From positions 321,842,001 to 321,906,000 of the forward strand of contig NC_067401.1 of NCBI RefSeq assembly GCF_016432865.1: a stretch of 64,000 nt of DNA, given 5' to 3'. The position numbers and the translations under genes were made by a program. The notes under the pieces are model-generated. The model saw only the letters and a list, made by a program, of their open reading frames with translations, was not told the origin of the DNA and searched no databases. Shown here piece after piece: positions 1 to 64,000 of the stretch (its first letter is position 1; each line of letters opens with the position of its first letter). Origin of the DNA: Antechinus flavipes (lineage: Eukaryota).

Positions 1-2024
1 CAGATTTTTCACAATGCATTAAGTATACCTAATTATAATAACTCTTCCAACTTTACATCTAAACTCTTTAGAACTTTTGAAAAAATACATTTACTATTAT
101 CTTTTGGGTCCACTCCTCACCCACAATGAAATCAAATAACCAAAATAAACATTTATACTTGATAAGCATCACAATTTGGAAAATACTGGGCAGACTATAA
201 TTCTTACCTACTAACTTTCCCAGAGTAAATGTTCTTCACATATTGAGTGTTAATTATACGGAATAACTAATCTGGACTGTGCAAAGAGCTCATAATGCCA
301 AACGATCTTAATTTTCAGATCTTAGAAACAATGTAAATAAGCAAGAGTTTTATGAGTTGATCCCCTAATATCCAGTAGATTCAACCACTGAACAGTTTTT
401 ATTTGATGACAACAAATTTTTTACACTTTTTTCTACACAGAAGCTTCTGAAAACAAAAGCTTCTGGGACAAGACAAGATTGTAAGCAAGCATTTCCTGTC
501 TATTTCTGTTTTGGGTTTTCCAGTGATCAAATGCAATTTAGGTGAACAAGACACTGGCAATGCTGAGTTGCTTGGCAAGAAATTCAAGTTCATGTCCTAA
601 CTCACGCAAGTTAAAACACTGTTCTCCAACTTCTATAGGGTCTTGACAAGGAAACTGGACCCTAAGCCTCCCTAACAAATATTTACTGGGTGCACTGGTG
701 GAAAAAACACATTTCATTGCAGATGCAAATGCTATTATAATAACTGAAAAAAATGCATTTTATTTCACAGCTAAAAAGATAAGTGTGAGCGATTTAAAAA
801 CCAAATTTCCTCCCCCCCAAAAAAGCCATAGTTTAAAATCAACTTTCACTATGACCAAACTCCTACCTTTCCCAAATTTTCATAGTCAAAAACATCCTAG
901 GAAACAAGATTGCAATCATAAAATTCAATTTTCTTAAGATTAAATTATTACCAAGTCAATGACATTCTTACTTTTCTTGAAATAAGTTCATGCAACAATA
1001 TTAAAAATTCATACTAACAGGGCACTCTAAAGTTTGCAAAATAGTTTACACTCATCAAAACAACTTTATGCAGTAACTAATATAAGTGTCATAAGCATTT
1101 TAAAGTTGAGGAAACTGACTCAGAGAAATGACTTGCCTAAGGTTACACTATAAATATCAAAGGCAGCATTAGAACCCAGGTCTTCCTGGCACAAGTCCAG
1201 TAATATTTTCCCACTATCTCATGCTATTTCTTTATGCAAATACTCTTAGACAATCTTGGAAGATCAAATGCCAGTTTTAGGAAATCTAGATTATTGAAGA
1301 AAAAATCATCATTTACATAGATATGCAATCTATTTATGTAGGCTCCAAAACTTTTAATTATGTTACAAATTTTTATTAAATTGTAGCTTTAGGTTCTTTT
1401 TTTAAAATCATTTTTAGGTCAAATAATTTCTGCAATGACTTGCTCCATTAAGGAACTAGTAGATGATTCAAGTTTTGATTGTCTAATTTTCCCACAGTTT
1501 CCAGATATCACAACACAAGAAGCAATGGAGTTTTATGCTCAAATGTACAATTTGAAGAGTACTAAGAAATCAGAAAAATAATAACACGCTCTGCAAATCA
1601 TGAAGAAATTGAAGGCAACCACTTCTACCATTGGGATTTGGATCAGGAAGGAAAAAAGGAAAGTCTAGATTCATGAGATTTCAGAGCTCACTTCAGAGCT
1701 CATTTAGAGATCGTCTACTCCAAACCCTTCACTTTACAAATGAGGAAAACACAGAACAGAAATGTTAATACCAAAAAAAAAAAAAAAAAAAAATCCTCCA
1801 AAACAAAACAAAAAACCAAAAACAAACAAAAAAGGATCATATTACAGGGTGGTTGCTAGTCTTCATCAGTAAAAACGGTTTTCATACTGGGGACTTCTAC
1901 ACTATTCTAATTGCAAATCCAGATTTCTCTTTAAAAGTTTTGCTTTTTTTTTTCCTTCTTCACAACTAGATTGTAAATTTCTCAAAGAAAATGTTCTTCT
2001 TGTTACTCTCCATATAAAGAAAGA

Positions 2025-2152
2025 NNNNNNNNNNNNNNNNNNNNNNNNNNNNNNNNNNNNNNNNNNNNNNNNNNNNNNNNNNNNNNNNNNNNNNNNNNNN
2101 NNNNNNNNNNNNNNNNNNNNNNNNNNNNNNNNNNNNNNNNNNNNNNNNNNNN
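2025..2152. other. Assembly gap (N run)
   Basis: 128 consecutive N. Confidence 1.
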
Positions 2153-2945
2153 ACAGAATACTTTTGAGCCAAGACAAAGCATTTGTGTTGCCAAAGGCAA
2201 GATTTAAAAATTGCATCACTTGAATGTCACTGTCCACTTGAGAGTGAGTCTTGGCTCTAAAATGTAACCTCTCCTGATGTGTCACAAAATACTTGTAATC
2301 CAAAGAGATCAAAATTTTCTGCCATTAAAAATGTGGAGGGTCTTAAAGAATAAATAAAAAGAGGGACAGCATGGCATATTGGATGGAGAGTCTAACATAT
2401 CTTGTAGTTGGGAAGACTTGGGATCCATCACATACTGATTGTGTGAACCTAAGCAAGTCACATAACCTCTTGGTACCCCAAGTGCCGCTCTAAAACTATA
2501 AGCTGCAGAGAAGTCCCCAGTCAGTAGTGATAGAAAAGATTTCCTTGCTATGAATGAAATCAGAGATCTTGACTAAAAAAAGGGAAAGAAAAAAAGAAAG
2601 AAAGAAAAATGTCTTTCACAATCCTAACCATGGAAAAGGGGGTCAGATGGTGAGATATCAAATTAACTAAAAATAGCTCATTGCCACAAGATCCCTTTAT
2701 GAGGTCCCATGAGGGCAGAAAGGAAGCAACACCATAGGATTAGGAACAACACTCCACATTTCCAGTTGATCTATAAAAATTAGGTAAGTGTTTTTAAGAG
2801 AAAGACTCAAAAAAGGAATTATTCCTGGTAAGACTCACAAGAGCTGAAAGCCACATGGAGCTGGGATAATAAAATTCAGGAGAGGCAGCCTTCACCAAGG
2901 AATGAGCTAACATACCAGGATTGAGGCTGCTTGGGCACATCAAGT

Positions 2946-3194
2946 TGCAGCTAGGTGGCACAGTGGCTAGAATGCCAGGTTTAGAGTCAGGAAGAATTAT
3001 CTTTCTGACTTCAAATCTGGCCTTAGACACTTATTAGCTGTGTGACTCTGGACAAATCACTTAATCCTGTTTACCTCAGTTTCCTCATCTGTAAAATGAG
3101 TTGAAGAAGGAAATGGTAAACCACTCCAGTATCTTTGCCAGGAAAAACCCAAACCATATCACAGTCAGACACAACTGAAATGAATGAACAACAA
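2946..3194 (+). mobile_element. MAR1-type CORE-SINE with RTE-like tail
   Basis: tRNA-like head GCAGCTAGGTGGCACAGTGG, CORE (CTGTGTGACTCTGGACAAATCACTT), GAAGGAAATGGTAAACCACTCCAGTATCTTTGCC segment, GAACAACAA tail. Confidence 0.8.
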
Positions 3195-3428
3195 GGGCAC
3201 ATTAATAATGAGGACATGGATAAAGAAGCTGAATGAATGAAACTTTGAACTACATATGCCAAGGTAGTAACCTTATAACTCCCTTTTCCCCTTGGGCTAC
3301 CCTAAAAGTCTGAAACTTTTCCTTGTGAGGGAGCTTGTCCTGTACATGCCTAGATTACCTAACATGGAGACAATTTTCCTTCCCTGAGTACCCTCCTACA
3401 TCATTTCATTTTCCTTTTTTTTAATGTT

Positions 3429-3577
3429 NNNNNNNNNNNNNNNNNNNNNNNNNNNNNNNNNNNNNNNNNNNNNNNNNNNNNNNNNNNNNNNNNNNNNNNN
3501 NNNNNNNNNNNNNNNNNNNNNNNNNNNNNNNNNNNNNNNNNNNNNNNNNNNNNNNNNNNNNNNNNNNNNNNNNNNNN
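3429..3577. other. Assembly gap (N run) next to a TA/TG microsatellite
   Basis: 149 consecutive N followed by (TA)-rich sequence. Confidence 1.
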
Positions 3578-4359
3578 GAATATATGTATATAAAGACTAA
3601 GTATATATATACACATACAGATATACTAATATATGTGTTATACTTATATACATATATATACATGCATACTAATATATACTTAACCTTTGCAAGTTTGTCT
3701 ATTTATTAAAAACATCTGTAACATAATAATTGAATGAAGAGGGCATATCTCCAGAGAAGAAAAAGAGATAGTCTATTCCTTTCATTTCACAGAAGAAATT
3801 AAGGGACAGAGAGTTTAAGCAATTTCTCTAAGGTCATACAGCTCTAACAGTAAGTTGTTTGCCAGAGTGCTATCTCTAGTTTGGGGGTTAGGACTAGAAA
3901 ATAGAGAGAAAATTACAGATTCTTTGCTACTATTTTACAGAGCAGAGAAATCTATTGAGACCATGAGAGAGACCCAACTGAGAAATGAATCAGTAACAGG
4001 ATGAGGAAGAAGCAAATAAAAGTGAGCAAAGAAATATAGTCCTGCAAATATAAAAACAACTTCGCATCAATGCCTTAAAAGAGAAGAAAAATGTTTCTTC
4101 CTTTCCACTATACATTTTTATCTAATCAGCTTCCTATCTTGCCTACTCTTGTTCTCAGCTTTGGCAGGACAATGCTTGAAGATGGTGTGTTGACCCATCG
4201 ACTCTCATTTCATCCCCTTGATTAATTAACAAAGTTGTAAATCTGGAAACCAGCTGACTAGGGCTATATACATTCTGGGCTACTACAGCAAAGATTTGCT
4301 AAGAGGGTAATAGGAAATCAAAATCCTGATCCTCATCTCATTAGCCCTTACATTCAGTA

Positions 4360-4505
4360 GTCTTGATCCGTATTTTGCCACTGGATCCAGATGGCTCTGG
4401 AAGAAAAAGTAAGGCAGATGATCTTGCCCTCCCTCACTTAAATCCAATTCAGTTGTATGTCATAGCATCACTTCCCTAATGTCATGATCCTCTTCAAGAA
4501 TGTTT
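4360..4505. mobile_element. Marsupial RTE-SINE/WALLSI-type repeat fragment (family name tentative)
   Basis: CTGGATCCAGATGGCTCTGG...CCTCACTTAAATCCAATTCA...GTCATGATCCTCTTCAAGAA; homologous copies at about 36315, 41700 and 43270 in this window. Confidence 0.65.
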
Positions 4506-4974
4506 CTCAACCAGCACATTCTGACAATTTATTTATATCTTGGTATGTCACAACATTTTGGATTTCCTGTCTTTTGCTATTTTTTTTAAACTAAAAGAAG
4601 GTGAAGAATGAAGGTGGTGATTATTCAGAAATACCTTTTAAAAACCAAGGACCATTTTCATAGCTGAGCCCTAAAACCTTTTCCCCAAAAAGGGTTTTTT
4701 TCCCCTCTTTTTCTTCTATTCATACCTGTCTCCCTTTAATTCAATAGAAAAACAGCTAAAGTTAAAAATCTATACCAAAGAATTATGGGATACCTCGCTT
4801 CTCTGCAGAGGTAAGAAAGGAAAAAGGGGAAAAGAAAGGTTGATGGAGGAAACTGAATGATGCATTCACTGTCAGACACAATTCTTAACTGCTGTGGTGG
4901 TTGCAGTTGTCATTATGGAGAACAGGTTCAATTCCAAAGGGGCCACATTGGGGCAGGGAGTAATTGTGGAAATC

Positions 4975-5500
4975 AATCAGTCAGCAAGCATTTATTAAGT
5001 GTTTGTTAGATGCCATGCTCTGTGTTAAGTTATAGGAATAGGAACAAAGGTAAAAACAGTCTACGCTCTCAAGGAGCTCTTATATATGTTGAGTGTTGTA
5101 CAGATATGTATTATGTATATATAAATAAATACACACATATAGTCAATAACTAACTTTGTAGAAGATTTATGGAGTAGACAAGATGTAATTTCAAAGGGGA
5201 GAGCTTTTCAGGAATGTGAACAATCAGTACAAAGATATGGCAAGAGGAAATGGAGTTTTTGGTGGTCCAGGAATTACAAGCAAATAACTGAAGGAGAGTG
5301 CACGGAGGGGTATAGAGTACAGGAAGATTGGAAAGTCGGAAGGGGCCAGGTTATAAAGAACTTTCATTTTATCTTTAAACTGGAGAGAACAGGAAGCCAC
5401 TGGAGCTCACCCTGCACAGGAGTGACAGTGTCAAACCTGCTCTTTAGAAAAATTAGTGAGGCCTTTAAGTGAAAGGTGGATTGGAATGGGGAAGAGACGA
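4975..5500. mobile_element. L2 LINE remnant
   Basis: L2 end signature AAGCATTTATTAAGTG...CTCTCAAGGAGCTC followed by purine-rich decayed L2 body. Confidence 0.55.
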
Positions 5501-8500
5501 GGTAGAAAGATTATTTAGACTATATTAAACTATTTAGAAAGCTGGAAACCATCTCTTAGGTCTCCCAGTTCAGCCCCCTAATTTCAGAGGTAAGGAAACT
5601 GAAGCCCAAGGATACTATAAATGACAAAAAATACTATAAATAATACAATAAGTTAAAAATAATTAGTATTTGCAGCACTCTACTATTTGTGAAGTGCTTT
5701 AAATTTTATTTCATTTGATTCTCAACCTCAACCTCAACACATGTTATTATTATCCCCATTTTATAGAAATGGTGGAAACTGGGACATTTTTCCAAAAGCC
5801 ATACAGATAATGGAAAGAAGAAAAGAAAGAAGGGAGGAAAAGAAGGAGAAAGGAAAAGGGGGGAAGGGCAGGACAAGGAAATGAAAGGCAGGGCAGACAA
5901 GGGAGAAAACAAGCATTTATTAAACACCTTACTATGGGCCAACATAATGCTAATATTTTGAGAATATTGTCACATTTGATCAGCATAAAGACTCTGGGAC
6001 TGAGATGCTATTTTTATTTCCATTTTACAGTCAAGAAAACTGAGGCAGACTTGCCCAAGGTCATACAGATGGGAAATATATGAGGCAAAATTCTTCCTGA
6101 CTTGAGGTCCAGTGATTTACCCAGATACTTCTAATGGCAGAAGTGGGATTTTACAAGATCCACTGACTACAAATCTAGCACTTCTCTCTGTTGTTCTCTG
6201 CAGCTTTCAAAAGATGTACAGGATAATTTTAGGAGGGAGATAACATAAAGAAGTAAGACAAAAAGTAGGGAAACCTAACTAAGGGATAGTATCCAAGTTG
6301 AGCCTTGAAGCAAACTATGGTTTCTAAGGGATAAAGGGGAGAGAACATTCCTGGTATCTAGTAAGTGCTTAATGTTTATTGACTGATTGAAAGAATACAT
6401 TTCAAACCTGGACAATAGCCTATGAAGATACACAGAGATGGGAAATAGAATGATGAGTCCACAGAATAGAAAGTAGGCCGATTTGGCTTTGAATATAGGA
6501 AGGGAAATAGTAAATTCTATTCTTGCCCCTTGGAGAAGGAAATAGCTAACTACTCCAGTATCTTTGCCAAGAAAACCCCAGGGACTTTGTCCATGGAGTC
6601 TTATCCAACTGGACAAGACTGAACAACAAAAACAATTCTTGCCACTACATGAATCTCCAGTTTAGGCCAAAAGCTTAGTTACAGATAAAACTGGTTCTTC
6701 TTTTAGATCGAGTTCTTAAATTTGTGTATGTCATGGACTCAGCTGACATTCTTTTATGGCCTTTCTTTGAATAATGGTGAGGTTTTTTAAAAAATTAAAG
6801 TGAAGGAAATGCTAATGATTAAGGCAAATATAGTCATTCTCCTCTCCCTTCCTCCCATCCAAGTAGAAAGAGCACTGACAACTGTCCACAGATCACTAAA
6901 AGATCTGGAGATCCCGGCTTTGAGTAAAGCTCAGTTCTTTTACCACTAATTAGACCTGGTCCTTAGTTCTAAATGACTGCACATTTTACATCCTGGAGCC
7001 AGCCTATCATTAGGAATTTTTCCCCCATTGCTCAGAACGGACTGCCTTTTCTAGTTTCAGAGCTCTCACTTCTTATCAAGTTCCAGTTCCTGGCAGACTT
7101 TTGCTATCCCCATTGGAAGAGTTAGAAAGACTAACACTGCATGTGCCTAATTAACATCTCATACCTGCTACTGACCCAGCTGCCAATTACTCATTTCCCA
7201 GTGTTCACAAGTTGATGAGTTAGTCACTTGGCCTTTGGGACATGATCTCCCTCAGCAGTGATTGTCCAAAGACCTAGTTGGTCTTATTGGAATATTATAT
7301 ATATTCCAATACTTTAAATGTACCCAGTAACACAGAAGAATATGTCTTCTACTTGAGTAGGGCCCTGTATAGAGGAGTGGATCAAGGTAGAGAGAAAATT
7401 CAGAACAGGTATGCAGACACAGGAATAATGCAGTTAGAGATAGGAATTTACAGGCATCCTGATATCCTTTAACCACTCTTACCCCCTTCTGAGTTCTAAA
7501 GAGGTCGTAAGTGTGTCACAGACTGAGAAAGGTCGGGAAACACCAAACTAAATGACCACAGATCTTTTTATAAACGCTTGTAGTAAGGAAAATAATTTCC
7601 TTCCTGCATGAATCACAGTGGTGATGTTTTTACAATAAAATGATTAATTACCATGGCAGGACAAAAAATCTAGTTTTTAACATAAATGTTTGCTATTTTG
7701 TGCAATGTTTATAGCATGCTCTATCTATTAAATAGTATGTAATTCAGCCATATTATAACTTTAATATATTAAATATTCTTTTGACACTTATGCTCTCTCA
7801 TTCTTCCCCTTGTCCTCCAAGGAAATGGCTACACACTGACTTGGATGGATCTTGGGTTGTTGTTGTTCACAAAGTTGTTGCTAATTAAGAACAAAGTTTA
7901 ACAGATTTAAATGTTCACCTTCTCCCATCAAAAAGGGTTCTAGAATAAACATGATCCTATAAACCACTTTCTGTTCTTCTCCTTCTATAAGACTCTGTAA
8001 ACATGATAAATGACAACTCAATATCTCCAGCAAAGGGGAAGAAAGTAGTAAGTCTTAACAATTAAGGAGAAAGACTAATGTCAGTATCACAACTGGAGGT
8101 TCACCTTACATAGTTATGTTTCATGGTTTTTTCCTAATTTAACTTTGATAGAAGCTAAAAATTCACTTATATTTTCAGAGCACAGCAACTCCAATTTAGA
8201 AAGGCTCTTGTGTTTATCATCTAGTCTAACATATATCTGAAAAGAAACTCTCACTTAGCTTTCAAAAATGATCACACAGCTTCTGTTAGGAGACCTTGAG
8301 CAATGGGAAACTTACTACCTCTCAAGACAGCTCTGGACCTAATCCTCAGGGCGCCCTCCAAAACACTATTGACAATATTAAAGAACTTTAAATGGCCAGT
8401 AATTACCAAAAAACGTTTCTCACAGCAGAAAAATGTGTACACTTACATATACATATATATGTACATACACACACACATACACATATATAACACAGTTATA

Positions 8501-8780
8501 ACAAATGAAGGTTTTTCTCTCATCTAGTTACAAATGCCCAATTGCCACTGTTCTAAATGATGCTGAACAAATTTAATTCACAAGAAAGTCATTCAGATAC
8601 TTGAAGACAGGCCTCAAATTTCCTCTTCCCCAGGTTAAAATCTTCTTTGTTCCTTCAAGATGAATAAATCTTTCTCAAATATAGGTAGTGCACACCCTAT
8701 ATATGAACAGGTAGTTACTAAAGTATCAAAGGATCCTAGATTTAGGAATAGGAGGACAATTAAAAGCTATTTAGTCTTTT

Positions 8781-9892
8781 TTATTATTATTATAGCTTTT
8801 TATTTACAAGTTATACGCATGGGTAATTTTACAGCATTGACAATTGCCAAACCTTTTGTTCCAATTTTTCCCCTCCTTTCCCTCATCCCCTCCCCCCAAT
8901 GGCATGTTGACCAATACATGTTAAATATGTTAAAGTATAAATTAAATACAATATATGTATACATGTCCTAACAGTTATTTTACTGTACATAAAGAATCGG
9001 ACTTTGAAATAATGTACAATTAGCCTGTGAAGGAAATCAAAAATGCAGGTGGACAAAAATAGAGGGATTGGGAATCCTATGTAATGGTTCATGGTCATTT
9101 CCCAGAGTACTTTCTCTGGGTGTAGCTAGTTCAGTTCATTACTGCTCTATAGGAACTGATTTGGTTCATCTCACTGTTGAAGAGAGCCACGTCCATCAGA
9201 ATCGATCATCATATAGTATTGTTGTTGAAGTATATAATGATCTCCTGGTTCTGCTCATTTCACTCAGCATCAGTTCATGTATGTCTCTTCAGGCCTTTCT
9301 GAAATCATCCTGCTGGTCATTTCTTACCAAACAATAATATTCCATAATATTCACAAACCACAATTTATTCAGCCATTCTCCAATTAATGGGCATCCACTC
9401 AGTTTCCAGTTTCTGGCCACTACAAAGAGGGCTGCCACAAACATTCTTGCACATACAAGTCCCTTTCCCTTCTTTAAAATCTCTTGGGGTTAATATAAGC
9501 CCAGTAGTAACACTGCTGGATCAAAGGGTATACACAGTTTGATAGCTTTTTGAGCGTAGTTCCAAATTGTTCTCCAGAATGTCTGGATGTATTCACAATT
9601 CCACCAACAATGTATCAGTATCCCTGTTTTCCCACATCCCTTCCAACATTCCACATTATCTTTCCCTGTCATTCTAACCAATTTGAGAGGTGTATAGTGG
9701 CATCTCAGAGTTGTCTTAATTTGCATTTCTCTGATTAATAATGACTTGGAGCATCTTTTCATATGGCTAGAAATAGTTTCAATTTCTTTGAGAATTGTCT
9801 GTTCATATCCTTTGACCATTTATCAGTTGGAGAATGGCTTGATTTCTTACAAATTAGAGTCAATTCTCTATATATTTTGGAAATGAGGAAAG
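8781..9892 (-). mobile_element. 5'-truncated L1 (ORF2 C-terminus plus 3' UTR), sense to MAP3K5
   Basis: Minus [29 protein letters not shown]...HCWWNC is L1 ORF2 C-terminus. Perfect 15-bp TSD GCTATTTAGTCTTTT at 8766-8780 and 9893-9907. A-rich tail. Confidence 0.95.
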
Positions 9893-9962
9893 GCTATTTA
9901 GTCTTTTAGTGTTTTACAGAAAAGGAAAATGAGACTGAGAATAGATATGTGACTTGCACAAC

Positions 9963-10015
9963 CTGGAATTGAAGTAGCAAAATCTGGAATTGAAGTAGCA
10001 AAATCTGGAATTGAA
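9963..10015. repeat. 21-bp tandem repeat, 2.5 copies (CTGGAATTGAAGTAGCAAAAT)
   Basis: Perfect copies at 9963, 9984 and a partial copy at 10005, inside a MIR-like remnant. Confidence 0.9.
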
Positions 10016-10150
10016 ACTCAATTGTCTGGTTCCAAATTCAGCCATCCTCCTCTCCATCCCCAACAACATCATTGAAGATTAGGAGACCATTTTAGCTATT
10101 GGAATAATTCATATATAACCATATACTTTAAATAGATATAACTATATACC

Positions 10151-10397
10151 AGAGCAGCTAGGTAGCACAGTGGATAGGGTGCTGGGCCTGGAGTCAAACA
10201 GATTCATTTTCCTAAGTTCAAATTTTGCTTCAGACACCTTACTAGGTGTGCGACTTTGGACAAATCACTTCACCCTGTTTGCCTCAATTTCCTCATCTGT
10301 CAAATGAATTAGAGAAGGAAATAGTAAACCATTTCAGTATCTTTGCCAAGAAAATTATAAATGGGGCCTCAAAGTGTCAGATATGACCAAACAAAAC
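10151..10397 (+). mobile_element. MAR1-type SINE
   Basis: Same head/CORE/RTE-tail organisation as the 2946 copy. Confidence 0.8.
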
Positions 10398-11431
10398 CAA
10401 ATATACTTTAAAATACCCAAATAAAATTTGTTTCTTTATATCCCTAAATTTTCTGGGAATCATTCTTCCCTTTCTCTTCAAACCAACAGAACTTACATTG
10501 CAACCTAAGTCTTCTACATTTCATGCCACCTCCCCAGCCATGGTCCTTGTCCCTCTATTTCCTATCTGTGGCATCAGGTTAAATGGACAAGTACATGATA
10601 TCTAGATAGTGGGAGAAACAGAAGAAAAGGAGAAAGCGCTGCATTTGGAGTACAACGGTCTAGGTTCAAATGTTATCTCTGTCACTTAGGCTCTCTGGGC
10701 CCCAGTTTTCTCATATATAAAATAAATGATATCTTTAAGCTCCTTTTCAAGATGAAATTCACAAATTTCATAAATTCATAAAACTCAAAATCTCATACGT
10801 TCATAAATTCACTAAATACTATTCAGCTAATTTCTTGTGTGTAAAGAAGGGAACCCAGACCAATAAGGAAAGCCTGGCCTGTACAATGCCAACAATGTTT
10901 CCTTGAACTCTGACAAATGGACTTCTGGTCTACTTTGATAATCTGGCTACTATTCTGGGTTTTTCCTTCTATTAAAGTAACAACAGAAGATTTTTTTAAA
11001 AGGTAGAAATGGCAAGGGATTCAAATACAAAGAATTCTAAAATAGTCTGAATATAAAAGTTCCTTCTACAGAAATGTTAGAAATATTCTAGAAAATCAAG
11101 GGCTAACGACTCCATTGATATTCCACATAAGGGATGATTTTTATCAGGAGGATTATATTAAAATACAAACTCTGTTGAAGTGGGAGGGAGGGATGGCTTG
11201 TAACCTGATTGTCAGAAGGAACATACAAATGGATGACATTGAAGTCAAAAAGTGCTGGTCAGAAAAAACAAACAACAAAAACAAACAAACAAACAAAAAA
11301 CCCAAAGACAAAAGGGCCATATGCTTGCTTCAGGGAAGAGAAGAGAAGATAAAGAATTCATATTCTGCTGAAGGCCGGGGAGGAGTAAGGCTATGGCTAG
11401 AAGCAATTAGCTAGCATTAATAATAAATGAG

Positions 11432-11682
11432 GACAAGTAGTTGGCATGGTGGATAGAATGCTGGGCTTAGAGTCAAGAAGACTCACCTTCTTGTGTTCAA
11501 ATCTGGGCTCATATACTCACTAGCTGTGGGACCCTGGGCAAATCACTTAGTCCTGTTTGCCTCAGTTTCCTCCCCTGTCAAATAAGCTGGAGAAGGAAAT
11601 GGCAAAGCATTCCAATATCTTTGGCAAGAAAACCCCAAATGGGACCACAAAAAGTAGGACATGACTGAACTGCAGCAACAAC
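11432..11682 (+). mobile_element. MAR1-type SINE
   Basis: GGTGGATAGAATGCTGGGC head...GGAGAAGGAAATGGCAAA...GAAAACCCCAAATGGG...CAACAACA tail. Confidence 0.8.
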
Positions 11683-14600
11683 ATAAATGAAAGCTAGTGA
11701 TTGAATTCTTGAAACTCACTACAGAGAAGAATGGAAAGAGCGCCAGTGTAGAATAGAAAATATACCAATAAATGTATTTTGGATGGTTCTTTGAATTACA
11801 GGAGGAAGCAGTAAGGGGGGGAAATGATGCATCTGTCAGTTTGTGGCTATTATTCCAACCTTCCTACCATAATTCTCTTTCTATCTTAGCTCCCATACCT
11901 TCCACATCCCAACCATCACTACTAGGATCCTCAGCCTAGTCAAAGGAAGCCATGACCTGTAGCATAGAGCCAGGGAAATCCTGCTTAGGATTAAAGTAGG
12001 ATGGAGGTGGGACGAGGGATAATATGTTCCTAGCTTGCCAAGTTAGAACAATTTTTCATAGAAATACTATTAAATTTTATACTTTGAATATTGGTTAAAC
12101 TATTATTGGTTATTATTGGTTAAATAGTCTTCCTTAGAAATGAGTTTACCATTTATAACATTCTTTCAATTGGCAAATGAATTCAAAATTTGAAAAAAAT
12201 TCTAGAAACCAATTATAAACACTTATAAGGCACAAGAGGACAAGGTGGTTACTTTTAAATATTTTATTTTCTTAGGGCATAGCACAGTACTCTGCACGTA
12301 GCAAGTTAGCCACAAGCTAAATCTCTTTGAATAATTTAGGATCCAACCCATTTGTAAATTACATCATATATAAGGACAAACTATTACTTACTATTCACTG
12401 AATTCTACTGAATAAAATGTTTGTTACCATGGCATTTCTTGTCCCTTTAATAATGTTTTCTTAAATATGTAAATATGGAGAATTTCCATGAAACTAATAA
12501 TATAGCAGGAATTTCAACATAAAAGCTAAGAAAGGAAATAATGATGAAAGAACTTTAAGTGCTAGCAAGGAAGATATTGGGAAAGAGTACAACCCTGTAA
12601 AGTGATACTTGTTCCAAAAAAAGTGAGTTATACCTCTAAGAATTATAACACAAGTTTAATAACTAAAAGACAAACAAAAAAAAAACCCTTACACAAACTG
12701 ACCTAAAATGACCAAAAAAAATTAGAATAGTTAAATAATATTCACATAGAGAAAAAGCAAGTCTTTTTTAAATGTCTCTAAATTTACAAAATGTACTAGT
12801 AGAAGCAAAAAGGAAATCCATTAAGTTTCTCCCCATTTTTCAAAACATGAAGCTCCCAATGTATTTCCTAAAAACATAGTCACTGTTCCTCTAAGATAAT
12901 ATATGCTAGCACTTTCATAAAAATATTTCAAAGTTATAATTACACTATATTAATAATGACTGAAGTTTAAATCACTGCCATCACATCGTCTTTTCTGCAC
13001 TTGTTTAGAGCTACAAATTCAACTTTCAAGTTAAAGAAAGCTGGTATTTTCAAATACTAGAATGGACCTATCATTTACTCAATTCTGCCATTTACTACCT
13101 GTGCCATCTTGGGTACATCCTTTTACTTTCTCTGAGCCTACTTCCACACTGTCAAATGAGATCTATTAGGTAATGGTATAATCTATAATTAGATAAAGAT
13201 ATAATCTAAGTATTTATAATACATTCCTAGAATCCCCAGTTGTAACTATGAGAACAATTTCTCATTGAAATACTATTAGATTTTACTTCAAATACATTTT
13301 GTTTTGGAAAAAAAAAACGGATCTATGATGCCAATGGATACAGGTTTTTTTTGTTGTTGTTGTATTTAGCAATAATAATCATCAATCAGAATGTGGTTAA
13401 AATATAAGTAGAAAAAATAATCTTATTAAAATCATGTTTCTAAGTAGTTTAAGAGTTATGCTACCAGAGAGTATAGAGCAGGAACTTTTTTGTTAATCAT
13501 CTAATAATGCAATAAAGATAAATATAGCAAAGAAAATCTTTCTCTGATTTGCAGTATTTTAGTTACTTCTTTACTATTTCCCACATTGTGTATTCCAAAT
13601 AAATTAGATGTTTTTTTCAAGGTTTATGTAACTTAGATAACTAGCAATAATGTATGTTCAGCTATACAGGCCGGTACTTTTAATAAATACCAGAACCAGA
13701 AAGACTTAGTTTTATTTAGCTTGTCTTTCCAAACATGAAGCTCTTTTCCTTATTTTTGAACTATTGAGACATCAGCCATGGCTGAATTCCAACACTGACA
13801 TAAGCAACCTTCAGGTGTTTTGAAGAGGCTGAATGGAAACACAGGCCTAAAAACAAGACAAGAATCGAAAGCCTTTTATATAAGCACATCTTCTAGATGC
13901 TTACTGCACTGAAATTGTTTTAATCAGATTTTAACCCATAGTTATATTAATGCAAACGTATGGCTTTACATGCTTGTCAGTGTAATTATGTTCAAAAGGC
14001 CACAGGAGGTTAATTTCATATACACATTTTTGAAAATAGTGTGACTATTTCAGTTTATTTGTCAAGAGATGGCAAATTGCTTCAGTCACTAAACAAATTC
14101 CCCAACTCTCAAACTACTGTAGCAGGTGTTAGAACAGTACAATAAAATTATTTTTGGAAGGGATTATGCTAGCAACTGCTTTAATTACCTATGGCTCAAT
14201 TCCTCTGAGCTCTCTAGACAGTCATTAACGTTTTAAACAACGTGTATATTGACAAATGTTCCAGAATACAGCACACACCGTTTGGCTAAACACCGGGTTC
14301 TTTCTCTCCAACAATGTTACAAGGACAATAGAGAACTTTAGTGTTTGTTACAATATCATTACTGTCCTAGAGAACAAACTTGGAAAATGCAAATAAGTGG
14401 GGTGGTTGAAATGCAGTCATCAAAACTTGAGGTAAAATGAGACTGGGTAGAAAATTCAATCTTTAGGTACAAATGCATGTACCCTGGTTGGAGATCTGTG
14501 AAAGCTATTCTCTCTCGAAATGAGAACCTAAAGGAGATCCCCAAACATCTAGTGAGGAAAAAGGGTGGCGAGGGGAAGGACTGTCGTCTGAAAGTACAAG

Positions 14601-14950
14601 CAGGTATTCTTAGAAATAGTGAGCTCAGCTCATAAGATCGGGGCAGAGGTGAGTGGAAAAGACTAAATACGAATCCCAGGGCGAAGAAAGGTTGGTGTAG
14701 GGCAAAAGCTCCTCTCAACTTCAGGACCCTAGAGTGGTCCGGGAAGAGAGGAAAAGGAGGCTCTCTCACACACATTCGCAGCGAAGCCACATTCAGTATG
14801 TTAACACCCTACTGGGCACTCTCTCAGTACAGCGATAGCGACAAGAGGGGAGCGCTCAAGTCAAGAAAAAAAGTGGGGGAGGGGAGGGGAGGGCAGAACA
14901 CGCATACAAGAAGGTAGAAGAGCTTCAGGAAGTGCACTCATCTCGCCTAC

Positions 14951-15431
14951 CTGCATTGTAGAAACGATCCAAAACCGCGGTTTCCCCGAAGTCCAGTTTG
15001 CCAAAATGTAGGGTCTCCAGCGCAGCGCCCACCGTCTCGCAAGCCTCCCGCAGGCACTGCAGGGCCTCGCTCTCAGCTACCACCAGCTGCCCCTGGCTGG
15101 CTTCGTTAATCACGTATGCCACCGTGGTTCTCCGACTGTCACCGCCAGCGCCAGTCGAGTTGCCCCGACTTCGGGGGGCGCTCGGAGCCCCGCTCGCAAC
15201 AGTAGCGGCCGAGATGCCCCCAGTGCAGGTGACAGAGGCGCCACTGCCTTCTACATTCCAGAAGCTACCGGCGGGTGGAGGCGGTGGTGGGAACTGACTC
15301 CCCTCGCCTGGAGCAGCTGCTGCAGCCGCTCCGCCCCTTCGGCTGCAGCCGCCCTCCGGGAAGGTGCAAAAACCCGGGGGGCTAAACGGGGGAACGGGGA
15401 AAGTGATGCCCTCGCTATCTTCTGCGCTCAT
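14951..15431 (-). CDS. MAP3K5: Mitogen-activated protein kinase kinase kinase 5 (ASK1), coding part of exon 1 (160 codons plus 1 nt, phase 1)
   Basis: Translation MSAEDSEGITFPVPPFSPPGFCTFPEGG...RRTTVAYVINEASQGQLVVAESEALQCLREACETVGAALETLHFGKLDFGETAVLDRFYNA matches the ASK1 N-terminus. ATG at 15431; GCAG|GTAGGC donor at the expected YNA|D position. Confidence 0.97.
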
Positions 15432-15526
15432 CTCTTCCAGGGGCTCTGCGGCGGTCGCGGTGGGGTCCACCGCCCAGCCGCCCCGTCTCGCCAGCCACAG
15501 CTCGGGGCTGCTCCGCGCCCGCCGGG

Positions 15527-15541
15527 CTAGGCAGCTGCCAT
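15527..15541 (-). promoter_or_regulatory. Short uORF ATG GCA GCT GCC TAG (MAAA*) in MAP3K5 5' leader
   Basis: gagATGg context (G at -3 and +4), out of frame with the CDS, stop 95 nt before the main ATG. Assumes the TSS lies upstream of 15541. Confidence 0.7.
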
Positions 15542-16679
15542 CTCGCGCAGCACCCTCAGCGCCGCCACCTCCACCGCGGCGCCGCCTCTTCTCCGGAGCT
15601 CTTTCTCCCGGAGGGACGCCGCTAGCCGGCGGCGCGTCTCCCCTCCTGGGCGCCTCCGTGGTCGTGTTTCTCGCTCGCTGCAAGGCTCGGTGTAGAAGCG
15701 GTGTAGGAACAAGCTGTTAGGCGGCTGGGGGGAAAGCGCTTCCTCCTTGTCTAGGGCTGGCTGGGCTCTTAATAAAACCTGTGCCGCCAGACTGCCAAGC
15801 GGCGCTAAGCTCCGGAGACTCCGTGCGCCACTGACAGCATAACGCAACGCCAGCTGCTCTCGTGGCGTGCGCTCTCCTCTCCGCGGCGCGCTCTCTGGGG
15901 ACCGCGGGGGTTTCCTCAGTCTCAGGGAGAGCCACCTGGCCGATACCTTACCGGTGGGGGATCGCAGAGTGTTGTACACGCACACCAGAAGCCAACAGGA
16001 TACGCCTCCCTAGTCAACTGCAGCTTCCTCCTCCTCCCCTTCCCTCTTTTCTCTTCCGATCGCTGCGGTCGCCTAGTCTAAGCGTCGACCCACAGGGCTG
16101 GAGGCTAGCGATTTCATCCAGCCGCAAGTCCACTCAGCTAACTGCCTTCTTCCCGCCCCTTTGCTGGAGCTGGGAGAGTCTGGGGCCAGCCCCCGGGGGC
16201 GGGCACTGCTGGGAAGCCCTCCAGCGAGGTGAAAGCGACCGTGCTATCTCACTTGCTACCGGTCCTCAGTAGCTCCCCAGGTCCTTCTGCAGGACTGGTG
16301 CTCAGCAAAAGATTGTATGTTCCCTCGGTTTTCACCATACAGCTAGCTACCTATCTCGAAATAGGCTTAATATGCAAGCCCTCACTTACTTCAGAAAGCT
16401 GGGGGCTTGTACAAAGTCTCTTTTGCCATTACGAAAGTCGTTTTTCGCTACGGTTGCTGTAAGTTTGAGACGGTCTCCGCGGCCGTGGCGCCCTCGTCTG
16501 GCTCCTGTTTAGCTGTGCTCAATGGTTTAAGTTGTGACTGCCTGGCCTGAGAACAAGTAGGTTGCGCAAGCATGGACCCTGATTTCAAAGGGAGCTAAGC
16601 TACCAGGCGGCAGAGGGCCTTGGCTGGCTCCGAGGTTTGTAGCGTCTGAAAGAAATCGACCTGGGGATCTTTTCTACTC

Positions 16680-16830
16680 TTTTTTTTTTTTTTTTCTGAG
16701 GCAATTGGGGTTAAGTGATTTGCCCAGGATCACACAGCTAGGAAGTGTTAGGTGTCTGAGATCAAATTTGAACTCAGGTCCTCCTGCCTTGAGGGCTGGT
16801 GCTCTATCCACTGCGCCACCTAGCTGTCCC
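16680..16830 (-). mobile_element. WSINE1-type tRNA-derived SINE, full length with poly(A)
   Basis: Minus strand GGGACAGCTAGGTGGCGCAGTGGATAGAGCACCAGCCC...ACTTCCTAGCTGTGTGATCCTGGGCAAATCACTTAACCCCAATTGCCTCAG plus A16; imperfect TSD TTT(C)CTACTC. Confidence 0.9.
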
Positions 16831-17792
16831 TTTCCTACTCATTTTTGAAATGCCAATGGGAGAGTGAGGAAGAAGGGAATAAACTTTTATTAAGAGCCTA
16901 TTATGCATCAGACATTGTGCCAAGTGCTTTACAAATGATCCTTACAACAGCCCCTGCAAAATAAATGCTATTATTTCCTCCATTTTACAATTGAGGAAAC
17001 TGAGGCAGAGAGCGGTAAGTGACTTGGCCGGAATTGAACAACTAGTAAATGGTTAAATCTGAATTTGAATTCTGTTCTTCCTGACTTCAGGCCCAGAGCT
17101 CTAGCTGCCTCTAGGCAGACCCCTTTCCCTTTTCAAAATGTTTTTGGATAAATAAAAAGCATACAAGGAAATCATTTGTATTAAACTTATTAATGCATAC
17201 ACATATGCCTGTGTTGAATTTACAGGCTCCAGGTTAAAAACTGGATTAGATTAATTTTACAGTCCTTTTCAGTTTTTACATTCAATTGTTGCACTGTCTC
17301 TGTTCTATTTTCAATTAAAAACTGTGATTTTTACATAAAGGCCAGGTACCCTTTAGTCTGAAGATCTTCAGTTCCTCAAGGAATCCCTAAGAGATGGAAT
17401 AATCAGCCCTCAAGCTAAGACTCCTGTTGAGGAGTTAACTCTGATAGAGAAAAGAAAACATAGCTAATCCCCTCTTAGAACATTTATAATGCATCTACTG
17501 ACTCTGAGACAAGCATTGGAGGTTCACTTACCTAGTCCCCACCTGTGATTCAGTTTATCACAGAACCTAAAATCAGAGGTTCTGGGTTCAAATAACATCT
17601 CTGCTACTTATTACTACTATCTTTCTGATTTAGATTAAGTAGGATTAAGTACCTCATTAGTAAAATTGGAGGGGGATTATACTAATTAACTAATAAATTC
17701 CTTTGCTACATTTAGGTCCTGAGGAGTACCGTATGTCTTTCTAAAGCAATAACTCACAAGCCCCCACCATTGCTATTTTCCCCAGAACTATC

Positions 17793-18008
17793 AGTTTGTT
17801 CAGTTATTTTTCAGTTGCATCTATTCTTCAGTGATTCCCTTTGGAATTTTCTTGACAAGGATACTGGACTGTTTACCATTTTCCTTCTCTAGCTCATTTG
17901 ATAGATGAGTAAACTGAGGCACACAAAAGTAACTTTCCCCAGGTCACAGACCTAGTAAGTATATGAGGTCAGAAGACTCTGGAACTAGCACCTATCCACT
18001 GAGCCACC
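17793..18008 (-). mobile_element. MAR1-type SINE (decayed)
   Basis: Reverse complement of MAR1 tail/CORE/head motifs. Confidence 0.7.
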
Positions 18009-18054
18009 AATGAACATAAATAAATTAACCAAATCTTTACAAATGAGTATTGGG

Positions 18055-18247
18055 TAACTAAGTGTTTTAGTGTGCAAGCCTAGAATCAAAAAGACCTAGG
18101 TTCAAATTCTGCTTCAGACATTTACTAGTTCTGTGACCTTAGCCAAGTCCCTTAAACCTGTTTAAGAAAATGACAAACCATTCCAGTGGAAAAGCTCAAA
18201 TGGAGTCACAAAGTGTTGGAGACGATTGAAAGAGCTCAACAACAACA
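18055..18247 (+). mobile_element. MAR1-type SINE, internally deleted
   Basis: CORE head plus GGAGTCACAAAGTGTTGGAGACGATTGAA...CAACAACAACAA tail. Confidence 0.55.
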
Positions 18248-21200
18248 ATTTACGAAAGCCGAAAGAACAGTTGGTAAATATATATGTATACATATGTGTG
18301 TGCATGTAGACACATATGCATATATGTATTCTGTTGAAAGATCTGGGATAAACTCTTCTGCCAGTTTGGGAGAGAAAACTTTTAAAGCAAATCAAAGCTT
18401 CTGGTTATGGAACGTCTTTGTCTCTTGTCCCCTTTGTGGGAATGTTTATGAGGTTTCTATCCCATTAGACATGGAGTAATAATAGTTTTCTCCTGGATTC
18501 CTTGTAGTTTATGGCTAGTATGTCTGTAGGTCCTGATGCAGATTGCAGCCAGCTATAGCAAGAAGCCTGCTAGGATGTTCATGGGAAGTTCTAAGTCCTC
18601 TGGATCCTTCTTAGTTCTCAAGATCTTTCTTCAGCCAGAAGGGGTGGAAAGGAGGAGTCTGAGATTTGAACCTAAAGTTCTTCTCATGGATATGGCTAGA
18701 AGAGTAACAATTAAGCTTCTAGATGCTTCAGCACCTGAGTTCCAAATCTGGTTTATTGTATACAAAACCCACAGGGCATAAATAAATCTCTTCAACCAAT
18801 CTAAACTGGTTGAATTTAGCCATTCCATTTCATACCTTGAATTTCTAGGACTTCTAAACTGATTAAGGACTTTTCATATCTAGTGTAAAGCCTTTGATTG
18901 TTGGAGTCATTAAAGAATTGATAAGGCCTTTCTTCTCCACCCCTAGTTTAAACATCTCATTCAGTGGTTCAAAGACAGTTATATCATATGACAGACAAGG
19001 ATAGCAGCTTGTAACTTAAAGTGGGATGGAATAGCTTATCTGATTTAAGGCTTGACAGTTCAGCTCCAGGTAGGGCCTGAGGTCCCTCAACTCTGTGTTC
19101 AGCTGGATTCCAAATGTACTGACACTGAATGGGAGAGGGTACTAGACCCCTTTCCTACTAAAGAGCTAAGAACTCTATGAACCTTCAATCTGAAATTCAT
19201 AAATTCTGATAGCCTCCTGCCACAAAAAGCAAACATTCTAAGCATTCTTAAAGGTAAAATGACAAAATTATGAACAATTATGAGCTTGTATAGTACACTC
19301 TGGCCAAACTACTAGTCAACAATATTTGAGAAATGTAAAAGTCTATATAACTCCAAGGCTCACTACATATAATGGATATAATATTATAACAAATATTGGT
19401 GAGTAAACATTCAAACAAGCAAAAGTTATTTCTTAAAAACTGGCTGACTAAAGTATACCTACAGTTTAAAACAGAAGAGAAAAAAAAAATCCTGAAAGCT
19501 AGAGTATCCAATAGAAGAAGCCCTTGATGTAGAATCTTTCTGTTTCATTTTAGCATATATGAAAAGGTGCAAATTTTATCCTAGGTGAGACCCCACATAT
19601 ATCACAGATTGTGGGACAAATATCGCAATTATTAGCACTAACAAGTCAGGTTGCCAGAGTTCTACTCCTATGCTTCCCCTTGGGGATCTAAAGATAGTCC
19701 TGAGGGCTTGGGGATGGGGTTTAATTGTGAACTCCCATCAAATGCTACCCCTGCTCAAGATTATCAATTGATATCAGTTAGCCAGACTTAGATTTTAAAA
19801 AGGAGTATTTTACTAAGGTAGTATAATAATTGTTGAAATAAAGAATTCCCCCCAAAGATCTGCAATTTACTCCCACATATATCACACTCTAATTGAGTAC
19901 TTCAAGATATGTATTCACATATGGCAAAGGTATTAAAGTGGTTTAGCATCATGTTACTTTAAGTGGGGTAGGGTGATTTAATCAATTGCTTCATTCACCA
20001 CAACCACTACCACCCCACATCCTTACAGATACATTACCAAATACAGATAAACACAAGGAAAACCACACAGAAAAACAAAATCCAAATGCACTGCTTCGCA
20101 AATAACTCCTCTCTGTGTCTCTCTCTTCTTGACCCTCTATGAGCCTAGTGTGCTTATTTTTGAAGAGATCAGTGTAATCTTAAAGAATGGAAGATTTCCA
20201 GAAGAAGAGCAAGGCAAGTCCTGCAAAGCTGTTGGGATTCAAAGATACAATTATTATGCTAAAGTAATTTAGCAAGTACTTCTGGCTTGCAGTATAGAGA
20301 AAATGTTCTTGGATTAAGTCTCATTGCAGAACATGGATGGATGGAATTTCAAGAGGCAGAAAAGATAAAGAGAAACCGGGAGAGTACATTTATTGTTTCG
20401 TAAGATTTAGAGTAGAATCTCACAATAAGTTTAGAGACATGGTAGAACTTAAAATATATAAAGGGAAGTAGACTAGTTTGACTAGAAATTCATACTATGT
20501 GAAGTTAATATGTAACAATTGTAAAAGAGATTTTGTTAGCCTTTGGCATGAGTGTCATAGGGAGCCAGCCATCAGAATGTCTTTAGAGATCTGCCAGCCT
20601 CTGGCTGTGACTTGAAGATTTCTATTGTACTGCATTCTCTCAAATCTTTGGCTCCCAGCAGTTATTCCAATAGTCAGACCAAATCAAAATTATGAAGTGG
20701 GCAAAAAGTATTCTCTGAAACTTCTCACTTCCCCTTTCTCTATCCTTCTGCTTATATTTTTCTTGTACTTTCCTTCCTTTTTCTTCATTTCCACTGGGGT
20801 ATTCAGTATATTTGTTCTGCTTGTTGGCTTCCCAGAGCCCTCACTACATTGTCCTATGTATAATGGTTGTCAAGGATGCTGCCATTTGTTCCAACCCTAT
20901 TTTGTTTCATTACTCATCAAAAATTAAGCTAACTCATACAGTTCACAGTAAGGATGGAATTAATGACTTCAAATAGCTTCATGTGTCCAGATATACTCAA
21001 GATAGAGTATAGAAACTTAGAATATTAGACCAAAAATGATTTTAAAGAGCATCTATTCTAACTTCATTTTAGAGATGAGGAAATGAATGCTCACATAGAC
21101 TAAATAACTTGATATAGTAGAACTGAGACTAAAAGCCTAGTTCTTTAAATTCCCAGTCCAGTACTTTTGCTTCCATTAGTCGACATTTTCATTTGCATAT

Positions 21201-24125
21201 TTAAATAGACCTTTTCCACACAGCAGCAATACTTTATCATTACACATTGCTTTTAAAGTCAGCAATACTGAGTTCATATTCTGCCTCTGACACATAATGG
21301 CTCTGTGACTCTGGACAAATCATTTAAACCTCTCAGTGTTCCAAACAATTCTTTAAGACTATCCAACCTAGATGAGTTGTTAACCTTCATTAATGAAAGG
21401 AATTTCAATTTGAGTTTCCAACTCAAATGAACCCATAGGTCTGGATCAAAAATCTCAAGTTAAATTTTCCTTTCATAAAACTGGAGAACTACATTTCATA
21501 GACTTGAAACAAATTATGGGGAAAAGAATATGAGGGCAAATTGAATAATAAAGAAATTGCTTAATCTCTTTTAAAGGTTGACTAGCTATTCTCTGTCAGA
21601 GGTAAAGGGATATCCAAGGAGATAAGAAGAAGGCTTCACCTGCAGTGAAACATTATTGCATTCAATAGAATATAATATCAACAACATCAAATAATGCTTT
21701 GGGAGGTTTTTAATGCTTTACTGAATATTTATGCTAGCTATCTGAAAACTAACTAAACCCCTGTCCCTAAGAATTTCTGTTGTGAACTGATTTCTTGTAA
21801 GAGGCTTACTGTAGCTCAGTCTCTTGTCTTTTACAGATAGAGAACATTATTTTTAGCTTAGACTGAATTAGCCTACAATAAACACTCCTTGCCAGGCCCC
21901 TAACTATTTCATGGTTGTTAACCTCAGCAAGTTATTAATCTCATTTTTATATTTTAAGCAACTTGAACTTTCCAAAGCATTTTCTTAAACTCAACAAATA
22001 CTGTAATAACCATAAAGCTGAACACATTGATATAAGTTTCATGATATCCATCTGGTATAATTTTAATGGACAGAAAGAGAAAAGTCAGGAAAATATTTAG
22101 TAGCAGGGCAATGCTTAATCATTAAAAACTTGACTAGAAGCACTATAGATCTACTTTGTGTGCTTTATAGGACCTATTACCACATTATCTAGGTACTTAT
22201 TGCTTAAGGAGTGTGGGTGATCTGTGGGGGTTTTAAGTGGAACCCATTATTCTTGGTTCCCAAGATAGTCTGCAAACTGTCTAGAGAGCATACAGTCTCA
22301 ATTAATTGAGTGAGAGGAGAAATCAAAATATAGATAAAGGAGGAATACCTAGCATAACTAACCAGTTCTCTTAGGCTCAAACAAGACAGTGTCTATGTAG
22401 TATTCACCTCTTCTTGGTGACTGCAACTGGAAAGAAAGGTGTAACTATATAGTCCAAGACTGCTCTTATGGCTCCTTCTTCTATCCCCTTAGCTACTAGA
22501 GCCTTTCTTTCTAAGATTATTTTGTATATAATCTGTAGGTATCTTGTTCATATCAATTTATGTACATATTGTTTTCCCTCATTAATATGTTAATTCTTTG
22601 AGGACAATAAGAATTTTTGCCTTTATTTGTATCCTGAGCCCTTAGCTAATGGCTTAGGGAAAAAAATGCTTTATAAATTTTTTTTTATTGATGTTGTTTT
22701 TGTTATTTCATCCTATTGTGTCTGGAGATCTAAGCTCAAGGCAATGATTCATTGAGAAAGGCTGGTATGGCTATTTCTGGGACTTTGGGAGGGTTGGAGG
22801 ACAAATGTTTTGCTCATTTCCTCTCTTCTAGATCTGGATAATCCTTTTGGGGACAGGAGCAGAAGCTACATGAAATTAAGCAACAGTATAATCAATAACA
22901 TGGTATTACTATTAACTTCAAGCAGACGTGATTAATAGGAGTACATTACAACTATAGGCAACAGGCAAAATATATTAGTATTCAGTGGCATTCAGACTCC
23001 CAAAGTGTTGAAAAATCAATGAGATCACTGATCACTAGGTCAATCTGAAGCCAGGAAAATCCCAAGAGGGGAAAATACACACACATACATATATATGTAT
23101 ATATGTAACATATACTATGTTAAAATTGTATCTTGTTCTGGTCCTCTTGCCCACTAAGACCCTGTTTAGTCAGTGTAGTAAGTAATTTTATATATTGTAA
23201 AAGGGAACCTAGAAGTCACATGTAGACAATCCTAAAGATAAGAAGAACTTGGCTTGCAAACTATATCATATGATAACCAAAAATCACATCCTGATAATAT
23301 GTGCTAAATCAGGGAAAGCATCTAGACTTTGCTGTCAAGGCTTTTTGGTCTTATGATATGTGACTCTCAATTAAGTTCTAGACATTCACAATTCACAGTA
23401 AGATCAGCAGAACACCAAATATTAATGATAACTTTGAGATGACTATATATCTACACAATACACACACATACACATATGTTCTAAAGTTTTATTGACAACT
23501 TTGAGATGATATGTTAATGAACTAATCCCAAGAGTTATAGATAAATTAGTCTGTTTCTCACCCAAATCCTATAAAAATAAGACTCCAAAAACCTGACCCT
23601 TAGCCTTTTTCGATGCCCATCTCAGTCCATGCTGAAGGTTAAAAGTTTTCCTTACTCCAGACCAAACTCTTTGACCATTGGCTACCCTAGTCCATGATTA
23701 CATTAGTTATTCTCTTTACCTCTCTCTTTCTATCCTTTTTCCTAACACTGTCTGTCTTCCTTCACACCCTATCCCCAGCCTGACACCTTCTGCTTCTGAA
23801 TCCCTTTTACTGTATATCTCCATACTTTCTCTACTGTTTGTCCTTAAACTTTCTGTACCTTATTAAAATGTAATTACAACCTTAATTTATGGTGCCATTA
23901 TGTTCTTTCTGAGGAATACTAAAAAACAGGACGTGCCTGCTTAATTTCATAAATTAATTAGTAATTCACACACAAAAATACTCATATATACACAACACAC
24001 ATATGTGTACATATCCTCATGATTTTTATATGTACATACACACATGAATATGTATATATTTATAGAAAAAGAGACAGAGATAATCCACCAAAGAAGAGGA
24101 AAACATTTCAAAATGGAAGCAGGGA

Positions 24126-24391
24126 ATTGAATATGGTGGATGCCTATAGTCCCTGGTTCGTGAAAGCTAAAGCTGGTAATTCTTGACTTCTGAGATATAG
24201 TACAGCTAAAGCTGATTGAACCAATATGATGAGTCCATGGAAATGGATAACTACCAGGCTGCCTAAGAGGGAAGTGACCTGGCTCATATCAGAAAAATGG
24301 AGCAGATTAAAGCTTCAGTGCTTCAATATTTTGATTGAACATGAGTCACTGATACACTTACAGTCTGGAAGAGATAGGAAGATCTAGTTTT
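24126..24391 (+). pseudogene. 7SL (SRP) RNA-derived retrocopy, near full length, decayed
   Basis: TGCCTATAGTCCC (Alu domain), CAATATGATGAG...ACCAGGCTGCCTAAG...GGAGCAGATTAAAGCTTCAGTGCT (S domain) and CAGTCTGG...AGATCTAGTTTT (3' end) align co-linearly with 7SL RNA; A-rich sequence follows. Confidence 0.85.
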
Positions 24392-24959
24392 AAAGCAAGG
24401 AAAATGGGAATAGGGAGAAGAAAAAAAAAATTTTTTTTGGAAAATGAGGAAAAAAAAACCCACCACTACCAAAAAGGAGATAATCTTTAGCTCAATAACT
24501 TAGAATCTATTTTTTTTTAAAGACTTCCATAGTTATTCTAGGATAAGAATCCCCACAGTGATCATTGGAGAAAGATTCTCTTAGGCTACTTTCCTTTTTT
24601 AATAGAAGATTTAGTATTTTACTGTATGATCACATGCTTTTAATTATGTGAAATAAATACATCATGAATATAAGCTTGCCATTAGATAGGCTTTCTCATT
24701 CACAGGTCACTTGTGTGATTTCTATCTCAAAACATAGTTTTGATTCTGAAGAAGGGTGGGATAGATCTTTTTTCCTTTCAGAATTTAATCCACCAGTTTC
24801 TTTTCCCTAAACTCAAGGCATCTTCAAAGAGAAAAAAAAAAGATTAACTAGATTTCTCAGGCTACACTTATGTATAGTGTAATATGCCTTTGCTCATACA
24901 TTCCCATTCATGGTGTCTTAAAATAGAGAAAAATCAAAGATCCAAGTCTGTGTGAGATA

Positions 24960-26800
24960 ACAATTAACAAATCAACCAGCATTTTAAAAGTATCTGCTAA
25001 GTGCCAGACATTCTTTTTTTTAAAATTAAAGCTTTTTAATTTTCAAAATATATTCATGGATCATTTTTCAACATTAATTCTTGTAAAACCTTATGTTCCA
25101 ATCCTCCCCTCCCCCATTCCTCCCATCTCTTTCCCTAGATGGCAAAAAATCCAATATATGTTAAACATGGTAAAATATATGTTAAATCCAGTATTTGCAT
25201 GCATATTTATACAATTATCTTGCTGCACAAGAAAAGTCAAATCAAAAAGGAAAAAGTGAAAAGATAATAAAGTGCAAGTAAGCAACAAAAAGAGTGAAAA
25301 TGCTATGCTGTGATCCACACTCAGTTCCCACAGTCCTGTCTCTGGATGTAGAAGTCTCTCTTCATCACAAGATCATTGGAACTGGCCTGAATCATCTTAT
25401 TGTTGAAAAGAGCCACATTCATCAGAATTGATCATAGTGCAACTCTGTTGTTTCCATGTACAACGATCTCCTGATTTTGCTCATTTCATTTAGCATTAGT
25501 TCATGTAAGTCTCTCCAGGCCTCACAGAAATCATTCTGTGGATCATTTCTTATAGAACAATAATATTCCATAACATTTATATACCATAACTTATTAAGCC
25601 ATTCTCCAACTGATGGGTATCCACTCACTTTCCAGTTTCTTATCACTACAAAAAGGGCTGCCACAAACATTTTTGCACAAGTGGGTCTTTTTCCCTCCTT
25701 TAAGATCTCTTTGGGATATAAACCCAGTAGAAACATTGCTGGATCAGAGGGTATACGCAGTTTGATAGTCCTTTGGGCATAGTTCCAAATTGCTCTCCAG
25801 AATGGTTGGATCACTTCACATCTTTTCCTGTCATCTTAGCCAATCTGAGAGGTATGTAGTAGTATCTCAGACTTGTCTTTGTGTTTCTCGGATTAATAAT
25901 TAGTTAGAGCACCTTTTCACATGACTATAAATGGTTTTAACTTCTTCATCTGAAAACTGTTCATATCGGTTTGACCATTTATCAATTGGAGAATTAAGTG
26001 CAAACATTCTTTAGGGGCTAGAGACAGAAAGTAAAAAAAAAATTAAATAGTCCCTGCTCCCAGGGAATTTATGTTCTATAAAAGAAGATACTAAGCACAT
26101 TGATGAGTATGTACAGAATACACATTAAATAAATATAAAGAAGTTAAATGCAAAGTAGAGAAACATTAGCAGTTGGGAATATCAGGAAAGACTTCATGTA
26201 GAAAAGTAGTAATTAAACTGCATCTTGAAATTAATTGAGAGATTATATGAGGCAAAGGTGTGGAGAAACAAAGTGCATTCCAGGCAAGAGGAATGATGGC
26301 CAGAGTAAATAAAGTCCTGGTGACAGGATATGGAATGTTTGCATGAAGAAAGAGCTCAGTTTACCTTGATTGTAGAAGTGAAGTTAGAAAAATATTTTGG
26401 GACCAAATAGGAAATATACATGTGGAGAATAGAATGGAATGGAGAGAAACTTGAGGCAGACAGACTGATTAGTACTTAATTATATCAGGTAAAAAGTGGC
26501 AAATATCTGAACTAAGGTAGTAGATATGTGAGTAGAAAAGTAGCAGAGAGGTAGAAATGAAATGATTTGACAACTAATTGGATATTTGGGGTCAAGAAGA
26601 GAGAGGAACAGAGGATAATGCTGAGGTTATGAATCTAGGAGACTAGAAATCTAGGGGACAGAAGTAAGAAAGATCAAAGTAGGGATAAGTTTTTGGGGAA
26701 AAAAATTCAGACATTTTGAATATGAGATCTCCATGAAAACCCAGTTTGAAATATTCAATGGACAACTAGTAATGCAGGCCTAGAACTCAGAAGGGAGAAG
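24960..26800. mobile_element. L2 remnant split by the L1 at 25017-25994
   Basis: L2 end motif AATCAACCAGCATTT...CTAAGTGCCAGACATT resumes after the L1 as ...GGGGCTAGAGACAG...GTCCCTGCTCCCAGGGAA. Confidence 0.6.
25017..25994 (-). mobile_element. 5'-truncated L1 (ORF2 C-terminus plus 3' UTR)
   Basis: ORF2-like IQPFWRAIWNYAQR...GEWLNKLWYINVMEYYCSIRN; degenerate TSD TAAGTGC(C/-)A(G/A)ACATTCTTT at 24998-25016 and 25995-26012. Confidence 0.92.
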
Positions 26801-27371
26801 CTTGACACGTTTTGGTATAAATTTAAAGAAACTTGGGTTCTAGCCTTGATTTTGAAAGTCACATGATAAATAACCTTGGGTGAGTCACATAAAAACTCCA
26901 GGCTTCAATTTCTTCCTCTCTAAAATTAGGAGATAAATATATCTAAGTCTCTATACATTTAAAAATCTAGAACTTTGAATTTTTTTGTCATAATAATTAA
27001 CACACTGCTAGATACAGTACATTCTTACTTTCTGAAAAGCTCTCATACTTATCATTTAGTGACTATGTCTGATTTTGCCTTGGCAACAAGTCTGATTCAA
27101 GGCAGAGCTTTTGTGTCACAAACAAAGAAACTATCACATTTGCTGGTTGCTTGGCCTGTTGAGGGTCATCCTCCCACATAGTAGCAATGAGATCAAACTG
27201 ACATAATAAATTATCTGATCAGCCTGCTCATGGAAGCATATTATATTCAAACCATAAACCTGTTTAGTTTCTGAAATACCTACCACTACTTTTTGGTTTA
27301 AATTACCCTAATATAATCAGATTTGGGAGAAACTGAGTTCATTCAGATAATAAGGAAGCTTTCAGAGGCTA

Positions 27372-27435
27372 TTTGACCCAGCAGTGTTTCTACTGGGTTT
27401 ATATCCCAAAGAGATCTTAAAGGAGGGAAAGGAAC
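27372..27435 (+). mobile_element. Isolated 64-bp internal L1 ORF2 fragment without tail
   Basis: TTTGACCCAGCAGTGTTTCTACTGGGTTTATATCCCAAAGAGATCTTAAAGGAGGGAAAGG, homologous to the other L1 copies; flanks non-L1. Confidence 0.85.
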
Positions 27436-27603
27436 ATGATGCCTATATTGGGATAGTAATAAAAAGTTTCTTCTTTCATACAAGAAGGGGATTTGATTTA
27501 TATGAAAAACTCTTGGTGGGTTTTGATTTTTTAAAAATAACTTCTATAAATTCCTCAATAGCACAGGAAATTAATCACATAATGCAAGATTATTCTGCAA
27601 GGC

Positions 27604-28402
27604 TAGTGGTTCTCAAAGTTGGCCTTTGGACACCTGAGAGACCCTAGGAACTTTTAAGGATCAAGGTAAAAACTTTTTTTTTCATAATATTACTGATATT
27701 TGACTACTAAAATAGTCCTCCCCTTTTTAACTCCATGTATATGTGAAGCTAAATTTTCTTCATACACTTCAAGTAAATCAATATTCACAGCAGATTGGAT
27801 GCAGAATCAGATATGGCAACTCAACTGTTTTTATTAAGTGAATCATTAAAGAGATTTGCAAAAATATGTAAAGCAATCTCACTTTTCTTAATATTTTTTT
27901 TGTTTTGGAAAATGTAGTTATTTTTTCATTAAAATGTTACTCATGTTAACATTTAATGGGTTTATTATTGTTGTCATTCCATTATTATTTAGTCATGTCT
28001 AACTCTTTATGATCCCGTTTGGGATTTTCTTGGCAAAGATACTGGTTTGCCTTTCCTTCTCCAGCTATTTGACAGATGAGGAACTAAGGCAAAAAAGTGA
28101 CTTGCCTAGAGTTATACAGCTAGAAAATGTCTGAGGTCAGATTTTAGCTTAGGAAGATGAGTCTTGAGCCAGTACTCTATTCACTATATATATTACCTAG
28201 TTGCTTTTAATGTATTGTATCCCATGTGAAGTTTATTATTACTTTAATATGAATAAAAATACTTTGAAATTTTATGTTTTTACTTCTATTATGATAAATA
28301 TCAATCTACGTATAAAACCCACATAAATAGAAGCTGTTTGGTGTTCTCAATTATTTTTAAGGTTGGAAAATAATCCTAAAACAAAACATCTGAAAACCTT
28401 CA
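27604..28402 (+). mobile_element. Non-autonomous hAT-Charlie (Charlie1-like) DNA transposon, interrupted by a MAR1 SINE
   Basis: Starts (C/T)AGTGGTTCTCAAAGT; internal CAGATTGGATGCAGAATCAGATATG...TTAAAGAGATTTGCAAAAA and AACCCACATAAATAGAAGCT motifs typical of this family; decayed right TIR. Confidence 0.75.
27975..28203 (-). mobile_element. MAR1-type SINE nested in the Charlie element
   Basis: GGGATTTTCTTGGCAAAGATACTGG...CCTTCTCCAGC...GACAGATGAGGAACTAAGGC...TTACCTAGTTGC. Confidence 0.8.
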
Positions 28403-29279
28403 TTCTATGCTGTTGAGTTGTAAATAAACAGACTTAGACATTAGTAGCTATATGGTTTTTCCAAGATAAGTAGCTGTTTAGTTTCTTTTTCTTCTTCCTC
28501 ATTCCTTTCTTTTCAGAGGGTCTATTTTTTGGTGAGAAATGAGGTAGAGGTTTCCACTAAAAGAAAATAATCACCTAGGACTTTGAAGAGAGAAGAGACT
28601 TTGATCTATATAGCTTATCTTGCTACTGATTACATGTATGATTATTACAATTAAATTAATAATTTAATCCACCATTTCACTTTACTTTGGTTGTATCAAT
28701 GATGTCTAAGAACGGGAAGTGAAATCAAAGGCTTTGCTTCTTGGGAAAAAAAATTATTGCTTTTTCCATTGGGCCTCTTCAAGAGAACAGTAGATCACGG
28801 TGAGGGGGAAGGGATATAGTTATTTTTCATCCAACCCAGGCGATGACATCTTGTAGCATAGCAACCCAACCAGTAGAAAATACTGTGACCAGTAGAGCAG
28901 CCCAGAGAGGACTGCTAAGGAATCAATATGAACTACAAAAATGACCAAGCCCAATGGAGTGGCTTAAGAAAAAAAATTCAGTGGAGTCCTGCAGTGATAG
29001 AAGCGTGAGTTGATTTAGATACACATATTCTCAGTATGTAAGCCTATCTACCAGAATATTTTTTTTGTGTATTCACTTATCCTATTGATGCTACCTGAAC
29101 TTAGAAAGATTTTACCCCAGATTTATGGGGAGAGTGTTTTGTTACTTGTTTAAACTATGCCATTTCAGTAAATGCCTTTGCTTTGAGCTAATTGTAACAG
29201 CTGGGTTTTTTGGTAAAATTTTTTCTTTTATACCTAAATACAAAATGCAAAAAGGAAAAAAAATTGCCTTATACACAAG

Positions 29280-29745
29280 TGTAGAGTGCTGCAGATAGTG
29301 GGGGAACTCTGGGTAAGGTATAAGACTCTTCAGCCCAGAGGGAACCTGCTGACAATGTCTGGTTTGGCTCTCATCTCCCCTTGGTGTCTCTCATCCTTCC
29401 TGAGAAGTCAAGAAGGGTGTGACCACTTGTGTTCTACTTGAAGCAAGGGATACTTAGAGTGCATACCAATAGCAGGGTGTTTATAGTTAATACTTGAGCA
29501 GTGTGCTGTGGTGATGTGATCATACTAAGGTATTTAATGGCTGAGAGGACTTGAAATAGGGGGAATCCATCTGTGACCATCCTCGTGGGTCTCCTGCCTT
29601 CTTCACTTCTCCACTAAGACCAAGACTCTAGTTGGTCCTGATATCCTCCAGAGAGCTTGTCTGGACAGTATATTTTGAAACCCCAGCTTGAGGGCTCTAG
29701 AAAGCATAGTACTTTTTGACAATCCAATTTAGGGGCTCTAAAAAG
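29280..29745 (+). mobile_element. ERV LTR remnant followed by two degenerate tRNA-Lys(1,2)-like primer-binding sites
   Basis: Begins TGTAGAGTGCTG. 3' part CTTCACTTCTCCACTAAGACCAAGAC...GAGAGCTTGTCTGGAC resembles the LTR at 47647. Followed by TTGAAACCCCAGCTTGAGGGCTCT and TTGACAATCCAATTTAGGGGCTCT (cf. TGGCGCCCAACGTGGGGCTC). Confidence 0.6.
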
Positions 29746-31205
29746 CACACTATACATTCAACATAAAACAATAAATTTCCATTCCAAGAAAACCTATATA
29801 ATAAATACTACCCACTGTGTTCAGAAAGATTTTCTTTGCTTCCTTGTTGGTTTTCTTTTTTTCATACATATATATGTAAGACACAAATAAGTGTTTATTT
29901 TCACTTGTCATCTGTTTTTCTGAAGAATAACATCTTCCTTCATAAGTCCAAGTCTTCCATGCTTTTCTAAACAGCAATATTGCTTTATGGATTGAAATAG
30001 CATTTTTCTTCATAGGATCTTCTGTATAGAAATTGCATTTTTTTCTCCATAGGATCTTTGAGGTTAATTTGAGTATAATTACTTGGTTACTTAAAGTTAT
30101 TCTTAAAACAATACTGCTATTGCAATATACAATGCTCTCTTGGTTCTACTCAATTTGCTCTTCATTATTTCATTACTTAATGCTTTTCTAAAATCAGTGA
30201 GCTTATTATTTCTTATTATTATTTCTGTAATAATATTATTATTACAAGAGTAATATTGCATCATGGACATATTCCATAATTTCCCCAAATGATGGACATT
30301 TATGTAATTTTCTTTTCTTTGTTACCACAAAGAGAGAGCTGCTATAGATATTCTAGAACATGTATAGTCTTTTCTGTTTTCCCTTATTATTTTTGGGAAA
30401 AGACCTAATAGTGCTATTTCTGGGTTAAAAGTTATAAACTGTTTAATAACTTTCTGGGCATAATTCCAAATCTCTTTCCAAAATGGTTAGATTAGCTCAA
30501 AAATCCACCAACTACAAATTAAGGTTCCAATTTTTCCACATCCCCTCCAACATTTATTACTTTCCCCTTCTATCATTTTAGCCAGTCTGATAGGGTACAA
30601 TGATATCTCAGAGTTGTTTTAATTTGCATTTCTCTAATCAATAATGATATGGAGTATCTTTTCATAATATAAATAATTTTGATTTCTTCATTGGAAAATT
30701 GCTTATCCATATCCTTTGACTATTTATCTGCTGGGGAATGACTCACATTCTTATAGATTTGACAGTTCTTTATATATTATTTATTTGAGATCTGAGGAAC
30801 TATCTATAAAGTGTTTCCCCCCAGGTTTTATGCTTTCCTTTTGATCTTGACTATATTTGTTTTATTTGTACAAAACCTTTTTAGTTTAACATAATCAAAA
30901 TCATCCATTTTACATCTCATAATACTATCACTTGTTTGTTCATCACCAATCTATAAGTCTGATAGGTAATATGTTCCACATTCTTAAATTTTTTTGTAAA
31001 AGCTCCCTTTATATCTAGTTCATGTATCTGTTTTGATCTTATCTTGGCAAAAGATATAAGATATGAGTCTATATCTAATTTCTGTAAGGCTGCTTTCCAG
31101 TTTTCTCACTTTTTTTTTTTTCACCGAATAATGAATTCTTATCCCCAAAACTTAAGCCTTTGTACTTATAAAACACTGGGTAACTACATATTTGATGCTA
31201 TAGAT

Positions 31206-31414
31206 CAGTGGTTCTCAAACTTTTGTTTTCAGTATCTTTATCCTGTTAAAAATTATTGAGGATCTCTCCAAAGCATTTTTGTGTATCTGGATTATATTTA
31301 TAGACATTTACCATATTGGAAATAAAAACTGTTTTTGAATTTGTAGCCAGCCCTGGCTTTAAAAGGGTTTCAGAGATCCCCAGGATTCTCTAGATCATAC
31401 TTTGAGAACCACTG
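31206..31414 (-). mobile_element. Short hAT-Charlie element (internally deleted) nested in old L1
   Basis: Perfect 14-bp TIR CAGTGGTTCTCAAA / TTTGAGAACCACTG; 8-bp TSD CTATAGAT vs CTGTAAAT (6/8); homologous to the ends of the 27604 element. Confidence 0.85.
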
Positions 31415-32419
31415 CTGTAAATTGTGTGTTTACTCTGTTCCACTGATTTTCTATTTCTCAGTCAGTACTAGATGGTTTTGATAATTAATGACTTATAATA
31501 TAGTTTAATATTGGCTACTGCTAAACTTAACTTCCTTTACATTTTTATTATTCGTTCCTTTAATAATCTTGACCTTTTGTTCTTCCAAATTAATTTTGCT
31601 GTTATTTTTTTCTAGTTTCACAAAATATTTTTGGTAATTTAATTGGCAATAGATTGTAAAAATTAAATAGATTAATTTTGATAAAATTGTTATTGTTGTT
31701 CTATTAGTCCTGCCTAACCATAAAGAATTATTATTTCTCCATTTATTTAAATTTGATTTTAGTTGTGTACAAAGTTTTTTTTTAATAGAATTATTAATAT
31801 AGATCCTGAATTTGTTTTCCTCTATTCCTAGGTACTTTATACTATCTAGAATTATTTTAAATAGTATGTTTCTAGCTATCTCTTCCTGTAGAATAATGTT
31901 AGTAATATATAGGAATGCTGATGATTTATGTGGGTCTATTTTATAACCTTCTCTTTGCTAAAATTATTAATTATTTCAATTAACTTTTTAGTTGGGTCTT
32001 TAGAGTTTTTCAAGCATATCTCATATCATCTGCAAAAAGAGAACATTTTATTTCTCATCCTTTATTCTGATTCCATTTATTTTGCTTCTCTTATTGCTAC
32101 TGCTAGGATTTCCAATATAATATTAAATAATATTGGTGACAGTGGGAGCTGGCTAACTATTAAAAGTAAAACACATTATTTGGGACTCATGAATTAAAGT
32201 TTTATTAGCATAGAACAACAAAGTACCTTGCACTTAGGACAGGCATTCTTTGGGGGATCCAACATGTTAGTGCAAGTTAGGAAGATGGCCTAGAGGGAAC
32301 ACTATGTAATCATCCAACCAAAATGATATTTGCTTTGCATAAACACTAAATTTATGTCAGCTATGTATCCAACCCTATATTATCAGCTGCCAGAGTGACA
32401 TTCCTGAAGTATAGGTCTG

Positions 32420-32445
32420 ACTCTCTCTCTCTCTCTCTCTCTCTC
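32420..32445. repeat. (CT)n microsatellite
   Basis: Direct reading. Confidence 0.9.
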
Positions 32446-32537
32446 GCTGTATATATATGTACTCACCTGTTCAGTGAACTCTAGTGGCTTTATATCAACT
32501 CTAGGCTCAAAAGTCAGCCCCTTACTTTGCAACTTAA

Positions 32538-32679
32538 TTTTTTTTTTTTGTTGTTGAGGCAATTGGGGTTAAGTGACTTGCCCAGCTAAGAAATGTTAAG
32601 TGTCTGAGGTCAAATTTGAACTCAGGTCTCCCTGACTTCAGGGCTGGTGCTCTATCCACTGTGCTACCTAGCTGCCCCC
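32538..32679 (-). mobile_element. WSINE1-type SINE with a 10-nt internal deletion
   Basis: T-tail...GAGGCAATTGGGGTTAAGTGACTTGCCCAGCTAAG...CTATCCACTGTGCTACCTAGCTGCCCC; approximate TSD CAACT(T)AATTT. Confidence 0.88.
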
Positions 32680-32834
32680 TTCCAACTAATTTCAACACGT
32701 TTTCTGAAGCTTGTTAAACATTACTCAACCTTACAACTCTATAGTCTTGCCAAATTGACCTTCTTACAATTTCTCATATGCATATGCTTCCTCATAATTA
32801 GAATGTTCTCCATCTTCCACACTATCTCTTAGAA

Positions 32835-33115
32835 TCCCAAGTTTCCTTTTCCAGAGACCAAATGGTCCAAATAATGGACAGAATAGAAACCAATGATTCC
32901 ATAAGGCAACAAGAAATACTAAAAGAAATAGAAACCAATGATTCCATAAGGCAACAAGAAATACTAAAACAAAGCCAAAAGTTTCAAGAAACAAAAAAAA
33001 ATGTAAGGCATTTAATAGGAAAACAATCTACAAAATACATGGAAGAGAAGAAATTTAAAGGGTCACTGTACTTTCTGAACACCATAACAAAAAATTAAAC
33101 AAACAAACAAAAACC
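32835..33115 (+). mobile_element. L1/HAL1 ORF1 fragment carrying a 45-bp tandem duplication
   Basis: Translation IETNDSIRQQEILKQSQKFQETKKNVRHLIGK resembles the marsupial L1 ORF1 coiled-coil end. Confidence 0.65.
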
Positions 33116-33744
33116 TAGACCGACTGATTGATGGGGCAGGGTGAGAGCAAAAGAGAGAAACTTTCTTCTCTCCTCAAAAGTGATTACCTCTTAAGAATTG
33201 GGATTCTTCTATTATTATATTAGACTGATCTATTGCTGGATTGCTGAAATGGCTGCCTTTTTAAAAAAAATACGTGGTCCCTATTTTTATACATAGATCT
33301 CATTCTTTTAGTGTATCAAAAGATATTTCCCATGTGGCATCATTTGCCTTCATCCAGTCGACAGAAACCTACAACTTCTCAAATTGATCTATAACTTATA
33401 CATTTTAGTAAGATTATAGGAAAATTCCTTAACTCTAGTTTGCACTGTTGATTGATGGAATGATTTAGTTGAGGCCTCTGGGATTTTTATGGTCACATAA
33501 GGTGAGCTGTATAGAATTTCCACTTTTCCAAAGTTTTACCCCTGACACATATGACTATATGATCTTGGATAAATCACTAACCTCTAAGTGCTTGCTGCAA
33601 ATACTTCCCTAAGACTATTTGCAAAGTAGCTGCTAACCTGCAAGGAATTTCCTTATTGGGTATTTTCTACATCAATGATATCAAGCTCTGGTTGTTTCAA
33701 CTCTGAATTTTTCTTAAAAATTAGGCGAGTTCCTCCTTTCAACC

Positions 33745-34150
33745 AATCAATCAACACACTTTTATTAAGTATCTTATTTGTGTCTGACACTGTATTAAAT
33801 GTTGAGGATACAAAAAGAGGCAAAATACAGTTTCTGATCTCAAGGACCTTACAGTCTAATTGGAGAAGACAACATCCAAACAAAAATATATTATATAGAT
33901 AGATAGACAGATAGATAGATAGATATAAATATAAAGTAAGAAGTAATTAACAGAGGAAAGGCCTGAGAATTAAGAGGGATTGGAGAAGGCTTCTTTGTAA
34001 AAGAAAGTATTTAGTTAGGACTAAAGGAAACTAAGGAGGTCAGTAGGCAGAGTGGAGGAGGGAGAGCATTTCAGGCATGAGTGGCAGGCAAAGAAAATGT
34101 TGGCAGCAGAGATATTTCTTGTTCTTGGAATGGCAAAGAGGCCATTAAAT
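33745..34150. mobile_element. L2 remnant with embedded (GATA)n
   Basis: CAATCAATCAACACACTTTTATTAAG...CTCAAGGACCTTACAGTCTAATTGG; GATA repeat at about 33895-33925. Confidence 0.6.
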
Positions 34151-34576
34151 ACAAAGAATATGAAGAAAAGTAAAAAGAATGAGTAGAAATTGAGTTTGTG
34201 ATGAAATAAGTTTATCTTTGCCTCAAAGTAAATCTTTGGTTTAGTGTTTATATCTAATCAGATTATAACAATTGAAAGAATATAGAGAGAAAGTAAATTG
34301 TTGGTGTTGCAATTATTTTTTAGAGTAGAAATTTCAGCTTAAAGGAAAGGAACTCTGAAAAAAGAGTCTGAAATTATACAGTATCTAATCAATTCAATGG
34401 GATAATAATACTAAGAGCTCACTTTTATATAGTGTGTTAAGATATGCAAAGTACTCTATAAATATCTCACTTGATTCTCACAATGCTTTGAGGCAAATCC
34501 TGTTTTTAGAGCTGAGGAAACAGACTGAGAAAGGTTGAGTGATTTGCCCAAGATGACACAACTACTAAATAGGATA

Positions 34577-34582
<6 letters not shown>

Positions 34583-34652
<70 letters not shown>
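34583..34652. repeat. (CT)35 perfect microsatellite
   Basis: Direct reading. Confidence 0.97.
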
Positions 34653-34655
<3 letters not shown>

Positions 34656-36314
34656 CCCTGCCATCTTTGTCTTTCCAAGGGAAACAATGCCAAAGAAAAA
34701 CATTCTTCTTTATAAAGCAAGTTTCCTAAATTCAACTCATGACTAGAAAGAAATAAACTTCTGTTATCCTTAAAAAGCAAAATTTCAGTTTTGGAGAGGT
34801 ACTTGGCTACCACCTGGTGGTTTTAATTTGAACATATTTTCAAGTGGAATAATTTTCAGCTATAACAAATTTGCTTCAAATTAGAAGATCATATTTACTT
34901 CAGCAAAAAATAAAATCTGGACCAATACAAGTAAATAGGAAAAACCACGGGAAAGACATTTATTTCATGTAACTGTTATATGTATATGTCTATTTTTGAC
35001 ATCACATTTTTTTAAGGAAAGATTGATGATTAGAAAGCAATTCTAAATTTCAGGGAAGAATTAAACTTTGAGGAAGAATAAAAGGTGTCTTCAGGAAGAA
35101 TGATAAAGTGGAGATTTTCTTCTGCATAGGGAAACATCATTAAAGAACAGAAATGTTAGTGGGAGAAGGAAACAAAAGGATCAGTCAGAAGAAACTTGAG
35201 GCAAATGCTTAGTGATGAGGTGGGGAGTAGGAGGAAATCTAATGTATTTTCAGCTTTTTAAAAGATTTTGCTCAGAAAGGATGTAGCAAACAATAGAGAA
35301 ATTTGACATAATAAAATCAATCAACAATACACATTGTTCTAAAACTTTTGTCATTCTAAAACTTTTCAATTTACTTAAGAACATCAACTGTCATTGTTTT
35401 AACATTAAAAAATTAAATGTACCCAAATTACTGTTAATCAAATTCATATCTAGGCTTATCATGAATATATTAATCATCGAGGAAAATTTAACACCAAACA
35501 AGTAAGTCATACATGGCACCTATTCCCATCCCCCTATTCCAAGGCATTTTATAGCTAATGATTACTGCCAACAGTGAAAGTTCTGAGATCAGTTTTACCA
35601 GCTTCTTTTCTTTTGCAAGTACAAACAGGTATGGCTCTGTTGATTTCTGTCTTCTATTTGTTATAATGAGTTCCAGAAATTTTGTTCATTGCTTTTAATT
35701 ATGGATAATAATATAGTTGGTAAAGTTCAACCTTCCCATATCTGCCAAAACTATAACCCTCACAATGACTTTGGTCCATGTGCCTATAAGACATTAATCT
35801 CTGAAAATACAGTGAGTAAAATAAATATGAAAAGAGTGAAAACTTTTGGAAATTTCAAATTCATACAATCCATTACTTACAGTACTGTGAAGGAAACTAG
35901 AATGATACAAATGTAGCATTGTTTCTACTATCATACAAGTGTGAGAAATGCACCATTAATAGCCATGGCTCAGGAAGGAAGGACAGAACAATGTCCTTGA
36001 TTATTTAATGATAATAATGACAACTAGAATTTGTATAGAGTTTTAAGATTTACAAAGCATTTTAAAAATATTATTTCATTTCATCTTCAGGACAACCCTG
36101 GGAGGTGGATATCATTATCCTCACTTAAAAGATGAGGAAACTGAGACACAGAGAAGTTAAGTGGCTTGCTCAGGGACACACAGATGGTTAGTGACAGAGG
36201 TGGGCTTTAAAATTAGTTCTTCCTGACTCCAGATCTAGAACTCTATCAGTTATATCACCTGACTAGCTACACATTTTATTTTATTTTTTTGTATAGATAT
36301 ATAAAGTGTAGCTG

Positions 36315-36437
36315 ACACCAGAGGAAAGAGTAGGGCTAGTGACTTTGTACAACCCTGCTTTACTTAAATTCAATTCACTTGCAAGTCAACACATCATCTT
36401 CCTTATGTAATTAGCTTTCTTCAAGAAAGAAGAACCA
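36315..36437. mobile_element. RTE-SINE/WALLSI-type fragment whose end is split by the adjacent L1
   Basis: CCTGCTTTACTTAAATTCAATTCACTTGCAAGTCA...CTTTCTTCAAGAAAGAAG; continues after the L1 as GAAGGACCACCAACAA. Confidence 0.6.
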
Positions 36438-37514
36438 AAAGGATATAAACAGACAAAATTTTCAGATGATGAAACTGAAATTATTTCTATCCATATTAAA
36501 AAGTGTTTCAAATCATTATTGATCAGAGAAATGCAAATTAAGACAACTCTGAGATACCACTACATACCTGTCAGATTGGCTAAGATGACAGGAAAAGATA
36601 ATGACGAATGATGGAGGGGATGTGGGGGAAACTAGGACACTGGTGCATTGTTGGTGGAACTGTGAATGGATCCAACCATTCTGGAGAGTGATTTGGAACT
36701 ATGTTCAAAAAGTTGTCAAACTGTGCATACCCTTTGATCCAGCAGTGTTTCTACTGGGCTTATACCCCAAAGAGATATTAAAGAAGGGAAAGGGACCTGT
36801 ATGTGCCAAAATGTTTGTGGCAGCCCCGTTTGTAGTGGCTAGAAACTAGAAATTGAATGGATGCCCATCTATTGGAGAATGGCTGAATAAATTGTGGTAT
36901 ATTAATGTTATGGAATATTATTGTTCTGTAAGAAATGACCAGCAGGGATGAATGCAGAGAGGCTTGGAGAGACTTACATGAATTGATACAAAGTGAAATG
37001 AACAGAAGCAGGAGATCATTATACACTTCAACAACAATACTGTATGAGGATCAATTCTGATGGAAGTGGCTATCTTCAACAATGAGAATCCAAATCAGTT
37101 CCAGTTGATCAATAATGAATAGAACCAGCTATACCCAGTGAAAGAATACTGGGAAATGAATGTGCATACATAACATATATAACACGTATAACATACATAA
37201 CATCTTACAACATAACATTTTCACTCTTTTTGTTATTGTGTGCTTGCATTTTTGTTTTTCTTCCCAGGTTATTTTTACCTTCTTTCTAAATATGATTTTT
37301 CTTATATAGCAAGACAACTGTATAAATATGTATACATATATTGTATTTAACATATACTTTAACATATTTAACATGTATGGAACTACCTGCCATCTAGGAG
37401 AGAGGGTGGAGGGAAGAAGAGGAAAAGTTGGAACAGAAATTTTTGCAAGGGTCAATGTTGAAAAATTACTCATGCATATGTTTTGTCAATAAAAGCTATA
37501 ATTTAAAAAAAAGA
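36438..37514 (+). mobile_element. 5'-truncated L1 (ORF2 C-terminus plus 3' UTR, AATAAA, A-tail)
   Basis: HCWWNCEWIQPFWRVIWNYVQK...PFDPAVFLLGLYPKE; TSD AAGAAAGAAG(A/G)ACCA at 36423-36437 and 37515-37529. Confidence 0.93.
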
Positions 37515-38047
37515 AAGAAAGAAGGACCACCAACAAAAATGACAACAATAGCAATCATTTTGGATAGTATGCTACAATCTGTTAATAAGCAATATTTTAA
37601 GCCCCTATTGTGAGTCAGGCATTGTGCTTGATATTATAGCCTAGTTACACCCACCATGCTTCTATAACACCCTTCTCCATGCTCACTCCCCAATTTTCAG
37701 TGGCAAGGCAGATTAGATCCCCAGAGGGACTACTAAGGCTTTAAGGATTTAGGAGTAACTTTATCAATGGCTATTTTCCTAACTCTAACTCCCACTAGTG
37801 TTTTTTCCTTTAGCAATCAGCTACAAGAGTATATACTTCAAAGATATCAAAAGAAGAAGATGAAGAAGGAGGAGAAGGAGGAATGAGGAGGAGTGAGTAG
37901 AACTAAGAGAACAATTTATACACTAATAATAATATAGTAAACAAAACTTTGAAAAATTAAGAAATCTGATCAACACAATGACTAACCAAAATTCCAGGGG
38001 ACTCATGATGAAATATGTCACTTATCTCCTGATAAAATGATAGATTT

Positions 38048-38851
38048 TTTAAAAATTAAAGCTTTTTATTTATAAAACATATGCATGGGTGATTTTTCAA
38101 CATTGACCCTTGCAAAACCTTCGGTTCCAACTTTTCCCCTCCTTCCCTCCACCCCCTCCCCAACATGGCAGGTTGACCAATATATGTTAAATATGTTAAA
38201 ATATATGTTAACTCCAATATATGTATTCATAGTTACACAGTTATCTTGCTGCACAAGAAAAATCAGATCAATAAGGGAAAAAAAAAAACAGAAAGAAAAC
38301 AAAATGCAAGCAAACAACAGAAAGAATGAAAATGCTATGTTATGTTCTATACTCAGTCCCCACAGTCCTCTTTCTGGGTGTAGATAGCTCTCTTCTTCAC
38401 TGAACAATTGAAATTAATTTGAATCATCTCATTGTTGAAGAGAGCCTTTGTCCATCAGAATTGATCATATTGTTGTTGCCATTATAATATCTCATGGTTC
38501 TGCTCATTTCACTCAGCATCAGATCATGTAAGTCTCTCCAGACCTCTCTTAAATCATCCTGTTGATTGTTTCTTACAGAACAATAATATTCCATGATATC
38601 CATATACCATAATTTATTCAGCCATTCTCCAATTGATGGGCATCCATTCAGTTTCCAGTTTTTTGTCACGACAAAAAGGCTGCCACAAACATTTTTGCTT
38701 ATGTAGGTTCCTTTCCCTCCTTTAAGATCTCTTTGGGATATAAGCCCAGTAGAAACATGGCTGGGTCAAAGGATATGCACAGTTTGATAATTTTTTTTAA
38801 GCATAGTTCCAAATTGCTCTCCAAAATAGTTGGATCCATTCACAATTCAAG
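38048..38851 (-). mobile_element. 5'-truncated L1 inserted into an older plus-strand L1 3' UTR
   Basis: NWKLNGCPSIGEWLNKLWYMDIMEYYCSVRN; TSD TGATAGATTT at 38038-38047 and 38852-38861. Confidence 0.92.
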
Positions 38852-39968
38852 TGATAGATTTAAAGGGTAGGTTGAAGCATATTTTTATCTTGTTTCTTTT
38901 TGGACATGGCTAACTAAGAATTTTGTTTTGCATGATTGTACATATTTAAAATGTACATTTTTTTTCTCTTATGCAATGAGGTGTATATGAGCACAAGAAG
39001 GCAGATCTTCATGCAAAAATTTTTTGATATAGTCAGGGAACAAAATTAGTTTAGGGGCAAGTACATTTATTCAATTCACATAACATGCTGCTCAGTTTGA
39101 CCAACTCCTCATAGGGCACAGTATTTCTACTGAACAGACATTTCAGCTGGCCTTATATTTTGTAGGGCATGGTGTCCCAGGGACATATGTCTACCTACTG
39201 CTCATTTGGATTCAAAAGGTCACAAGAAAACTACTTCTTTGCCTTATTCCTTTTTTAAATAGTCAAAGAAAGAGTAAATAATGGAATCCTTTATTCTCTG
39301 CATCTTCTAGTCAACTGTGCAACTATAAATATGTGGTTTGCTGAAGAATGGTATTTGTGAAATCTGTTTATTCTGTTCTCATACTTTCAAGAGTTCAACT
39401 TCCCAGTTGTATAAATTATCCAGCTGCTGAGCTGGATAGGACGATTTCTCAGATGCTGATCTTGGCTGCTTCTGGGTTGGGCTAGTCAGGGGTTGAATGT
39501 GAATATAAGACTGGATCAGACAAGTCATTCTGCTGCTGAATTGGCTTTCCCTAGGATACAGTAGTGGAGGGTCAATGAACACCCTTGGCTTGCTCTTCTA
39601 GTAGAAGCTGCAAGATTATTCTACCTTCAGCTATTGGCTCTACTGTGTGTGATGGTGTACCTCTATTCAGCTGGCTAAGGATCCTCTCCCTGCTAAGAAG
39701 GGCACAGCCTAGGATTAAAACCCAAAAAAGGTCACAAAGAGTCAGTCACAACTGAAAACAACTGAACAACAAATGAGCAACAGCTCTAAGAGACTTATCT
39801 TTTCTGTGCAGGAAGTCAGAGAGGTTTAGACTTTTTATAATCCTTTCAGGTTCAAAAGCATCTTCTTCTAGTAAGGCATTTTATGTAGAGCTTCAGTATT
39901 TTAGCAAGAAAAAAGTTTAGAAAATAGTAAGTTTTTTTTAACCATGTTAGTTCTTGCTAGAATTTTAT

Positions 39969-41381
39969 TGTTTGGGACAAAAAGACCTACCCAAATTGAC
40001 TACTACAGAAATCACTCATAGAAAACAGAATTATTTATTAAGAATCTTGAGAAGCGGACCCCATCCTGGTCTGTGAGCCAAGTTCACAGCAGGATAGGGC
40101 CAGAGCCTTGAAAATACTTATAGCTTTTACACATTTCAGACAAAGAACCCCCCAAATCCCGCCCTCTATATGTTGTGATTGGTCACATAAATCTGTATTC
40201 CCCTGTTTTGTCAGTGGAATGTAGTAGACAAGGTGATGTACAGCTTCTTTAGCCACATAGTCCAGGCCTTATCTAAAATCACATGACTCCGGAGAAGCTG
40301 AAATTGAGGCCTATAGACTTGATCTACTTTATTTATTTATTTATTTTTATTATAGCTTTTTATTTACAAGATAAATGCATAGGTAATTTTTCAGCATTGA
40401 CAATTGCAAATCCTTTTGTTCCAACTTTTTTCCTCCTTCCCCCTACCACTTCCCCCATATGACAGAATGACCAATACATGTTAAATATGTTAAAGTATAA
40501 GTTAAATACAATATATGTATAATTTGCTGTATAAAAAGAGTCAGACTTTGAAATAGTGTACAATTAACCTGTGAAGGAAATCAAAAATGCAGGCGGACAA
40601 AAATAGAGGGCTTGGGAATTCTATATAGTGGTTCATAGTCATCTCCCAGAGTTCTTTCCCTGGGTGTAGCTGGTTCAGTTCATTACTGCCCTATTGTAAC
40701 TGATTTAGTTCCTCTTCATTGTTGAAGAAGTCCACATCCATCAGAATTGATCATCATATAGTATTGTTGTTGAAGTATATAATGATCTTCTGGTCCTGTT
40801 CATTTCACTCAGCATCAGTTCATGTAAGTGTCTCCAGGCTTCTCTGAAATCATGTTGAAATCATGAAGTCATTTCTTACAGAACAATAATATTCCATAAT
40901 ATTCATAAATCACAATTTATTCAGCCATTCTCCAACTGATGGGCATCTACTCAGTTTCCAGTTTTTGGCCAATACAAAGAGAGCTGTCACAAACATTTTG
41001 GCACATACAAGTCCCTTTCCCTTCTTTACTATCTCTTTGGGATATAAGCCCAGTAGAAACACTGCTGGATCAAAGGGTATGCACAGTTTGATAACTTTTT
41101 GAGCTTAGTTCTAAATTGCTCTCCAGAATGGCTGGATGTATTCACAATTCCAACAACAATATATCAGTGTCCCAGTTTTCCCACATCCTCTCCAGCATTC
41201 TGCATTCTTTCCCTGTCATTCTAGCCAGTCTGACAGGTGTGTAGTGGTAAATCAGAGTTGTCTTAATTTGCATTTCTCTGATTAATAATGACTTGGAGCA
41301 GGCTTGATCTACTTTAGCTAACAATCTCTGATCCATATGTGCTTAATCTGTAAATTCTTCACCTTTTCCCACCCAGTATCA
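39969..41381 (-). mobile_element. Solo LTR (about 430 bp) interrupted by an L1
   Basis: TG...CA ends; on the minus strand CCAAT (40182-40178), GGGCGG (40163-40158), TATAA (40122-40118), then AATAAA (40039-40034) in U3-R-U5 order; flanks TTTAT/ATTAT (4/5). Confidence 0.75.
40332..41302 (-). mobile_element. 5'-truncated L1 nested in the solo LTR
   Basis: [31 protein letters not shown]; perfect 14-bp TSD CTTGATCTACTTTA at 40318-40331 and 41303-41316. Confidence 0.95.
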
Positions 41382-41699
41382 ATTATACTTTCATTATAGT
41401 TTTTATTTTAATTTCTTGAAATATATCTTTGAAAAAATGTTTTTAAAAAGTCCATTGTGTTTTAAATGGTTGATTATGACTTTAAGCCCAGATCACTCTG
41501 GCTTTAATTGAACGCCCAACAATAGTCCCAATCCAAGAGTCTGTGACTTTTTTTGATGATTTTAGATGTAGCATAAACAAGACAGAAACTCTAAAGGTCC
41601 TCCTCTACTAGATTTACATCTTTCAGATGGTAAATTGAACCATCTTTTGTTTCAGTTCTGACTTAGTCCTTAGCCTTTGAATAACCATAGCTTTTAACA

Positions 41700-41905
41700 A
41701 ACCCAAACCTGGAAAAGACCTTAATTTAGAAAGGGCAAGGTCACCCACTGTATCCTGGACCATCACCAGTCATCTTGACCTTTGTCTGGAACTGAACTTG
41801 AATGATTCTAGAGGAAGAAAATGAGTCTCTGTAGCTCTATCCTACTTAAATCCAATTCTCTTGCAAGTCAAGATCTTCTTTAAGAATGAAGATTCAACAA
41901 CAAAA
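41700..41905. mobile_element. RTE-SINE/WALLSI-type fragment
   Basis: AAGGTCACCCACTGTATCCTGG...CCTACTTAAATCCAATTCTCTTGCAAGTCAAG...CAACAACAA. Confidence 0.6.
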
Positions 41906-43269
41906 ATTCTCATTAGCCTTGTGATATACAACCCTTATTTACTATTATACTTTCTGTTACACTCAGTTACAACTTTTTAGATTTTATAAAGATCAGTAAT
42001 TAGGGACAAAGATATAAATATAGTCTGCCTTTGGGGCAAGTTCTTCCTCGTTTGTCTTTTCATTTGCAATTGAGTTATTCAGTTTCAGATGGTTTAGAAT
42101 TGAGCAAACCTGACTCACCCAGGTTCACATGGCTTCATACTCAAATGGGGTTTCTTAGATGGGGAATATTTATAAGTTAAGATCTCCTTTCCATTTTAAT
42201 GTGGCTGTATTTTAGATTCTCCAAACCTCCAGTGTATAGGGTTTTTGGACCTAGAGTTTGGAAGTCTTGTATTCAAATGTGATCTTAGATACTCACCAGT
42301 TGGGCAAATCACTTGCCTCAGTTTACTCTAGAAGGGGTCACAAAGAGTCAGGCATGACTGAAAATGATTGAACAATATATATATATACATATGTCTTATG
42401 TCTATACATATAAAAACTACATATTATATATATATATAATTACAGAAATTTGTTTCCTTTTATTCCCTCTGCATCTTTTTGTTAATATTAACTTCACTTG
42501 ACTACAATCTATTCCATAGGATATGAAAATCTACTTAAGAACTTCAAACATTCCTTAGTTAAGAAGCTTAAGAAGATTCTCAATGTCCCTGATTCCTTAT
42601 ACAGATTTTTCTTCTCAGTCTATTTGTGAATCCTCTACATGTTTTTAAATTTGTGATCTGTAATTTAGCCTATAGTGTTTTTTTAATGAAGTTTGTTTCC
42701 TTAGAAAATATATGAAATTATGACTGCTTACGTTTGCTCTATTTTTTTGGCTTTGAAATGGGATTATGGATCTATATTTTCTTTAATTTTTATGGCCTAA
42801 GAGGAATTTACAAGATTATGATATGTAGAAAAATTTTTTGTCACTCAAATTTTTGTTTTTATAATAAGAAGCCTTGTTAGAATTCTCATGACTGTTCAAG
42901 TTTACTTTGAGGCTTGAACCTATGCTTGAATATGATAGAGGAGATATTTCTCTCATAACAACATAATCACCCAGAGGCTACCAATTGCTCTCTATTTGAA
43001 TGTGTGAAACACAATAAACAATTGAGGGAACTAGGAAAGGTCTTTTGAAGGAAATGGCTTTTGAACTGAGGGGTTCTGAGAAAGTGAAGAAGTGTTTTTT
43101 TTTTTTTTTTCTTTGCCCCGATTTTTGTATTTCAAGATCTTAAAATAATAAGTAAGAGTAGTAATACATATCGTAATATCTATTAAGTAACATTATGTTA
43201 ATCTGTTAAATAATCTAATAGATGTAAATAGTTACAGATTCTCTAATAGCATCCTTCCTTATCTTAACT

Positions 43270-43415
43270 CCTCTGACCCAGATGGCTCCAGAGGAGAAAG
43301 TGAAGCAGGTGATTTTGTAGAGCTCTCCTTCACTCAAATCCAGGTCACTTGCATGTCATGGCATCACCTTCCTGATGTCATGATCCTCCAAGAAAGAGGG
43401 ACAAACAACAACGAT
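43270..43415. mobile_element. RTE-SINE/WALLSI-type fragment
   Basis: GACCCAGATGGCTCCAGAGGAGAAAGTGAAG...CATGTCATGGCATCACCTTCCTGATGTCATGATCCTCC...GGACAAACAACAAC. Confidence 0.7.
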
Positions 43416-44439
43416 AACTGAATCTAGCCATATGGCAAAAGGAGATTTAGCTGTGCGAAAGTAGCAATAACTTGTGACGCTGGACAATGATACATTGTAT
43501 CCAGGAGGAGAGACTATAGAGTAAGGTGGAGAGGAGGGAAGAGAATGGGGTGACAGTCCTACACTTTCAAATTAAAAGCAAACTTCGTTGGAAATTATTT
43601 TTTAATAGAGGAGTATGGGGGGTAATTTTTTTGATGGGAGGAAGCGAAAGAAATGGTGGTCGGTAGAGATTTATTATAAACTTCCTGGGTACAGAATTTC
43701 ATGTGGCTCAGCTTGAGATTTTGCTTTAGCTTCGTCGTAATGGAAAAATCCACAAAACTTCAAACAATCTGTGCAAATAAGTCGAATTAATTTATCAGGT
43801 GACATTCCTGCCACAGATTCTGAGGAGCAAAGGTTAAAATAATAAAAGCACTGGCATTCTCTCTGGCTGTTCCGCCTCTGATTCGACTACTGGCTTTTCT
43901 GGCTTCAAATCCAATTAAAATTCTAGATTCTACAGGAAGTCTTTCTTAACCCCCTTTTAATTCCAATGCCTCTTCCAGTTAATTATTTCCTATTTATTCC
44001 CGTGACAATTTGTTTTTTATATATTTGTTTGCATGCCATGGCCTCTATAAGATGGCAAAGGCTGTCTGTTGTTTCGTATAAACATAGCGCCGGACACAAG
44101 CATTTAATAAATGTTTATCGAATGAAATTGATGCAGAAAGAGGACAGCACTATAATTAGTGGGAGGGTGGTTAGATCTGAATTCTGAAACTACCATAAAT
44201 TTTTGCTTGTCCTTTGAGAAATCACTTTAGCCTTCATTTGTAAAATGGGAAAGAGGAAACTATTCCAGCTCTAAAAGTTTTGTCTCTCCAATGTGTGTGT
44301 GTGTGTGTACACATTTATCTCTCATAGATAATATAATCTGTACAATAATGTGTACTATGTGACTAGTCCATGGCACGTGCTTATTAAATGTTTACTGACT
44401 GAATATACGTATATATAATGCAATCAAAAGGCAGTAATT

Positions 44440-45020
44440 ACAAGAATCCCGAACTACTCTCACAAACACACGGCTCCTTTAAGGACAACTTGGAGACTGA
44501 AGTGCGGAGTTCGCTGCCTTCGGCTAACATGGTCACCAGAGGCTTCCGTACTCTGTTCTCTCCGGACCAATCCGAATCTAGATTTCAAGTCCCGAAACAC
44601 ACTCATTTCCGCTCTCTCACTTCCAGAATCTCTCCCACAAGGTCCTGTCAACCGGGACCGTTTCCGCCTCTCTCCCGGAACTGGAGCCGGCGCCCCGAGG
44701 CTGCCTCGGGAAAGGGGGAGGGAGGCAAGGGGGCGGGGTGCGGGAGGGTGGCTGGGTAGGGGATGAGCGCAGCGCACGGCAGGGGCGCGCAGACGCTGCG
44801 GACCCCGGGTCGCCATGGTTACGCCGTGGAGTTCTCCCCCTACCTTCCGGGGCGCCTGGCATGCGCCGCCTCCCAGTACTACGGGATTGCGGGTGAGGCC
44901 CCGCCCTTCCTCGTTGTCCGCTGAGGGGCGCTCGAGGGACCGATGGCGGCGGGGTTTGGGTGGCTCGCTTGGGGATCCCTCTGCGTGCACCTCTCGGGGC
45001 TGGAGTCGGAGGGCGTTTTC
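44440..45020. promoter_or_regulatory. CpG island / promoter of PEX7
   Basis: CpG-rich block over exon 1; CCAAT near 44566, CCGGAA (ETS core) near 44676, GGGGCGGGG GC box at about 44730-44738. Boundaries approximate. Confidence 0.88.
44763..44892 (+). CDS. PEX7: Peroxisomal biogenesis factor 7 (PTS2 receptor), coding exon 1 (130 nt)
   Basis: [43 protein letters not shown](G) matches the PEX7 N-terminus; donor GCGG|GTGAG. Missed by the ORF track because it is shorter than 60 aa. Confidence 0.96.
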
Positions 45021-45506
45021 TGTTCCTAAACCTAGCTGTATGACCCTGGTGACTTGATCTTTTGGAACTTCAGTATCTTCACCTGCAAAATGAGGATAAT
45101 TCCTGTACTGCCTATACTAATTGTTATGAAGACAGTACCTCAAACTTGCCTCTTTAAACATGAATAATTAGTATTATCGTGACAAAAAGGAAAAAAAGGA
45201 AGTTCATTCTCTCCCTTTTTCTCCCTCCCCACTCCCCAATCTACCCATCCCTGGATCTGACTTGTCAATTTAAAGTTAATTGCACTGTGATCTTAAAGGC
45301 CTTAACTTTTGGGATTTTATCTGATCCCTTCCCTCATTTCCTCTCTCCCATTAATCACCATTTCCTTAAATTCTCATTCTAGAATAATTTCCCATTCATT
45401 CATTATTTTCTTTCCTACTGTCACTATCCTAGCTTACCTCTTTTCTCTCTCAATCTGAAGAACACTGCAGTATTTTATCTACCATATCTGCCTCTAGTCT
45501 CTTTCT

Positions 45507-45608
45507 TTTCTTTTCTCTTTCTTTCACACAGTTAGGAAATGGTAAATATTTGAGGTCACATTTGAACTTCAGGGCTGGTGCTCTATCCACTGCGCCCCCT
45601 AGCTGCCC
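45507..45608 (-). mobile_element. Internally deleted WSINE1-type SINE in PEX7 intron 1
   Basis: CTTCAGGGCTGGTGCTCTATCCACTGCGCCCCCTAGCTGCCCC; TSD CCTCTA(G/A)TCT(C/A)TTTCT at 45491-45506 and 45609-45624 (14/16). Confidence 0.75.
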
Positions 45609-47646
45609 CCTCTAATCTATTTCTAATGTAATCCACTCTGATCCAGTTTTAATTAAAAAATGCAGCTGCTTCTAAGTGAACAAAATGCAATCCATTTTGC
45701 AATAAATTTAGCCTCTTTTTTAGAATCTCTTCCTTATTTCCCATCCCTCTAGCAACCTCAGCCTTCCCGAAGTTTCACACTTGACTGTACTCTTGAGCCT
45801 AGATTTTCTGGCCCTGAGCTTTCTGTGCATGTTCTTTACTCCAATCTGGAGTGTTTTTACCTCTTTGAATTCTCAAAGTGCTTTGTGTGTGTTTTTAATA
45901 TGCTAGTATTTTATTTTGAATTATAGTTACTTGTGTGAAACCCCTATTAGATCCCCATTCCCTCTCCCCCATTAGAATTTAACTACTTAAATCATGTTTG
46001 TATTTCTCTTGGCACTTGGAACCATGCCTTAGATATGGTAGATACTTAATTGTTGAATTCAAGTACTGATTTTCATCTTGTTTCTCTGCCTAAGTTGAAT
46101 ATTTGGGCAAGCCACCTTCATCCCTCTGGATAAAAGGGGCATATAGTCTGTTATGTCAGCTTCAGACAAAGCTTACAAAGCTTCAAGTTTAAATAATGTA
46201 TATAAAAATGTATGTAAGTCATAATAATAGCTCACTTTATATAGCCCTGTGTGTCAAGCTGGGGTTGGACATTCCTTAATTTTTAAATTATTATCTTATT
46301 TAGTCCTGAAAAAAAATCCTGGTAGATGGGTGTTATTATTATTCCTGCTCTATAGCTCTATTGAAGAGGAGACTGAGGAAGACAGATTAAGTGACTTGCC
46401 CAGGATCATACAGTTAATGTGTCTGAGGTTAATTTTAACTCAGATTTTGCACCTAGCTTCCACACAAATAAAACATTTTTTTTTTCCTTTCTTCTATCCT
46501 CCCTGAGTACTTACGAGCTTGGGGGCAATTATTTTATCTTTTCTTAAACTTTTCAGAAAACTCTTCTCCCCTGTTCCCTAATATACTTGATGGTGGCAGA
46601 AGCAAAATTTCTTATGATGAGAAAAAAACAACCATTCAGTAATCATTTGCCTACTGCTATTTAGGCCTTATCCTTATCCTCTAGAAAAAGAGGTTGAACC
46701 AAGAAAACTGATCTTTCCTAGTGATCAAATTTGTTTTCTAGAAATTATTTAGAATGAAATGCTATTTCTTTTGCATAGATATGATTGTACTGACCCACCA
46801 AAAACTGGTGTATGTCTGTGTTTTATCAGAAGTGGTGATGGGTTTGCAAAAGTTTTTCTGTTCTTTTGCTTTTGCTCTACTTGGGAACAGCTTCACAGAT
46901 TTGTAGGTTGGTTGTTTGGGAATTCTATTTTGTGGCCATAGGAGAACAAATAATCATTCTCCTGAGCACCAAGAGCTCACTTTGTGCAAAATGCTCAATT
47001 GAGACTCTAGGGATATGAAGACAAAATTGAAACCATCCTTGCCTTCAAGAAGTTTGTTTCTGACTTCAACATGTTTTAACACAGTGAACTAGCTGGCTTA
47101 GATCAGAACTACGAAACAAGCCAGTATACCATTCTGGTATTGTAGAATGTTTTTTTCCTTCAACAGAAGTTCTATGAAAAAGAATGTTGTACATTTTGAA
47201 ATTGAGAGGCAACTAATTTTTTTTACTTTGTTATTTTCTTTATTTTTTTTTCTTTTATTAATTATTGATTTATTATTTTAAAAATTATAATAATTACTAT
47301 TAGCAAACATATAACTAATTTGGTCTGTCATAGAATCACTGTTATATTCACTTTATAATATCAGTCAAACATTTATTATGTACTCACTATTAGACACTCT
47401 GCTAAATCCTGGAGATACAAAAAGATGCAAAAGATAGCCCCTGTCCTTAAGAAGCTCACCAGCCATTTAATAGGCTGAAATTTATTTTGAAAACCTTACA
47501 TTTTACAGAAAAGTAATAGATTCAGACTGAGATATATTTTTGGACTTGACCAACTTAGGACTTTGTTTTGCTTAGCTATCATAGCTATAATATTATTTGG
47601 GGGAACAGAAGAAAATTTTTTTTGGTTAATTGAGAGCACTATTAAA

Positions 47647-47991
47647 TGTAAAGTCCGGACTAGCTCCCTAGAGGCCTCAAGAACAGCTGGAGTCAGAATA
47701 AGTTAAAGTCCTTGGTCTTTAAGGGGAGAAGTGAAGGGGATGGACAAAACTGCTACAAGCTCTCCACCAACTTCCCTTCTCCTCATCCTCCAAAGTGAAT
47801 CTGGCTTATCTCACTCCACTCTCTAATTTCTCCTACGATTATCTGTATACATCAAAACATTGAGCCAGCACAGAATAGTGAGAAGGGCTATTTTTTCATA
47901 TGCTAATAGAGTTATTGTCCAATAGGTAATTAGCCTTAAGTGCTCAGTTGTCTGATTCCAGTGCACCTATTCAGAGTTTCAGCCCTTTACA
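47647..47991 (-). mobile_element. Solo LTR, 345 bp, ERV class II-like, antisense in PEX7 intron 1
   Basis: 7-bp terminal inverted repeat TGTAAAG...CTTTACA and perfect 6-bp TSD ATTAAA (47641-47646, 47992-47997). Orientation inferred from similarity to the 29280 LTR. Confidence 0.88.
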
Positions 47992-48323
47992 ATTAAACAC
48001 ATAGAAAACCCTCTCATATTTTAAAGAAAACTAAAGTCATATGAAGCTTTTATGTGCTTATTACATACTGTACCAGTAGCTACATGAAAAAGTATAAAAA
48101 CTTTCCCTAGCTGGAATATCTTTTAAAAGGCAGATTCTGATTGAATAATGATTCCAAATAAGTAGTAGTAGGGACAAAAAAAAAAAAAAAAAAAAGAATT
48201 GTACTTCAGTACATGCAACTTTGTTAAACTTGGTAGTTTCATAGTATAACTAAAGTAGGCTGGCTGTAATGTTAATAGTAAATATAACTTTAATTATCTT
48301 CTTTCTCTTTTCTACCTTTTTAG

Positions 48324-48381
48324 GCTGTGGAACACTCATTGTACTAGAACAAAATGAAGCCGGGATCAGACACTTTAAAAG
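48324..48381 (+). CDS. PEX7: PEX7 exon 2 (58 nt)
   Basis: Long pyrimidine tract ...TTTTTAG|GC TGT GGA ACA...; (G)CGTLIVLEQNEAGIRHFK(S); donor AG|GTAACA. Confidence 0.95.
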
Positions 48382-49018
48382 GTAACAATGATATAGGTAT
48401 TAAATTAATAAATTTAATTTTCTTATCACTGCCAATTGAACACAGTTTGAGTGCTTTCCCATAGTCAAAATTAGATTTATTTTGAATGTATATGTTTAAT
48501 AAAATAGTTTTTTTATTTGGCAATATTCAGAAGATATTTCACAAAGTTGCATGATGTATAACTTGTTTTTGCTTTTGAATTTTGATATGCCATGCTTCTT
48601 TTATAAATAGTCTTAGCATCATTTATTTATAATTTTTAAAAATCAAATATAAGAAATTTTAAATAGAATATGCAATAATCCTTCTCTATTGTTTTCAGTA
48701 TTATGAACTCTTGATTATTTGGGAATCAGTTATCTAGTTTGTAAGTTGTTTTAGATATTTTTACTTCTTTTTCTTTAGAGACTTTTTCATTAACAAAAAA
48801 ATACTTCAATCAGGAAAGGCAAGGATAGAGAAGAGAAAAACACTGAATCAACTAATAAATACTTGCCACTTTTAAAAATAAATTTGGTGGGGAAATTAAA
48901 ATGATTAAAAAGCTAAGTGAATATTATTAATTATTTGCTACTCCTGTGTCCCAGAAAGAATTCTTTGTAGAATTCTGAAGATAATACTTCAGTACCTTTT
49001 TTTGTTACTAAAAAATGA

Positions 49019-49234
<216 letters not shown>

Positions 49235-49324
49235 TAGATTTTGGACAAGATACTTTTCAGTTAAGGCATTTGTCCCTGTATGAGATCTTTGAATATGGAA
49301 AATATTCTCAAAGGGCAGTATTAT

Positions 49325-49640
49325 TTCTTCACTTTATAATTCTTGCTTCCACAAAGAGAGCTGTTATAAATATTTTTGTAAAAATAGATCCTTTCACCCT
49401 TTAAAAAAGTTTCTTTGAGATATAGGATCTAATACTTTTCTGGATCAAAAGGTATACATAATTTATTGCTTTTTTAGGCATAGTTTCAAATTACTTTCCA
49501 GAAAGGATCAGTTTACAAATTTACCAATAGTTCATGTCCCAGTTTTTCTATATCCTCTCCAAGATTTATCATTTTCTTTTCCTGTCACATTAGCCAATCT
49601 AATAGGAGTGAAATGGTACTTCTGACTTGTTTTAATTTTC
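49325..49640 (-). mobile_element. Decayed L1 ORF2 fragment
   Basis: CCACAAAGAGAGCTGTTATAAATATTTTTGTA...CCTGTCACATTAGCCAATCTAATAGG homologous to the other L1 copies. Confidence 0.65.
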
Positions 49641-51412
49641 AGTTTGTCAGAATAATTTCTGAAAAAGGCATTGAAAGGCAAATAGTAACCTGTGGATACT
49701 CCCTGTCATCTTTAGAAGGCATTCTTGTGTTTCTAAGGCAGGATTTCCAGTCTTTGTAATTCAGAGACTGATAAATGAACTGCTTACTATTTTGAAAAAG
49801 TAAGAAGATGAATAGATAGGTGAGATACAGAAATTCAAAAGAAGGATATTGCTACTATGTACATATGCTCATTTTGCATAGTTTGAACATCCCAATGAAA
49901 AGCACAAATTGGCCTGTTACATTTTTTTTCCTATTATCTTCATGGACCATATTGGTTTTTGAGCATCATGTAATGATAGATCTACAGCTATGTAGTGATA
50001 TATGGGGATTTTAATAAGTTAAGATCTATGGGCTTCTTCATCCTGTTTCTAAAATTTTTCTTTTTCTTTGCTCTTACTGACTTAACTTGAGTATTTTGAA
50101 AATTAGTTGTCCGTCTTAAGACCATTAGATAAAACCGAGCTGTGTAGCAATTTTCATTTCTAAATTTCTCTTTTATATGGTACAGTTTAAAAATAGAACT
50201 TAAAAAAATTCCTTATTGTCATAAATGCTGAGCCTCATCAACTCATAAAATATCTCTCAAAATATTGAATTTTTAAAAATGTCATTCTGAAACCCTTTTA
50301 AAAGCATTTTATTGATATCTTTTGCTTTTATATGTACCAGAGTAAATATTTATTAAGTGCCTCCTTTTTGCCAGGTACTGTGCTATCATATTCATGTCCA
50401 AATATATTTTTTCCCTCTCCCCAGAGAACCATACTGAGTAACAATGAATGAGAAAAGTAATAGGGAACCCAAGTAGTTCAACAAAACCAACCAAAATAGC
50501 CATAGGATCTGATAGCTTCTTTTGTGATGCATATGTCCATTGTTTTTTCTATTTTTTCGCATTTGTGTCCAGCTAAGTAGAAAGAAAACAGAAACAATAG
50601 AATGTAAAAATATATAATGTTTCCTATTTGTTTTTAATCTGAGCGTTAATGCATTGTTTGTTTGGGTAGGACTAAAGCTTATATGTAGAAATTCAAATAT
50701 TTGATGTAAAAATTGGTAGGCAAACTTCATTTTTTTTTTTTTTTGTTAAACATTATGTTTTTAAGGACTTTTATATGTTTATTTTACATATAACTTAATT
50801 AAATAAAGTGAATTTAGTGAGGTCAAAGAGAGAAAGACATGTATTCAAAACCAAAATCCATACTGTCCTTATAACTGTCAGCAAATCACTTAGTCCTCTA
50901 GGCAAATTTATGCAAATTGCTTTTATATTTCATATTATTATCATATGCATCAATGGAAAGAGTTTCCTCATGGGCGATTTCTATCATAGATGAAATTATA
51001 GACTCAGATTGTTAAAAAGACACAAATTTATCTGTATTATAATGTTCTTTCTTTGATGAACTTCATGTATTTTACCAAAATTATTTTGTACCTAGCACTA
51101 TACCAAACACTGTAATATATGCTTGTAAGTGATTCTTCAGTTGATTGCTTCAAGACAAAAAACATGTGTGATACTCAAAAGTAAAGTAGAATTAGTCCAA
51201 TTGAAGGAATATCTAAGAAGAATGAAATAAGTATCAGTTGTCTTTTCCAATATATTTTGCTAATTTCAAGAAATGTTTTAATATTCACATATTTCTTAAA
51301 TATTTGTTATTTAGTCATAGTTTAGATAAGTACCCTTTCTGTGACTTTGTGTAACATGCTGTAATTTGTAGAATTGTGTGATTTGAACTCTTAGACCTAA
51401 TAGATTTTTTTA

Positions 51413-51612
51413 GCTACAGTGAACTAAGCTGTTCAGATCAGCATTAATATGGTGAGCTCCTCGGATTGGACTTTGGCAGGTGGCATCCAGAAGGTCAAAC
51501 TGGCCCATGTTGGAAATGGATTGGATTATTTCCATGAAGATCACAGTGGGATCACTTCCAAAAGTAGTCAGTTTACACTTCTAACCTGGGCTAGTGAGGG
51601 AGACCTAATCTT
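51413..51612 (+). pseudogene. 5'-truncated 7SL-derived retrocopy in PEX7 intron 3
   Basis: CAGCATTAATATGGTGAGCTCC...AAACTGGCCCATGTTGGAAATGGA...CAGTGGGATCAC...CACTTCTAACCTGGGC...GGGAGACC aligns to the 7SL S domain and 3' end; A-rich tail to about 51632. Confidence 0.75.
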
Positions 51613-53414
51613 AAAAACAACAAAATTAAAACATCTGTTATCATTTGGAACAACTATGTATTTTCTTATACGAAAATTCTGTTTCTTTTTATACAAAGCC
51701 CATCTCTTTTAGAGTTCTTGTTTTTTAAACTTGTACAATTTTTAATGACATAAATTTTACTTAGGATTTATTTATGCTCAATTTCATTAGTTATCAGAAT
51801 TTATTTAATTTCTAGTTTCTTGTTTAATTAAACTTGACAAAACAGAGCAAGGCATTAGAGAGAATTTTCTCGATTTACACACTATTAGACTTTAGTAGTT
51901 GAATGTTTGGGGAGGAAAGATAGAAAAAAAGTATAAAATTCTTTTCATTTGAATTAACTCAGGATGCTTTTTCACAAAGTATGACTTGGATTTAGAGGTG
52001 AACTGACCATATTCTTAGAATCTTGTTATATTACCCTAGATTTGTCTAGTGCCAACTGGATTTCTTGCTGTTTCTTGCTTATCTCCTGTTGTAATGCTTT
52101 TGTACTCCCTCATGTCTAGAATGTACTCCTTTTTCACCTTTGTCTTTTATAATTCCCGTCATCCTTCAGCACAAAGTTTAGATACATTTTTTGGTAAGAA
52201 GTCTCTCTTGGCCTCCCTTCTTGTCCCAGCTCCTAGAAACTTCCTTTTCTTCAGATTACTCTGTAAAATACAAGCTATTTACATGTTGTCTACTATATTG
52301 GAATGTAGAGACTATTTTTGCCTTTTTGTCCTTCTCTACTTCTTATTTAGCACAATATCAGGCAGGTAGTAAATACTTAAATGTGTTAGCCAGATGAATG
52401 CTTTGGAATTTGTATTTCCTGCCTTAGCTTGGGGACTAGTCTTGGGGAGAGTTTCAGAGGAAAAGGTACTATTAAAGATAAAGATATCTGGGAAAGGCTT
52501 TAGCTGAAATCTGAGAGAAGCTAAGACAAGTAAGAGAGCCCTAGGCATGAGGGATAAATAGTGGTAATTAATAGCCTATTTTGTCTTTCTTGCCTCTGGT
52601 CTTCCCAACCTATTTTTCATGCTGCTATTCAGCTAATCCTGCTAATATAATTATAGTATCTACCTTATAGGATTATTAAAAGAAGAACACTTGTTCCAGA
52701 CAGAGAGAATAGACAGCCTTTACATTGTGCTAGACTTTTGGCCCTGTGAAAAGATGACAACTCATTGTTTGTCTTCATCTTGCTGAATTTTATATGAAAT
52801 TCACAGACTGAAGTTGAGATAGTCCTGAAAGTTTTAGGACAATAAAAAAGACTCTGAACACCTTTCCTTGTTAAATTGTGTATATATGTTTAGGTTGTTT
52901 TTAAGAGCTTGCCTTTTTCCCTAGAAAATTGAGAAATCTGTTTGTAGCTGACTTAAGTTAAACTCTAGTTAGAGGATTTACATTTAGTTTTTGATTATCC
53001 TTTACCATCCAAAGCAAGATACTAGTTAAGAAATGAATATGGTTAACCAGTTTTAAATTTCATCATGAAGATGATATTTAAGGTAATTTCTTATTAAAGA
53101 GTTTGAATTCTTTGCTCTTTGTACAAAATCTTTATACAAAAATATGAGTCAATTTCTTTCATGTAGTTATTGCTTATTTATATTTTCATAAGAAATGTAA
53201 AAAGAAAATCTAATTTAGTGATACAAAACTTAGATCCCCAAATCCTTAAAGAATGTGGTACCATACCTAGTTTTCTAGCTTATTTGCATATGAATAGACA
53301 TTCATACTATTTTGTGGTTTGTAGATTTTCTTTTTTTAAAAAATCTTATTTGATATAAAATTAGATGTTAAGATTTTGATTTCAAATCTCATGATTTGAA
53401 AGGGGAAGGAAAGG

Positions 53415-53670
53415 AAGAAGCATTTATATAGTAGCTACAATGTGCCAGGCACTGTGCACTTATACTTTTACAAATAGTATCTAATTTGTTCCTCAACAAT
53501 AATCCTACGAGACAGATGCTATTTTTATTCCCATTTTATAGATGAGGGAATAGATAAACAAGGGTTAAGTGACTTGTCCAGAGTAACTCAAGAGAATGTC
53601 TAAGGGTAAATTCTGACTTCAGTTTTTTCTGACTCCAGGCCTGGTGCTGTGGCTACCATACTACCAGTTG
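53415..53670. mobile_element. MIR-family SINE
   Basis: AGCATTTATATA...GTGCCAGGCACTGTGC...CCCATTTTATAGATGAGG...GGTTAAGTGACTTGTCCA. Confidence 0.7.
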
Positions 53671-54510
53671 CCTCATGACATGCTAGGGGAATTTCTACTG
53701 TTTTTTGAGAATAAGGTCTCAAAGAAAATAGACATCAGTAAGTTTTTTCTTCAAGAAGTAGTAATTTGGTAGTAGTAGTAGCTGCAGTTCTCTGATAGGA
53801 AGTCCCCAGATGAAGGTACATAGAGATGGTGAGATAGAAAAAATGTTCATCATTTTCCAATGAATTCACATCTTCAAAAATGGTTTTAAGTAATGAAAAA
53901 AGAGATGTATTGATTTATATGCAAAACTAAATCATTGAATTTAATTTAATAATTGATGTTGTTTTATGAGAGAGCTTTTTCAGAAGTATAGCTTGTAAGC
54001 ACAAATTTTATTATTACAGCTAATTACCAGAGTTCATTTTGAATCTTTTTAAGGTTTGCCAATTTCAATTAAGATACACTAAATTAAAACACTTTTCATT
54101 CAGAGGTTTTCTAATTCCATATGCCAAACACAATAGTAAGAGATACAAACCACTGATTTATTTATTCTTTGAAAGGATTTTGAAAATAAATCCTAAATGT
54201 TTTATGATCTTTTTTCAATTATTTTACTTCATAAAATACTAGATGACACTGAAAATGTGAAAACCATCTTTAGTTCCATAAGACATTAAATTATGAAGTA
54301 ACTCATTCACCTGAAGACTTTTCCGATAAACCATTAATAGACTAGTAATTCTCATTTTAAATCTTCGAATTCACTGAATTATATTTGAGATTGGTGCAGT
54401 AGTTAATAACTAAAGCATTTGAGAAAAAAAATTGAAATATGAGGGCCATATGTGAAGTTACTTCTTTTATTTTCTTTTTATAGTATATGTATTCATGTAT
54501 AGGAATATAA

Positions 54511-54531
54511 TACACACACACACAAACATAC

Positions 54532-54589
<58 letters not shown>

Positions 54590-54593
54590 TTTG
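54511..54593. repeat. Compound (CA)n-(TA)n-(T)n microsatellite
   Basis: Direct reading. Confidence 0.9.
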
Positions 54594-56566
54594 TCTGTAT
54601 TATATCATTGGTATAGGAAATTTCCAATAAGGAAAGTTCTTTCACCAATGGAGATGCCACATCAGACACTAATTAGCTGTGTGCTCTTAGACAAGATATG
54701 GATCCTTTACGAATTCCCTTTTCCTATCTGTAAAATGAGGAAAAACTTGATGGCTTCTAAAGTCTCTTCATGCTTTAAGTCTGTGGTCCTCTGTTTATTG
54801 AATCCTTTTCTTTTAAGATCAAGGTCATACATATCTCACATTTACCATGCAGATGCACTCTAGTCCAAAGTAAGGTATTCTTTCTTTTTACTGTAGTACT
54901 GTACCTCTGTAGCACTTCTTGTTTGTATTATTCAGTTAGCATTTAATGTGTATTGCCTTTTGTTGTTAATTTTCTTTTCACATTTATGTCTTCCTGAATA
55001 GAATCTGAGCTTTTTAAACACAGGAATTGCCCTATACTTTTTTCATCTTTCATAGCACCTAACCAAGGCATGGGATTTTAGATCTAGAGTGGGAAGGTAC
55101 TTCATAGAAATCATCTAGTCTAATCCCTTTATTCTATAGGTGAGGAACTTTGACCCAGAGAGATTAAAGTAACTTTCCCAAGGTCATACATGTAAAAAGG
55201 CGAGGATTTGAAGTCAGGTTTTCTGCCTCCATAGTTCTATTTTTTTTTTTTTCCAATGTACACGCTTCTTCCTTTTTATTTGTTTTTCATTTTAAGTCAC
55301 TATTTTATTTGGTTTATATTTGAGATAATCAATATAATACTTATAGTTCCCATAGCTACTTTTATTGACACTAAACATTAACAATACTAACAGTAGTATT
55401 TTCTTTTTCTTTTTGCAAACTCATCACCAGAAGGTTTTGCCAGATTAGGAAGCTTAGGAGGACATCTCTTCTGGTTCAGTAGTCTGTATCAGTGAGCCTA
55501 CACCTTGTAAATATTAGGCACTCAAGTAGTGATTGATTTGACAGTCATTTGTTTCCTTGTTTTTCAAGAAATAGTCTTTCATCTCACCAGCATATCTGTC
55601 TTGTAGTTAGTTCTGGTCTATGTTTACTGTGCTCTTTTTTTTTTTCCTTGAAAGAACAAAACTATTTAAAAAATTATAATACATACTAATTTTATCAGGG
55701 TTTAAAAAGAAAGCTGCAACAGTGTAGTTTTCTCTACCTTGAAGTGTATGAAGGAGAGTTGTGTTAAGTCTTTAAGTATCTTAGACATAGATGTATTGGG
55801 GACAGGATGTAGTATTTACATTTATTATAACCAGACTTTAGTAATATAAATCATAACAAATCATACTAGCATATGAAAGCCAAAAATGACCTATTGACTA
55901 ATTATATTTACTTGTATCTTTATTAAATTAATTAAGTATGCCTAGGTGATATTTACATATGTTTATAGATACTTAAACGTTTTTTCAGATTCAGCATATA
56001 GAATTGATCTATAAAATCAGTAGTAAAAAAATGAGATTTCTAGTGATTTTTTTCATGTTAACTGACCAGGGAACTAAAAGCAGTAAGAAATAGATGAGAA
56101 AAACAGTGCAGGATAACTAAGCTGTTTACCATGAGATTGGAAAGCTCATAACCATTCCTATAAGTATCCTCTAAGAAAGGCCAGATATGGATATTAATTT
56201 AATTTTAATACCATCTGATAAACATTGACTAAGCATGCTTTTTGAAATGACTAACTTTCTAATCTGCCTTGACATTTCTTTGGGGTGCTGCAAACAGTGA
56301 TATATTGGTAGGTTTAAAAAAAGTGTAATTTTGTAATGAAGGAGATTTTAGAATATATTGTAGAAATATTTTGAAGTAGAGTAGATTCTCATTTTCCATG
56401 ATGGTTTAGATACAATAAACTAAATGATCATATGACTTTCTGTTCTTTAGATTTTAATATGCAATTTCTAAGATATCCTTATTTCTATCCTAAAAAAGAT
56501 GTTTCTTGTAATTTAATGCCATTAAAATATTGTGATAATATATTGAAACTTTAAAAATATTTTTAG

Positions 56567-56644
56567 GTGTATAGTGTTGACTGGAGCCAAACCAGAGGTG
56601 AGCAGCTTGTAGTGTCTGGCTCATGGGATCAAACAGCCAAACTG
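56567..56644 (+). CDS. PEX7: PEX7 exon 4 (78 nt)
   Basis: TTTTTAG|GTG TAT AGT...; VYSVDWSQTRGEQLVVSGSWDQTAKL; donor CTG|GTAAGT. Confidence 0.97.
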
Positions 56645-57707
56645 GTAAGTTAAAACATACAGAACAAATAGGTTATTTTCATTCAATGTATTAAACATAC
56701 ATTTATTGTATATCTGTTGTGTACAAAGCTCTGATCCAGGGGCATAGAGAATACACTTTTTAAATAAGACATAGTCTCCATCTGCATGGATTTCACAAGT
56801 CTTATCACCCAATTTCTTTTCTTTTTTCCCAAATGTGTTTCTCTGGGTTTGTTTGTTTTGCTTATACTATATAATTTCTTTTAAAGTAGAGTATTTTTAA
56901 AAAATTCATTGATAGCTTTTGTTTTTATATCACCTTCATTTCTAGATGTATCTCTTTCTATTTTTCCCCCCAAAACTCATCATTTGTAACAAAGAATAAA
57001 AAAAAAAAGAGAAAAGAAAAGAAAAACCAGATCAGCAAAACTAGCTACATCAGCCAAATGTGACAGAACATGTGGAATTCTATACCCATAATCTCCTAGG
57101 TCTGCAAGTGAAGGATGAAAGTGTATTTTGCCCTCCCCCCATTCTGCCCAGATTTGTTCTTCATACTAGTACTAGTATTTATTTACTTATAAATTTTTAT
57201 AAACTTTAAAGTTTACAACATTTTTTGCAGGTATTATCACTTGATTATTGCAACAATCTTGAAAAATAGGTACTATTTTTATTCTAATTTTATACCAGAG
57301 GAAACTGAGACAGGTAGAAATTAAGTGACTTATTTGTCCAGGATCACACAGCTAATAAATTGCTGAAGTCAAATTTGAATTCAAGCCTAGTGCTCTATCA
57401 CTGTACTACCTAACTGCCTCATCCCTTAATATTCCATTACTAAATATTGCTTTTTGAGTTCTTTATAACTGGGCAAGTCACTTAACTACTATCTGTCTCA
57501 GTTTTCTTATCTAAAATCAGTATAATTTAATACCTCCTATGATTGTCATAAAGTTTCAGTGAGGTAATATTTAAGTTCTTTGCAAATTTTAAAGTGCTGT
57601 ATAAATGCTGTGGGAAGGGGGTCAAATAACTAGCTTTATATTAAGATTTAAAAGATTTTGAATTTTCTATGTGTGTATCATTCAGATACTAATTTATTTA
57701 TTTTTAG

Positions 57708-57816
57708 TGGGATCCAGCAGTTGGAAAGTCACTATGTACTTTTAAAGGTCATGAAGGTGTCATTTACAGCACAATCTGGTCACCCCACATCCCTGGTTGT
57801 TTTGCATCAACTTCAG
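57708..57816 (+). CDS. PEX7: PEX7 exon 5 (109 nt)
   Basis: TTTTTAG|TGG GAT CCA...; [36 protein letters not shown](G); donor CAG|GTAAAT; TACTAAT branch-like motif at 57687-57693. Confidence 0.97.
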
Positions 57817-60555
57817 GTAAATATATTGATACTTGTTCAAAAGTCATCATTGTGGCGAATGGCTTGTCTTCTTTTCTCCAGTAGATGGCATTCTGTATCT
57901 TGACATCAGGAAGAAAACAAATTTATAAAGGTGTGTCATCATTGGGAGCTTCTGTTGGGATCTTTATATTGTTGATTCTGTTCTAGTACATTGCCAGTAG
58001 TTACTGTTCCCTGAGGCTTTTTTTTTTTTTTTTTTTTGACAATCTTGCTCAATTATTGATTTTAGTCAACTTGGTTGTCAGACCTCATCCCTGCTTCTGT
58101 TACTATTTTCTTTATTCTTTTGGTTACTACAGACTTAATGACTGTTCTTTTACCTTGTTTCTTTTGTTCTTGTTTGTGATTATGGTATCACTTAAATAAT
58201 TAGTGTAAAACAACTATTTAAATGGATTTGGGCAAGACCTTTAGCTGAAGAAAAAAATTTTCTGTTTATATATATATATGCCTAAATTGTGTATTATTTC
58301 AAGAAGAAATTATAATTGGACTTGAAAGCAGTGTTTGGTTAAAATTGGTTAAAAACCAATTGAGGTAAGGATATTTCACTTTCCACTGCTAATTAGTAAA
58401 GATATTCTAAATACCTAATATTATATATATAATATACATATGTATATAGTATATACATACAAAAATTTTAAAGAAAGATTCAACTTTTTTTGGGGGGGAT
58501 ATATCATTGATTTATAAAAATAGCTACCATTACACTTTAACATTTAGAAAGCATTTTTCTGACAGTAGTCCTGTGAAATTGGCATTATAAATAATGCCAT
58601 AATCTCTATTTCATTAAAAAAAAAAAAGATACTGAGTTTTGGGAAAGTTAAGCATCTTGCCCAATGTCAGACAATTTCCAGGTGGCAGAGAGTAACCCAA
58701 AATTCAGCCTTCAGGATTCCAAGTCCAACTTTCTTTCTTCTAGGATATGAGATTAAACAAATACCAATTATTTGTCAGGTAAATGACAATTTTTTACTGA
58801 TGCCCCAAACTTTTACTTCTTAAAACTTTGAACACTCTCTTAAAACTTTATATTTTATATATATTTGATACACATATGTAAATATATTTGACTTAAAACT
58901 TTGACTCTCCCTTCTCCCTGTCTTACTACTTTTCCATCTCAGTTCAAAGTCCAGTTGCTGTGCTGAGGTTTTAGATATTTTACTCTATATGTTTTAGATT
59001 GAGAAATGCTGGCCTAAATAATTGTTGAATTGCAGGATTTAGGACTAAAAGGCATCTTGGGATAATGATGCTAAGTATTAGAGTGCTATTGTTCAATTCA
59101 AGAGTCCTTATTTTGCAGATGTTACATTTAGGAATATATTTCTCCAGATAATAAAACCCTTCTTCTAAAAAGTAAGCACTTTTGCATATTATCTAGTTTT
59201 TCTTTGAAATATGTTAAATAGATTGACTATTATTGGTTATTTCTGTTTTAATTGAATGTTGAAATAAAGAATGAATGACTTAGTCATATAGCTAGAGGTG
59301 GAGTTACCCTAAAACTCAGGTCTCTTCAGCTCTGTCCATCAGATTATATTATTCTTTAGATAAGTGAAGGTAAAATTAGTATTTATACAGTGTTACAAAT
59401 AAAAAGTTCAGATTTGCTTATTTTGTTTTGGTAAAAATAATAGTTTCTACTGTAATTTTCATTTTTATTGATTTCAGGGCAACAATGCTATTACATTCCA
59501 TTTTGGAAGCTTTTGATTTAAAACATTTTAAGTGGTCACATACAATCAGAATAGCTAAGCTCATAAGATTCTTGTAGAACTTTTATTAACTTCAAGCTAT
59601 TTCAACTGAGCCTTGTTTGTGAATATGAAATATTTTCAAGTAACAATTACTTCAGGGTAATCTTTTTATATCTATCATTCTTACTGTGGGTATCAAGTAT
59701 TATTTAAGATTTTCTTATCCAATTAGTGGCTGATTAATACTGCCCCTTCCTTTTATCTAATGCCAGCATCTGTACTTGAGCTGTAGATAAAATAAGAGCT
59801 ATCATATTATTAAATCACTATTTAATTAGGATAGTGAGAATCTCAGTGCTCTTGGTTGCTGGATAACTTTGGCTTGACAGTTTTGATTGCTTTTACTTTT
59901 ATTTTTGCACAAAATCTGTTCTGTTTCATTATTGGATTTCTTTTTCTTCATCAGTGACAAAAGTAATAAATGGTTTCTAGATGCATATAGGAGACATTCA
60001 GACATGGAGAATTACAGGTGAAATATAGACAGACAAATATTGAAGTTTAACTAATTCTGCTTTTTAAAATCCAGTATCATTAATGAGTGATTTTTTTTTT
60101 TTAGGTTTTAACTATTATAGGGAAACACTTTAAGAAATGTCTTCGCATCATGGAAATGGAAATTTATTTTTTTAAAAAGATAAGTTGCTTATACTGTGTC
60201 ACTTTGTTTCATTGCTTTTAGGACCATCAATTAATTGTCAAACATTATACAGACAAAAAAATAGTGAAATAATCCTTGCCGTCAATAACTTTTGTTCTGT
60301 TAGGGTATTCAATGTGTAAGCATTTAAGCATATAAAAAATAACTAAGTTTAGTGAAATTTTATTGGGGAGAGATACTCACAGCTAGAGGGATTAAGAAAG
60401 GGTCTTTTATAGAAACATGTTTAACATGAATTCTGAAGGAAACTAGGGATTGTAAAAGGCAGAGATGAGGAGGTGGTACATTCTAAGAATGAAAGGCAAC
60501 TATGGAATAACATAAATATGGGAGATGGAATATCATTTGTGAGGCATAGCAAGGC

Positions 60556-60557
<2 letters not shown>

Positions 60558-60587
<30 letters not shown>
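60558..60587. repeat. (GT)n microsatellite inside an L2 remnant
   Basis: Direct reading. Confidence 0.9.
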
Positions 60588-60589
<2 letters not shown>

Positions 60590-60699
60590 CTAGGCCATAG
60601 AGTGCATGAAGAAGAATAGTAATGTGAGGCCAGATTGTGAAAGATCGTAAAAGTCAATGGAAAAAAGTTCTGAAAGACTGGCAATTTATTTAATAATTT

Positions 60700-61176
60700 T
60701 TTTAAAATTCAGGATTATACTTTGCTGGGAATATTTTCAGCCTCAACCTCAATGCTTTTTCTCTTATATATATATATATATAAATTACAAGATCTGTAGT
60801 CTTTTAATGTAGCTATTGTTAGGTCTTGTGTGATTCTAATTGTGGTTCTGCTGTATTTGAAATGTTTTTTTTTTTTTTTCCATTACTCATAACATTTTCT
60901 CCTTGACCTAGGTTATTTGAAATTTGGCTATGATGTTCCTGTAGGTTTTCCTAGTAGGATCTCTTACAGATAGTGCTTGTTGGATGTTTTCCTATTTCTA
61001 TATTCCTCTCTTGTTCTAACACTTCAGTACAGTTTTCTTTGATTATTTCTTGTATTATTGTATCAAGATTCCTTTTTTATTGTAGCTTTCAGGGAGTCCA
61101 ATTATTATGCTTTGTCTTTATCTGTTCTCCAGATCAGTTGTTTTTTTTAATGAGATGTTTCACATTCTCTCCTATT

Positions 61177-61211
<35 letters not shown>

Positions 61212-62250
61212 TTACATATATATATATTTATTATTTCTTGATTTCTTGTAATTTTGTTAACTTCCCCTTGCCCAGTTCTAGTTTTCAAGAAGTCATTTTC
61301 TTTCTTAAGATTCTGGATCTCCTCTTCAATTTGGTTGACTTTCTTTTCATTATCTTGTTTTTCTTGAATTGTTCTTCCCTTCCTTTTTCTCCCTTCAATC
61401 TCTCTAATTTGATTTTTTTTGGGGGGGGGGGTGTGAGGTGATTGGAGTTAAGTGACTTGCCCAGGGTCACACAGTTAGGAAGTGTTAAGTGTCCGAGGTC
61501 AGATTTGAACATAGGTCCTCCTGACTTCAGAGCTGGGGCTCTAATTTGATTTTTAAAGAGGTTTTTTTTTTTTTTTTTTTTTTAGTTGTTCTGTGAATTC
61601 TTTTTGGACAGGTGACAATTTGAACTTACTTTTTTGGGTAAGAGAGGCTTTTTTGCTTCAGTATCCTCCTCTGAAGATGAACCCCAGTCTTCTTTATTCC
61701 CATAGTATGTTGGTGTAATGACTTCTAATCCTGGTGTGTGTGTGTGCACACATGCGCATGTAAGCATGTGAGCGCGTGTGCACCTCTGGTCTCAGGTCTT
61801 TCTTCAGTTTCCCCTTTGGGAACCAAAACCAAGAACTCTGCTCTCCTGTAAGTGCTCATAACCAATAGCATTTTCAGACCACTTCTTCTTCACTAACCAG
61901 GTGTGTGCTGGTTCCTTCCCACCCAGACTTCTCAGCAACACATCTGGCCCTGGGGTCTCTTAACAGCAGAGGTTCCCTCAATCTTCTCTAATTTAGATGC
62001 CTGACTGAGAGGTGAAAATTCATGTGGCTACTTCCCAATCCAGTTAACCCCACTATGTTTTTCCTTGTGCTTTTTCAGTAGGACTAGCCTGGAGGTATTT
62101 AATACTCTATCCTGGTATTTTTTCTTTGTATCTTTTCCTATTGTTCCAGGAAGATCATTGTTCTGCCCTACTCTGTGTTCATCCAGAGGTGCTAATTTGT
62201 CTTGTTTGCCTGGAAAATGTGGAGAGCTTGTAATTTTCTGACCAATTCCA
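60700..62250 (-). mobile_element. Decayed L1/HAL1 5' region (ORF1-like) in PEX7 intron 5
   Basis: T-rich reverse-strand ORF1-like motifs (GTTCTCCAGATCAGTTGTTTTT, homologous to the ORF1 fragment at 32835); interrupted by (GT)n and a SINE. Boundaries approximate. Confidence 0.55.
61418..61538 (-). mobile_element. 5'-truncated WSINE1-type SINE with C11-A tail
   Basis: Perfect 16-bp TSD CTCTAATTTGATTTTT at 61402-61417 and 61539-61554. Confidence 0.9.
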
Positions 62251-63811
62251 CTAGCTTCCCTGAATCTTCTCCAATATTAAATGTCAATGAACAAATCAAT
62301 TTTGGTGTTATTCTTGGGCAGTTCTTACATATATTTATTGATAAATGTTTCTGGGAATTACACAATTTAATTCTATCTCTAAACATTACTTTATCAGTCC
62401 TGTTTTCCACAGAGGCATAGTTATCTTCAGTGTCCAGCGAAATGTCCCAGTAATACCAACAGGAGGTATTAATAGTTCTTAATGATCTTATTAATAAGCA
62501 ACTGGCCATTAGTTCTAAAGCCACTAAATCAAAGGAATGATTTGAGGAGCTACAATGGATTTTTATCTTTCCGTAAACCCATCATAAAGATTATCTTAAA
62601 TATCTTTCAATTAAGAGTAAAACAGGAATTAATCATGGCAATTTTCATAACTAAATAGACTTAAGGGCTTATTTTTAGGTTTAATAATACAACTCTCTTT
62701 TTTGGTTTCCTTATCTGTAAAATTAAGGATCTGGTTTATACGAAATCCAAGGTCCTTACTAGTTTTACATCTACTATAGGATGGTCTACTATAGGCATTA
62801 TTGAGAAATAAATATAGTTTGTCTTAGCTATGTGATGGTATTCTTAGATTACAGTTTTGTTTTATAAATGAAAATAGTGATTTCTTCATTTGTCATAGGT
62901 TCAGATTCCTATTCTCGTAGTGATTGAGTTTTAAATAACTTGACAGAAAATTGTAATTTTCTCAATGGCTATTTAAGTGTCAGCTCAGAATCATGTGTAT
63001 TGAAAGCTTTGATTTGAGTTGATTCTTATGCATCTTGTCTATTCTCATGTATCTTTTGTATAGTATGGTATATGTAATGTTGACATTGGATTTAGAAAAT
63101 AAAACATGTGGCTGTGATTGAAGAACAGAATCTCAACAGAATTTAATGACTTGCATGTTGGAAGTTTCCAATATGATGTCAGAAAAATGGCTTTTTAGAT
63201 CACCTGTATATTATAAATAAATTCTACTTAAGAAAATTATTCTTTTAATGAACAGTATTCTTTGTTGTTTAGTAATAATAGAAAAGACCCTTCATGACAT
63301 TACTCTGATGGGACTTGTTATGAAAACACTGACTTTAATGCTCTAAAATTAAAGAAAAAACAGGTTGTTTGATGACAATCAAAAATTGGTCTTATAACTA
63401 ATTGATTCTGGTCTTTTTTCTTTTTATTTTCATTTGAAACTGATTTGGAGTGTCACAAAAATCACATCACTGGCCATATGTTATTTAAAAACTTATTAGG
63501 CATTTTATTTATGTAATTATTACCTTGAAGTAATGACATTTTTCATGGTGGTTACCAAATAGTATATTATTTAGTAGAATCTAAAACTTTTTTTCTTGAA
63601 AGTTTCTCTCCCTTAGCCACTGTCTTTTTCTGTTCCTTCTTTTTGCAATTCTTTCACCAAAACCAGTGACAGAGAAGTTTTGATTGAAGTAAAAGTTAAA
63701 AGAGATGTGAAAAACCATCTTTTTAAATATGTATATATTATCCTTTTAAAGATTTGAAGATGAAGAAAGAAGAGGAATAGTCTGATTTGCTAATTTGGGA
63801 TGAAGATGGGA

Positions 63812-63870
63812 TTAAAGAGTGGAATTCTATCCACTAAATAGTGGATAGTGGATAGAATTCCACTATTTGA
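63812..63870. repeat. Near-perfect inverted repeat (19-bp perfect core, 9-nt loop)
   Basis: AGTGGAATTCTATCCACTA (63818-63836) is the exact reverse complement of TAGTGGATAGAATTCCACT (63846-63864). Confidence 0.95.
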
Positions 63871-64000
63871 CTAGTTAAGAAAACGGAACACATGTGGTAA
63901 TTTGATAAAACCAAATTGCCAAATTTTAGATAATTTGGTATTGCTTTCTTTGAAGTATGTGACTTCCAGTTACACAAGGTAAGTTAGATAGTACTGGCAG

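What the first reader, a model, noticed from the sequence alone, without database searches (positions are those of the whole stretch)
15432..15719. Candidate non-AUG N-terminal extension of ASK1 starting at an ACG in optimal Kozak context
Seen: the MAP3K5 frame stays open for 95 codons upstream of the ATG (first in-frame stop TAA at 15719-15717). It contains an in-frame ACG at 15659-15657 in the context gACC ACG G (A at -3, G at +4), which would add 76 aa (TEAPRRGDAPPASGVPPGERAPEKRRRRGGGGGAEGAARDGSCLARRARSSPELWLARRGGWAVDPTATAAEPLEE). In-frame CTGs also occur nearer the ATG. My unverified recollection of the human MAP3K5 leader is an in-frame GCC ACG GAG GCG CCG AGG AGG...GAT GGC AGC TGC TTA GCC CGG CGG GCG CGG AGC AGC CCC GAG CTG TGG CTG, i.e. 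a very similar peptide with frame-preserving indels. If correct, that means conservation across therians and a longer ASK1 proteoform. Caveats: long open frames are common in GC-rich DNA (another frame here is also open), the TSS is not known from sequence, and MAP3K5 may already be in non-AUG catalogues.
Basis: partly seen in the sequence, partly recalled or inferred. Interest (0 to 1): 0.72.

Follow-up and report, generated by a model that had tools for sequence, protein, structure and literature searches.

The report
Conserved ACG-started extension of ASK1
The 228 bases before the usual start codon of this marsupial's stress-kinase gene MAP3K5 (ASK1) evolve like protein-coding sequence from an invariant ACG codon onwards, so a longer ASK1 protein very probably exists, but the human gene is already listed in a published catalogue of such extensions.

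Summary
On the minus strand the MAP3K5 frame is open for 95 codons above the ATG (15431), and an ACG at 15659 sits in the context ACC-ACG-G.

Openness alone means little: it has a 6% chance in this GC-rich DNA.

Comparison with ten placental leaders fetched here gives four results:
- The ACG and its context are invariant.
- The ACG-to-ATG distance varies from 207 to 228 nt and is always a multiple of 3.
- pN/pS is 0.31 in the extension frame, against 0.26 for exon 1 itself and 1.4-1.6 in the other two frames.
- The eight codons above the ACG have pN/pS 2.5, and one species has a 4-nt insertion there. The coding signature therefore starts at the ACG, not at the CTG/TTG eight codons further up.

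The finding is not new. Human MAP3K5 is one of the 60 PhyloSET genes of Fedorova et al. 2022 (Supplementary Data 1), listed with a CTG as predicted start and no proteomic support.

What is added here:
- marsupial depth of conservation
- the case for ACG as the start
- a nested 4-codon uORF kept by rare codons

Translation was not shown either.

Earlier notes of this scan report the same kind of extension in other genes of this genome (SRCAP, OAZ3, NFKBID).

The parts
15717..15719 (-). First in-frame stop (TAA) above the ATG. It bounds the possible extension at 95 codons.
15681..15683 (-). In-frame TTG, 8 codons above the ACG, at the position where all 10 placentals have CTG. It is the rival start codon and probably the equivalent of the CTG that Trips-Viz predicts in human.
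   Evidence: for human
15657..15659 (-). ACG, the proposed near-cognate start. The context is ACC-ACG-G here and in L011, and GCC-ACG-G in the other 9 placentals. It is invariant in 11/11 sequences.
15432..15659 (-). The 76-codon N-terminal extension. It is rich in Arg, Ala, Gly and Pro, with pI about 10.4 and about 7.9 kDa.
   Evidence: pN/pS 0.31 (CI 0.22-0.42) in this frame against 1.4-1.6 in the other two. Changes by codon position are 32/24/63.
15564..15575 (-). 12-nt (four-Gly) insertion specific to the window sequence relative to all placentals. It preserves the frame.
15474..15542 (-). Core block, codons 40-62 of the extension. 19 of its 23 residues are identical in all 11 DNA sequences compared. 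pN/pS is 0.14 and synonymous change is also reduced (pS 0.19).
15527..15541 (-). Nested out-of-frame uORF (ATG + 3 codons + TAG; peptide MAAA). It holds the only ATG between the ACG and the main ATG, with G at -3 and G at +4, and ends 95 nt before the main ATG.
   Evidence: It is present in 10/11 sequences and is kept by rare codons of the extension frame.
15429..15431 (-). Annotated (canonical) ATG of ASK1, with G at -3. It is conserved from fish to mammals.
14951..15431 (-). Exon 1 coding part (160 codons + 1 nt), with the GT donor at 14950-14949. Its relatives carry Pfam PF20309 (DRHyd-ASK).
15735..15746 (-). GGAGGAAGCGCT, an ETS-like GGAA core conserved between the window and placentals about 75 nt above the ACG. 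It is the only well-conserved island in an otherwise diverged upstream region and may be a promoter or leader element.
   Evidence: columns 186-200. The ETS assignment is from my own knowledge and was not tested.

Best explanation
The MAP3K5 mRNA leader encodes a conserved N-terminal extension of ASK1 that starts at the ACG at 15659. A minority of scanning 43S complexes would pair Met-tRNAi with this near-cognate codon, helped by the purine at -3, the G at +4 and the GC-rich, structure-prone RNA downstream. They would then make an ASK1 that is 76 residues longer here, and 69-73 residues longer in placentals. The rest scan on and meet a 4-codon out-of-frame uORF in good context. They reach the canonical AUG by leaky scanning or by reinitiation 86-98 nt further on. 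The extension is a basic, probably disordered tail carrying one near-invariant motif of about 20 residues, and that motif is what selection keeps. Shown: the frame-specific purifying selection, the invariance of the ACG, and the start of the coding signature at the ACG. Inferred: that the ACG lies in the mRNA of this species, that ribosomes start there, and what the peptide does.
For: - Seventeen partial proteins from other mammals carry the leader in frame (16, P0031). Residue-level invariance begins exactly at the Thr encoded by the ACG.
- DNA from 10 distinct placental sequences gives ACG-to-ATG lengths of 207, 210, 213 and 219 nt, against 228 nt here. All are 0 mod 3, and the ACG with A/G at -3 and G at +4 is invariant.
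- pN/pS is 0.31 in the extension frame, against 0.26 for exon 1 CDS and 1.37 and 1.55 in the shifted frames. Changes by codon position are 32/24/63 (chi-square p = 2e-5).
- The signal holds outside the ultra-conserved block: codons 1-39 give 0.26 (CI 0.16-0.38).
- The window against each placental shows 23-30 synonymous and 15-25 non-synonymous differences, omega 0.24-0.33, the same as exon 1.
- Distinct gap blocks that are multiples of 3: 5 of 5 in the extension, 2 of 22 just upstream and 12 of 36 in the intron (Fisher p = 2.6e-4 and 8e-3).
- Identity between the window and placentals jumps from about 0.5 to 0.86 at the ACG.
- The eight codons between the CTG/TTG and the ACG have pN/pS 2.5 (5.2 among placentals), and L010 has a 4-nt insertion there.
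- Independent published support for human: PhyloCSF-120 score 305.7 over 87 species. The extension lies inside transcript ENST00000359015.4 (positions 121-361), with Ribo-seq coverage 51%.
- ACG can initiate efficiently in GCC-rich contexts (PMC13754004).
Against: - The RNA-labelled runs hold only 0.39 of the sampled words, from an unknown part of the stretch.
- There is no direct evidence of initiation or of the longer protein. The human catalogue entry has proteomics count 0, Ribo-seq rank only 1113, and names a CTG, not the ACG, as predicted start.
- My placental leaders were found through ORF calls, so they are ascertained for an open frame. This does not bias pN/pS, but it does bias the count of species without stops.
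- Four of the five 3n indels lie in a GCC/Ala tract, where triplet slippage gives 3n lengths in non-coding DNA too.
- The core block also has reduced synonymous change, so some of its conservation is at the nucleotide level.
- The RNA downstream of the ACG folds no better than shuffled sequence (z = -1.1).
- The window's context matches the NAT1 enhancer motif at only 3 of 7 positions.
Confidence: 0.65

Rival explanations
1. The extension is real, but it starts at the near-cognate codon 8 codons further up (TTG 15683 here, CTG in all placentals), as Trips-Viz predicts for human. It may also start at both codons.
For: A near-cognate codon is kept at that position in 11/11 sequences, CTG in placentals and TTG in the window. 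The human Ribo-seq-based prediction is a CTG at transcript position 125, 79 codons above the ATG. That equals 71 + 8 codons if the human spacing is the common placental one, which is an inference because human sequence was not fetched.
Against: The eight codons between it and the ACG evolve with pN/pS 2.5-5.2. One placental (L010) has a 4-nt insertion there that puts its CTG out of frame. Its context is weaker and not conserved: +4 is C or A, and -3 is G, A or C.
Confidence: 0.15
2. The leader is conserved for non-coding reasons: the nested uORF, an RNA element, or transcription-factor sites in the CpG-island promoter. The open frame is then a by-product of high G+C, and no functional longer protein is made.
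For: - Long open frames are common here. The chance figure is 6%, another frame is open for 161 codons, and the frame stays open 35-125 codons above the ACG in placentals even though those parts are frameshifted relative to each other.
- The uORF is kept by rare codons.
- The core block has low synonymous change.
- Proteomics count is 0 in the human catalogue.
Against: A non-coding element does not explain the frame-specific excess of synonymous change. For example, two adjacent Arg positions use 4 different Arg codons each with no amino-acid change. Nor does it explain pN/pS 0.26 in codons 1-39 away from the uORF, or the sharp onset at the ACG. In L012 the uORF ATG is lost by a change that is synonymous in the extension frame.
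Confidence: 0.12
3. In this marsupial the transcription start lies downstream of the ACG. The extension would then be an ancestral feature still visible in the DNA but not expressed here.
For: There is no read-level evidence for the TSS. The upstream region of the window is only about 50% identical to placentals, so promoter architecture may differ.
Against: Omega between the window and placentals in the extension (0.24-0.33) equals that of exon 1, which implies continued selection on the marsupial lineage too. The window's own 12-nt insertion preserves the frame. The human transcript model starts about 120 nt above the extension.
Confidence: 0.06

Closest known systems
Human MAP3K5 entry in PhyloSET (Fedorova et al. 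2022, Nat Commun 13:7910, PMC9789052, Supplementary Data 1)
   Same: It is the same gene and the same leader: an 80-codon stop-to-ATG extension inside the annotated 5' UTR, with positive PhyloCSF (305.7, 87 species) and Ribo-seq coverage 51%. The window holds the marsupial orthologue.
   Different: The catalogue gives only a table row, with no discussion, no experiment and proteomics 0. It names a CTG as predicted start. Here the coding signature is shown to begin at the ACG eight codons downstream of that position. Conservation is shown between a marsupial and placentals by an independent pN/pS and indel analysis, and a nested uORF is described.
Conserved non-AUG N-terminal extensions such as PTEN-L (CUG), FXR2 (GTG), TRPC1 and PELI2 (ACG) (PMC3105428, PMC4892431, PMC9789052)
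   Same: A near-cognate codon in good Kozak context lies upstream and in frame. A coding signature is present in the leader, and the longer proteoform would be made by leaky scanning alongside the AUG form.
   Different: Several of those have Ribo-seq, N-terminomic or functional proof. ASK1 has none. Membership in this class by translation evidence is not established here.
ACG-initiated CLK2 isoform and the NAT1 motif GCCGCC(A/G)NNXXXG (PMC13754004)
   Same: A kinase with an ACG-started extension in a GC-rich mammalian leader. Placental MAP3K5 has GGCGCGGCC before the ACG, with the key C at -7 and G at -6, and A (not G) at +5.
   Different: It matches the motif at only 5 of 7 specified positions in placentals and 3 of 7 in the window, so it is not a NAT1-type site as that paper searched for them (motif or single-base variants). 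That paper's gene list could not be read because its supplement is not held.
Short uORFs that gate the main AUG by reinitiation
   Same: A 4-codon uORF in good context, 86-98 nt before the main AUG, conserved in 10/11 sequences.
   Different: It lies inside, and out of frame with, a selected coding extension, so the same bases are under two constraints. Its effect on ASK1 synthesis is untested, and no paper text linking MAP3K5 to a uORF of this kind was found.

Membership tests
Conserved non-AUG-initiated N-terminal extension (PANT / PhyloSET type) | Stop-free frame from a near-cognate codon to the annotated AUG | tested here: met
   76 codons from ACG to ATG with no stop in the window or in 10 placental sequences. 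The placental set is ascertained through ORF calls.
Conserved non-AUG-initiated N-terminal extension (PANT / PhyloSET type) | Near-cognate codon in a favourable context, conserved between species | tested here: met
   ACG with A/G at -3, CC at -2/-1 and G at +4 in 11/11 sequences.
Conserved non-AUG-initiated N-terminal extension (PANT / PhyloSET type) | Protein-coding evolutionary signature upstream of the AUG | tested here: met
   pN/pS 0.31 against 1.4-1.6 in the other frames. Changes by codon position are 32/24/63. Indels are 5/5 multiples of 3. Human PhyloCSF is 305.7.
Conserved non-AUG-initiated N-terminal extension (PANT / PhyloSET type) | Start codon lies inside the mature mRNA (TSS upstream of it) | not testable with these tools
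In human, the Ensembl transcript starts 121 nt above the extension.
Conserved non-AUG-initiated N-terminal extension (PANT / PhyloSET type) | Ribosome initiation or in-frame footprints at the upstream codon | not testable with these tools
   No Ribo-seq tool is available. The human catalogue gives rank 1113, coverage 51% and a predicted CTG.
Conserved non-AUG-initiated N-terminal extension (PANT / PhyloSET type) | Longer protein detected (N-terminal peptide or size shift) | not testable with these tools
   Proteomics count is 0 in the human catalogue. No paper text on a longer ASK1 was found.
NAT1-motif non-AUG site (GCCGCC(A/G)NNXXXG) | GCCGCC at -9 to -4, a purine at -3 and G at +4 | tested here: not met
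   The window has aacacgacc before the ACG, 3 of 7 upstream positions. Placentals have ggcgcggcc, 5 of 7 including C-7 and G-6 (motif).
Regulatory short uORF | Upstream AUG with an in-frame stop before the main AUG, conserved between species | tested here: met
   ATG 15541 to TAG 15527, present in 10/11 sequences. At these two positions Asp is GAT and Leu is CTA/TTA, against GAC 42: GAT 2 elsewhere and CTG for 98 of 118 Leu codons elsewhere. Function was not tested.

The most novel reading that the evidence does not exclude
The extension and the uORF nested in it form a two-way switch. Ribosomes that start at the ACG read through the uORF and make a long ASK1 carrying a near-invariant, Cys-containing basic motif with its own binding or localisation role. 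The other ribosomes depend on leaky scanning or reinitiation past the uORF. Stress that changes start-codon stringency or reinitiation would then shift the ratio of two functionally different forms of a stress kinase that is a drug target. All structural and pharmacological work so far would have used only the short form.
Probability: 0.25. Interest if true: 0.7.

Novelty: already known. Interest (0 to 1): 0.4.

Why it matters
ASK1 is a central stress and apoptosis kinase and a clinical drug target. As far as I know, its N-terminal region is where thioredoxin and other regulators act.

A conserved extra 70-76 residues with a near-invariant 20-residue motif, kept since before marsupials and placentals split, would be an unstudied regulatory part of the protein. 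It is absent from reference protein models and, as far as I know, from expression constructs.

The existence of the extension is already on record for human as one row of a supplementary table, so the discovery itself is not new.

What this work adds:
- an independent confirmation
- evidence that the start is the ACG and not the CTG predicted for human
- the marsupial depth of conservation
- the nested uORF, which makes specific reporter experiments easy to design

Tried and rejected
One search used 14952-15431 only. Later work on that stretch was local alignment statistics in the sandbox on sequences already held.

2. For the same reason I left out Pfam and PDB motif searches and structure prediction of the conserved block.

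3. A profile search of the extension against 1.84 billion cluster representatives found only the three clusters already known plus one unrelated repeat protein, P0017. The peptide therefore has no detectable relatives outside MAP3K5 leaders.

4. RNA folding downstream of the ACG gave -52 kcal/mol but z = -1.1 against shuffles, so no special hairpin is claimed.

5. The brushtail possum locus could not be fetched because the gene range is too long, so there is no second marsupial.

6. Non-mammals. Fish, amphibian, reptile and bird fragments start at the canonical Met. The few with upstream overhang (P0040, P0046, P0067) show nothing like the extension. One bird leader, L013, has an in-frame stop 53 codons up and no significant similarity. 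The extension therefore looks mammal-specific, on thin sampling and with no monotreme.

7. A conserved 3' splice site near the ACG, which would allow an upstream AUG exon, was considered. The CAG is missing in L006, L008 and L010, so it was rejected.

8. A mitochondrial presequence was considered unlikely. The N-terminal part is rich in Glu and Asp, and the catalogue's TargetP run found none in PhyloSET.

9. Ivanov et al. 2011 could not be checked because its supplements are not held.

No fetched contig was taken for human.

Full report
**What is in the window**

On the minus strand the window holds exon 1 of MAP3K5 (ASK1). The ATG is at 15431-15429, followed by 160 codons plus one base to 14951 and a GT donor.

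Above the ATG the frame is open for 95 codons up to a TAA at 15719-15717.

Other in-frame near-cognate codons are TTG 15683, ACG 15665, CTG 15500, 15494 and 15440, and GTG 15470. The stretch lies in a CpG island of 64-73% G+C.

By itself it is weak:
- Simulated sequences of the same composition keep 95 codons open in 6% of trials.
- Another frame is open for 161 codons.

**Prior knowledge**

No paper text links MAP3K5 or ASK1 with non-AUG initiation or a uORF of this kind.

The supplement of Fedorova et al. 2022 (PMC9789052, Supplementary Data 1, sheet A_PhyloSET) lists human MAP3K5, transcript ENST00000359015.4. The entry gives:
- an 80-codon theoretical extension at transcript positions 121-361
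- a PhyloCSF score of 305.7 on the 120-mammal alignment, with 87 records
- a Trips-Viz Ribo-seq prediction 'CTG; 125-362; rank 1113; coverage 51%'
- a proteomics count of 0

PhyloSET is that paper's set of 60 genes with positive PhyloCSF upstream of the AUG. The extension is known as a prediction, without experiment or discussion.

**Orthologous leaders**

A protein search restricted to the 95 leader residues found 16 partial proteins that carry the leader in frame ahead of exon 1. Nearly all are ORF calls on short genomic contigs of other mammals, and one is a gray whale model.

In their alignment, residue-level invariance starts exactly at the Thr encoded by the ACG. I fetched the DNA of ten distinct sequences (L001-L012). 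None reads like human ASK1 as I remember it. They look like rodents, cetartiodactyls and other placentals.

The window sequence is the outgroup to all of them. Synonymous difference is about 0.5 against 0.13-0.39 among the placentals. This fits earlier scan notes that call this genome a dasyurid marsupial (taken as a lead, only partly tested).

**Coding signature**

- **Start codon.** The ACG and its context (A/G at -3, CC, G at +4) are invariant in 11 of 11 sequences.
- **Spacing.** The ACG-to-ATG distance is 228 nt here and 207, 210, 213 or 219 nt in placentals, always a multiple of 3.
- **Indels.** Distinct gap blocks that are multiples of 3 number 5 of 5 in the extension and 12 of 12 in exon 1. 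Only 2 of 22 are in the 250 columns above the ACG, and 12 of 36 in the intron (Fisher p = 2.6e-4 and 8e-3).
- **Substitutions.** Pooled pN/pS is 0.31 (bootstrap CI 0.22-0.42) in the extension frame and 0.26 in exon 1. It is 1.37 and 1.55 in the two shifted frames of the extension, as in the shifted frames of exon 1 (1.1 and 2.4).
- **Codon positions.** Minimum changes by codon position are 32/24/63 (chi-square p = 2e-5).
- **Sub-regions.** The signal is not confined to one spot. Codons 1-39 give 0.26, the core block 40-62 gives 0.14 and the Ala-rich linker 63-78 gives 0.59. These resemble the variable first 100 alignment columns of ASK1 itself, at 0.36.
- **Example.** Two adjacent Arg positions each use four different Arg codons with no amino-acid change.

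**Where the extension starts**

Identity between the window and placentals rises from about 0.5 to 0.86 at the ACG.

Eight codons above the ACG every placental has an in-frame CTG, and the window has TTG (15683). By codon count this is probably the CTG that Trips-Viz predicts in human: 79 codons above the ATG equals 71 + 8. That is an inference, because I did not fetch human sequence.

The eight codons between that site and the ACG evolve with pN/pS 2.5, and 5.2 among placentals, with changes 6/6/3 by codon position. One placental (L010) has a 4-nt insertion there that puts its CTG out of frame. The 28 codons from the ACG on give 0.28.

Some initiation at the CTG/TTG cannot be excluded.

**A nested uORF**

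The only ATG between the ACG and the main ATG is at 15541. It is out of frame, has G at -3 and G at +4, and opens a 4-codon uORF ending at TAG 15529-15527, 95 nt before the main ATG.

The uORF is present in 10 of 11 sequences with 86-98 nt spacing. It is held in place by codons that are rare in this gene:
- Asp is GAT at that position in 10 of 11 sequences, against GAC 42 : GAT 2 elsewhere.
- Leu is CTA or TTA in 11 of 11 sequences, against CTG for 98 of 118 Leu codons elsewhere.

In L012 the ATG is lost through a change that is synonymous in the extension frame. The same bases therefore seem to serve both the extension and the uORF. This also explains part of the low synonymous rate of the core block.

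**Depth of conservation**

A profile of the extension searched against 1.84 billion cluster representatives found only MAP3K5 leaders and one chance repeat protein.

Fragments from birds, reptiles, amphibians and fish start at the canonical Met, and the few with overhangs show nothing similar. One bird leader has an in-frame stop 53 codons up and no significant similarity.

The extension looks therian or mammalian, on thin sampling. No monotreme and no second marsupial could be obtained.

**Mechanism proposed**

The proposal is leaky scanning. A fraction of 43S complexes initiate at the ACG, which is decoded as Met, and make ASK1 with about 8 kDa extra. The extra piece is a basic (pI 10.4-11.4), Arg/Ala/Gly/Pro-rich and probably disordered tail with an R5 cluster and a near-invariant block of about 20 residues that holds a Cys and a Ser-Ser-Pro.

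The remaining ribosomes meet the uORF and reach the main AUG by leaky scanning or reinitiation.

ACG can be an efficient start in GCC-rich contexts (PMC13754004). Placental MAP3K5 matches that NAT1 motif at 5 of 7 positions, including C-7 and G-6, and the window at 3 of 7, so it is not a strict member.

The downstream RNA is stable (-52 kcal/mol) but no more so than shuffled sequence.

**Limits**

- **TSS.** I left out domain, PDB and structure-prediction steps on the conserved block, and I used only local statistics on sequences already held.
- **RNA runs.** The RNA-labelled runs hold 0.39 of the sampled words from an unknown part of the stretch, which says nothing about the TSS.
- **Ascertainment.** My placental leaders were found through ORF calls, so the count of species without stops is biased. 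The pN/pS result and the published 87-species PhyloCSF score are not.
- **Indels.** Four of the five 3n indels lie in a GCC tract where slippage gives 3n lengths anyway.
- **Translation.** No translation or protein evidence exists for any species.

**Verdict**

The feature is real and is very probably a conserved ACG-initiated N-terminal extension of ASK1.

It is already catalogued for human, so novelty is low. The added value is the marsupial depth of conservation, the argument for ACG over CTG, and the nested uORF.

Noticed in passing
window 15527-15541 (minus strand): A 4-codon out-of-frame uORF (MAAA) lies inside the extension. It holds the only ATG in the leader below the ACG, is in good context, ends 95 nt before the main ATG and is conserved in 10/11 mammals. 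It is maintained by codons that are otherwise rare in this gene: GAT for Asp and CTA/TTA for Leu. One placental (L012) lost it by a change that is synonymous in the extension frame.
   Followed up: partly
window 15681-15683 (minus strand); L001-L012, 24 nt above their ACG: A near-cognate codon, CTG in placentals and TTG here, is kept 8 codons above the ACG although the codons in between evolve without coding constraint (pN/pS 2.5-5.2). It could be a second, minor start or a conserved non-coding base triplet.
   Followed up: partly
window 15735-15746 (minus strand): GGAGGAAGCGCT, with an ETS-like GGAA core, is the only island well conserved between the marsupial and placentals in the otherwise diverged 250 nt above the ACG. 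It may be a core-promoter or leader element of MAP3K5.
   Followed up: no
window 15564-15575 (minus strand): A 12-nt insertion adds four glycines after the Arg cluster. It is seen only in the window sequence and preserves the frame.
   Followed up: no
L003, L006, L007, L008, L009 and L010, upstream of their ACG: In placentals the MAP3K5 frame stays open for 35-125 further codons above the ACG, even though these parts differ by non-3n indels. This shows how little an open frame means in this CpG island.
   Followed up: yes
window 2025-2152 and 3429-3577: Two runs of N (128 and 149 bases) lie in intron 1. They were left as they are.
   Followed up: no
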